Under the pieces are notes generated by a model. The model searched no databases. It was not told the DNA's origin and worked only from the letters and a program-made list of their open reading frames with translations. From Azolla caroliniana (lineage: Eukaryota > Plantae > Polypodiophyta): a DNA stretch of 64,000 nt. Positions 1-64,000 of the stretch are shown in pieces. Location: assembly GCA_043228905.1 (NCBI GenBank), contig JBHGNT010000001.1, forward strand, positions 8,556,001-8,620,000, given 5' to 3'. A program made the position numbers and the translations under genes. The stretch's first letter is position 1. Every line of letters starts with the position of its first letter.

Positions 1-1808
1 CCGTTCAGTTCCGGCGTCTTCGGCACAGTAAACTCGAGCCGGATTCCCTTCGAGCGACAGTACTCCGCGAACTGCCCCCGGTATTCCCCTCCGTTATCCG
101 CTCGTATCGCTTTCAGCTTCTTGCCGGATTCCCTTTCCACTCTCGCGTGGAGTTCTTTGAAGACGCACAACACTTGGTCCTTTGTCTTCAACGGTGCCGT
201 CCACAGCTTCCGGCTGTGATCATCAATGAATGTTACGAAGTACTGGGCTCCGCCATGTGACTTCGTTTCTACCTGACACACATCAGTGTGCACCAACTCC
301 AATGGTGCGCTACGTCTCGTCGGTGGCCTTGAGTGGAAGGAGGTTCGGTTCTGTTTACCGGCCAGGCAATCGGTGCACTTCTCCAGGTGCACATGCTTCA
401 CTGGAATAAGGTTGTCTTCTGCAAGCCTCTTCATCCCCTTCTCACTCATGTGGCACAGTCTTTTGTGCCACAGCTCACCGGCAGTGTCGGTTGCCACATT
501 CAGCTCTTCCGGACATAACCGGGCATTCATCAGGTACAGTGTGTTGTCTTTCCGGGCCCGAGCCACTATCAGGCTCCCCTTGCTGAACTTCATTACGCCG
601 TTCCGGATGCTACCTGTGTAGCCTTCATCGTCTAGCCTCCCGGCCGAAATCAGGTTCAATCGAACCTCCGGAACGTGTCGGACATCCTTCAGCAGCATTT
701 TGCATCCGGTCGGGGTTGTCAACCACACGTCTCCGATGCCGGCAATCCGGCACGTACCTTCATTTCCCATCCGAACACAGCCATGCTCACCGGCTGTGTA
801 GGATGAGAAGTATCTTCTCTCCGGGGTCAGGTGGAACGATGCTCCGGAATCGACCACCCAGGTCGTCTCATCGCCGGCAATGTTTACTTCACTTTCTTCG
901 GTGATGAGCATGATTTCTTCCTCACTTGCCGCGAGTGCCGTTGTTCCTTTCCGGTCCTGCCCTCGCCGATCCGAACCTCTCCGGTCCGTGGCTCCCCGGT
1001 ATGCACCGTTTCTCTCCGGTGACTTCTTCGAATCGGTGTCGTCGGCTCCGTTGTCTTTTCGGTAATGCCGACAATTCTTTCGGAAGTGCCCCGGCTTCCC
1101 ACAGTGGAAGCATGTGGGCCTTCCTCTTGACTGCGACCGGGTCCCCGACTTCTCCCGTCTTTGCGGACTCCGGTTCCATTGTCTTCCCCAATCCGATTCG
1201 GTAAGCAGCGCCTTCGAGTCGGAGGCCGGTTCTTTATCTCTCCGACGCGCTTCTTCGTTCAAAATACTTGTCTTTACCGTTTGTAAGGACAAGTTATCTT
1301 CTGTGCAGGAGGTGCTGAGAGTCACCACCAAGTTCTCCCAACTTTCCGGCAATGTACACATCAGGATGATGGCTTGCATTGCATCCTCCAACGGGAACTT
1401 GATCGCCGCAAGCTGATTCACGAATCCCATGAACGTGCTTACGTGTTCCACCATACTCTCGCCGTCCCGGTACTTGAGATTCACTATCTTCCTCATCAGG
1501 GAGGTCCGATTCAACGCATTCTTCCTCTCGTAGAGGCCCGACAGCTTCTTCCACATCTCATATGCGTTGGTGTCGTTTGCCACATGTTGTAGGACGCTCA
1601 CGTCGACGTATTGCCGAATGGTTGCAACGGCTTTCCAGTTCAGAAGCCTCCATTCCGACTCAAGTACCCCTTTCGGTATTTCCGACCTGTCAATCGGTTC
1701 GTACAGGTCCCGAACAATCAGAAGATCTTCCATCTTGATCTTCCAGTCGGCGTAGTTCTGCGCAGTCAGCACCATCATCCCCGGCTGCCCGTTGCCGCCG
1801 CCTTCCAT
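1..1808 (-). CDS. Copia Gag-Pol polyprotein, N-terminal part (gag, zinc knuckle, protease, GAG-pre-integrase, integrase core)
   Basis: Manual translation from ATG 1808 gives MEGGGNGQPGMMVLTAQNYADWKIKMEDLL..., CFHCGKPGHFRKNC, WVVDSGASFH and LELVHTDVC...YFVTFIDDHSRK...IRADNGGEY. The frame appears open to the window edge. Confidence 0.9.
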   Translation of the reverse strand, partial: MEGGGNGQPGMMVLTAQNYADWKIKMEDLLIVRDLYEPIDRSEIPKGVLESEWRLLNWKAVATIRQYVDVSVLQHVANDTNAYEMWKKLSGLYERKNALNRTSLMRKIVNLKYRDGESMVEHVSTFMGFVNQLAAIKFPLEDAMQAIILMCTLPESWENLVVTLSTSCTEDNLSLQTVKTSILNEEARRRDKEPASDSKALLTESDWGRQWNRSPQRREKSGTRSQSRGRPTCFHCGKPGHFRKNCRHYRKDNGADDTDSKKSPERNGAYRGATDRRGSDRRGQDRKGTTALAASEEEIMLITEESEVNIAGDETTWVVDSGASFHLTPERRYFSSYTAGEHGCVRMGNEGTCRIAGIGDVWLTTPTGCKMLLKDVRHVPEVRLNLISAGRLDDEGYTGSIRNGVMKFSKGSLIVARARKDNTLYLMNARLCPEELNVATDTAGELWHKRLCHMSEKGMKRLAEDNLIPVKHVHLEKCTDCLAGKQNRTSFHSRPPTRRSAPLELVHTDVCQVETKSHGGAQYFVTFIDDHSRKLWTAPLKTKDQVLCVFKELHARVERESGKKLKAIRADNGGEYRGQFAEYCRSKGIRLEFTVPKTPELN

Positions 1809-2450
1809 TTTCTGCAGCAGTTCGCTCTGATACCAGTTTGTAAGGAATAGACGCTTCTATTCACCTTCACCGCTCGGCCACAACCGAGTAAGCGCGAATC
1901 AATGGAGCAGAAAATAGGAACCACACGGAGAAACAAAACGCGAGCACACAGGGATTAACGTGGAAAACCCTAGACGGGAAAAACCACGGGAGTACAAGAC
2001 TCCAAACCAACACTATACAGAGAAGTATACAATGGCGAGCTGCAAGGCGACGACCTTGAGCTCGCTGTCCTCGCCACAGGCGGCGGAAATACACAGAGGC
2101 GTCTACCTCTTCCTCTCTCGCGCTCTATCTCTCTCTCTCTCTCTCACGGCTGCTCTCTCTTCACTCCTCTTGAGTGGAAAAACAGAAAAATGAGTAGCAA
2201 CAGCAAAACTGTTTGCCCTAAGTCATATTTATACTTATATGACTTTGGGCTATTTACAACTATAGCCTCAGGGGCCCATAGCGAACATATTCACGGATAT
2301 GTCCCTGCATCCGGATCGCTCTCCGGGTACATTCGTCATCCGGCACCGAAGCCGGGGTCTTCGTCATCCGGATCCGAAACCGAAACCGGGCTCGTCGGCA
2401 TTCATCTCCGACATCCGACCATCCCATCCGAAGGGACCGTAATCCCAACA
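1..2450 (-). mobile_element. Ty1/Copia LTR retrotransposon, 5' half (5' LTR 1839-2450, PBS 1824-1835); continues beyond the left edge
   Basis: LTR bounded by TG..CA (tgtaagg at 1839, cccaaca ending 2450). Adjacent gctctgatacca is a tRNA-iMet PBS (TGGTATCAGAGC) on the minus strand, followed by gag-pol. Confidence 0.93.
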
Positions 2451-3710
2451 GAAACATCTCTTTAAAATGCTCAAGATCACCTGCAATCTCTCCTTAGGCT
2501 ATCATCCCCAAACAGATGGACAAGCAAAACGTACCAATCAAACGCTAGCACAATATCTTATGTGTTTCCTAAGTTATTAACAAGATGATTGGGCAAATAT
2601 TCTACACTTTACTAAATTTCCTTATAATAATTCTATCAACTCCTCTACTAGGGTTACACCATTCTACTGGTGTGTGTTAGAAACTACGGAGTTACCTACA
2701 AATCCTAGTGCGGAGGATCATTTGGAGTGGTTACGACGAATTCAGGTAGAAATATCTACCTACATACATCACGCCCAGAAAACATAGAACTATGCGGATC
2801 GGCATCGGCTTCCATCCTCTTTAAATATTGGAGATCGAGTATGGCTATTACGACGGCACATCAAGACTATTCGACCGTGTGACAAACTGGATTATCAACG
2901 GTTAGGCCCTTTCCGTATAACGGAAAAGTTAATGATGCTACTTTTCGCCTTGATCTACTTTTGCAACTACGAATACATCCGGCATTTCATAGTCCTCTCC
3001 TACAACCCTATCAGGACAGTACTATCCCAGATCATATTGCACCAACACCACCCCCGATCGAACTTGAAGATGGACCTGAGTATGAGATTGTTGCAATCCT
3101 CGATTCCAAGATTGTTCGCAACAAGCTCTATTATTTGGTCGATTTGCTAGAATATAGTCCAAGCGAGCGTACTTGGGAACCAGTGACGAATTTGGCTAAT
3201 GCTCGAGCTCTTCTTGAAGACTTCCATATCCGGACAAACCAAGTCCCTAATCAAAGACGACTTGTACACTTGTCATTTAAAGGGGGGGGATAGTGCCATG
3301 ATATGGCCCCAAAAGGATTTAAACCCATGACATTGTGTTAAATAGGTTGAACCCTTACCATTAAACCATGCATTGTAATACGAAAGATATTATGTTCATT
3401 TTTTATTTCACCATAGGAAATTCATGTATATTCCAGATTACTCTGGAAAATTCTAGAAACTTCAGGAGTACTATAAATAGAGGCACATGGCATTATTAAT
3501 AACCAATTCGGTTCAACGTCAGTCTTAAGCCTCTTAATTACTCTTGTATCTTCTCTTCATATAATATACCACTTGTTGTCATCATTCTCTCTCTCTCTCT
3601 CTCTCTCTCTCGTGAGTCTCCACACACTTTTCCCCTTCTTAGTACTAATTCTCATTCTTCCTCTCTGTCTTTTGTACTAATTCTCCCTGTCTCTAGTACT
3701 ATCTCTGACA
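2451..3710 (+). mobile_element. Degenerate chromoviral Ty3/Gypsy 3' part: integrase C-terminus, chromodomain, PPT (3281-3290) and 3' LTR (3294-3710); interrupted by the Copia
   Basis: Degenerate YHPQTDGQ..ERTNQ and LGPF motifs. ORF 2961-3293 reads IHPAFH...EYEIVAILDSKIVRNKLYYLVD...RTWEP (chromodomain). The purine run agggggggga is followed by TG, and the LTR ends in ctgaca. Confidence 0.85.
3445..3479 (+). promoter_or_regulatory. Four-unit heat-shock element and TATA box in the chromovirus LTR
   Basis: gGAAaaTTCtaGAAacTTCa (3445-3464) fits the alternating nGAAn consensus; TATAAATA at 3472-3479. Confidence 0.6.
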
Positions 3711-3834
3711 ACTATTAGATACTCTAAATATAAAGAAATTAGGCAGATATATCCTAGAATGAAAACAACATAGAGAGAATAAGGTACATTTTTAGTATTA
3801 GTTTTATTTATTACTTTTAATTGTTCTAACACGG

Positions 3835-4348
3835 TGTCATGAAGTTACGTGCGTGCATGTAGAAGGGGCGGGACCACGGGGGTCTCGGACTAGGGAGTAG
3901 AGGAGAAAGAATAAGATATGTTTGGAAGCTTATCTCAAGAGGAGAAGAAGAAAGAATAAGATCATGACATAGGAGGAGAGACCAACGGAGGTAAGATACT
4001 CAACAAGATTTATTAAAACAAACAAATGATTATAACAATGGTGGCCGCCATGGCCGCACCAAACGACTATGAGAAAAACCCTAGAAGAAAACCCTAACCG
4101 AAACCCTAAAACCGAATAGGAAACCCTCGACCTAAGTGGTATGCCTCTCTCCCTCAAAATAGGCAACCCCTCATAAGTGACCCCTCCCTTCCTTTTATAG
4201 CCCAAGGAAGGGGGGACCTTACAATGTGGGATAAAATTCCCCTCTTCTTTCTACACACCCTTTCCTAGTATACACGTGCACATGTTGCACACCACCGATT
4301 TGCCCATTCCACCCCGGTTTCACACTATAGCCGGAAATCTTCACAACA
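3835..4348 (-). mobile_element. Solo LTR related to the Gypsy at 17414-24740, with a 4-bp TSD
   Basis: TG..CA ends. Shares ggcgggacc(a/g)cgggggtctcg and the cttcac(a/g)aca terminus with the 812-bp LTRs. Flanked by acgg/acgg. Confidence 0.75.
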
Positions 4349-4939
4349 ACGGTCGAGCAATCGAGGTGTCTAAGTTGGGCGACCTTTGACAGCTTTTTTC
4401 ACGTGTTCTTTCTTATCCATATTGAACGGTGCAAATCGTGCGCACCCTCAGCTGAACGACTTGCACCGTCTATGGCCGTGATTCCCTCGCCTGCCCTATT
4501 TATTATTTGGTAGCGGATAGACACGAGCATTCTATATGCATACATGTAATATATACAACCATAAATATATGCATATAACATACCTACAATAGAGAGATAT
4601 AAGCACAAGCATAAACATATGAAAATATACATACAAACGTGTATATATAAGCATATTTATATACATGGATGTATGGAGCATGTCTCTTTGAGATTACATC
4701 AGAATCAAACACCCTTGATATCATTGTTTGACATCCAACAGTCAACCACACCTACTTTGTTGCACTAAGAAGAAGGTAAGAAGGTTTACTTGTGTATGTG
4801 AGTAGTGCATAAGATCAACGGAAACGAGGATTCTTTCACATACAACAGAAGCAGGGCTTTGGTTTCGGTCGAGATCAAGGTTGATTCAAGCTTCCTCCTT
4901 CACTTTGTATCTTTCTTTTGTCTTTGCGTTTTGATCTCT

Positions 4940-5560
4940 TTTTTCTTTCTTTTTTGGTAAAATCACACAATTATATTAATTGCATGTAAAAACCCCACTA
5001 TTATAACTTGCAAGTCAGCTTTACATATCTACATAGAGAGATACATATTCATATCATTACAAACCATGAATATGTCTCTCAACATCCCATAACCTTTCTT
5101 ATCAGACCAAATGGCGAATGTGAATCAAATATAAAAGCATTTTGCATATGCCAAATAAACCAAAGCCCATAATACCTCAAATAATCTGAAATAATCTGAA
5201 ATGAAGGTGAAATGAAAGACCTCCTAAGAAGATTTTATCACTCCTCTCAAGGACATCCATATTGCATTAATAAATCTCCAAACCATCTTTGTAACAGGAC
5301 ATGAAATAAATCGATGTCGATTGTGCTCTACTTCCACCGTACAAAAGAAACAAAAGCCACTAGCTATTTTTCTTTTGCGTAAAGCATCACCCAATGGTAA
5401 TCCACCAACCATAACCCTCCAAATAAACACCTTAGCTCTAAATGACAAATATGAACACCAACCCTTCTGGAGTACATTTTTCCACCAAATTGTTGTCCTA
5501 TGAAAAGACCATACCTTAATTACCCTTTTTCTAACCACATATGTTTCCCAATAATCTCTC
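4940..5560 (-). mobile_element. 5'-truncated LINE (zf-RVT C-terminus) with poly-A tail
   Basis: ORF 5224-5571 KVFIWRVMVGGLPLG...CFFCTVEVEHNRHRFISC resembles the ORF2 end of the LINE at 40537-41175; T-rich tail near 4940-4955. Confidence 0.75.
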
Positions 5561-6413
5561 CTCTCACACACTCTCTCTATTTTATAATCTCACTCTCTTG
5601 TCTATTCTTATAAATCTATTTTACTTCTAATTTTTAGATTTTTCATCTTTCCTTTTTCTATTTAGGCTACCCCTCTATGGTAGCATATAAAGACTTAAGT
5701 AAAAAGTGGTGTTGAAACTACACAAATAGCCCCTACTTTTTATTTATTATCCTTATAGTTGTGAGTTCCACTTGAGTGAGAAAAAAAAACACATCAATCA
5801 TCCTCGTAGCAAAACTCCAATCTGCCCACAAATTCACCACTTTAGACAAAGTGTTTTTATGTTCATAATATGTACATAAAAAATCTCTTTGTAATTAAAT
5901 TAGTTTCATCTGTACATTTATTCATAAGTTAAAAATCTCTATATTTTATTAATTGGGTTGAGCACAATTATTGTATGTTTTCTTTTTCTTTTTTATATTT
6001 GATTTTAAATTGTATCTAACTTAAACCAACAAAATGATGATGATGCCCACTTGAAGATTGGTGGGTTTCATTCAACAAATTGGTGTTTTTACTTACAATG
6101 TGATATACTTGGTAGGGAGTGAGACTTATCTTGGGTATCACGTTAATGGATTATCAAAGAGTTTGCCCAAAATAGGACCAGGATACATGCACTCACAACC
6201 TATACACAAACAACACTAGGTCCAGTAATCAAATTAATGGCAACCCTATAGTCCAAAATTTAAATCCTTTTTTATTTGTTTTGTGTACATGTTTTGATCT
6301 TTTCTTATAGATCCACAAAAGGGAGGTCAACACATACGTCTTTGTATGAGTCTGTTCCTCTTTCCTTGTATGTGTGTTATAAGGACAAATGTTTCATCTC
6401 CACTCATCTCCAC

Positions 6414-6852
6414 TAACAATCGACAATGGTTCGATTTGAACCAAACCAAACCCCAAAACCGCCGCTTAACGGTTTTAACGGTTCGGTTCGGTTTCAACAA
6501 TTAGAAACCACGATTTAAACGGTTTAACGGTTTTTCATTTTTCATTTTTTAAAATTTAAAAAAATAATAATAACTTGTTTTTAAACAATCTTTTCAGTTT
6601 TAGACCTTATTCTCACATTTTAGGAATATCTTTAAATTTTAAAATTTTAAAATTTGACCTAAGTTGAAAATTGAAACCGAACCACGAAACCGTGGTTTTA
6701 ACGGTTTAATGGTTTAACAGTTTGAACATTGTTTAATGGTTCAGTTGAACAGTTTCGTGGTTCGGTTCAATTCAGGTTTCAAAAATTCTAAACGATTCAA
6801 TTTTGACCCTCTCAAACCGAACCGAACCGAACTGAACCGTTGCCGATTGTTA
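6414..6852. mobile_element. hAT-type MITE
   Basis: TIRs taacaatcgacaatggttc / gaaccgttgccgattgtta; 8-bp TSD ATCTCCAC (6406-6413 and 6853-6860); subterminal AACCG repeats. Confidence 0.9.
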
Positions 6853-7009
6853 ATCTCCACGACATAGTTGATCACAATAGAAGAAATTAATTGGTTATGT
6901 GATTTTAGAAGGACATTGATATTTTATTTTGTCATTAATGACCCTAGGATGCAAGGACGAATCTCCGAGTAGCGAGGTCCTTTGGACCAAGAGCAAGTGA
7001 GAGTGTGCC

Positions 7010-7258
7010 TAACAGTCAACAACGGTTTATTTTGAACCAAACCAAACCGTAAAACCACAGCTTAACGGTTTAAACGGTTCAATTCAAGTTCGGGTTTTTT
7101 TTAACGGGTCGGTTTGGTTTCAACAGTAAAAAACCGTGATTTAAACTATTTAACGATTGTTTTTTTTTTTTTAGTTTAAAACAATCTTTTCATTTTCGAA
7201 CCTTATTCTCACATATTAGAAAAATCTTTAAATTTAAAATAATGAAATTTTTTTAATT
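7010..7258. mobile_element. Second copy of the same hAT MITE, right end deleted
   Basis: Left TIR taacagtcaacaacgg; 8-bp direct repeat AGTGTGCC at 7002-7009 and 7259-7266; internal similarity to the left half of the 6414 copy. Confidence 0.75.
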
Positions 7259-7973
7259 AGTGTGCCCAATTTTGTTTACTAAGGTCAACGACGAGAGCGT
7301 TATTACCCCCCTAATACAAGGTGGTACTATTATTGAAGTTATCTTAAAGTCAAATCATGAGTTGACAAGTTTCATATATGGTTAATTACTTGCTCTAACA
7401 TTAATGCCTTTTGAATGTTCAAGCGCCATGAATTTGGGCTTTATCTTGTGTGTATGATGAACCATACCATGTCAACATAATTGGAGGCTAAACATGCACT
7501 AGAAATTAAAATATGCAACACTTCTATATTTAAAGATATGAACATACAAACATGTTTTTTGTCTCTTTTGCATCATTATGCTACTTTGAATATCTACAAG
7601 GCAATAATTTGTGTATCAATAAATCCCACCCCGACCTGTCTATATTACTAGGATACGCTTGCTAGTTGGTTGCAGAAAAACACAATATTTGACCCCACAA
7701 CACGATGTCTCCAAGCTTTCGTATGTTTTGAATACGACGCTTGACGTAAGTCCTTTTTCTAAACGGAAAAACTCTTATTAATAAAACTCTTATTAATAAA
7801 ACTCTTATACGCAATTTGTTGAAAAGCCAAAGAATTGTACACTTATGTAGCTTAGACAGTTAAGAGATACCTTGGGGATCAATTATTTGCTAGAGTATAT
7901 ATTATTATTACTAAAAAACACATGCATGAGCCGTCTTTCAACAACCTTCTAAGAATGTGTGGTGTGCAATTAG

Positions 7974-8352
7974 TATTAGAGCTTAATCCTAATGTAAGAA
8001 TCCGACAAGGAAATAAAATATCAATATAAATAGAGAAGAGAGAGAAAGAAGGGGTCAATCCACCCGAGTCTCGCGTGGTGAGGAGACTCTTGTAGCGAGC
8101 GCGTCAGTACCAAGTACGACTCGACATAGTAAAAAATGATGTCTTAATGAGAGTAGTTAGCCATCATATTTATAGCCAGACCTAAGGCCCCCAAGCAAGT
8201 TCACACTTGGCCCTTATGGGTTGTCCCAATTCCTAGGATTAAAAGTAATCCTCCCTTCTTTACACTATCATTTAAGCCTCACACATTATACACGTGTATA
8301 GAATACTACGGTACAATCTTACCACAGGATATTATATGGTCATGCCATAACA
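7974..8352 (-). mobile_element. Possible degenerate solo LTR, related to 47578-48056
   Basis: Similar ends (t[g/a]ttagag ... atggt.atgc..taaca) and a reverse TATA (tatttatag). Confidence 0.35.
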
Positions 8353-8478
8353 AATAGGGTCTACCTAAAGATAAATCAAACTCTAACTACGTGAGTCTCT
8401 TCATGAATAATTGTGCACTGGATTCAAGAATTCTCGACAATTTCCTACAAACCATAACCATCCAATCATTAATGGCCT

Positions 8479-8877
8479 TGTTGAGAATCAAGCTCAACTT
8501 GGTCTAGTGTGTGAACTCACCTTGAGAGTGAATAGACACTCCAACAGTCAAGAGTCACCATTATGTCACCACTTTGTATTCTAACATTTAGTATGAGTCA
8601 TAGAATCATATTCTATGTCACATAATTTATGAGCTTTCACATTCCCCATGCTCCATGAGTCTTGTAGTTAATGAAGAGAGAGGGTGACTATATAAAGCAC
8701 CCTCCTCCCACCTTGTATTATGTTAAGTCTTTCTCCTTTGTTAATATACTTAACCTTGCGTATTCTCTGTGTCTTACTCCTTGTCTCTCTCTCACTCTCT
8801 CTCTCTCTTTCTCACACTCAAATAACGCACATCTCTCACCTATTCCGCTACACAAGAACCATACCCGATTCTTTACA
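8479..8877 (+). mobile_element. Copia solo LTR with 5-bp TSD GGCCT
   Basis: tgttgagaatc...ctttaca flanked by ggcct/ggcct; same family as the LTR at 9139. Confidence 0.85.
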
Positions 8878-8898
8878 GGCCTAATGGTTGGATGAGAT

Positions 8899-9550
8899 CA
8901 CATTGAGGTGCACTACCACTTCATTCGAGAATGTATCCTTGTTGGGGATGTCGACCTTCAACACATCATCACCAATCTTTAGACAGCTGACATCTTCACG
9001 AAATCTTTGGGGACCGACAAGCTTCGGCAATTCTTGATTGAGCTTGGTCTTTCGACCTACGCCTTACCGAGCTTGAGGGGGACTGATAGCCGACCTGACA
9101 ACTGGTTCGATCATGACATGGTTGAGCTTGAAGGGGCATGTTGAGAATCAAACTCAACCTAGTCTAATGTGTGAACACACCCTTTGAGAATGTATAAGCA
9201 TTCAAAGGTCAAAGATCACCATTAACTCTCCAACATTAACTATGTGACATAGAATCATATTCTATGACACATAACTAATGAGGTTCTGCATTCCCCACGA
9301 CACATGAGCTTCTATAGTTACTAGAGAGAGAGTGAGTGTTTTAATGTAGAGAGAGTGTGACTTTATATAAAGCACCTTCCTTCCTTTGTATTGGTTGGTT
9401 GTTTTCTATTGAATTTCTTACTCCTCGTTAATATACACTTGAGTCTTTTTATTTTCCTATCTTGTGTCTCTTCTCTCCTCTTTCACACACACATAACACA
9501 CATCTCTAATCTATTTCGCATAACGTAATTACTCTAACTAATTGTTTACA
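8899..9550 (+). mobile_element. Copia 3' remnant: RNase H tail, PPT and 3' LTR (9139-9550)
   Basis: Encodes HIEVHYHFIRE...ADIFTKSLG; ttgaaggggca precedes tgttgagaatc; ends in tttaca. Confidence 0.8.
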
Positions 9551-10025
9551 CTTATAAATAGTAGAAAGTTTAAGGAATAATATCCTTTAAACCTAGACAA
9601 CATTGAAGGGCAAAATAAAAGGTGAAGTGTACAAGCTATTACCGTTCCTAATTAAGGCAATATATTAAAGCTCAAACCTTTCTCAGTAAGTGGAAGTAAT
9701 TAATTCCTATGTAAACCCTTAATCACATCACACATTTCCTTGTTTTGTCCTATGGCCTTTTATTAATGTTTGTCTTATAGAAGAGTTTCCCGTAGACCTT
9801 CCATTACTAACCAAAATCATTAGTTTATTATGGAAATCACCAAGGGCATAGGTTTTTTTTTTTCCAAATGAAGCTACTTTCCCATTAGTTAGGAAGGATT
9901 ATTACATAGAGAGTCTACAAGGAGACTTATACACACATCGGGGAGTCTTCCTCCAATCAAGTAAAAGAAGATGAGCCTACTTACAATGCCTTGCGGCCTA
10001 ACTTAATGTAAGAAGCTACCTATAT

Positions 10026-10814
10026 TCAAGGCGATGCCTTCCAATGTTGCCTAGTACGAGTCGGCTCTTGGGGCCTACAATGAAGAGAGGGTGGCAGGTG
10101 AGTAGGGAACATCCAACGTGGGGGCTGGTAGTTCCACCTTGGGCCACTCCCGCCTTGCATCACCATAGGTGTGTTCCGCCATTTCTGCCAAAAGCGCAAA
10201 CGGGCAGAGACCACGTCGTTGGAGTGGCTGCAAACCTCTTCCAGTTGCCCTCGTAGGCAGGTGATAAGCGCGAACCATATGTCCATGATCACTTCCTCCG
10301 GGGGCCGTACCGTACCTTGGAAAACCTTGAGGCAACGCACTTTCCATATATACCATAAGGTGAAACCTGTGATCAACATCCAGATTTCTGGAAACCTAGG
10401 GGATGCGGGCTGCAAGCCTCTTTCAAAACATATCTTGACGATTTTGCCTCTCGTGCATATATAGCACCAACTATCCGCATTGACGGTGTCCGTGCACCCT
10501 TCGACCAAGTGATCAATCCATGTCGCAGCGCTCCACGAGGCTATTCCTTCAACTTCACATGCCGCAAGGAGATGAGTCACTCTATCCCATACCTTTTGAG
10601 CTTGAGGGCAATCCCACAGACAATGTCTCAAAGTCTCAATAGGTCGAGAGCACAGTGGGCAGCCTAACGGGCCGCCACGTTTATCTAGCCATTCGCCAAC
10701 GGGCACCACATTATGACCGATCTGCCACCAAAAGAGCTTGATCTTTTCAGGCATGTGGAGATGCCAGAGACCCTTCCAAAGCCTCATCGGGGATGCCCAA
10801 TGTTCGCCAGCCAT
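10026..10814 (-). pseudogene. LINE ORF2 C-terminal zf-RVT segment
   Basis: PEKIKLFWW...CPLCSRPIETLRHCLWDC...LWYIWKVRC. Confidence 0.85.
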
Positions 10815-11087
10815 TGCGAAGGGGGCTGTCTAGCTGCAGCTGCAAAGTCCAACCCAATTTAGTGGTGTAATCGAAGAAGTGATGGAGTCTATCGTCATGT
10901 TTCCATCTGAAATCCCCTAGGTCCCAATCCACATCGACAAGGAGGCGACAGCCGTATACCCTTAACCTCCAATGGGGCTCCACCTTAGCAACATCTGGGT
11001 CTGTCTTCCAAATGTTATCAACCTGTGCCACCACTCGGATTGGGTGCCAAGAGCCCCTGCTCTAACTGTCCCCAAAAACTGTATCTC

Positions 11088-14000
11088 TGTTGGAAGCGAG
11101 GAGGGTCGTCTGTGCGGAAGATCAAGGAGCATTCGATTCTTTTCTGAATACCTGCGTATGAGAGATTGTAGGTCGTTGCACAGAGAGAGAGAGAGAGAGA
11201 GAGACACACAAAAGAGTCTTTATTTCATAAAGCAAATAATACAACAACCAACCTCACAAAGAGGTTACAAGGTCACTATATATAGTGACCGACTTAGGGC
11301 AACTACCCTTTATGCTAATTACATAAATGGCCAAAACGGGATAGTGTGAATACGTCCATTATACACATGTATTCGACACTCCCCCGTAATGGGCGTATAC
11401 ATGGGTTATCTAAGATTACAGGTATAGGCTTAGGTTCTCGGACATATCAGCTTTGTTCGAGTCGGCAGGGTCCGAAGGCAGAAGACCGAACTGGTCGGGT
11501 CGGAACAGTTGAAGCCGATCATTAAGGAACTGATGTCGGTTGTCGGGAACCATCCTGCTCTGTGTCCGGCTCTAACCGGACTGGTTTGTCGTTACGCCCA
11601 TCTGATGCCGAAGAGACCGAAAACAGTCTGCCGAAAGACACTTGGTCATTCCATCTGCGACATTGTCGGTTGTGGATATTTTCTCTAGACCGATTTTCCC
11701 TGAAATGACGCAGTCCCGAACGAAGTGATATCGAACGTCGATATGTTTGGAGGCGTTGTGGTGAACCGGATTTTTCGACAAGGCAACAGCACCTTGACTG
11801 TCGCTGTAGACAACTGGAGCCGAGTCATGGTCGACTTGTCGAAACGTGTGCGCCAGCCGACCGAGCCACAAGGCTTCTTTTGCCGCGTCGGACGCAGCTA
11901 CATATTCTGCTTCGGTCGTTGAGGTCGCTGTGCACTCCTGAAGTTTCGACTTCCACGAGATTGCTCCATTGCCGAATTTGAAGCAGTATCCGGTTGTTGA
12001 TTTCCGACTGTCTATACAGCCGGCGAAGTCCGAGTCGGTGTAACCGACTACGCCTGAGGTTCGGTTCGGACCGAAAAGAATGCCATGGTCTTTTGTGCCA
12101 GCCAGATATCTGAACACATGCTTGACTGCGTTCCAATGCGATCGGCCAGGATTGTGCATAAATCTGCTAACGACTCCTACGGCATGAGAGATATCAGGCC
12201 GTGTCGCGACCATCAGGTACATAAGGGAGCCGACTGCCGGTGCATACGGTACCGACTTCATATCTTCCCCCTCCGGACCGGATGTCGGGCAGTCTCGCTG
12301 AGAGAGCCGAAGATTCATGGGGAGCGGGGTTGAAGCAGATTTGGCTGATTGCATGTTGAAGCGTTCCAAGACACGTCCGATATAGTCGGTCTGAGACAAA
12401 AAAAGATGTCGTTTATCGCGATGCCGACTAATCTTCATGCCGAGTATGTGTCGTGCCGGACCGAGGTCCTTCATGGCAAACTTCAACCGCAGTTGCCGAA
12501 CGAGATCGGCAAGTTCGCCCGCGTGGCGTCCAGAAATTAGCATGTCGTCCACGTAAATGATGAGGAAGATGGGTGATCCATCTTGAGCTGTGTTGGTGAA
12601 GAGACAATGGTCCTCATCGCTTTTTGAGAAGCCGATCGATTGGATGAAGTCGTCGAACTTCTTGTACCATTGTCGCGGTGCCTGTTTGAGGCCGTATAGA
12701 CTCTTCCTGAGTCGGCAGACTAGATGTTCTTGGCCGGTTGCCACGAAGCCTTTTGGCTGCTCCATATAAATTTCCTCGTCAAGATCACCATGGAGGAATG
12801 CTGTTTTGACATCTAGCTGAATCAGCTCCAAGTTGTCGGCTGCCACTACGCCGAGTAGGAAACGAAGGGTTGTCATTTTCACCACTGGTGAAAAAATCTC
12901 GTCGAAGTCGACGCCATATTCTTGTCGGAAGCCCTTCGCAACTAATCTGGCCTTGTACTTTGGGGTGGTCGAATCAGACGTCTCTTTTAGTCGATAGACC
13001 CACTTGCAAGGAAGAGCACGTCGGTTCCTAGGTAATTCGACCAGATCCCAAGTCTTGTTTGCCCGAATGGAGTGCATTTCCGACTCCATCGCCAGATGCC
13101 AGGTGGCGGAATCGACAGATGTCGATGCTTCTTCGTAAGACGTCGGTTCGCCGGCGTCGGTGAAGAAAATTCCAGGAGAATACCTCTCCGGAGGTTGCGA
13201 CAGTCTCTCGGATCGTCGAGGCATGATTGGACTGGTCGCATCGGGTATCGAGGTCGGATGGTCCGAAAGCGAATCATTCGGCTGTGCCGAGTCGGAGTTG
13301 TCCGAGTCGGTAGTGTAAGGTTCAGCTACCCGTGAAGCTGACCGTGTGTTGAGAGCGGGGCCTTCTTGAAGGGTCGGCACATCGGAAAATGTTACCCTTC
13401 GGACTTCGATCGGTTTTTCGACTGATGGAGTCATAGCCGACTCGTTGAACACAACGTCCGAACTTCGAACGATTTGTCTGCGTTCGGGGTCCCAGAGTCG
13501 GTATCCCATTTCGCCGTCGGATCCATATCCAAGGAAAATGCATTTCCTGGACCGAGGTGCAAGTTTTCGGCGATCATCTTTCGGAATAAGGGCGTACGCC
13601 TCGCATCCGAAGATCCTCAGCTTGTCGTAATTCGGCTTACTGCCGATCCATAGTTCCTGAGGAATTTGAAGTCCTAGAGGTCTACTTGGCGACATATTGA
13701 TTATGTGTACTGCCGTGAGTAGAGCCTCTGCCCAGAAGCCATCCGACAGTCCGGAGTGTTGGAGCATGGAAACTATCCGTTCTTGGATTGTCCGATTCAT
13801 GCGTTCGGCAATCCCGTTTTGCTCCGGACTGTGTGGTGCCGTAAATTCACGTCGGATGCCGCGTTGTCGGCAGAATTTGACGAATTCTTCGGATTTGAAC
13901 TCTCCCCCATTGTCTGTCCGAAAGCATTTCAGCTTTCGGTCGGTTTGATTTTCCACCATAGCGAGCCAATCGGTGAAGATCGAGAAAACCCGATCTTTGG

Positions 14001-16480
14001 TGCGAATTGGATACGCCCACACCTTTCGAGTCGAATCGTCAATAAAAGTGACGAAGTAAGAGGCGCCGCCGAGAGACTGATGCGGCATTGGGCCGCAGAC
14101 GTCCGAGTGGACCAAATCAAGAGGTCTCGATTCTCTTGGTGCTGATGTCGGGTGTGATGCGGCTGCTTGTTTTCCATACTGGCAATGCTCGCAGAATTGA
14201 TGGTCCGAGAAGGAGAGTTTGGGGATGTATCCGGCTCTGGATAGGTGCGTGATGCCGGCCTTGCTGAGGTGTCCTAATCTTCGGTGCCATAGTGATGACA
14301 CAGGAATATCCACCAAAAACAGGTTACCCTCTCTGAGCGTAACATGTAACGGATACAAGGAGTGTATCTTAGGTCCTCTAGCAAGCAGGAGGTTCCCCCT
14401 GTGGAGTGTCCACCCTCCCGAAGAAAAACCGGCACGAATGCCGTCTTCATCTAGTTGTCCGACTGAGATCAATGGCCTTGAGAGCTCGAGTACATGTCGG
14501 ACATTGTGGAGTACAAGTGTAGAGCCACCTGCAAGGTTGAGCTCTACTGTGCCGATTCCGATGATGTCACAGTGTTGTGAGTTGCCGACCCGAACTGAGT
14601 CGGAGTGACGGATCGTATATTGCCGAAATTGGGATCGATGAGGAGTCACGTGAAATGACGCGCCCGAATCTAAGAGCCATGTGCTCGATTCTTCAGTCGT
14701 GAGCAGAACTTCTGATCCGACTGGATTTTCGATTGATAGTATATTCGGGTCGTCCGGTAGTACATCATCTGAGAAGCTGACGTAATTGATCTCCTCATGC
14801 CGGCCACTCTTCTTGTTGTTCTTGTTCTTGAGTGCGCGGCAGTCGGCTTTGATATGTCCGGGTTTCTTGCAATAGTTGCAGATTCGGTTATCCCGTGACT
14901 GGCTCCGTCTTCGCTGATTGTTCGGCGGTCGTGAGGAATCTCTTCCTCGTATGTTCGATCGGTCTGTCGAACCTTGTACTACATAAGCGTCGTCTGTTGA
15001 GTCTTTGGCGAAAGACTTTCTCCGAGCTGCTTCGGTCAGGATTGCGCTCGTGACTTCAGAGTATTTAACAGCCGTGGTTGACGCGTTGCACACGGTTGTG
15101 ACGAAAGTTTCCCATGATGAGGGAAGGCTGCTCATGAGTATCATTGCTCTGAGTTCATCCTCGATTGTCGTCCCCTGTGACGAGATTTGGGAGCTTATGC
15201 TTTCATACTCATTGAGGTGTGCTTGAACCGAGTCGGATTCTTTCATCCGCAAGTTGTAGAGGCGCCGGATCAGAAACATCTTCGTTGAAGCGACCTTCTT
15301 TTCGTAAGTGTCCGACAGTGTTTTCCACAGTTCGAATGCTGTCGTACACGATTGCACCGTAAAGTATACCGATTCCGATAGGTGCATCCGAATCGTGGCG
15401 CGGACGATTCTGTCCAGCTTCTGCCACTCAGTTGGTTTGTATCCTTCTGGAGGTTCTTCATTTTCGATGGGGTCGATTTGCCCCTTGACTATGAGATAGT
15501 CCTGCATTTGTTCCTTCCAGAAGTTGAAGTTCGATCCATCGAACTTTCGTAGGCTCATTTCTGACGAGCCTGATGTTGATGCCATCAAGTTCGGTTTTGG
15601 TTGACGAAGCTCGGTTCGGAGTTGACTACGAACCTTGTTGGAGTGCAGCCGGTTGGCTCACCCGATATCGTTCTAGTCGGATTTGAACCCGAGTCGGTTC
15701 GGCTTCGGATATATGTATTGTTGAACTTGCTCGAATTGACTCCGGTAACTTGAGGGACAGAACCGACTGGTCTTCCCGAATGTCGCCGAGTCGGAGTGAG
15801 CCCGGTTCGCTTCGGATATATATGCCGAATACCGATTATTGAAACCGATTATCTGGACCGATTCGGCTTCGGGTGACTGCAGCGACGAGAGAGACGAATC
15901 CGACTGATCCTCCCGAATGTCGATCAGCCAGATGAAGCACGAATTTGGGTTGTTGTCAAAGTTGCACAAGGGGATTTCACCTCGAGCGGTTACGATCGCA
16001 AGGGACAGAGTACAACCTGCTGGCTTACTCCAAGCAAGGGGATCTAACGCGATGAGGTGCAAACCTCGTTTTTGTTCTTCTTCTCTCTTTCTTCGAATGA
16101 CGCGAATACTGTGCAGGCCGTGATGAAGTGAAGAACCGAATGCTGTGCAGGCGGTGATGACGGCCGAACCTCTGCTCTGATACCAGATGTTGGAAGCGAG
16201 GAGGGTCTTCTGTGCGGAAGATCAAGGAGCATTCGATTCTTTTCTGAATACCTGCGTATGAGAGATTGTAGGTCGTTGCACAGAGAGAGAGAGAGAGAGA
16301 CACACACACACAAAAGAGTCTTTATTTCATAAAGCAAATAATACAACAACCAACCTCACAAAGAGGTTACAAGGTCACTATATATAGTGACCGACTTAGG
16401 GCAACTACCCTTTATGCTAATTACATAAATGGCCAAAACGGGATAGTGTGAATACGTCCATTATACACATGTATTCGACA
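11088..16480 (-). mobile_element. Intact young Ty1/Copia element (LTRs 11088-11378 and 16188-16480)
   Basis: Near-identical 291/293-bp LTRs with TG..CA ends; TSD ATCTC on both sides; tRNA-iMet PBS at 16174-16185; PPT at 11379-11385. Confidence 0.97.
11572..15588 (-). CDS. Copia Gag-Pol polyprotein (1338 aa, uninterrupted)
   Basis: CNYCKKPGHIKADC, WLLDSGASFH, integrase HSDVCGP..TDNGGEF..QNGIAER, RT YVDDML, RNase H DSDFAG..KHIDVRYHF. Confidence 0.97.
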   Translation of the reverse strand: MMASTSGSSEMSLRKFDGSNFNFWKEQMQDYLIVKGQIDPIENEEPPEGYKPTEWQKLDRIVRATIRMHLSESVYFTVQSCTTAFELWKTLSDTYEKKVASTKMFLIRRLYNLRMKESDSVQAHLNEYESISSQISSQGTTIEDELRAMILMSSLPSSWETFVTTVCNASTTAVKYSEVTSAILTEAARRKSFAKDSTDDAYVVQGSTDRSNIRGRDSSRPPNNQRRRSQSRDNRICNYCKKPGHIKADCRALKNKNNKKSGRHEEINYVSFSDDVLPDDPNILSIENPVGSEVLLTTEESSTWLLDSGASFHVTPHRSQFRQYTIRHSDSVRVGNSQHCDIIGIGTVELNLAGGSTLVLHNVRHVLELSRPLISVGQLDEDGIRAGFSSGGWTLHRGNLLLARGPKIHSLYPLHVTLREGNLFLVDIPVSSLWHRRLGHLSKAGITHLSRAGYIPKLSFSDHQFCEHCQYGKQAAASHPTSAPRESRPLDLVHSDVCGPMPHQSLGGASYFVTFIDDSTRKVWAYPIRTKDRVFSIFTDWLAMVENQTDRKLKCFRTDNGGEFKSEEFVKFCRQRGIRREFTAPHSPEQNGIAERMNRTIQERIVSMLQHSGLSDGFWAEALLTAVHIINMSPSRPLGLQIPQELWIGSKPNYDKLRIFGCEAYALIPKDDRRKLAPRSRKCIFLGYGSDGEMGYRLWDPERRQIVRSSDVVFNESAMTPSVEKPIEVRRVTFSDVPTLQEGPALNTRSASRVAEPYTTDSDNSDSAQPNDSLSDHPTSIPDATSPIMPRRSERLSQPPERYSPGIFFTDAGEPTSYEEASTSVDSATWHLAMESEMHSIRANKTWDLVELPRNRRALPCKWVYRLKETSDSTTPKYKARLVAKGFRQEYGVDFDEIFSPVVKMTTLRFLLGVVAADNLELIQLDVKTAFLHGDLDEEIYMEQPKGFVATGQEHLVCRLRKSLYGLKQAPRQWYKKFDDFIQSIGFSKSDEDHCLFTNTAQDGSPIFLIIYVDDMLISGRHAGELADLVRQLRLKFAMKDLGPARHILGMKISRHRDKRHLFLSQTDYIGRVLERFNMQSAKSASTPLPMNLRLSQRDCPTSGPEGEDMKSVPYAPAVGSLMYLMVATRPDISHAVGVVSRFMHNPGRSHWNAVKHVFRYLAGTKDHGILFGPNRTSGVVGYTDSDFAGCIDSRKSTTGYCFKFGNGAISWKSKLQECTATSTTEAEYVAASDAAKEALWLGRLAHTFRQVDHDSAPVVYSDSQGAVALSKNPVHHNASKHIDVRYHFVRDCVISGKIGLEKISTTDNVADGMTKCLSADCFRSLRHQMGVTTNQSG

Positions 16481-18296
16481 ATCTCTCCCCAATCCACTCA
16501 CACCCTTTAGAGACTTGACCATTCCGGCCTCGTCAAAGAGATCGAACAATGCATGTTCTCTCGCCTCCCCCATCGGAACCCTGTCAACTGCCTCAACTAT
16601 CAGTCTCCGCATTTTCGTAGCTCCCTTGACGGGAGGGAAAAGGTCCTCTTGGGCTCTTCTTGAAACAGCCATGTGTCTCCAATCGTCTATAGATAGGAGG
16701 CCTGTTTGTGCCAGCTTTCCCCATGTTAGGCCCTTAAGTTGCCCTAGCATCGTGTCGTCACTTGTTCGCACGTGAGGATTCCAAAATAGTGGTTGTCTAG
16801 TCCATTCGATCAATGTCTCCGGGGTGTGCTTGACCAAATGTTGTCATAGATGGCACCATGCCCGCAAGATGGAGTTCGCGACCCTGTCCTCTGGATGGCA
16901 AGCCAGCTTGGGTGGGACTCCGCTCGTGCAGCACCAATTCAAGGAGTCGGGCCAAGGCCTACCATACGTGGGAGTCCCTGCTTGCAGCCTGTTGCGAAGT
17001 AGTACCTTCCAACACCCCTTACCTGGCAGGAGGCAGCGAACCACCATTTTAGCCAGCAATGAACGACTCTACATTAACGGGTCTATGACGCCAAGCCCCC
17101 CTTTGGCCCACGGTTGTGTTAACCAACACCATGACACTCTGGCGGCAGCCCTTGGGTTGTCCTTACTTGACCATATAAACCCCCTGATGGCAGCCTTAAT
17201 CGCGTGCAGACCTGTAGGGTTCATAATCTAGCATGAGACTGAGTGCCACATGGTAGCAAGCAGCACTTGGTTCGCAACAAGGACCCTACCAGCGAAGGAT
17301 AATTTAGATCTACTCCATTGGGTCAACTTCCTATTTATTTTGGTTTGTACGTGGGCCAATTGCGCTCCCTTGGGGATTGACCTCCCCATCGTAAATCCAA
17401 GGTACTTGAACGTTGTCGAGTTATTACGCAAGTGCGTGTGGAAACGAGGCGGGACCGCGGGGGTCTCGAACCAAAGAGCAAGCGAGGGAGGAGAAAGAGA
17501 GAGAACAGGCTACGCAGAACCGGGGATACACAGGGACACGGCCCTTCAACACGGAGAACGCGAACAGACACCGACTCAGACAGACGCGGATGACTAAATA
17601 TGTATATTAACAAATGGCTAACACGACTACAACCCTCGATGGGGCACAGGTTGGTTACAACCGAACAGGCCGGCGAGCAGATGCCGATGCCTGTTCGCTT
17701 CGACGCACAAACAGGGGAAACGGGGAAACGGGGGTTTGCAGGTCGGAGGTGCTGCCGGAAGCACTCGGGCGTTCCTCGAAACAGCGCGAGCCTCCTCGGA
17801 ACCCTGCACAGAAAGCTATGGAGCTCAAGAAGGAAGGAAACAGAGAGAGAGAAGCGTCCAGAAACGGTCCGACAGCACTTCGTCCTCTCCGCCCGCGATC
17901 CCTGCAACAGCTCTTTCCTCCTCTTTTTATAGCCCAACGAGCAGGCCGTCATGTCAGCTTTATTCCTTGTCCCTTTTGGACAGGGATCCGCTCCGTCCTT
18001 CACGCGTCCGCGTAGATACGCCGCCGACTCGTACAGTTCCTTCGCTCGCGCGCGCGACCGAAAAGACTGTTCGCGCGGTCTTTGTCTCCACTTGTGTTAG
18101 GGCCCGTTCCTGCCGATTATCCTCCTAATTCGCTTCTATGTACAACTTGGAGCTTGCGCGCGTGAAGAACCGGTTCCCACGCCTAGGTGCGCCGATTCTG
18201 CCTATGGACGGTTTTCTTCACGACATCCGCCCCCACCTAACCGCGCATCCTCCGGTATGCGCCAAGAGAGTTGGGACGGAGAAAACCGGCCCGTCT

Positions 18297-21200
18297 TCAT
18301 TCCTCGTTTTCGGATCGTTCGTCACTGCTGACTAGGAGAGCCGGGTCCGGCTCGTCATCATGTCGCTTCTTGAACGCTTTGATCCGCTTCCCTGCAACCG
18401 GTATCGCCACTCTCGTGCCGTCAAGTTCCGCCAGGTGATATGTCCCGTTGTCATTGGCGCTCCGTACCACGTAAGGCCCGAACCACCTTCGTGCGAACTT
18501 CCGTGTGGCTCGGTGCTGGTTGTCGAGGCTGCTGTCGTAGACGAGCACCCAGTCACCTTCTTCGATTTTCTTCGGTCGGAGCCGGTGCGTTCGGTCGAAC
18601 CTGGCTTTGTTCTTTGTCCTCGCCACCCGGAGCTTCTCCGCAGCCAGTTCCACGTCCTCCGGCCTCCGCCCGAGTTGTCGTATACGCGCGGCCAACAACT
18701 CCTCCCGGCTCATCTCGTCCCTCCAGTCGACCGTTGCCCACGAGGAGATCGTCCGTTCCATCGGCATGATCGGCTTCTGGCCGAACATGAGCTCCGTCGG
18801 CATGTACCCGGTTACCGAACTGTGCGTGGTCCGGTCTGCCCACAAAGCATAAGGTAGCAGCCGCGGCCAGTCACCGACTCGGCCTCCGCATGCCCGGACC
18901 AACGCCTTGACGATCGGTCCGTGTCCGCGCTCCACCTTTCCATTCGCCTCCGGATTGTACGCAGTGGTGAGCGAGAGCTTGACTCCCAGCCGGTCGAACA
19001 GCTCCGCAGCTTCTTCGGCGTCCAACTCCCCTCGGTCAGCCACGATCTTCCCGACGCACCCGTACCGGCATATCACGTCCTCGATTAGGAACCGGCATAC
19101 GGCCGCGGTCGTTTTGTTCGGAAGGGCCCGGCCTTCCACCTGGTTCGTCAGATCCTCCCGCGCTAGGACCAGGTACCGCATCTGTCCTACTCCCATTGGC
19201 ATCGTTACCAGATCTACCATCCATTTGAAATGGATGGCCGGAGGGTACGTAGGGTGAAGCTCGTCTCAATGTCGGACTATGGAGTGCATCTGGCAGCTCT
19301 CGCAAGTTGTCACGAACCGATGCACGTCCTGGTACTGCCCCGGCCACCAATACTTCCCCTTCAGTTTCTCAAACGTAGCCCATGTCCCACGGTATCCAGC
19401 CCAAGGGCTGTCGTGGTAGGCCGTCAGCAGCTCCTCCTGTTCTTCCTTCATCGCCACCACCCGGAGCGGAGCGCCGTCCCTCTTCTTCGGGTGCTTCCAT
19501 AGATAGCCATCCCGGAGAAAGAACCGGTACGCTTTCTTCCGGATCCGGTTGGCCTCGTCCTTCGTCCATGACGCATCGGGCGTCATTGTCTTCAAAAACC
19601 CACCGATCTGCAGCCACTCCCCGTCGTACTTGCTCGCGTCGAAGTCGTTAAGCGCCGGAGTGCTTGTCCCGTCGGTTGTTACATACGCAGTCTCGAAGAA
19701 GTCCACGCCGACCTCTTCGTCCTCCGAAACCATGCCGCCCTCGTCATCGAATCTCGCCCTTGAAAGCATGTCGGCCATGGCGTTGTCTTTCCCGGAAATG
19801 TGTCGTACTACCGGGTCTAGGGACTTGATGTACGCTATCCACCTGAGCATTGCCAGGTCCGGCGTCGCGCATCCGGAAACCATGCCGAGAATCGGCATGC
19901 AATCCGTCTCTATGATTACCTCTGTCCCGATCAGATAGTCCTTGTCGGCCTTCACCGCCGAAACGATACCCCAGAGTTCGCGTTTAACCTGGGCGTATCC
20001 TCGCTGCCGTTCGCTGAGGACCTTCGCGCCGAATCGGATCGGAAACCGATTGCCGTCCTCGTCTTCTTGGTTGACGACCCACCCGATTCCGGTCGGACTC
20101 GTGTCAACCGTTATGTACACTGGGGTGCCCTTCCCGTAGACGGCCTTTCGGAGCGCCGGTGCTGCCGAAAGAGCCTCCTTCAGCTTCCGGACCGACTCCG
20201 TGTGCTTGTCTAGCCATTCGAATCGTCGCCCTTTCCTCAATAACCCGTATAGCGGCTCCGCAACGTGGGCGTAATGCGGGATCCATATGTGGTAGAATGC
20301 GCATGCCCCCAGGAATCTTCGTACTTCCGTGACCGAGCTGCAGTCGGGCTTCATCGCGGAGATGGCTTCTACCTTTGCCGGAGACGGTTTCCGGCCATAT
20401 GGCCCACATAAGTGTCCGACCACCATGATTTCCAACTGCCCGAAGGCTGATTTCTCCCCCGAGAAGGTGAGCCTCGCATCCTCTAGCCTTTGCAGCACCT
20501 TCTCGCAGTCGTCGATGTGCGTCATCACGAATCGCCGGCATCCGTCCGGCCCGATCGTCTCGTCCTTCTCTTCTACCGGGCATCCCTTGATCGGGATGTC
20601 GTCTAGAAACGGCATGGTGATGTCCGGGATGCAGTCCCTCAGCACCTTGTTCATTGCATTCACCATGTGGGCCACCGAGTTGGTCCCTCCTTGCGGCAGC
20701 GTACACATCCGCACTAGGCCGAGGGGAGTTCGCATCGTCGTAATGTCTCTGCTCTCCACGGCTAGCTGGAACTGGTCGTACCCTGAGTATAGATCACCGA
20801 CCGAGTAAATCGACCTTCCGGCGAAGGCCTCCGCGAACTCGTCTATGGTCGGTCCGATCCCTGCGTTCCGAATGGTCACTCTATTGACCGGCTGCAGGTC
20901 CTGAATGAAGCGCAATGATCCGTTTTTCTTTGGTACGGTAAACCAGCGGTTTGAATACGGGGCGCTCGACGGCTCGAGAATGCCCATATCAACTTTCTGC
21001 TTCAACAGCTCCATCAACTTCGGGATGTGAGCTCTCGGAACCGAAATTGGCTTGAGATTCCATGGTACATGCGGTACCGTGAATATCACCATCGGCTCTA
21101 CGATCGTCGGGTCCACGCACCCGATTTCCTCCGGCGAGAATGCGAAGGCTTTCCCGTGCCTTCCGAGCATTCTCCGGAACCGGTCTTCCTCCGCCGGCAG

Positions 21201-21761
21201 TAGGAACCCGCCCCCACCGATCTTCAGCTCGCGGAGCGTCTCGTCGGTGAAGGTGTGTCCTATGCAGGCCCGATCTCGTAAGCTGGGGTCCGATGCAACC
21301 CCTTTAATCCGGGATTCACTGCCCTCCGGTAAGGGCGCCGCAACTGGCCTCACCTTCCGGTCCACCGTCTTGTACTTGGTGCTCACTCGGGCCGTCCGTT
21401 CCGACTCGAGCCCTCGACCGAAGTCCGCGATGACTTCATACATTTCTTCGGAACATACCGGTATCGTCCGGTCTTCGTTAAGGTCTTCTTCGACTACCTT
21501 CCCCAGCATTCCCAAGGTGTCGTCGAAGGAGACCGCCTCCACGGCGCCACTGATTTCTTCGTCAGGGCCGAGAACTCCGCACGCTCGAAGTCTCCCCTCC
21601 GTCTTTGTTTTCTCTCGGCCGGCGATGCCGACCATCGTACATGCTCCGCTGCCGGAGAAGCAAAATTTCCTACCTATTGTACACGGTTTTATCGTACAGA
21701 TGTGGGGTCTTCCCGGAGCATCCGGACTGTCGCGGCCCCACGCCTTGGCAGTCCTTTCTAA
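18297..21761 (-). CDS. Gypsy RT-RNaseH-integrase ORF in the -1 frame (one in-frame TGA at 19266-19268)
   Basis: RT LPQGGTNS..PFLDD, RNase H TVDTS..ELWG, integrase zinc-finger region and core VADRGE..YNPEANGKVERGH, plus WFGPY. The frame is open from the slippery site. Confidence 0.9.
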
Positions 21762-23911
21762 AAATCCTCTCGGTTTTCGGAACCGAGGGAGTCGCGGTTA
21801 CGTTCGTGGTTCGGCCGTACCGTCAGAAACTGGACCGAATGGCGCCCGTCTTGGCTTTTGACCCTCGCGTAGGCCGAACCATTGTCCAGCACCTTGGTCT
21901 CCATCCGCGCCGCCGTGATGTACGGCTCTCCCAGTATGACCGGATGCGAAGACGTCTCCTGCACGAAGAAGTGCTGGTCAATCTCGACGTCGCCGATCTT
22001 GACTCGCACATTCGGACAGGCCCCGTGCAGTTCCTCGGTGGCGCGCGTTGCTGCCCTTATTTTCCACCCGTGCTTGGTGTTGATCGGCCATTTGCCCTTC
22101 TTATAGAAGTCCATGGACATCAAATTGATCTCCGATCCGTGGTCCACCAAAGCTATCACCGGTTCCTGGACATCGCCGATCTTTACCGGGGTTTCCGTGG
22201 TCGCTCGGGCCCAGTGTGGTCTCGAATAGTGGCTTTCCGCCCACTCGTCTCCCAGCGCCATGTCGTCTAGGTGCGTCGTCCGCACTTCCACCGGTCTTTC
22301 CGGTTCTGTCTCCGTCGACAGCCTCTTCCGTTTCACTAAGTCCACGATGGAGTCATGGAACTCCTTCTTGGCGATTCCCAGCACCTCTCGTAACGACAGC
22401 TCCACCTTGCTGTCGAGGATCCATTCCTCCAGGACCTTTCGTAAGTCCGTGGTTCTTTCTATCTCCGTCCCCAGACGGTACCCGCCCTTCTGGGGTTTAT
22501 CTTGCGTACCGGCCCCGCCGGCTTCGTCCCGTCGTGGCCCGGACCGGGTCTCGTATCGTTGTGAGGGCCCGGTCGTCCCGGGTTTCCCCACCCGCTTCTC
22601 TTCTACCAGAGCCTCGTAGTTCCGGCAAGCGGCTTCCACGAAGCCCGTCTTTTCCTCGACCGGGTCGCTCCACCCGGTCATCTCCCGTACTCGTTTCTCC
22701 GCACGGTCCGATTCCTCCCTTTTAAGCCCTGCACCGGCAAGGCCTTCTAGCATCGTCGGCCAGAATCCGGCTTTGCTTTCCTTTCGGGCCTCGCCGCCCC
22801 CGACTCGAATGCCGGCCGACGCCGAGTAGTGGACGGTTTCCGCGTGTCGGGCCGCCGCCTCTTCCATCAACCTTTTCATACCACCTCGCCCGTCGTTTCA
22901 GCTCAGGGCCCTTCGGGTGTCGCTGGCATGCACCCGTCCTTCCCACAGGTACACCACCCTGTTCCTCAGCGCCTCCGCGAAGTCGCCGCAGTCCTTCCGA
23001 ATGTGGCCGACTTCATCGCACCACATGCACCTGTTTCCTGCCGCCGGCCGTCGGTCACGAGCCGGTTCGCCTCCTTCCCTTCGGGCCTGCGCGATTTGGA
23101 GGTCCTTTATCGCCTTCGTCAATTCCTCCAGCGCCGCTCCTCCGGTTGAGCCTCTGACTACGCCGGTCGAAGCCGAACCAGTTTCCAACCACTCTCGGGT
23201 CTCTTCCTTTCGCACCTGTGGCGCTGGTTCGAGCTTCCTTGCTGCGACCGAGCCCGACCCGGTTGCCCCGTTATCCGCCCATTCTCGCCGTTTGTCGAAA
23301 CGGCCACAGACCTTCCTGACAGCCGCCCAGTCGGTAGTGAGCCCGTCTTCGGTTTCCAGCAAGAGGCCCACTTGCTCCCGATCCCGCTCGTCGACCGACT
23401 TGACAAACAGCAAGACCCGGCTCGTGTCCAGGATGGTTCGGTCGAGCGCCGAAAGGCGCGCAAAGTTTTCCTCGAACTCCCGGAGGAGTGCCGACGCGTT
23501 TCTTCCCTTCCCCGGGGATTCCACCCATTCCATGAACCTTCGCTTCGAAAGCCGGAGCGCGTCGTCCAGCCCGTATTTCTCTAGGAGCCGACCTTCGAAC
23601 TCTTCCCAGGTACGGCTCTCTGCCCGCACCTCGAGCACCTCCGCATGGATGCTCGGCATCGCCACTCGGGGAAACCCGGCAAGACGCCTTTCTTCCGGAA
23701 TGTCCCGCATCAGCATTTCTGCACCGTAGGATGCCAGATACTTCGTGGCATCCCTCCCATCGAACCGGCCGAGCGTGCCGACGACCGCCTCAATAGCTCT
23801 GTCGAGGGCACCGGTGCCCTCGCGCGCGTTTACAATCCGATCCACGGCCGAAGCCATGGCCTCTGCAAGATCCGACCCCCTCATCTTCTGCTCTTCTGCC
23901 GCCTCCTTCAC
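21758..23911 (-). CDS. Gypsy Gag-protease ORF (one in-frame TGA at 22898-22900)
   Basis: Zinc knuckle CMWCDEVGHIRKDC and aspartic protease ALVDHGSEINLM. The two ORF-track pieces are in the same frame. Confidence 0.9.
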
Positions 23912-24740
23912 GTCGGGTTCACCAAAGATGTCGAGTTATTACGCAAGTGCGTGTGGAAACGAGGCGGGACCGCGGGGGTCTCGAACCAAAGAGCAAGCGA
24001 GGGAGGAGAAAGAGAGAGAACAGGCTACGCAGAACCGGGGATACACAGGGACACGGCCCTTCAACACGGAGAACGCGAACAGACACCGACTCAGACAGAC
24101 GCGGATGACTAAATATGTATATTAACAAATGGCTAACACGACTACAACCCTCGATGGGGCACAGGTTGGTTACAACCGAACAGGCCGGCGAGCAGATGCC
24201 GATGCCTGTTCGCTTCGACGCACAAACAGGGGAAACGGGGAAACGGGGGTTTGCAGGTCGGAGGTGCTGCCGGAAGCACTCGGGCGTTCCTCGAAACAGC
24301 GCGAGCCTCCTCGGAACCCTGCACAGAAAGCTATGGAGCTCAAGAAGGAAGGAAACAGAGAGAGAGAAGCGTCCAGAAACGGTCCGACAGCACTTCGTCC
24401 TCTCCGCCCGCGATCCCTGCAACAGCTCTTTCCTCCTCTTTTTATAGCCCAACGAGCAGGCCGTCATGTCAGCTTTATTCCTTGTCCCTTTTGGACAGGG
24501 ATCCGCTCCGTCCTTCACGCGTCCGCGTAGATACGCCGCCGACTCGTACAGTTCCTTCGCTCGCGCGCGCGACCGAAAAGACTGTTCGCGCGGTCTTTGT
24601 CTCCACTTGTGTTAGGGCCCGTTCCTGCCGATTATCCTCCTAATTCGCTTCTATGTACAACTTGGAGCTTGCGCGCGTGAAGAACCGGTTCCCACGCCTA
24701 GGTGCGCCGATTCCGCCTATGGACGGTTTTCTTCACGACA

Positions 24741-27125
24741 ACGTCATCCCATCAGAGACCCACATAAAATCGGCATGGGGTTGCCATCTTGGTTTCTCTT
24801 GTTCGCTGAACCATAGGCCTTGGGTTTTATTCCAATTGATCTTGGCACCAGCCGTCTAACAAAAGTCCTCGACAAGATGTTCAGCTCGCTGCAAATTCTC
24901 CTCATCACCTTGCAAGAAAAGAACCGTATCATCGGCATATTCAAATAACAGCAAAACTTCAGTCGCATTGGGGATGGGCAATCCCCACAACCCACTGGTT
25001 GGTGCTTGTAAGTAGGCGGAGAAAGCCTCGGTTACAAAGAGATAGAGATATGGGGCTAGGGGACAACCTTGCCTCATTGAGCATTGTAGTTGGAAGGCGG
25101 GTCCCCTAGAACCAGCCATCAGCACGCTACTCATAGCTGTCCGATAGAGTGCAGAAGTGCAATTCCTCTATTTTTGAGGTAGGCCCAAAGCTCTCATCAC
25201 ATTTTCCAAAAAGGGCCATACAACCCTATCGTAGGCCTTCTCGAAGTCTAACATCAGAATAGCCGAGCTCGATACGGAGCGGCCAGCCAATGCCATGGCT
25301 TCCCAAAGAAGCAACACATTATCAAAGATACACCTGTTCTTGACAAATCCAGTTTGATTGTCATGTATGATGTCCAGTAAGAAGCTTGTTAACCGCCGAG
25401 CTAGGACTTTAGCGAGTATCTTGTATGTCGTGTTAAGGATCGTGATTGGACGCCACTGGCGCAACTCTAGGCTTCGCTCTGACACTTTGAGGATGAGATA
25501 TATCATCCCCTCAGCCAAACCAATCGGCATCTTTCCTGAGGAACAAATCTCTTGAACTCCGGCTTCCAAAGACGGGATAACACATTCCCAATGAATCTCG
25601 AAGAAATCTCGTGAGAGACCATCGGGGCCAGGGCATGCACCCCTTCGCAATCCCCTAAGCGCCTCTGAGAGTTCTAAACGAGAGATGGGGTTATCAAGCA
25701 CAACTTCCATTGCCTGGGTTACCATGGGTTGAATGCAAGACATCACTCGATCAGTCAGCTCCGTGTTTTGCCTCACATGCATAGGTGCAAAGAGGTCACA
25801 ATAGTATTGTGTTGCCATTTCCAAAATCTCAGTCTTGTCCTCCGTTATTGAGCCGTCTGGTTTGCGCAGCCCTTGTATACATCCACCACCACCCTTGGGT
25901 GCCTAGTAGTGAAAGAAATGTCGATTGACCTTGTCGTCTTTTCTAGCCCACCATGTTGAGTTTCTTCGAAACAGCATTCGGTTCTTCTCCAAAGTCCTTT
26001 CCTGTACCTTCATCTTTGCTTCCTCCAGCTTAGCTCTAGACCAATTGCAACCAGGCTCTACCTGTCGCAGTTGTTGCGCTGCCGCAACGGCCTTCCTTAA
26101 TTTTGTTTCAATGGCTCTAACTTGTTGGAGGGCGTGCTTGGTCTCTTGTTGTAAAAAGGAGGAGGAGAGGGCCAATTTTTTCTGCAAATCTTCGCTGGTT
26201 GATTCACTGCCCATGGTGTCCTGCCATATACTCTGTAACCGGCCTTCACCTCTTCACTCTTCATGATCTTTGTGGGGATCTTCACATTGAGACTGCGCTT
26301 GCTATCGTTGGGTGGGTTAAGGTCTAGTCTCACCGGATGATCTGAAAAGGTAAGACCTTCCAAGATAGCAAAGGAGCCCCCCATGGTGTCCTGCCATATA
26401 CTCTGTAAACCGGCCTTCACCTCTTCACTCTTCATGATCTTTGTGGGGATCTTCACATTGAGACTGCGCTTGCTATCGTTGGGTGGGTTAAGGTCTAGTC
26501 TCACCGGATGATCTGAAAAGGTAAGACCTTCCAAGATAGCAAAGGAGCCCCCAAGCTCTTCGAGGGATGAGCTGATGTATATGCGATCTAGCCGTGCAAG
26601 ACTACCCTCCCTAGCATTCCCGGCGGCTCTGGAAAAGTGTAGCGAATGTGAGCTTCTCCTAAGGGAAGAGCCCCATGTATCCTTCACCCCGATTTTTCCA
26701 ATTAGGAAAGCCCATGAATCCAGCTCCGCACCATAAATAGGCCTCTGGGTCCCTCCTTTTCTATCTCTCAGGTGTTCAGTCATGTTTAAATCACCTGCCA
26801 TTACCCAAGCCTCGGCATCAGGTAATGTTGTCACTAACATCCTCCAAAAGATTGCTCTCTCGGGGGCTAAGTTAGGGGCATAAATGTTTAGCACCCCAAT
26901 CTGTAGGCGATTCCATTTCAGAAGCACGTATAAGGCCTGACCCTCCACCAGCGTGCCAGATAATGTTACTTCGTATCGGGCCTTATCGCTGATCGAGATG
27001 CAGACCCCTCCTCTTCGGTGGAGGTCACCCTGCGCAGCCGACCACCATGTGGTCCACCCACCCGACAAGGGGTTTACTAAGCTCTGAGTTTGCTCTTGCG
27101 AGAGGTGGTGTTCCTGCAAAAGCAA
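24741..27125 (-). pseudogene. LINE ORF2 endonuclease and RT portion, frameshifted
   Basis: LLQEHH, NIYAPN, AGDLN, RLDRIY, SDH, PGPDG, WRPITILN, LDFEKAYD, RQGCPLAP, YADD. Confidence 0.9.
26210..26552. repeat. Tandem duplication (~171-bp unit x2) inside the LINE endonuclease
   Basis: ccatggtgtcctgccatatactctg at 26211 and 26381; duplicated peptide GGSFAILEGLTFSDH... Confidence 0.9.
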
Positions 27126-28759
27126 TATGTCAATATGGCCCCCTATATTAATGGGATTCAGCTCCTCCTGAACTCTTCTGCACTCTTGGTGTTGTCGGCC
27201 TCCACCAACGCCCTGTACATTTCACGTTAGGATCCTCATCCGAAAACGATGACGTTGACGCCCATGTTCGGGCCGATCCCCATGTTATGGGGCAAACTAA
27301 CCCCTGTTTCGGGGGGTATGGTCTCCACAGAAGACTGCAAATCCCCTGCGGGATTCTCAGCCGGTCGTTCCCGACCCGCTTCAAATAGATCCCGGGATAC
27401 ATTTGTGCTCCGAAGCAGTGGCACATCTTGCATCCCTCTATCTAAGAGAGTCGTCGCCAAACCAGGTGTTGACCTGCCTATCTTACCCTTTCCTTTGTCC
27501 TTGAGCTTGCCCGTCCAGATCCATGATTTCACTAATCTGAGGCCACTACCACATTCATGTTCCAACGGGAGGGGGGCCTTTCCCAACTTCTCTTCCGGTG
27601 TGGACGGTACAAGTTGGGGTTGCATCTCCATCGAGGTAGAGAACACGAGTTCAGGCTCTCGTGGGGGAAGGCATGAGGAGTCGCATGGGGACAACATTTC
27701 TGCCAACGCTTCTGGGTCGCCATCCCCTAACCCTTGAAGAAGTGTAAATCTGTTGGTAGCTCTCACCTGTAGGTCAGGTGTCTCGGCACTCCCAGAGAGG
27801 ATCTTTACCCATTTCAAGGGTTGCTCGTTCGCGCTTGCTGGTGACAAGGTAGCAGGACTTCTTTCGAAGGGGTGGTCATGAAAAAGGGCGGAAGAGGATG
27901 CACCTAGGCCTCCAAGTTTCCCCTTCTTCTTAATGGGTAGCCAAGGAGCCTCGTCACCCTTGGTTGTCCCGACTTTGCCCGAGGGTCAAGGTCCCGAGCT
28001 TCCCTTTCCAGTCTTGCGAGGACATGCCTTAGCTAGGTGTCCTATCTGTTTGCAAATGAAACACTACCCCGGGAGTCCCGCATAAACCACTTTCACCACT
28101 GTGAGACCTAGCTCCTCAAAGTAGAGTCTAATCCTTGATGGAAGTCCATGGAGGGAAGGCACCAAGATGCGCACCTTGGGCACCTCCACAATTGTGTCTT
28201 CCATTGACGCTTTTTGAGGACATATCATCCCTATTTGTTCGCCAAAAAGAGGGAGCAGATGGCACAAATGGGGAGGGAGGCCAGGAAATGTTGCGATGAT
28301 CACCCTAGGGTTGTTGAGTTTCCGTAACTCTTCAATCGGATTGAACCCTGGTGACCATGGCTGGAGCAACACCTTGTCGTACTTCAGTTTGAGTACCTTG
28401 AGCTCGACCAATGGTTGTGCCAGCGAGCCATTACCTAAGTCAATGTGGAAGAATTTTTTCCCTAAACCCCTGACACTCTTGATCACAGGCATGTTCTCCA
28501 ACACAGCCACCTAGAACATGTCCCGAACCATACCCCGACTTGGTCTACCTGCCAGAAACCTACATACGAAGGAGGTACGCCGTAGGCATTCGATTTCCTC
28601 CGCTAAGAAACGGTTGGCCTCAGGGGACAAGGTAATGTCGAGATCTGATCCACCTTCTTCATCGAGCAAAATGGGCGCTGGTGGAAGCTCGATTCCTCCC
28701 ACCATTGCGAGTTATGTGTCTTGCGAGGTTGTCTGTGTTGTTCTTCCCTTCCCCCTTTG

Positions 28760-28868
<109 letters not shown>

Positions 28869-29898
28869 TAATGTGTTATTGTGTGTTTTCTGGTTGGGAG
28901 AGGGAGGGAGGATTGTGGGTGTGGGAGTACTTGGACAACAACTAGCGTTGTGCTCCTGCTCCTGCTCTGTTGGACAACGCGTGCATTCTTCATCGTGCAC
29001 CTGCTCCTGCTCCTGCTCGCCATGTCTGCGCACCCTGTTCTGCTACTCGCGCTCCCGCCATCGCTCCAAGGGCATAGGTTTTATGTTCTTGAGCAAAAGC
29101 AAGACTATTATATTGTGGTGTGCATGTGTTCCTTATCTGCATTTCACAATATGTAATCCATATAGCTAAAATTAAATTAGCAATGTGTAAATTGTTGTGG
29201 AACATGAACATTACAAAATGTTCGAGGGAGAAAAATCTGACTTTTAAGTCATAATGTAAGTGATAATATCAAAGTTAAATATATTAACGATGTCTACCAT
29301 GAGCTACACATTGGACCCCTTGGTTTATAAATGATTGTAAGGTTGTAAAACACACATACATCCTAACCTTGACCCTTACAACATCATCTTTATACATTTC
29401 ATTTATAAATAAAATTTCTAATGTGCTTGTAGTTGCTCTTAATGTCACTATGGAGTTTGAAATTTGTTTTGTATACCCATTTTTTATCTTTGTTTGAGCC
29501 TTGAGAGTAAATATAAAAATTAGGAGAACGGTATAAAAAATCATACCTTCATCAATATTGTTGCAATGGCAATAATCTTAGGTCAATGTTTTGCCAACTT
29601 CGTGTTCAAAACACCATTACTATACCAAAGTTAGGCACGATGCATCCCATTTTGATATTGAATAAATAGTACATTGATGTTTGGCAATTAATGCATCATT
29701 GTTATTGGTTGACCCGAGATCAACTTGGGGTTAGGAAGATCTTTTATTTCACCGGTTTAGGCAATATATGTAATGTTGTTTAATAATTGTTAAATGACAC
29801 ACGCACACTCTCTCTCTAGTAGCAAAAACAAGTTGTTAGATTACCAACACAAGGCCTTTGTATTCAATACTTAACTTTCACACCTTTTTATTACATGT

Positions 29899-29970
29899 AC
29901 GGAGTGTAGAGGTTGGATGCATGACCTTCTAGTCTTCACCGAACAAATCTACCATTGAGCTACAACCATC
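29899..29970 (-). repeat. tRNA-derived repeat (degenerate A/B boxes)
   Basis: Minus strand reads gatggttgTAGCTCAATGGtag...agactagaaggtcatg.atccaacctctacactcc, similar to 57172-57243. Confidence 0.55.
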
Positions 29971-30866
29971 TGTGATATCTCTCTTATGCTATAATATTAC
30001 CATTATCTCACTTGAATGTCGTAAATAGAGGGAGAACTTGTTCTCATTTTTTAAGAGTGGAAGAGGTATAAGTTGAACATGAACTTTAGAGAGGGTGGGG
30101 AACTAAAACTTGTGACAGGAGACACAAAGAGATGACTACAAACCAAAGTGAGGCAGGGCGAGAGTATCCCAATATTATTAACGTGTCACAATCCCTGTAG
30201 GTTTGGGATTTTTTTAACGGTACACCAAAAAGAAAATCTAAGCTTCTTTCATGAAACATGAGACACAAAGAGAAGGGGGAGGGGATGCAAATTAGATTGC
30301 CAAAATCGAAGGACCAACTTGCCTACAAAGATAGACATGAAAGAATTTCATTGTGTTTAAACGTTGGGGAATAATACTATATTTTGCTCGGAGGAATTAG
30401 CTTGCAAATCGATGCCCTTTTAATATCCTGAAAAGCTCTATAGGAGAAAATCGTTTCGCATTGAAAATTTTATTCTTTGGGATAACATGGGGTGACTGAT
30501 TTATGGGGAAGTGAGCTTCTAAAGGTAAAAGTAGGTTCACTTTAATGTGTGGGATTGACAAGGAAAAGCCTTGCTACAAGTGCCTAAAACATGTTGTGGT
30601 TTGCATGTGCAAATAGTCCAAATTAGATCACATGAAATTCCTCGCAATTAAAATCATGCACGCCTTCGAAGCTTAACTTTACTCCATGTTCATATCACGA
30701 CAGAATTAAATATGATTTCAGTTACAAAAAAAGTAAACACCCCATGCTAGAATAACAAATCAAGGTTCTAATGTTCCCTATTTAAAGCTCGCCAATGCCA
30801 TGCAAAGCTCATCCATCTCTCTCTCTCTAGTAAACATCATTAGTAGAGTTCATATCCATACTAACA

Positions 30867-31409
30867 ATGGCAACTAGATATAGCTCAACTACATTGGTAG
30901 TAGTGATGATGCTTCTAATGGCCATGTCCGTAGTTGCGAGGAAGAGCATCGTACTCAAATACTACACACAACAACAGCTCGGAGTGAATGAATTCGGGAG
31001 TGTGCCGGCAGCCATTCCCCCAGTGAATGGCACATTCACCGGTGTCGGCCTCGAGGTAGTCTATAACTACACGGTGACAAGGACCGGTGACCCTACGTCC
31101 CAAGTGTTGGGCACCATCCGCGGCACGTCTGTCGTCGTGTCCAACACCGCCCAAGCCACATTCTTTGTTGTCAACACCGTGGTGCATTATGCTGACCCCA
31201 AGAAAGGAGGCCTCAATGGCACCTTCACCACACAAGGGGAGGCTAACTTTGGCACCGGGGCTTTCGAGCTAGCTGTGACGGGTGGGACTGGCGACTTCCG
31301 GGGCGTCTTTGGCTACACCACCGCTGTCAACTTCAGGTTCATTCCACCCACAGCCAACTCTACAGCTAAAGTCACTAACTTTTACCGAACCGACCTTTGG
31401 TGGGCATAA
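30867..31409 (+). CDS. Secreted dirigent-like protein (180 aa, intronless)
   Basis: Hydrophobic signal peptide, ELAVTGGTGDFRGVFGY motif, VLGTIRG, four N-x-S/T sites, upstream TATTTAAA (~30779) and an AACAATGGC start context. Confidence 0.85.
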   Translation: MATRYSSTTLVVVMMLLMAMSVVARKSIVLKYYTQQQLGVNEFGSVPAAIPPVNGTFTGVGLEVVYNYTVTRTGDPTSQVLGTIRGTSVVVSNTAQATFFVVNTVVHYADPKKGGLNGTFTTQGEANFGTGAFELAVTGGTGDFRGVFGYTTAVNFRFIPPTANSTAKVTNFYRTDLWWA

Positions 31410-33132
31410 CATCCTTGTTTTCCTATGTTTGTGTTGTGGACCTACTTCTAGGAAGGGTGTAGTTCTTTTTAGTTATTTTTAAATAATGGAACTTAAATTT
31501 TTTTGTGGATGCTTCAAAACTATGCATTAACCATCAATCCTTATCTTTTCCATTGCAATGATGAGAATCGTCCATTACACGTTGTTTTCATTGTACATAT
31601 AACAAGACAATCCATCATATTCCATAATCAATTATGTCATTTTTAAGCATGATCGTTTAACATTACATTAGCAATGTCGCACCATGTGATCCTAGAGCTT
31701 TCTTGCAGATCTCTCTACCTCATGTACATTTTGTTTTCGACACGAGATAAGAAATTGGATAATATATGTCCCACCAAATAGCGCTAATAAGATTAAAGAG
31801 AGTGTATATTATGAGAGCCATCAAACTCTTGGGTATTGTTAAGTGTCTAGAAGTTATATATAGCTAAAATAAGTGATAAGGAAGCCCATTCAAGTGCTAA
31901 TCCACACCAATATACAATAGGGCCCAAGGTCATGCTTTGTATAATTCTGCCTTCTCATTACTTAGCTAGATGAGAGTGGGTGGACCGTGGGAGCTAGTCC
32001 CTTTACATCAAATATTCCTACATATGATAAGGGAAGTTACTTTCTTAAGAGAGGAAATGTTTATTAATGCACATTGTATGTGCCGCACCGAGCTTCTTTT
32101 TACACTCGATGTGGACAATGTCACACATTATTAGGTGTGAAAAATGGAGCGGGGAGCAAGTCCATGAGGGTCTTGTACAAAGGAAGAAGATCTGTCAAGT
32201 TCGCCAAATTGAGCTTTGTCAAGTTCTTTTGAAGGTTGGTGAAGGTTGGAGCAAGTCTAGGTTGACTAATGGGTTTGGATGTAGGCTTCCTTGTTTGGCT
32301 TGGTTGGCTTCGTTAACTTTGTGTTGAAAGTTTCATTATTACACTTTATAGATAGGCTCAATTGGTTCTATATGTAGGCATAATAGGTAGGCTTGGTTGG
32401 CTACATATGTAGCCTTATTTAATATTAGACTTTGTTGGTGTAAAAGTTGAAGAGATGGAGTCAGGGCTCTTGTGACACTATGGGCGCTCTATGGGAAGTG
32501 TACTTATAATGTGGTCTCTCGAAATGATGAAGGCACTTAAAACTCACAACATAATTTCAACTTGAGCACTCACAGAGCTCAAGATTAGTCCAAATCAAAA
32601 AAGGAACAGAGAATGGAAGGACACAATAAAGCCCGCAATTAAAAATAAGCTTTTAATTAAGAAGAGCTAGGTGGAACAAAATGAATTCAACAAGATTGAA
32701 GGAAAAAGGGCATGTACACATTGATGCTCCTTTGTAGCCTATAATCCCCTTATATTGAGAGACGATCTCCTCTACGCACCAAAAAGTAGTCATCAAAGTA
32801 AATTCCCCTACCCAAAATCCCCTAGTTCAAGAAGAATAAGAACAAAGAAAATACTAATATCATCTTTGTAACCCCAAATCAAACACACACAAAAATGCCC
32901 CCCGAAAATTTTGCCTTGTTATAGGAATCTATAGCACAAGCTCGTATCAAAAAAAGGCATAACGTACAAACCTTAAAAGCAAGGCATGCTACCAAAAATC
33001 AACGATTTGCTTGCAAGTCACATCACATTAAACCTTTCCACTACATTAAGGTGATAATATTTGATTGCACATAATCAAGATATTGGTGTTGGCTACAATT
33101 CAAGTGCAACCTTCGGAGCATTGCATTTCACC

Positions 33133-33492
33133 AACATTGGATACATATTAAAAGGACAAATCTTTCAAATCAAAATCTTTCTCATCATTGTTGTCTTTGG
33201 TAGGTTATGGTATTGAAGATTAGGCTCTTTTTGGTGAGCAAGTACTACATATCAAATTAATGATGAACAATAAAATAAAACATTAGGAGGAAAAAGGATT
33301 AAGTGTGCTTAACCTCATCAAACATTGGATACATATTAAAGGGACAAATCTTTCAAATCAAAATCTTTCCCGTCTTTGGTAGGGGAGTAGAGATTAGGCT
33401 CTTTTTGGTGAGCAAGTATTACATATCAAATTAATGATGAACAATATAATAATATATTAAGGGAAAAAAGGATTAAGTGTGCTTAACCTCAT
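33133..33492. repeat. Imperfect tandem duplication (~188-bp period)
   Basis: aacattggatacatattaaa at ~33133 and ~33321; both units end in gtgcttaacctcatc. Confidence 0.85.
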
Positions 33493-34150
33493 CGACCATT
33501 CCCAATCAAAGGAGATGAGACAAACATAAAATATCATCATCATTGTACCATGCCATAGAATATTACCTTATGTTAGACCTTGGTAGTTGTATAACGAATC
33601 TGAAGAAAGGAGCTTACCTTACTCGTAAAGTCTCAACAACGTCGCCAACTCTATAGAGACCATGGATATGCCAAGGAGGTGCAATATTAGTTTTGAACAT
33701 ATGCAAGACAATATATGTATATTCTTTACTTTAACTTTAATACAAATGAAGGATATTTTTTATGGAAAAAAAACGACGTCTCCAACTATCATAATGAAGG
33801 GGGTAGTTGGTCCATTGCATATAGCCCAACACCATAGGTTCCCAAGCCAACGCATGTTCCTATGTGTCATAAATCCTTAGGGTTTGTTCCAGTTGCTAGA
33901 ATAACTGGTTTCCAAAGTGTCATACCTTTCCATTAAAATTAAATTGGTCCTTAATATTGTTTTTCCTAGAACAATGATCCCTTCCACACCTTTGACAAGT
34001 GGCCTCTCTATGAAATCATACCATGAGGTCCTAGTTTTGTTTATCTCCAAATGTGGATGGTTTGTATTTCGTGGGGTTGTTGCATGGTCTTACCTTTGCC
34101 TCATGCCATCCCTAACTGTAATACTTATGTTTATTCAAACATTGACTTAC

Positions 34151-34410
34151 CATATGGGAACCTTAGCAATTGAGACAATTCAAATTTGGTTTCTAAGGAG
34201 GCTTTCATATCACGTTGATCCCCTCAAAGTAGGTACATATGGGAACCCTAGCAATTGAGACAATTCAAATTTGGTTTCTAAGGAGGCTTTCATATCACAT
34301 TGATCCCCTCAAAGTAGGTACATATGGGAACCCTAGCAATTGAAACAATTCAAATTTGGTTTCTAAGGAGGCTTTCATATCACATTAATCCCCTCAAAGT
34401 ATGTACACAT
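34151..34410. repeat. Minisatellite, 3 x ~85 bp
   Basis: catatgggaacc.tagcaattga...cccctcaaagta repeated three times. Confidence 0.9.
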
Positions 34411-34530
34411 GATAAACATTGTTTTCTACCTCAATGTGGTAGAAAACACTCCTTCATGTTGTCTTTCTTCATATTTGTCCTTTGTTTCTTCTTTAGGACA
34501 CCAATATCCATGGATAAACTAAAGATTGTC

Positions 34531-34561
<31 letters not shown>

Positions 34562-35766
34562 GGACGGAGGAAAAAACCCAATAGTGGAGAAGGGAAGAAG
34601 AAGCGAATTTGGTTTTATTATTGTGCTCTCTATCGGTAACGGAATTGAGCACAAAGACAAGCATTGGAAAGCCCTCGAGTAGAGCTTCGCAACGAGATAT
34701 AGCAAGTTGAATTTGGCGGTTTGTACGAGAAACAGCGATAGCAATAAGGAATCTTGTGTTGTCGGCATCCACATACTCAAAACTCATTGTGGGTCTTCGA
34801 TTGCTTTCAAAATCTTCGACCTCTTCAATTGGGTGAGTTCTGATTTTCTCTCTTGTTCATGGAAAATTGTTTTTATCCCGGATCGATATAATGATGGACA
34901 TAAACATGAATTCCTCACAAATTGTGGGGGATATTGATATGGAAACAATCGATCCAAAAACGAGTAATGTGATGGTTGAATGTAATCGTGAAAGGGAAGA
35001 CATTGGAAGCTCTAAGAGGTTTAAGGGAATTGAAGAAATTAATAAGAAAAAATTAACATATTCCAAAATAATACATGTAGATGAAGTTGACAAGGATCAC
35101 TGTAATTGGGATAATTTATGGGGAATTGCCAATACCTTATTGTCGGATATTGTGGAAGAAAATGAAAATGCAGCGAAAGAATGCATTGAAGAGGATGTGC
35201 ATGATTTGGAAGTTGAGACTAAGGCAGTTTTGCAATCATTTGATGTATTCTACGATCGTGTTGTTATATTATTTTTTACCGGCAAACTCCCATATGTTAA
35301 TTGGATTAAACAATGGTTGAACACAATCATGTCACCAAATTGTGTTGAAAATATATATGCATGACCACAAGGGTTTTATGATGTGGTATTTTGTTCACCG
35401 GAGTATCGAAGTGCATTGTTGGGTAAAGTTCCTGTGTTTTTTGATAAACGATTGGTGCATGTTATGCAATGGTCCCCCGTAGTGGACTATCATGCTTTGT
35501 TAAAACAAGAATGTCCTGTTTGGGTTAGAGTGGATTGTAAGCATGCTTTTTTATGGCCACTTTTACCAGAGTTGATGAGTCAAATGGGTAAAGTGTTGGT
35601 ATCTCCACATGCAAATGCTGCAAATAAGTGCAGATTTTGTGTGTTATGGGATACAAGTCACAAGAGGCCAGGATGGGTGCGAATGAATGCTCCTGGTATG
35701 AGAAGTCTTTGTTTTAAACTGAAGTGGGAGACATTTGCAGGTCATTGTTTTGGATGTGGTGAATGA

Positions 35767-36746
35767 TGTTATCATGATGATTGTTGTGTGTGTGTAGGGG
35801 GCATAAATGTAATTGTGAGTCGATACGTATGTGAACACATGCACACGTGTGTGCATGTGGATGGATACGAGGAGGTGTAAGTGAGTGTCCAGTATGAATG
35901 CTCTAGGGGGCTTACACCCCTTTGTATCTACCCCCTCTTGTACTATTTAACCCCTTATGGGGAATGAATGAAAGATGAATGATCATTTTCTCTCTCAATC
36001 TCTCTCTCTCTTGTCATCTCTCTTTCCCCCTCACCGGCTTGGTAGTAGTCGTTTTCCTCACGGGTTGCCGTCGTGGTTGGGCTGCCGGCGGCCCTTCGTT
36101 CAAATGGGTTCTTGGGCATAGGTCCTTTGTATGGTTTTAGTCTAAATCCGTTGACCCATTTACCCAGCACCTCGCCGACAAGTGTCCCTAACTGGTAAGA
36201 CCCATTAAACCCGCGTGTGATCCAGTATGGTCCGGTCCATCTAAACCGTAGTTTGCTTGGCATTTTACCCATCCGGGTCTGGAACACTAGTACCGGCTTG
36301 CCAACTTCAAACATCTTTTCATTTCCTTTCCGGTGCCGATCTACAAACTCTTTCCGTCGTCGTTGTTCCAATTCCAGGTGCATAATGCTGACCAGTCGGT
36401 GTTCTTCTAGTTCACACAGAGCCTTTAACCGAATTGCCTCTGATTCCTTTTCATTGAGTCGTTCCCGAATCTGAATCCGTAAGCTCGGTACCTGGAATTC
36501 AACGGGCATGACTGCCTCTAATCCGAATGCTAACCGGAACGGTGTTGTTTGGATGCTTGTTTTGTACGTTGTCCTGTAAGCCCAGAGCGCACTGTGCAGC
36601 TTCGTGTCCCAATCTGTCCGATTTTCATTGACGATCTTGCACAGGATATTCTGTAGCGTTTTGTTTGTTGACTCCGCTAATCCGTTGGCTTGTAGGTAGT
36701 ACGGGATGCTCCGTTTATGTACTACCACATAGAATGACGTCAAGCT
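35767..36746 (-). mobile_element. Truncated Gypsy fragment (integrase C-half, PPT, 250-bp 3' LTR 35767-36016) inserted in LINE ORF1
   Basis: QANGLAES...ALWAYRT...WTGPY; gagggggaaagagaga precedes TGACA..TAACA; absent from LINE copy B. Confidence 0.85.
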
Positions 36747-37400
36747 GGGTCACTTTATGGCGGAATACCATGGTCATTGTCCTTCAACTATAGAGGTTCC
36801 TATTGAAGGGAACGATAAGGAAGGAGTTGGGAGAGATGTTGGTGTGTCAGATTTTGTGGATGAAGGAACATCACCTAGAGCAGGTTATAAAGAGGTCTCA
36901 CTTCAAGGTTTGGGCCCTAAGAATAAGGGAATTGAATCTATGGATATGGAAAAACAAAGTTTAGTGGTTAAAGATAAGGGGAAAAAACCATTGGATAGAG
37001 CTAGTAGTGATGTTATTGACAAAGATTGGCATGAAGTTAAGGGCAAGTCGAAAGGGAAATCAATGAATATGCAACGTAGTAGCTTGCCCACTACTCCTGT
37101 GACTACTTGGCAAGGTAATTCAAGAACTAGGGAGGGCCCTCGAAAAGTTCCTTGGCAACGATAATCTAGGGATAAGGGATTACCCCTTCACCTTCAATTT
37201 GATTCATTAGGACGAGTTATAAATTCATCGAATTCTCGAGGTTTTCGTCAAGCGGGAGGACCTAAAAAAAAGGTTTCGATAGACAACCCTAAGGATGTGA
37301 TGCATGAAAATCCATATGCAGCATTGGAGCATGCTTTGACTAGTTTCATGACATTGGTTGCTCTAAAGGAGCAAGTGCTCCCATAACATTTTTTTATTGA

Positions 37401-40400
37401 ATGAAAGTGGTAACATGGAATGTGAGAGGGGCATGTTCTCCTCATAAGAAGTATATACTATGGGAAACTTTGTTAAGTAGAGAATGGGATGTAGTATGTG
37501 CAGTTGAGCATAAGTGTCATGAGTTAGCGGGATCCACAATGCATTTGCGTGGATATTCATCATTTTATGCAGGACATCTTAATAATCATTATTCAGGTGT
37601 GGTATTAATCGTGAGGGATAAGTATTATCCTCAAGTGGTGCATAATGATCCTTATGGTCGGTTTTTGGTTCTAGAAATCACTTTTTTTGGCGAGGTTGTG
37701 TGGGTGGTTGGGATTTATGCCCCTAACCAAGCCACTCAACATATTGCATTATGGTGTTCACTCCTTCAAACCCTATCTATTGGACGTCCAGGATTACTTA
37801 TGGGCGATTTTAACATGTGTGTTGATGCATTTCAATCCACGTCTGAACATTCAATCATGGATGATCCTGAGCAACTTGCTTGGGACTCAATTGCTATGGA
37901 GGTTCTGAAGTTGGATGTTTGGACATGGTTGCAAGGGAATGATCCAGGTTTTACCTTCCAATCTGCTCAACATAGACAAACATGGAGTCGGTTAGATAGA
38001 AAGTATGTGATGGATTATGATTCTTTTTTACCGACATCACTTCGTATGAACGTTCTACAAGATGTTGGAACTTCAGATCACTTTCCTATTTGCTTGGAGG
38101 TGTGTAATCATGCAATTGACATGTATAAATTTTTACTTGGAAAGCCTCCACTACGCTTTAACTCTTCTCTTTTGCTTCAACCTCACTTTGATTCTCTCAT
38201 CGAGCAAATTTTGGTAGAGTTTTCTCAACAAGTGAATCTTAAAGGAGTTAAAGCATGGTATATCACATTACGAAACATTAACATCATTCATCATATGTAT
38301 GAAGTAACCAATGCTCAAAAAAGAAGAGGTCTTATTCGACAATTCTCACAAGTTCTCTCTAGGTGTAATGCATTATTGATACATACACCATTAGATGAGG
38401 AGCTTTTGGATATTCAGAGTCAATTGCATGTTATTTTTTCTCAATTGCAATGCCAAAGTTATCGTTATGCTAAGATGCGACAACTCAAGGAAGGACTAAT
38501 TGATAATCAATGTCAATCTCATTTGTTTTTCCAAGCATTACATCCTACAACAATAATTGACATATGTCTTCATTACTTTAAGGAGTTGATTGGTCCACAA
38601 TTGTTAATGACAGATGAGGTGAGTAGAGCACGTCATGAGTTTTATGATGTGGTTGGATGTATTGTGCATGATCTCATTAGTCATGAATTGGATGCGGATT
38701 TCACTAAGGATGAGGTGGTTGTAGTTTTAAGGCATCTTCCTATTGGTAAGAGCCTTGGTTGGGATGGCTTGACAAATGAAGTTTTTAAGAGATATTCCTA
38801 CATTTTAAAGGGGCCCTTGACTTTGATGTTTCAACAGTCTTGGGATTCTGGTTGTATGCCTCAAGCTTGGAAGATTGGTCTAATTAAACTAGTTCCAAAG
38901 GTGGCATCTCCTAAGTCATTTCATCAATGGAGACCTATTTCTTTGATGGGGGGGTTGTACAAGATATTTACGAAGGTCTTGGCAAATAGATTAAAAAAGT
39001 ATTTGCCAAAGTTGATACACCCCGCCCAATATGGTTTTATTGCAGGTAGAAATATATTGCATAATGTGTTGAATGTTCAAATGGCCATGGATTATGCTCG
39101 GAACACTCATCAAGAATTGATTATGGTGCAATTAGATTTGGAGAAAGCTTATGATCATGTTAATTGGTCTTTTGTTTCTGGGTTAATGCATACAATGGGC
39201 TTTGGACCTCGTATGTCTCGCCTCATATTTTTATTAGAACGAGATGCAGTGTCTCGAGTAATGCTTAATGGAGGAGTTACATCAGATATTGCCCTCACAA
39301 GATTCTTTCGTCAAGGATGCCCTCTTAGCCCATTGTTGTTTGCTATTGTTACTCATCCTTTGTTAGTGATGTTATCAAGACTTGCAATAAATGGTGACAT
39401 TGTGGGTTTACACCTTCCGTCCGGAGGGCAAATAGTAGCACAAGTTTTGGCGGATGATTCTTTCATGTTTTCACAAGCCTCACGGAATAATCTTGAGAAG
39501 GGGATGCTTGTATGGAATCAATTTGCATTGGCTTCCGGATTACATATTAATTGGAGGAAGTCTAGTCTCATATCATGCACTGAAAGGGATTTGGAATGTT
39601 TAGGATGGCAAGGATCCGTGGTGAAGAAAGGCTCTATTTTTCGACACTTGGGCTATCCATTAGGAATGAATGTTACAAATGGTCAATTGATTGAATGGAT
39701 GTCTAGTAAGTTGAGGGATAAATTCATGTATTGGAAGTCACAATCTTGGCCATTTCATGTTTGCTTGAAGGTTGTACAATGTATTATGGAACCCATGATA
39801 TTATATTACTTGCCATCATTGCCATGGACAAAGAAGGCGTTGAATTCTATTTTGCAACCTCTTCGATATTTGTTGTGGAAGAAGAGGGATAAGATGGGAA
39901 TCACATGGATTGCTTGGAATCATCTAGCAACCCCTAAGAGATTGGGGGGGATTGGAATATTGAACTTATCTATGCATATGATGGCTCGTAGATTTTCATT
40001 ATTAGAAGACATGTGTTCAAACTCACAACCATGGATATCTATTGTTCGATATTTTCATTGAGAACAAGGGTTTAACACATGGGAGGATAACGATTAAGGC
40101 TTCATGGTGGCAATTACTAAATGGATGTATTTCACTTAGGATTCCGGGTTCTTCATGTGTTCAACACTTAGTTACCTCATGGCAAGAAGCACTCTTGTTA
40201 TGTGTATGGAAACCATCATCTTCTAGAGAGCATTGTAACTCTTTGCAAAAAGAGTTACTTGTGTCTTCTCAGTTATTATGTTGGCCAGGAAAGGAGAGAT
40301 TGTGTTCTCAATTTAATCGTTTGTTTCGTTTGGGGGTCAAAGAGGTGGGAGATATAGTTGAGGTTCCATCTCAAAGGATTTTGGAGTTTACTGAAGCACG

Positions 40401-41175
40401 ACAATTATTACGCATCCCACCTAATTATGGGTTTATTTGGCAACAACTACAGAATATTGCATTGATGCAAGGTCCCTTACCTCTACAAACAAGAGAACAA
40501 TCGTGGATTGATTGGAGTTTAAGGGGTTAAACACCATTGTTACAAGTGACTACTAATCTTTTGTATCATTGTTCCGTTGAGTCTCTTGGATGGTTATCAT
40601 CTAAGGCTGAAGAAGAATGGAAAATACACAAATCTGATCATGGGTGGTGGCAGATCTTACAACGTAGTTGGCATTCTAAATTGCCACTTGTTGCAAAGTT
40701 ATTCATTTGGAGAGTTTTCATCGAAGGATTGCCTTTGGGATTAGCTTTAAAGCGTCGTGGACTAGCAACAGGTACCTGCTTCTTTTGCACAGTTCAGATA
40801 GAAGATAGTACTCATCGATTTATACAATGTCCAATTGCTTGTCAAATTTGGAGTTACATTTCTCAAATTTGGCAAGTTTTATCACGGAGTTATTTGACAC
40901 CTAGACAATGGGTGTTTGCACAATTTACACAGGCTAACCCAAAATCAAAGATGGAGATTGTTTTCCTATTTTTGAGATATTGGGGATTGCGTCATAATTG
41001 GAACATGCGTAACGCTTTTGTATTCGATGGTAAACATGGAGTGAAAACATATCTACGAAAGTTGAAGGGGGTACTAATGTGGCAATTTTCTTTATTGGAA
41101 CAAGTGGAAATTCTTTCCTCGATGGAGTGTTCGTCTTGCCTATTGGCAATTCAATATGTTCCACTACCCATGTAG
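37401..41175 (+). pseudogene. LINE ORF2 (APE, RT, zf-RVT) with frameshifts near 40061 and 40530
   Basis: MKVVTWNVRG, MGDFN, SRLDR, SDHFP, WRPISL, LDLEKAYD, RQGCPLSP, LADD, CFFC..HRFIQC. Confidence 0.92.
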
Positions 41176-41290
41176 TGTAGTGTGGTTAGTGTGTGACTAT
41201 ACTCCATTGTCACACGTATTGTAAGTAGTGTTTTTCACACACATTTATTAATATACATAATTGTGTGTTTTCACCCAAAATAATAATAAT

Positions 41291-41339
<49 letters not shown>

Positions 41340-41599
41340 CTATTATCGTCTTCAGAGGTCAAATATGACCTATGAGACCAAAAATATTTCACGTGATACA
41401 TGTGAAGTGTAGTGAATCTCGATGTTCAAGAACTTTACTAATGAATGTTGCAATCGAGAGGGCACATTACGGTTGTGAGAGAAATTCGTGCAAGGATTGG
41501 GCTTGGTCGAAGATGTGTGGAAAGGATGGTCGAAAATTATTAAAGGCAGAGCATTGTATCAAAGTGTGCATAGTCGACCATGATGCATGGTCCTTTACT

Positions 41600-41905
41600 A
41601 TTCATTATTGTGACATGTCCTATTATTGTTAAATTACACAATATGGCTATGGAGGAAGAATTGCTTGGACTACAGTTGCCATCAAGGAAGCCATGTATTG
41701 TTCAAGCTCTCGCAAATGACCATGTCATGTTTTTGGCACCTAATCAAGAAAATATTAGCAAGATAATATATGTGTGGATTGTTTTCAAATGCATCAAGGT
41801 TGGAATTAATATGCATAAATTTGTCCTCATTTCATGTACAGAGCAAGATGTGGTAGGGTTGGGGTGGTCAGGAAGGATAGTACATCGTGGTATGATTTGT
41901 CATGA
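41600..41905 (+). mobile_element. Degenerate LINE RT fragment
   Basis: LLGLQLPSRKPCIVQALANDHVMFL aligns by eye with VGLHLPSGGQIVAQVLADDSFMF. Confidence 0.65.
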
Positions 41906-41910
41906 CGCAT

Positions 41911-43050
41911 CACCACTTTAGTGTCTAGACAAAGTGGTTTTATGTTCATAGCATGTAAGTAAAAAAGCTCTTTGTAAATAAATTAATTTCATATGTACAC
42001 TTCTTCGTAGGTAAAAAATCTTTGTATTTTATTAATTGGGTTGACTACAATTATTGTATTTTTTTTTTCTTTTTTATATTTTATTGTATAATGTATCAAA
42101 CTTAAACCAACAAAACGATGACGATGATGTTTGGAGGTTGGAGCCTACTTGAAATTGGTGGGTTTCATTCAACAAATTGGTGTTTTTACTTATAATGTGA
42201 TATACTTGCTGAGTGAGACCCTTCTTGGGTGTCATGTGTTAACATATTATCAAAGAGTTTGCCAAAATAGGACCATGATACATGCACTCACAACCAGCAC
42301 ACAAACAACACTCGGTCGGCTAATCAAATTAATGGCAACCGAATATTCCAGAATTTAATTCCTTTTTTTATTTGCTTTATGTGCATGTTCTCCTCTTTGC
42401 TTGTAGATCCACAAAAGGGAGGTCAACACATACCTCATTGTATGCGTCTCTTCCTTTTTACTTGTATGTGTGTTATAAGGACAAACATTTCAACTCCACA
42501 ACATATGTAGTTAGTCACAATAGAATAAATTAATTGGTTGTGTGATTTTTAAAGGACACTGATATTTTATTTTGTCATTGATGACCCTAGGATACGAGGA
42601 TGAATCTTGGAGGGGGAGGGGGTCCTTCGGACCAAGAGCAAGATATTACTTTCCAAGTCGGTGTGATTGAGCAAGTGGGAGTGTACCTACTTTCTTTTTT
42701 TACTAAGGTCAACCATGAGAACACTATTACCCGCCTAATGCAAGGTGGTAATATTATTGAAGTTCTCTTAAAGTCAAATCTTGAGTTGACGAGTTTCACA
42801 TTTGGTTTATGACTTGGTCTAACATTTATTTCTTTTGAATGTTCACGACTCATGAATTTAGAATTTACCTATATGTACAATGAACCATACCATGTCAATC
42901 TAATTGGTGGCTAAACATGCGCTAGAAAATAAAAAATGCAGCCTTTCTATCAAAGATATGAACATACAAACATGTTCTTTGGCTCTTTTGCCTCATTACG
43001 CTGCTTTGAACATCTACAAGGTAATAATTTGTGCATCAATAAATCCCACC
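41911..43050 (+). repeat. Unclassified dispersed repeat, copy 2 (MITE-free version of 5836-7630)
   Basis: Colinear similarity with empty sites at both MITE positions. Confidence 0.8.
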
Positions 43051-43899
43051 ATGTACTACTACATATCTACAATACATGGCAATGAATAATATTGACTAAG
43101 TACAACGAACTAAACCTTTGTTGTATATTCCGAAGTTCTTGGATATTCCATAAATGCACAACAAGTCATCTCAACAAATCCATTGTTGTCATTCGTGATG
43201 AATCATATGGTATGTTATATGTACATGGCAAATCATATCGATAATACAATTCCTACAATGTGCTAGGAATATTTTGTTTAGGCATCAAACATTGATTTAT
43301 ACACACGAATCACGCGATGTATGTAGGAATCACATGGAATGAAAATAGAACAATCAATGCTACTATATAAGTGTCTCCTAAATATATAATCATCCTTGTA
43401 ATGTGTGTTGATCAACTATATATACATTCACGCTACACTATATATGCATAGTCAAATGTATGAAGTCAAAGCTATGTGTGCTAAGCAATATATACATAAT
43501 TGGTCAGGCATGGACACGTCGATCCATCCTAACTGTGTAATGTTTACATGAACAAATCACATGGATACATCCATGGGATGTGTATAAGGGCAATTATATA
43601 ATGTGTAAAGGCATGGATATACATATCCATGGCATATGTACATACATGAACAATGAGAATTACAATGGATTGATACATTCATGGCATGTGCTAAGTAGGC
43701 AATATACATATATAGACATGGGGATGATGATGGATTGGGGTGTTGTCCATGTGGCATGAGCTAGGCATGAACATTACAAATCATGCACCCCCATGAAACA
43801 AATGGCCACTTGAATTGTATCTAATATATAACCTAAAATGGGGTCCTCTGCATCCTTTCATCTTGTGTGCCTGTCTGTGTGTTTGGCCAAAAAAAAAGA

Positions 43900-44796
43900 T
43901 CACATGTTGAAACATGTCATGACCTTGTTTTGCCACACTCTGTTTCGTGGCAACAAACTTGGGTTCCTCTCGGCTGTGGTTATGGTGGTCTCCATAGTTT
44001 CTACTTCTACTTCTACTTCTACTTCTCCCTCTCCTTCATGATGATGATGATCATGAAGTAAGAAAAGATCATTGTGATGGGGCGGCATGATGATGACGAT
44101 GATGATGGCATTTCTTTTGTTGTGAATCTGATCATTGGGCACTGCCATAGCAGCTTCCCATTGATGGCCTTTCCTTGGGGAGGCCTTTGGGGCGCCATGG
44201 AAATCAGGCATCACCATCTCGAACTCACTCCGGGACCATTTGGGGCACTTCCCATGGTTTGAATTCACTGTACTCGTCATTCCTTCATATGCCAATGGTA
44301 ACGCCAAACTAATAAGCCTAGGGTTAGCGCTAGAGTAAATATTAAGGTTGGGATCATTGGTAAGGTAGACATCAGAGGTAGATTTAGTGCTAAGGAAAAT
44401 GTTTGGATTCGGTGGGTTTCTTGAGTAATCGACAAGATCTGATGTGGACGCTTCCATGGCCACATCACTGAAGCTTGTCATGGATGCCATGGCCATCGAA
44501 TCAGTAGAAAAGAATGGCAAACTAGCCATTGTGGCAGCTGCAATCGTCAATCTTGCGAGTTTTACACCACAGCTAGACCTAAAAAAAGAAAAGGCGAGAT
44601 TTTCAGCCATCCATTCCTTCCGAGAAGATAAGCATCTATCAGCAGACATCACAACAATGCAGAGATTAATTGCATAAACTTTTGATTACCTGGGGAGGAA
44701 AGAGGGGTGTTCCGAATGCGATCTGACGATGGGCGGGATCTTTTGTGCGCAGAGAGGAAGGGAGTTGCTGAGAGGAGAAGAAGAGGAAGACGCCAT
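43900..44796 (-). CDS. Two-exon gene of unknown function (exons 44690-44796 and 43900-44578; 261 aa) with probable plastid presequence
   Basis: gccATGGCG start after a CT-rich leader; CAG|gtaatc donor and polypyrimidine-ag acceptor. The spliced frame is continuous: MASSSSSPLSNSLPLCAQKIPPIVRSHSEHPSFLPRSSCGVKLARLTIAAATMASLPFF... Confidence 0.65.
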
Positions 44797-46371
44797 GGCA
44801 ACTGGGAATCTGAGAGGTGAAGAGGAGGAGGAGGAAGAAGAAGAAGTTAATGATTGATCTGCGTTTTCCTTAACTGTATTGAGCAGAGAGATATTTTCTC
44901 TCTGTGTTTTAAAACGTGCAAGGAGGGGGGGCTTGGCCGGAATCGAACACGTTTCCTGAAGGAATCAATTGCAGGGCTGACCTTTACACGGAGAGACAGA
45001 GAGAGAGAGAGAGACCTACAGAATTGCAACTTCTTTATGTTTGTTTTAGTATGACTCTTTCTCTTCAATCATTTGTAAGTGGGTTAAGTCCTTCTTCAGC
45101 TTTCTTTTGAATAACACGCCTCCCCCCGAACCGGCGGCGCTGAGATAATCTCTTACTCTCTTCCGGACACAATCAATTCTGGATGTTATCCATGGGAATA
45201 ACATGTCTTCGTTGGTTACTTACTACGAGGAGATGAGCTATTATTTAGCATTAGGACACATTCGTATCATAGACATTAGCATGCCCCATTGACTCGACAA
45301 GCTTGGCTTCATCCATTATTAATACATGTTTTTTTGTTGGACAATACGTGTCCCTTAGCAAATGTCCAACACTTGAGCAAATTATGTACTTCCACCAATG
45401 TCAAGAGGACAGGTAGAATGGTATTCAATTGATGTATAGCTAATGAAGATCCAAATACATTAGAAAATCCAAGATTCTCCAGCATCTTGTGTAGGTACCA
45501 TCATTTCCTATATGGGAAAACAAGTTCAACTAACAAACAAATAATGGGCTCAATGAGTACCCGTGTTGCACTAATTGTGTCAAAGGTATTAATTTCATCA
45601 CTCCACCGTGTAGGATAATGTGCGACATTGCACCTATCTCCGAACATGTAACAAATGAAAGTTTTCAATGACAAGAGGGAATGATGAGTGTGGACACACC
45701 TGCACCACTTGCCCTCTCCCTTGCTAAAGTAGAAAAACCAAAAGAACAACCAAACGCCCTCGGATACTAGGGCCCAAAGTTACTCGTTGTGTAGAAGTAA
45801 TTAAGAAGATAGGGGAACGTGAGTTACACTGCCTAGAAGCTATGGTCGAGATACCTTTTACATCGGAACCACGGGTCACACCCACATCGAAACCCTTTAA
45901 CCTCCCGCTCCTTTTCGAGAGACTCGGATGGAAATGAAACTAGGCCTAGCACATAGTCATTTCCTTTGTAGAATATGTTACACCATAACATCTTTTGTAC
46001 AATACTAGAACATTTTTATCTATGTTAAATTTTATTTTTATTTTCGATGATTGGGTACACATCCCATTTTGTTGTAACCAATTGTTGCATGGGCCAAATT
46101 TAGCCTTACAAGACATTTATATCTTTCTTTATTTTCCCACATGAAAGTGCGGTATAATATCCTTGCACCAAAATTGATATGGCAAATAAGTTGGGCAATA
46201 AACAATCAAGTAAAATGGCTCTCGTGCTCACTCATTCTCACTCTCTCTCTTATCGTAATTAGCTTACCCTAGTGGTAAGTCGTTTACACTACTAGCACTA
46301 CACCTTGGGTTCGAAACCAAATTTTCTTACTTCTCTATTACTCCATAGAGATCTCTTATTTCACTACTAGA

Positions 46372-46560
46372 TGTCACTGTAGGATGAGGGGTTAAACCTC
46401 TAATGAACCCATGACCATATGGTCTCCATTGGGTAACCTTACCAACTGAGCTACATCCATCTGGGGCCACCGTGGAATGTAGGGGTTGAACCTCTAATGA
46501 ACCCATGACCACCTGGTCTCCGTTGGGCAACCTTACCAACTGAGCCACATCCATATGGTC
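46372..46560 (-). repeat. Tandem dimer of the tRNA-derived cassette
   Basis: Two ~90-bp units, each with an A box (TRGCTCAGTTGG) and a B-box-like GGTTCATTAGAGGTTYAACCCC. Confidence 0.7.
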
Positions 46561-47577
46561 TCTCTCTCTCTCTCTCTCTCTCTCTCGACCATGTGGGTAG
46601 TGGAGTACACATAACAAATGATGCGACGAATAATGATGATGTGTGAGAAAGGGGTGAGACAGAGAATTCAACCGGTCATGTTTTAAAGACGTCTAGTAAA
46701 CTATATTGTTCACATTCTCGTCCAAAAATCTTGGAAGGTGTATAGTTGAGAATACTAATATTGCATGATTTTTATTACCTATAATATCCATGAATTTGAA
46801 TGTTTGCACAACTCTAAAGGTTTGAGATGTTATCTTAGTTTTCAATTATTGTAACACATTCTATTTTGCATTGCCATCCAGAAAATTGGAGGTAGATCAT
46901 GGTTTCTAGAACCATCTCACTTTGCTATTACATTCTATGTCTCAATCATGGCATTTGAAGAGAAACTTTTGGCTTTCTAATAAAAAACAAAGAAAACAAT
47001 CAATTGCATATTAAGGTAATCCTAGTAATGTCTTGATCCCTCAAGTTCAATCTAAATATGCATGACAAATGTGGATTGAGCCGTTATTTACATATAAAAT
47101 ATGGCCTTCATTTGTCCACCTTTGTTGTTAAAAGCAATTTGATGTATGGATCATTAATGTATTTATTCGATCTTTCCATTACCATGCCTTGTCCACGTGA
47201 AAGAAGTTTAGTGTGTTTTTACCATGCTAGTTGAACAATTAGAAGTGTTTGAAAACCAACTTTGAGATCACTTATTTTTGTGTCATTAATTAAACTCAAA
47301 GCCATATTGAATTGCAATGTTGTGTTCAATATGTTATAATAGCTAATGATCTATGGTGATAGGGGGATTACAACATACTATCTTGCATAAGTATGATGAT
47401 CAATGTTTATAATAACCAGTTAATTAAAATATTAATGAAAGTAATGGATTGAGAGAACTTAATTGCTAACCACTCCCAACCAAAGGAAAAGACATGAATG
47501 CAAATAGAACCTTGTGTTACATAGCGAAATTCTAGCATACCACAAATCGAAATACAAGAACTTTGCCTCACCAATAG

Positions 47578-48056
47578 TGTTAGAGTCTAACTAATTAATT
47601 AAGCAAAACATAAGGAGGTATAGAACAAAGAAAGGAAAGAGGGGTGCCAAACCATTCGACCACGCCCTAACAACAACGTAAGATGGACCCAAACCTCCTC
47701 GATGTCCCATACCATCAAGGGTTGATGTGAGTCCTACCTTGGATCCTGCGATGATCACACGTGCGTAGTTAACAAGAGCCATAACCACAGTATCATAATT
47801 TCAACATAAGTGAAGCCTCCCTTGATAAGAAGGTACCTAGCCTCCTTATATGGGCAGAAACCCTATGCCGTAGTGTGTTCACATTTGGCTGTTTTATTTG
47901 AAGTGGTCAAATGATAACACACTTAATAGTTATCCTACACCGTAGAATTGAATATTAGAGTTCATACCCTCATTCCTTTCAAAATTAACCCACATATACT
48001 CATCATGAGATCAGGGGAAACTACAGAAAACTTTAGTTATGGTTATGCATGTAACA
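47578..48056 (-). mobile_element. Probable solo LTR
   Basis: tgtta...taaca ends flanked by AATAG on both sides; reverse TATA ccttatat. Confidence 0.55.
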
Positions 48057-48877
48057 AATAGAGTCTCAACAATGACACTAAGATGTTGTGTCCAAAGGGG
48101 TGGTGAATATCTCCTTCACATAGCTGAACTCCTTTAGGCTCCTAGATTGTCCCAAGTTTTGACTTGTCTACAGGTTCTTATGTGTTGTCCCAACTCCTAA
48201 GGATAACCAATTTATCATTGACACTTATCCTACTCTTAAGTCCATTAAAATATTAACATCATTCTTTAAGGTTGTCTCAATAACAGTAAGGTAAGAGCAT
48301 TTGAAGCAAAGTTGGCTTCCCTTTAATGCATTGACCCCACAATTGCATAGTAAGTTTTGGAAATTTGCAAAAAATCAATCTATCAAAAGTGGATTAATTT
48401 ACACCCTCCAAGCTCTATAAGTTTACATGAGGCTCCCCTCAACATTGATAAAAGCAAATAGTGTCCAGAGACGGATGGAGCCTCCTCAACATTGAAAAAA
48501 GAAAATAGTGTCTAGAGAAGGATGGACTTTGTGGGCATATCAAGTGGCTCATGGGCGAAAAGCAAGAACAGAATTTGGTAATCCGCATTGTAAGTCTAAA
48601 TGTTTGCTGTTTTGCGGTAATGCGCTTGGGCCACCCTTCGCGAGGAATCAATCATACAAGTTAGTGCAGCCAAATGACATGGTCTAATTCTTCGCACCTT
48701 TGGGGTCATGGGCATTTTGTGGAAATAAGGCAAAGTTTTGGAGGGACAGTCGGAGAAATAAAGGAAAATTCCGCAGAATCAAAAGTTATGTGAATTTTGA
48801 AATACATACATATATGTATGTACAAAAAGCCTTATCGAGAGAGAGAGAGAGAGAGAGAGAAACAGAGGAAGAGAGCT

Positions 48878-49024
48878 ATGGCGAGATACATGATCTCTGC
48901 TTGGAGCTCTGCAAAGATCTCCCTACTGAGTTTCTTCTTCGGCCTCTTTGTTGGGCTACGTCTCAACAAAACCATCAGAAGGATCGCAGCCAAAGTACTG
49001 GAAAAGATCAAAGACGAAGGCTAA
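48878..49024 (+). CDS. 48-aa single-pass membrane micro-protein
   Basis: MARYMISAWSSAKISLLSFFFGLFVGLRLNKTIRRIAAKVLEKIKDEG; GA-rich leader and gctATGGCG context; one TM segment with GxxxG, then a basic amphipathic helix. Confidence 0.7.
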   Translation: MARYMISAWSSAKISLLSFFFGLFVGLRLNKTIRRIAAKVLEKIKDEG

Positions 49025-50219
49025 AACTTAGGGTTTGATGATCTGTGTGCGTGTGTGTGTGTATCATTCTACTGGAGATATATCTGGTTAGGGCTACACA
49101 AACACAGAGATGAAAGAGATTGTGTAGTTTTCTTGTATACATACATGCATTCATGTATTGTACATACATGTATGCATATATTTATGGATATACATGTAAA
49201 TAATACATTCATGGATGTATATGACATCTTGATCTAAGCCAATATGTACATAAAGGCATGCATTCATGTATTTGCATGAAATTTCAAGCTTGTGAATGAC
49301 GACATCATGTTTCTAAGGATAGTGATAGATTTCTTTATTATGTCTATGTTTAATATCCATAAGGGACTGAATGGACCATTACCAAAATGCTTCTACGATT
49401 TTGCTATTTCAACAAAATGCTCCTATGCACCCTCCAAGCCCTAGGTCCCTTGTGTATATACTCAAGCTTGAATAGCACACTAAACCAATCCAATTGACCC
49501 CTTGAGCTTGTTTTATTTATATCTCAATGTTGCGTACACGTTGAGATTTCCTTCTTCTATTTTCCATCGTGACCTTGTCAATATGATTGTTGCAATGTCC
49601 ATTTGTAGTTATGTATCATTAGGCAAGTGTACCCAAGAGGAGAGGGAACTATGATATGTTTTCAAATTTCAGAGAACTGATATCTTGGAGAAGAGAGATA
49701 TTGCTAGTTTGGGTGGTTATAGTTCTCAAAGCTCATCAAACAATGAAGGAGGAATTCACTACTAAGGAGTGTGAGAGAAAGACATAAATTATTATGCTAT
49801 TGGATGGAAGATTGTGGAGAGCTATTTTTTGTCGCCTTTAGAACACTTGGCACATGTGAGTTTGAGGAAAAAAATCAATTACCAAAGTTTGATAAGTTGT
49901 TGGGTTTATTGGATTAGAATTTAGCAGGACCAACTATGCGTATAAATGCTTAATAATAACGAGTAAGTGGGATTATCTTGGGTGGGAGACAATTTATTAT
50001 TATATGTAGACAATTTTGATTGACCTTTTTTATTAGTGGGTACAAAACTTCTCACTATCAATGCATGGCTTTCTTTTAATACTGTTATTATTGTTCCTCC
50101 TATAGAAATCAATTGGTAATATCTATGTGCAGTGGCTCTATGAAAATTTAGAATTTGCCATTTGTGATATTTCTAGCCTTTTCGATACCAGAAAATATTT
50201 TACTACAGTTTAAACCTAT

Positions 50220-50620
50220 ATGTTATTGATGTATAGCTCACATCCAACCACCTCAACAAGCACAATACAAATCATTGTTTCCTTAAGTGTGCACATACTA
50301 GAGATTGAGGCATTCCCATCATATTTTGGAACCATCATGGTCTTCTCAAAAGTTGGGTTATCACATGAATCCTGTTTCAAATTGTCACAAATTCATCGCA
50401 TATTTTATGCTTATGCCCTTGAAACTTTACATACATCTTTCATGTGGGCTACTTCCCCAATCAAGGTAAATAATCACAAAGAATTTAAGGTCGAGAAGAT
50501 TTTTCACTCTAGGTTCTTGTAATCAAAGTTCAAATGCCTAATTCATTGGAAGAGGCAATATTGAGTGTACATGGGAACTTGAATCAAACTTCCACAGCAC
50601 TCTTGCTAAATTTTAGGAAT
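50220..50620 (+). mobile_element. Highly degenerate chromovirus remnant (chromodomain)
   Basis: IKVNNHKEFKVEKIFHSR followed by frameshifted LIHWK..ECTWE. Confidence 0.5.
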
Positions 50621-51377
50621 CAACATCTTCAATGTAGATTTTATTGAATTGCTGAGTCTATTAAATATGCTTTTGTGGGTGAACAGGTCCGCATCCATAG
50701 CATAACCATGATTTGTCTGATATCAGCACATGTTTGTGGTTTTAAGGAATTCCTATCATCCATACCATGTATAACAAACTCTTTATATAGGAATCTGAAA
50801 TATCAAATTTGGCATTACAATTTAGATATAACCAATTATTATGTCATACAACATCCTCCAATTTACAAAATGCATTTATTTCTTTGATCACAACACAGAA
50901 ACTAGGTTGACCATATTCACCATCTATATATATATATATATATACATACAGTAGCTGGATACCACTTCCATCAAAATTAGGAGTAGCATAATATAACATT
51001 GTTACCACTAATGTATATAAAGGCTCATTCAGCATCATGTGAGTCCCATAAGTTAGCATTTGTTAATCTCTCAAAGACATCTTATACAGAAAGACCGACA
51101 TGTTACATCTTGTACACATTTGTTTGCAAACTGTAGACCTTACTCTTGAAGAGGTCATATATTCAATCTCCCCCAGATTCAACTATGTACATTTATAATT
51201 ATATCATTCAATTTTCATCATTTATTGATCACCCCTTCCGATGCTTGTCACTGTGGATATGAGAACACCAAGTTCCATGCCTGTACTATATGTGTGTGTG
51301 TGTGCGAGTGAGGATTAAACTGATTGAAACCTTATATTAAACAACTGAAGCTCTTTTTACAAGTAAGATGGTGTCTC

Positions 51378-51900
51378 TTAGCTTCTTCCGCGTTTTCTTT
51401 CTTTTTCCAGCTCTTGTTTCAAAGAATCTCTCATTAAGTGACTCCTCCATCTTGCTTCATATGGCTTTAAACTCCCATTCCATGTCTGGTCTTCATCCAC
51501 TCATCATTGCAATCATTGTCATCATCATAATCATCCTTCACATCATTATCTTTGATGGGATACTTTTCTTTGGAATTATCAACACCACTTGAGTTGTCAG
51601 AGTTCAGGTCTCAAAACTCTTTTTCACTAAAAGAACTTCCTGGATATTGGGTCACATGCCTTCAAGTCATTGCACCTTTCATTAAGAAATCTCTGATCTG
51701 GCAAGCATTGCCCTCTAGACCTTGATGACTTCAGGAAATAACTTAGAGAGCCCTTTATTGATGGCTCTAGGGTGGTTTCCCAAGTTGCTTCCTAGGGGCC
51801 ATGGTATTGGCACTGATGGCAGAACCACCCTTTCACATATAGCACCCAATGCTTCTGAGTTCACCCTTTCTTGTTGTTTCCTTTTGGCATGATAACCAAC
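51378..51900 (-). pseudogene. Possible decayed terminal exon (acidic stretch, basic C-terminus)
   Basis: Acceptor-like ttag|GTT near 51900; coding-like pieces VGYHAKRKQQER..., KDNDVKDDYDDDNDC and YEARWRSHLMRDSLKQELEKERKRGRS* in different frames. Confidence 0.3.
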
Positions 51901-51937
51901 CTAATGTCAGTGGCTAGGCCAATGGACTCTTTGCATC

Positions 51938-53418
51938 TTTAGTCAAACAAGAAATTGTTAGTTATATTTGGTCTCACACTATCACATGTAAATTATGCAA
52001 AGGATGGCCAAACACGTAATTGCTGATTATATTTGATCACACTTAAATTCAGTCAAATGATAGCTAAACCAATCACAGTAAATGATTTAAACTCTCAATC
52101 TCCCAAATGGGATTCTCAATGCCCACTACTAAGGTAGTCTTAATCTCTTGCAAGTTTAAAGAGATGCTAATGGATATGATCACAGGTGCACATATGTACT
52201 TACACCTGATATGTACTTACAAACCCTATAAAATTTCATCCTTGAACCAAAATTGAGGTAATGCTAAGAAAATGTTTCTCCCTTTGCTTTGCAGGATAAG
52301 ATATTAATACTGGTGACAACCAAGAGAGAAGAGTTGTGAAGATGAAGAGAAATGGAGAATGGATATGATCACAGGTGCACATATGTACTTACACCTGATA
52401 TGTACTTACAAACCCTATAAAATTTCATCCTTGAACCAAAATTGAGGTAATGCTAAGAAAATGTTTCTCCCTTTGCTTTGCAGGATAAGATATTAATACT
52501 GGTGACAACCAAGAGAGAAGAGTTGTGAAGATGAAGAGAAATGGAGTTGTTGATTTATCCCCTGTAAAATGAACAGAGCTAATGCCTATGTCTACTGTCC
52601 AAATGATCTTTCAATTTGCAAGAAACTAAGAAAAATGATGATTTACCATGCAATTTTCTACAAACCCTCAATAGAGAAAACATCCACTAGACTCACACTT
52701 GTGCAGGTGAAGAGAAGTGGAGTTGTTGATTCATCCCCTGTAAAATGAACAGAGCTCGAGCTGGGTGGGTCTTGCCTATGCTTGTCCACTGTCCAGATGA
52801 TCTTTCAATTTGCAAAAAACTATGCAAAATGATGATTTCCCATGCAATTTTCTACAAATCCTCAATAGAGAAAACATCCACTAGACTCACGCAGTTGATA
52901 AACATAGGCTCTAGACTCACGCAGCTCAAACTCTATTCATTTTACAGGGGATGAATCAACAATTCCACTTCTCTTCATCTGCACAACTCTTCTCTCTTGG
53001 TTATCACCGGTGTTAACATCTTACCCTACAAAGCAAAGGGAGAAAGCTTTCCTTATCATTTCCTCAATTTTGGTTCAAGAATGAAATTTTATATTGGTTT
53101 GTGAGTACATATCAGTGTGCTTGAGTAAGTATGTGCACCTATGATCATACTTCATTAGCATCATCATTACCATCTCTTCAAGCTTTCATGAGATTAAGAC
53201 TACTTTAGTGGTGGGCATTGAGATACCATTTGTGAGATTGAGAATTTAAATCATGGCAAAACATTTGCTGTGATTGATTAGGCTATCCTTTGACTTAATT
53301 TAAGTGTGATCGAATATAATCAGCAATAACTTGTTTGGCTATCTTTAGCATGATTTATGTGGGATAGTGTATTGACTCTTGAGGTCAAATACAACTAACA
53401 AACAATGTTTGATCAAAT
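51938..53418. repeat. Long imperfect inverted repeat with internal tandem duplications
   Basis: Left arm ~51938-52580 is the reverse complement of ~52930-53418; 189-bp tandem duplication at 52169/52358. Confidence 0.88.
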
Positions 53419-54312
53419 ATAGCTAGCATAATATAAGCGTGATAGTGTGATGAGTGCCTCCATGGTTTAAGTGAGATTTAGATTATTTTCTGTCCTCAAT
53501 AGCATAAAAGACAATGAAACCTAAGGGGGGAAATGCCCAGATTTTGGAAATTCCCTTCATGGATATGGAGAAAAAAATGAAACACAAGAAAGAAAAACCC
53601 CAATTTTGTGAGAATTCAAGAACCATTAAATAGATCTAAGACCTGTACCAATATGCACAATTAAATATTAAGAGCTGTACCAATATGCACAAATTTCTTC
53701 CTCTTATGGTAATTTTGAGAAAATGCATCATATATCAACATGAATGATCTAAGCTGATATACCGACAAAAACAATAAACTTTAGATCATCTTCCCTGTGG
53801 AAATTCATACGTAAAATAAAAAGGAAAGCCTAGATAATGAAAATTTTCATCAAATCTCGGAGAAAAGAATGACTTCCCATGTCTATGAATATAACCAAAA
53901 TGTAAAAAACAAACCTACAGAAAAAGAAAGTAACCTGTAAAAATAAGGAGTTGCACATTCATCATCATAATCATTTATTCCTGATCTTATTGATTAATGC
54001 GACAAATAAATCAGTTCGACCTTCCCCATGGGCTAGGCCCCGTCTCATGGATCACAATCGGTCCCCTGTGAGCGTTAAAAATCTATCTGTGTGTGCAGAT
54101 TAGATAGATAGACATTCTGTTCAAGAAGTACTAACAAACAAACAGTAGACATTACTTTTCGCTACCTGGAAAGCTTCAAGCTTCTATAGTGATGGTGGCC
54201 AAGTAACTGAGTTATGTAGAAACTTGAAAGCCGGAGTCTGGAAGAGTTCCCTTGTAATGGTTTCTTTACTTCCTTGCATAATTTAACTCTTTTAAACTAA
54301 TAAGCGATGTCT

Positions 54313-54350
<38 letters not shown>

Positions 54351-56783
54351 AAGAAGAAGAAGCGAATTTGTTTTTTGTTGCTGCGCTACGCTCTCTATCA
54401 GAAACGGAATTGGGCACAAAGGCAAGTGTTAGAAAGCCCTCGATTAGAGTTTTCTAACGATATATGACAAGTTAAATTTGGTGGTTTGTACGAGAAGCAG
54501 CGATAGAAATAAGGAATCTTGTGTTGTCGGCATCCACATACTCAACATATTGTGGGTCTTCAATTGTCTTCATCATCTTCGACCTCTTCAATCGAGTGAG
54601 TTCCGGCTGTCTCTCTTGTTCATGGAAAATTGTTTTTATCCCGGATTGATATCATATCAAGAATAATGGATATAAACATGATTTCCTCACAAATTGTGAG
54701 GGACATCGATATGGAAACAATTGATCCAAAAAAGAGTAATGTGATGGTTGATTGTAATCGTGAAAGGGAAGACATTGGAAGCTCTAAGAAGTTTAAGGGT
54801 ATTGAGGAAATTAATGAGAAAAAATTGACATATGCCGAAGGAATACATGTATATGAGGTTTACAAGATTCATTATAATTGGGATAATTTACTGGGAATTG
54901 CCAATACCTTGATATATGATATTGTGGAAGAAAATGAAAATACAATGAAAGAATGCATTGATGAGGATGTGCATGATTTGGAAGTTGATGTTAAGGCAGT
55001 GTTACAATCTTTTGATGTATTCTATGATCGTGTTGTTATATTATTTTTTACCGGGAAACTCCCATACATTAATTGGATTAAACAATGGTTGAACACAATC
55101 GTGTCACCAAATTGTGTTGAAAATATATATGCATGACCACAAGGGTTTATTCGTTCACCAGAACATCAAAGTGAATTGTTGGCTAAAGTTCCTGTGTTTT
55201 TTGATAAACGATTGGTGCATGTAATGCAATGGTCCCCCATAGTGGACTATCATGCTTTGTTAAAACAAGAATGCCATGTTTGGGTAGTAGTGGATTGTAA
55301 GCATAATTTTTTATGGCCACTTTTACCAAAGTTGATGAGTCAAATGGGTAAAGTGTTGGTATCTCCACATGCAAATGCTACAAATAAGTGCAAATTTTGT
55401 GTGTTATGAGATACAAGTCGTAAGAGGCCCGAATGGGTGTGTATGAACACACCTGGTATGAAAAGACTTTGTTTTAAATTGAAGTGGGAGACATTTGCAG
55501 GTCATTGTTTTGGATGTGGTGAATGGGGTCACTTTATGGTGGAATGCCACTGTCACTGTCCTTCAACTATAGATGTTCTTAATGAAGGGAATGGTAAGGA
55601 AGGAGTTGGGAGAGATGTTGGTGTGTTAGATATTGTGGTTATTGTGGATAAAGGAGCATCGTCTAGAGCAAGTTATAAAGAGGGCTCACTTCAAGGTTTG
55701 GACCCTAAGAATAAGGGAACTCAATATATGGATATGGAAAAACAAAGTTTAGTGGTTATAAATAATGGGGAAAACCCATTGGATAGAACTAGTAGTGATG
55801 TTGTTGTTGACAAAGATTGGCATTAGGTTAAGGGCGAGTCGAAGTGGAAATCAATGAATATGCAACGTAATAGTTTGCCCACTACTCGTGAGACTACTTG
55901 GCAAGGTAATTCAAGAACTAAGGAGGGTCCTCGAAAAGTTCCTTAGCAATGACAATTTAGGGATAAGGGATTACCCCTTCACCTTCAATTTGATTCATTG
56001 GGACGGGTTGTAAATTCATCGAATTCTCGAGATTTTCGTCAATCGAGAGGACCGAAACAAAAGATTTCGATAGACAACCTAAGGATGTGGTGCATGAAAA
56101 TCCATATGCAGCATTTGAACATGCTTTGACTAGTTTCATGACATCAGTTGCTCTAAAGTAGCAAGTGCACCCATAACATTGTTGATTGAATGAAAGTGGT
56201 AACATGGAATGTGAGAGGGGCATGTTCTCCTCATAAGAAGTATATATTATGGAAAACTTTGTTATGTCGATAATGGGATGTATTATGTGCAGTTGAGCAT
56301 AAGTGTCATGAGTTAGCAAGATCCATAGTTCATTTGCATGGATATTCATCATTTTATGCAGGACATCTTAATAATCATTATTCATGTGTGGTATTAATCA
56401 TGGCGGATAAATATTATCCTCAAGTGATGCATAATTATCCTTATGGTCAGTTTTTGGTTCTAGAAATCACATTTTTTGGCGAGGTTGTGTGGGTGGTTGC
56501 GATTTATGCCCCTAACCAAGTCACTCAACGTATTGCATTATGGGGTTCACTCCTTCAAAGTCTATGTGTGGGTTGTCCAGGATTACTTATGGGTGATTTA
56601 AACATGTGTGTTGATGCATCTCAATCTACGTCTGAACATTTAATCATGGATGGTCCTGAGCAACTGGCTTGGGATTCATTAGCTATGGAGGTTCTGAAGT
56701 TGGATGTTTGGACATGGTTGCATGGGAACGATCTAGGTTTTACCTTCCAATCCACTCAACATATACAAACATGGAGTCGATTA

Positions 56784-56878
56784 TGTCACGGACGTAGACA
56801 AGCAAGTACAAGTAGGCAACCTCAATATTAACAAAGAGCGAAAGATAGATATATAGATAGAGAGGAGCATAGACAAGA

Positions 56879-56927
<49 letters not shown>

Positions 56928-57256
56928 CAAAAGAGCGAGAACTAAATTATGCTTCCGTAACTGGTGTTGTTCACCTTGATTGTAATCAAGGTGCACCGAA
57001 GTATTTATACAAGAATGTGGTGGTATGCATGTAAGCTAGGAAACATCTAGAGAATGCATGGAAACTTCTAGAGAGTGCATGTCTATGCATTCTCTGGGAG
57101 TTTCTTGAAAGCTCTAATGATTAACTTACAATGTAATAAGTTGAAACTTATACAATACAATAATGCACAGATGGAATGTAGCTCAATTGGTAAGGTTTCC
57201 CAATAAGACCAAGAGGTTATGGGTTCAACCCCCTACATTCCATCATGTCTATGACA
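56784..57256 (-). mobile_element. Solo LTR inserted in LINE copy B, carrying a tRNA-like cassette
   Basis: tgtca..tgaca ends. Flanks gatta/agtta each differ by one transition from ggtta at the empty site in copy A. Reverse TATA near 57001. Confidence 0.85.
57172..57243 (+). ncRNA. tRNA-like Pol III cassette (not a canonical tRNA)
   Basis: 7-bp stem TGGAATG/CATTCCA, A box TAGCTCAATTGG, B box GGTTCAACCCC, 72 nt long; D and anticodon arms are non-canonical. Confidence 0.55.
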
Positions 57257-60200
57257 AGTTAGATAGAATGTATGTGATGCACAATGATTCATTTTTAACG
57301 ACATCACTTCCTATGAAAGTTCTACAATATGTAGGAACTTCATATCACTTTCCTATTTGTTTGGAAGTTTGTAGTCATGCAATTGACATGTATACATCCT
57401 TACTTGGAAAGCCTCCATTATGCTTTAACTCTTCTCTTTTGCTTCAACCTCACTTTGATTCTCTCATGGAGCAAATTTTGGTAAATTTTTCACAAGTGAA
57501 TCTTAATGGAGTTAAAGCATGGGATAACACGTTAGGAAACATTGATGCGAAAACTCAAGGATGGGCTCATATATAATCAATGTCAATCTCATTTGTTTTT
57601 CCAAGCATTACATCCTACTTATGCTCGCTCTAATGTGGTACATGTGCAGCAAGGGGATGAATTGATAGTGGATCCTACTACAATAATTGATATATGTGTT
57701 CTTTACTTTAAGGAGTTGATTGACCCACGATTGTTAATGACAACTGAGGTGAGTAGAGCACGTCATGAGTTTTATGATGTGGTTGGATGTATTGTGCATG
57801 ACCTCATTAGTCATGAATTGGATGCAGATTTCATTGAGGATGAGGTGGGCACGGTTTTAGAGCATCTTCCTAGTGGTAAGGGTCTTGGTTGGGATGGCTT
57901 GACAAATGAAGTTTTTAAGCGATATTCGAACATTTTAATGGGGCCTTAACTTTTATGTTTCAAGATATTCTTGGGATTCTAGTCATATGCCTCAAGCTTG
58001 GAAGATTGGTTTAATTAAATTAGTTCCAAAGGTGGCATCTACCAAGTCATTTCATCAATGGAGGCATGTTTCTTTGATGGGGGGGTTGTATAATATATTT
58101 ACAAAGGTCTTGGCAAATAGATTACAAAATTATTTTCCAAAGTTGATACATCTCGCCCAATATGGTTTTATTGCAAGTAGGAATATATTGCATAATGTGT
58201 TGAATGTTCAAATGGCCATGGATTATGCTCGAAACACTCATCAAGAATTGATTATTGTGCAATTAGATTCGGAGAAAGCTCATGATCATGTTAATTGGTC
58301 CTTTGTTTCTGGGTTAATGCATACAATGGGCTTTGGACCTCGTATGTCTCGCCTCATATTTTTATTAGAACGAGATGCAGTGTCTCGAGTAATGCTTAAT
58401 GGAAGAGTTACATCAGATATTGCCCTCACAAGATCCGTTCGTCAAGGATGCCCTCTTAGCCCATTGTTGTTTGCTATTGTTACTCATCCTTTGTTAGTGA
58501 TGCTATCAAGACTTGCAATAAATGGTGACATTGTGGGTTTACACCTTCCGTCCGGAGGGCAAATAGTAGCACAAGTTTTGGCGGATGATTCTTTCATGTT
58601 TTTACAAGCCTCACGGAATAATCTTGAGAAGGGGATGCTTGTATGGAATCAGTTTGCATTGGCTTCCGGATTACATATTAATTGGAGGAAGTCTAGTCTC
58701 ATATAATGTACTGAAAGGGATTTGGAATGTTTAGGATGGCAAGGATCTATGGTGAAGAAAGGCTCTATTTTCGACACTTAGGTTATCCATTAGGGATGAA
58801 TGTTACAAATGGTCAATTGATTGAATGGATGTCTGGTAAATTGAGGGATAAGTTCATGTATTGGAAGTCACAATCTTGGACATTTCATATATGCTTGAAG
58901 GTTGAACAATGTATTACGGAACCCATGATATTATATTACTTGCCATTGTTGCCATGGACAAAGAAGGCTTTGCATTATGTTTTGCAACCTCTTCGATATT
59001 TGTTGTGGAAGAAGAGGGGTAAGATGGTAATCACTTGGGTTGCGTGGAATTATCTAGCAACCCCTAAGTGTTTGGGGGGGAGCTAGAATATTGAACTTAT
59101 TTATGCATATGATGGCTTGTAGATTTTTATTATTACAAGACATGTGATCAAACTCACAACCATGGATATCTATTGTTCGATATTTCATTGAGAACAAGGG
59201 TTTAACACATGGGAGGACAATCATTAACGCTTCATGGTGGCAATTACTAAATGGATGTATTTCACTTAGGATTTTGGGCTCTTCATGTGTTCAACACTTG
59301 GTTACCTCATGGCAATAAGCACTCTTGTTATGTGTATGGAAACCATCCTCTAGTAGAGAGCATTGTAATTCTTTGCAAAAAGAGTTACTTGTGTCTTCTC
59401 CGTTATTATGTTGCCCAGGCAAGGAGAGATTGCACTCTCAATTTAATCGTTTGTTTTGTTTAGGGGTCAAAGAGGTGGGAGATATAGTTGAGGCTCCATC
59501 TCAAAGAATTTTGGAGTTTGTTGAAGCACGACAATTATTACACATCCCGCCTAATTATGGGTTTATTTGGCAACAACTACAAAATATTACATTGATGCAA
59601 GGTCCCTTACCTCTATAAATTGGAGAACAACCGTGGATTTATTGGTGTTTACGGGGTAAACGTCGTTGTTACGAGTGACTACTAATCTTTTGTATCATTG
59701 TTTTGTTGAGTCTCTTGGATGGTTATCATCTAAGGCTGAAGAAGAATGGAAAATACACAAATCTGATCATGGATGGTAGCAAATCTTACAACATAGTTGG
59801 CATTCTAAATTGTCACTTGTAGCAAAGGTCTTCATTTGGAGAGTTTTGATTGGAGGATTGCCTGTGGGATTAGTTGTAAAGCATCATGGACTAGCAACGT
59901 GTAATTGCTTCTTTTGCACTATTCAAATGGAAGATAGTACTCATCGATTTATACAATGTTCAATTGCTTGTTAGATTTGGAGTTACATTTCTCAAATTTG
60001 GCAAGTTTTATCACGATGTTATTTGACACCTAGACAGTGGGCGTTTGCACAATTTACACAAGTTGACCCAAAATCAGAGATGGAGATCGTTTTTCTATTT
60101 TTGAGATATTGGGGATTGCGTCATAATTGGAACATGCGCAACACTTTTGTATTCGATGGTAGTCATGGAGTGAAAGCATATCTACGAAAGTTGAAGGGAG

Positions 60201-60525
60201 TACTAATGTGACAATTTCCTTTATTGGAGCAAGTGGAAATTCTTTCCTCAATGGAGTGTTCGTCTTGCCTTTTGGCAATTCAACATGTTCCACTGCCCAT
60301 GGGTAACCATGCTCCATTGTCACACCCATTGTAAGTAGTGTTTTTTACACACATTTATTAGTATAATTGTGTGTTTTCACTAAGAGTGAGAGAGAAAGAA
60401 AGAAAGAAAGATATATTAATGTCTTCTAAGGCCAAAATTGACCCATGAGACAAATGGTTTACAAAAAAATGGGATATTTACCCATTCATCGAAAGTAAAA
60501 TGAGAGAGTGAGAATGTGTGTATGT

Positions 60526-60617
60526 GTGTATTATGTATTATGTATTATGTATTATGTATTATGTATTATGTATTATGTATTATGTATTATGTATTATGTA
60601 TTATGTATTATGTATTA
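60526..60617. repeat. (TGTATTA)~13 heptamer tandem repeat
   Basis: Direct observation. Confidence 0.95.
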
Positions 60618-61644
60618 ACAATATATATCTTGTATCTTGTATCTGTGTATGCATACTTTTACATGTCATCAATCGATGAGTGTTGTGTGTTTGTGTTTTG
60701 TGCGTACTTTGCTTGTTTTGTTGTGTTGTGCCTATATCAGACTTTGGCCATGCTCGACACACCAATGAAACCCTCCTTTCGTCCACTCACTAGTTTATCT
60801 TCATACAACTGTCAACAACCTACCTAGTGCCCACCACATGTAGTTCTAATTCCTTGCTTATCGATTCCGAAAGTAATTTGACTCTTTGGCTTTCTTACAA
60901 CCAATACCTTGAGCCCTTTAGTTGTCCTTTTTTTTGTTTGGTTTAATAGTGGATTGTGTAGAAACTATCAATTGATTATTTGTTATGAGTAGGAATCATG
61001 CAATCAATGCCATGTTTCTCCTTTGTCAACATGACAATCCCTTTGGGTTTGTTAGAGCTCTTATGATATTGATGAACATTTTGTGCTTTACTTTTCAAAA
61101 TTTTGTGTATACACGTTTCATTTTGAGGTTTCTTCATAGTAAATTGGCATAAGTTGCTAAAAAACAAGACATTGTTGATTTCTAGTAGGAAACTTCAAGT
61201 TACAATCCAATAAATTCACGAATAGTCATACCTTTCACCTCTTTTGATATTTATGTCGTGCATTGGTAAAAGAAATTTGTGTATCATGAGATGTATACAT
61301 GCATGTGTGTGTGATTGTGGCCCCTAATACCCACGTAGATAATAACATAAGAAGGGAGAATAATACATGTGTCCAATGATAGGTCACATAGATGAAAATT
61401 AATATGGAACACCATGAATCATTATAAAGGCATTAATTGGTGTGATGAAATTAATTATTCAATACGTTAGTCAATGGATCTCCATTTTGCCATATGTTTG
61501 TGAGCTTGTATTTGCAATCAATCAATATCAATCGATAAAAATATAATATTCTAGTGGCTAACAAAGGACCTTCCTCTACACTTGTTGCATCGTTTGTCTT
61601 AAAAATGGGAAAAGTCATAACACACCTAAACTATGTAGTTTCCT

Positions 61645-62315
61645 TTTTCTTTTTTTTCATAAAACATATGCTCCATTGGTATTAATAAAAAGCCCGAAGG
61701 CAGTATACAAATAGTACATAATATTGTTTCATCTCCACCAGTATATCTGAACTGATTCTAGCATTTGTAAAAACTGTTGGGAAAAAAACAGCCATAAAAC
61801 ACAACATTGATTCCAGTGATTTGCTGCAGAAAACAAAATTTCGGGCTCTTAGAACAGAACTCCATATAAAACTTATATTTCACATGATATTCCATGTCCT
61901 CCGTCTTTCCAATCATATGTGTCAGGTGTGGAGCTGTAAGAAGATTCACCATCCCAACAGAAACAGTTGCAAATAGATCTGAACTGATTCCAGCATTTGT
62001 AAAAACTGTTGGGGAGAAAAAACCAGACCATGAAAATGAAATGTACTATACTAATCTCCACCTCTCACCCCATTTGCTTCGATCCCCACAACTTATTCAC
62101 TCTCCCTTCATGATGTGCTTCGGCCCCCTCACCATCATCACTCCTAAAAACAACCAAATTGCTTCATTCAATCCACCTCCACCATCTCGCCGAATGCTAC
62201 CAATGTCCTGTGGAATTAACAACCAAATAAGTAAAAAAATTCCTCATCCCCTCATGAGCTGCTTCGATCCCCCCCACCATCATCACTCCTAAAACAGACA
62301 CATTGCTTCCTTTAG
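61645..62315 (-). mobile_element. Retroposed ~670-bp chimeric insert with sugar-transporter fragments
   Basis: 16-bp TSD aactatgtagtttcct (61629-61644 and 62316-62331); poly-A at 61645-61657; encodes FLQQITGINVVFY and PTVFTNAGISSDLFATVSVGMVNL. Confidence 0.75.
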
Positions 62316-63626
62316 AACTATGTAGTTTCCTCGTGTATCTAGGCCATGACCAAAGTACAATGTATCCTTCAATGCAATATACGTTTTCTTTGTGATAATA
62401 CATGTGCCCTTGAGCACCTTGATTGACTCGTTACTTGCTCAATCAAGCAACATCCATTTATGAGTTGTCGGGTTGTGGTTGCTCTATAACTTATTCGCAT
62501 GGCCATGGTCTTCTAAAGAAGTTTAGTACCCGCCTTTGCACATGCCTTGTTGGGCTTCTACCTCAAGAAGAAATAATCTGAGTTCATGACTCGAGAGAAT
62601 GGTCCAAATCCATCTTCAATGAGGCAATGGAAGAGCCCTTAGATGTCATAGTAAATTGAGCAACGACATAGAAAGTTTTCGTGAAATCCTAGCTCTGTAT
62701 GGCATGAAACCATGTTCTATATTAAAGAGGGACATCCTTATACTCGCATATCTTTATCTACCGATTGAGATGACCAAAACATTCGATGGTAGATCATATG
62801 ATTACATTTAAGAGTAATTATGGAAGAAAGTCCACCACCTCCTATCACGTTATGCTCTTGGAAACATGTGTTCAACCTATAGAGATATTGGAGCTACAAA
62901 GAGCATATAAATACATTACAAAAAGCCAAGAATATGGCAAATCATAGATTATCACATCATTGCTTGGAATGTTGGATGTAAACTACGGGAAGAATCAAGC
63001 GAGAACAAAATTCTTTCATTCGGTTCAAAGGAAGGAGATACACATCAAGAAAGCTTTTGTACTTTAGGTCGTGTGGGTCAATATTGGCCTCTCTATGGAC
63101 GGTAAAAATATCTATCTATCTATCCATCCATCCATCCAATCATCCATCCCATTAGAGATATCAATAAGATTCGGAAATGACAGTCCAAACATGGGGAATC
63201 TTGTGTAGAATGTGTGTATGTATGGACATGTATGTGTGTGTGTGTGGGGGGGGGGGCATTTGTGGGTAAATTTGGTAATATGTGTATGTATTTGTTTAGG
63301 AGAAAGACACACATATACATATGATATACATACATACACACACATATACATATGATATACATACATAGATGTATGCATGCATAGAGACATACACACATAT
63401 CATACATACATAACGCTCAGAGAGTGCGCTCAATTCCATAAGCAGTCAGAGGTACTCATCATCTTCGCCTTCGTCTTCGTCTTCGTTTCTCTGAGTATTC
63501 CTCCTCCTCCAACGGAACGTCATACCTGCAGATCTTTCATTTCCTTTACTCCTCGCGTTTCCTTTCTCGTCGCCGTCTTCTTCTTGTTCTTCAAGATCAG
63601 CATTCATATCATCCTTTCTGCGATTC

Positions 63627-63702
63627 ATGGCGGATTCTGACGGTTCTTCGTCTTCTTCATACCAGAACGGCTACAAGTCTTTCCGCCAAGCTAGTCGGGA
63701 AC
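63627..63702 (+). CDS. KEU: First coding exon of a Sec1/Munc18 protein KEULE/SEC1; gene continues beyond the window
   Basis: MADSDGSSSSSYQNGYKSFRQASRE(R) matches the recalled KEULE N-terminus (SDSDSSS..YKNFRQITRER); followed by a gtgag donor and preceded by a CT-rich leader. Confidence 0.82.
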
Positions 63703-64000
63703 GTGAGTTTCTATAATGATTAAAACAATTTCTTTATTTTTCAGATCACACACACAAAAACACACGTAACATAGAGATACAATTTCTCATTTCTCAGCTA
63801 GCATACATACACACAGAAATGACTTCCTTTTAGAACTTCTTTTGCGGTGTCTTTCATCCTAACTTCATACATCGCAGTTGGACCTAATTCGTAAACATAT
63901 TGTTCAATTTTTTTTTTGCATTTCCTCTTTTATTTTACTGTAACTCATCCGTCACAGTTTGACTGATTCATCAACACGTTTTCTTGGGTAGTTTTGCAAT

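Follow-up and report, generated by a model that had tools for sequence, protein, structure and literature searches.

The window, that is, the whole 64-kb stretch of Azolla caroliniana DNA that was analysed, contains two diverged long terminal repeats (LTR1 and LTR2), each of them carrying close to its 5' end a tRNA-like unit that is antisense to the LTR and points outward (Table 1). The preliminary description had placed both LTRs and their units correctly, and the architecture that it gave them in common is indeed present in both; with an R-region motif that they also share, the order is unit, GAA/TTC repeats, TATA box, R-region motif and (CT)n tract. The GAA/TTC repeats lie upstream of the TATA box (3420-3465 in LTR1, 57040-57110 in LTR2), and we take them to be heat-shock-element-like. 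The repeat stretch of LTR1 has by far the highest contig depth and is therefore common to many LTR families.

Table 1 Features of the two LTRs and of a related tandem feature in the 64-kb window (positions of the window).
Feature	Position	Strand	Remarks
Integrase C-terminal and chromodomain remnant	2883-3293	+	frameshifted upstream; cut by a copia insertion at about 2465
Polypurine tract (PPT) preceding LTR1	3280-3293	+	same form in relatives
3' LTR (LTR1) of a decayed, truncated Tcn1-like chromovirus	3294-3710	+	417 bp
Antisense tRNA-like unit of LTR1	3305-3375	-	A box 3358-3368; B box 3316-3325; A-B spacing 43
TATA box of LTR1	3472-3479	+	GAA/TTC repeats just before
TGTCA and two tandem 94-bp copies of an LTR2-type unit, then (CT)n	46372-46586	-	unit copies 46372-46558
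Decayed 5-bp target site duplication (TSD), left	56779-56783	+	flank of LTR2
Solo LTR (LTR2)	56784-57256	-	473 bp; ends TGTCA...TGACA; high-copy family; inside a LINE copy
R-region motif of LTR2	56960-56969	-	conserved; after the self-primer in relatives
TATA box of LTR2 (Pol II promoter)	57002-57009	-	
tRNA-like unit of LTR2	57172-57243	+	antisense to LTR2; 13 bp in from the 5' end of the LTR
A box of LTR2 unit	57179-57190	+	tRNA positions 8-19
Extended B box of LTR2 unit	57216-57231	+	GT at tRNA positions 46-47 and B box 57222-57231
Decayed 5-bp TSD, right	57257-57261		flank of LTR2

The chromodomain remnant preceding LTR1 matches PF00385 (E 1.6e-9), with a weak PF24626 match in the neighbouring frame, and one of the aromatic-cage residues of this decayed copy is non-aromatic. 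Both boxes are present in the LTR1 unit (PWM score 29.5); its fold z is only -1.66, and it has no match to the Rfam tRNA model. One fixed position of its B box departs from the consensus; about 55% of the contig depth of run X1 has the consensus base there. The first 120 nt of LTR1 cluster at 90% with those of three surveyed loci (L020, L027, L040). A run that we guess to be RNA gave three contigs over positions 3406-3568 and none over the unit, a result that is uninformative either way.

LTR2 interrupts a LINE whose paralogue in the window (34594-41274) represents the empty site, being uninterrupted at 37989-37993, which matches the insertion point. Each flank of LTR2 is one base off the empty 5-mer of this paralogue, so LTR2 is an old solo LTR. 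Its unit matches the Rfam tRNA model (RF00005) at 25.2 bits (E 0.0074), below the gathering score of 29, and has a PWM score of 26.5 under a model built from other loci; the extended B box fits the GTCnnnnGTTCRAnYC form given in PMC3159450. The 7-bp acceptor-like stem described earlier is real in this copy, where it extends into a 12-bp inverted repeat (fold z -3.54), and it is not a trait of the family (see below). The proposed search for a parental tRNA yielded only this sub-threshold match, which was also the sole tRNA match of the Rfam E-value scans among the stretches scanned: the units of three relatives gave no Rfam match, and ARAGORN predicted no tRNA in the window or in the related loci (60 of the 77 scanned).

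The LTR2 family was surveyed in the contigs of four runs (three organism labels) over 56930-57420, with 606 to 1,275 records per run. Contig depth in the LTR2 region is highest over 56947-56997, and the summed depth over the unit, which is not a copy number, is about that of the adjacent U3. Past 57256, the loose ends of contigs have the sequence of a reverse-complemented PPT (agreement about 0.6), indicating that the family includes PPT-linked 3' LTRs as well as copies with other flanks. The variants listed within the unit all fall in the spacer and none in the A box; the only B-box change listed is a one-base loss in the C run, which leaves the consensus unaffected. Clean excision of the unit was not found among the joints listed, and only 13 bp lie beyond the unit. 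The family shares a PPT-like junction, the TATA box and the R motif with the Tcn1-like clade; no internal sequence of the family was recovered from these contigs, and it is a putative chromovirus-type element.

Two sites absent from the preliminary description also carry unit copies (46372-46558 and 46265-46317). The tandem copies at the first are 82-85% identical to the LTR2 unit, with a partly duplicated B box and no Rfam tRNA match. Neither a TSD nor an LTR end was found for the 46372-46586 feature, which is likely a rearranged remnant of the LTR2 family, or else a free derivative. The second site is a further A/B-like unit on the forward strand (PWM score 20.1) that faces the tandem pair, and its spacer sequence is unrelated. 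Other features of the window are: a young GC-rich gypsy element, both of whose LTRs (17414-18225 and 23929-24740, 99.9% identical) contain, close to the 3' end, a sense sequence that fits the B box perfectly (17472 and 23987), with no evident A box, matches that may be due to chance; a foldback-like, very CpG-poor stretch in which inverted and tandem repeats are nested (51955-53401); and an intronless dirigent-like gene (30867-31409, forward strand) whose close relatives are found only among metagenome proteins.

An alignment search with the integrase end confirmed 155 related stretches, and 77 loci were taken from them, all belonging to a single series of related assemblies, which may cover a narrow range of hosts; no relative turned up when viral contigs were scanned with the chromodomain alignment. 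An LTR start could be assigned in 65 loci; dropping six with less than 120 nt and adding LTR1 gave 60 LTRs. An antisense perfect B box (GGTTCRANNC) occurs within the first 70 bp of 33 of the 60 (51 when up to one mismatch is allowed), compared with 0.3% (5.6%) of dinucleotide shuffles, none (14) in the sense control over the same 70 bp, and none at either threshold on the antisense strand at 100-170 bp. When the window of search was set to 75 bp, the perfect box was found in 24/33 LTRs on contigs with a coverage of 8 or more and in 10/27 from low-coverage contigs. The full canonical A/B unit is present in 41/60 LTRs, and A-B spacing is 43-44, the distance of class I tRNAs, in 43/60; indels are confined to the outside of the A-B interval, and the B box lies anywhere between 11 and 63 bp from the LTR end. 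In collapsed contigs, one and the same LTR is continuous both with the PPT and with the PBS (11 LTR ends), which together with the solo copy is an indirect sign that both LTRs carry the unit. By inspection, the unit has no TSD, 3' tail or direct repeat of its own. No B box is recognisable in five of the 25 family representatives, and three of these (L034, L038, L051) are on contigs with a coverage of at least 8, so the unit is not indispensable. Some multi-copy families have lost or rearranged it.

Clustering at 80% gave 26 families, 18 of them with a canonical unit. Mean pairwise identity among these 18 at the fixed positions is 0.90 in the A box and 0.92 in the B box, values that are partly circular; tRNA positions 44-48 reach 0.80, and the acceptor, anticodon and 3' T regions stand at 0.37-0.41. 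Circularity was checked in two ways. The 25 top-coverage family representatives were taken without selection for boxes: 20 have the B box, all 20 of these have GT at positions 46-47 (background 0.067 per position), and in 16 of the 20 the TGG of the A box is found 34-35 nt further upstream (background 0.015 per position). A plain MAFFT alignment of 13 families, also without box selection, gave 0.63 for the B box, 0.58 for positions 44-51, 0.31 for the spacer and 0.33-0.36 for the flanks; the TATA window (0.59) and the self-primer window (0.57) are on a par with the B box, and the A box (0.43) is just modestly above background. The module is thus inherited within U3, as had been proposed, and does not result from chance SINE insertions: it is present in most of the LTRs, at a fixed place, within one reverse transcriptase clade, and its boxes are more conserved than the neighbouring sequence. 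None of the outcomes that the preliminary description had named as refuting its proposal was observed.

The variation within the unit is also informative. Positions 46-48 read GTC in 10 and GTT in 8 of the 18 families, a signature of tRNA-gene-internal B boxes in Dictyostelium (PMC3159450), and variation in the B box fits the TFIIIC pattern (G or A at position 57, any of the four bases at position 59). Pairing in the D, anticodon and T stems is no better than in partner-swap controls, pairing in the acceptor stem is slightly above control (0.39 versus 0.33, p about 0.045), and the anticodon position is free across families; together with the lack of ARAGORN predictions, these results do not support a conserved cloverleaf. 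A conserved terminator is not supported either, since among 21 high-coverage loci the first T4 after the B box is 11-48 nt away in 11 and at least 255 nt away, or absent in range, in 10. Interpreting the 44-48 motif as a WRKY W-box was considered and abandoned, since GTT occupies that place in half of the families. The 60 bp upstream of the unit are 67-90% AT. The unit has an A and a B box at tRNA-like spacing, the layout of a type 2 Pol III promoter; the boxes and their geometry are kept and the fold, the anticodon and the terminator are not, which indicates that selection maintains a DNA recognition pattern rather than a tRNA fold or a defined RNA.

The carriers of the unit form a single lineage. 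In the collapsed contigs of the relatives of LTR1 the gag and pol ORFs are intact, with pol ORFs of about 1,200 codons beside the LTR, and Pol identity among the main sub-branches is about 68-76% (leaving out L069, whose ORF is misframed). The aromatic cage of the chromodomain was detected by pattern in 30 of 33 high-coverage loci, and in the other three it is aromatic by eye. A quick reverse transcriptase tree (38 rows, no named Tcn1 included) placed 13 unit-carrying elements in one branch (SH-aLRT 99), L029, without LTR sequence, and L034, with a rearranged unit, being counted among them. The best named protein matches are Tf2/sushi-like elements of fungi and vertebrates (about 50-55%), and the likeness to SM-Tcn1 is by eye only. 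These elements prime themselves: in 9 related loci, a sequence about 32 nt after the TATA box pairs over 12 bp with the PBS, and the pair occurs in three versions that covary; the window itself has no 5' LTR-PBS junction. Such Tf1-type self-priming is typical of the Tcn1 clade (PMC6317226). The R region of L008, L028, L033 and L050 often has a second complement copy before the self-primer, giving a hairpin at the presumed start site, and the self-primer core of these loci resembles a B box. Outside the lineage, a perfect antisense B box was found in none of 20 distant gypsy LTRs (20 calls, several doubtful, from 34 loci, the other 14 giving no call), and a PWM scan of 80 loci gave three matches, none at an LTR start. 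The outward A/B unit is lineage-specific, on a count that lacks the LTRs of sister groups P0037, P0041, P0042, P0047, P0048, P0062 and P0067 and the 5' part of the L081 LTR.

One sub-branch (L006, L017, L018, L019) has a second antisense A/B unit, in frame in the protease-RT linker of pol at about codon 166-168 (2954-3005 in L006, 2654-2705 in L017). A perfect B box inside pol was found in 4 of the 18 pol ORFs scanned, as three distinct sequences, and was absent from the rest; in a fifth copy of the sub-branch the pol unit is altered. Small as the sample is, this suggests repeated acquisition.

On the evidence of the alignments, the unit is a real, inherited and selected module of U3, and it is quite probably recognised by TFIIIC. 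That the self-priming Tcn1-like clade uses it as a TFIIIC/TFIIIB DNA platform shielding its own Pol II promoter has, in our view, about an even chance of being right, and a barrier role is an evenly balanced candidate for the main selected function. More tentatively, and somewhat short of even, an outward tRNA promoter at the edge of U3 may have been domesticated as a portable TFIIIC/TFIIIB boundary, with the capture repeated in frame in pol by one sub-branch. The portable barrier is favoured because TFIIIC sites can act as heterochromatin barriers (PMC3159450), because chromodomains with an aromatic cage can direct integration to H3K9-methylated chromatin, that of MAGGY binding H3K9me (PMC4600332), and because the cage is kept in 30/33 loci. 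The history would begin with one ancestral capture of a tRNA or of the head of a tRNA-SINE into U3, either by an antisense SINE or tRNA insertion or by a switch of template to a tRNA immediately after plus-strand priming, in which case the tRNA 3' end would have been written first, as seen; ordinary reverse transcription would then copy the unit to both LTRs. TFIIIC that has bound the boxes loads TFIIIB upstream of them (PMC3159450). Here it would occupy the extended B box and the A box and put TFIIIB on the 60 AT-rich bp upstream; at the outer edge of the LTR, only an outward-facing unit would have this footprint inside the portable LTR, beside the Pol II promoter. Any Pol III would move off away from the Pol II promoter of the element. 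At the 5' LTR, the complex would form a barrier against heterochromatin spread or read-through from the flank, which would be useful as the chromodomain probably steers the elements to H3K9-methylated chromatin. Counting against such a platform, TFIIIB bound in the 3' LTR could, by analogy with yeast, form a roadblock that impedes Pol II on its way to R.

The same boxes might instead be kept as an active Pol III promoter, selected for the antisense RNA that it produces; this RNA would run from the 3' LTR across the PPT into the chromodomain and integrase and limit the element through dsRNA/siRNA or by interfering with plus-strand priming. Both boxes and their natural spacing would be expected to persist if transcription matters beyond TFIIIC binding, 10 of the 21 high-coverage loci have no T4 within 250 nt after the B box, and the second unit of one sub-branch is antisense inside pol. 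However, since the terminator is not conserved, the product would differ widely between families, and 5' and solo LTRs would read into unpredictable host DNA; this counts against a defined antisense RNA, and we regard the reading as fairly unlikely. Recognition of a captured tRNA sequence by other proteins (Pol II factors, integrase) or its use as a nucleosome-positioning signal fits the usual location of Pol II enhancers in U3 and the near-palindromic core of the B box (the 14/60 sense matches at one mismatch), but the distribution of fixed and free positions, like the A-B geometry, agrees in detail with a type 2 Pol III promoter, and the variable distance to the LTR end is unlike an integrase att site, making this reading improbable. 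The unit might also be no more than a neutral remnant of a single ancient insertion of a tRNA or SINE that has travelled with U3: the fold, anticodon and terminator are not kept, some multi-copy families have lost or rearranged the unit and both window copies are decayed, but conservation is site-specific, with the boxes at about 0.9 (partly circular) and positions 44-48 at 0.8 (free of that circularity at 44-47) beside arms at 0.37-0.41, it holds across families whose Pol proteins are only about 68-76% identical, and indels stay outside the A-B interval. The MAFFT alignment and the counts in unselected representatives have largely refuted this reading already, and we consider it hardly credible.

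Two further explanations start from the resemblance to tRNA or to tRNA genes. An anti-tRNA in the RNA of the 3' U3 could pair with a tRNA, a tRNA fragment or the self-primer for circularisation or strand transfer, like the 3' part of the bipartite PBS of Ty3, in which U3 sequence complementary to the tRNA T and D arms lies just past the PPT (PMC5371799). This would account for the antisense orientation and for the position just past the PPT, and the conserved positions are also invariant loop bases of tRNAs. But Ty3 pairs with a specific primer tRNA, and the relatives have no tRNA PBS and prime themselves through the 12-bp pair, which weakens a primer-pairing role; moreover, the U3 motif does not track PBS changes (for example in L017-L022), position 59 is free, and divergence of the spacer, the anticodon arm and the acceptor has reduced the complementarity to short islands at promoter-box positions. 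Pairing of this kind is decidedly unlikely. The unit might also mimic a tRNA gene as a landing pad, so that Pol III-targeting elements (Ty3/Tj1-like, perhaps of its own clade) insert upstream; the self-priming element Tj1, which is related to Tf1, inserts itself 1-10 bp upstream of the sites where Pol III starts (PMC4600332). This is very improbable: among the best-supported rows listed, contig loose ends do not pile up just upstream of either A box, low-coverage LTR1-type copies run on normally past the A box, and a perfect B box lies within 200 nt in only 1 of 16 host flanks, where it is part of a copia-like coding sequence.

The statement in the preliminary description that no tRNA-type equivalent had been described did not hold as worded, since tRNA-type boxes in LTRs are already known from Helenus (TRIMp3; Kojima 2024, PMC10886601), the described tRNA-type counterpart of Cassandra. 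Its LTRs contain tRNA-derived sequence, conserved around boxes A and B and non-functional as a tRNA, its fungal and plant families have a 5-bp TSD, and capture of a SINE or tRNA into the LTR has been proposed. What stands of the statement is that Helenus elements are non-autonomous (311-1263 bp, with a tRNA PBS) and that their unit is in sense in the supplement entries examined, where it is thought to transcribe the element, whereas the relatives of LTR1 have gag-pol with a chromodomain, self-priming and a TATA promoter, and the unit points outward (sense 0/60). Different here are the antisense orientation and the occurrence in autonomous, self-priming chromoviruses. Kojima argues that autonomous partners must use Pol II and remarks that "not a few" Repbase LTRs contain tRNA-like sequence, describing none of them. 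Cassandra and Ajax TRIMs also have a Pol III promoter in both LTRs, but theirs is a 5S-derived type 1 promoter that drives the RNA of a non-autonomous element (PMC10886601, PMC12786077), and the unit here is of tRNA type. The tDNA, ETC and COC barrier sites of yeast are a comparable B-box-based platform in the same extended form (PMC3159450); they are host loci with barrier activity, whereas the present site, a candidate barrier, travels in each retrotransposon copy.

The Tcn1 clade, with SM-Tcn1 of Selaginella, is a close likeness for the carriers: a two-ORF gag/pol, an aromatic-cage chromodomain, LTRs of about 440 bp, and self-priming without a tRNA PBS (PMC2864245, PMC6317226). By eye, the R-region and PBS motifs and the integrase C-terminus of SM-Tcn1 resemble those of the relatives, but its LTR (supplement S3 of PMC2864245) has tandem repeats and no antisense B box at the 5' edge. 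In the same S3 sequence, also by eye, the sequence after the TATA box is complementary to that just after the 5' LTR, giving a self-priming site, which PMC2864245 reports as not found. The term polymerase III is absent from the main texts of PMC2864245 and PMC6317226, and a full-text literature search, with subscription papers, Repbase reports and some supplements outside its scope, found no description of an antisense unit in LTRs of autonomous chromoviruses.

These results bear on the open question of how chromoviruses stay transcribable after landing in heterochromatin, for which a clade-wide outward TFIIIC site is a concrete, testable answer, with unit-less families, decayed copies and SM-Tcn1 as natural controls. 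The idea developed for TRIMp3 would be extended from sense promoters of non-autonomous elements to autonomous elements that put the boxes to another use. To our knowledge, Pol III barrier biology has been little studied in non-seed plants. If the barrier reading is true, each new copy would carry its own chromatin barrier into the heterochromatin to which the chromodomain targets it, and every solo LTR would seed an insulator usable by the host. Many solo LTRs would thereby become candidates for TFIIIC sites or insulators in a non-seed plant.
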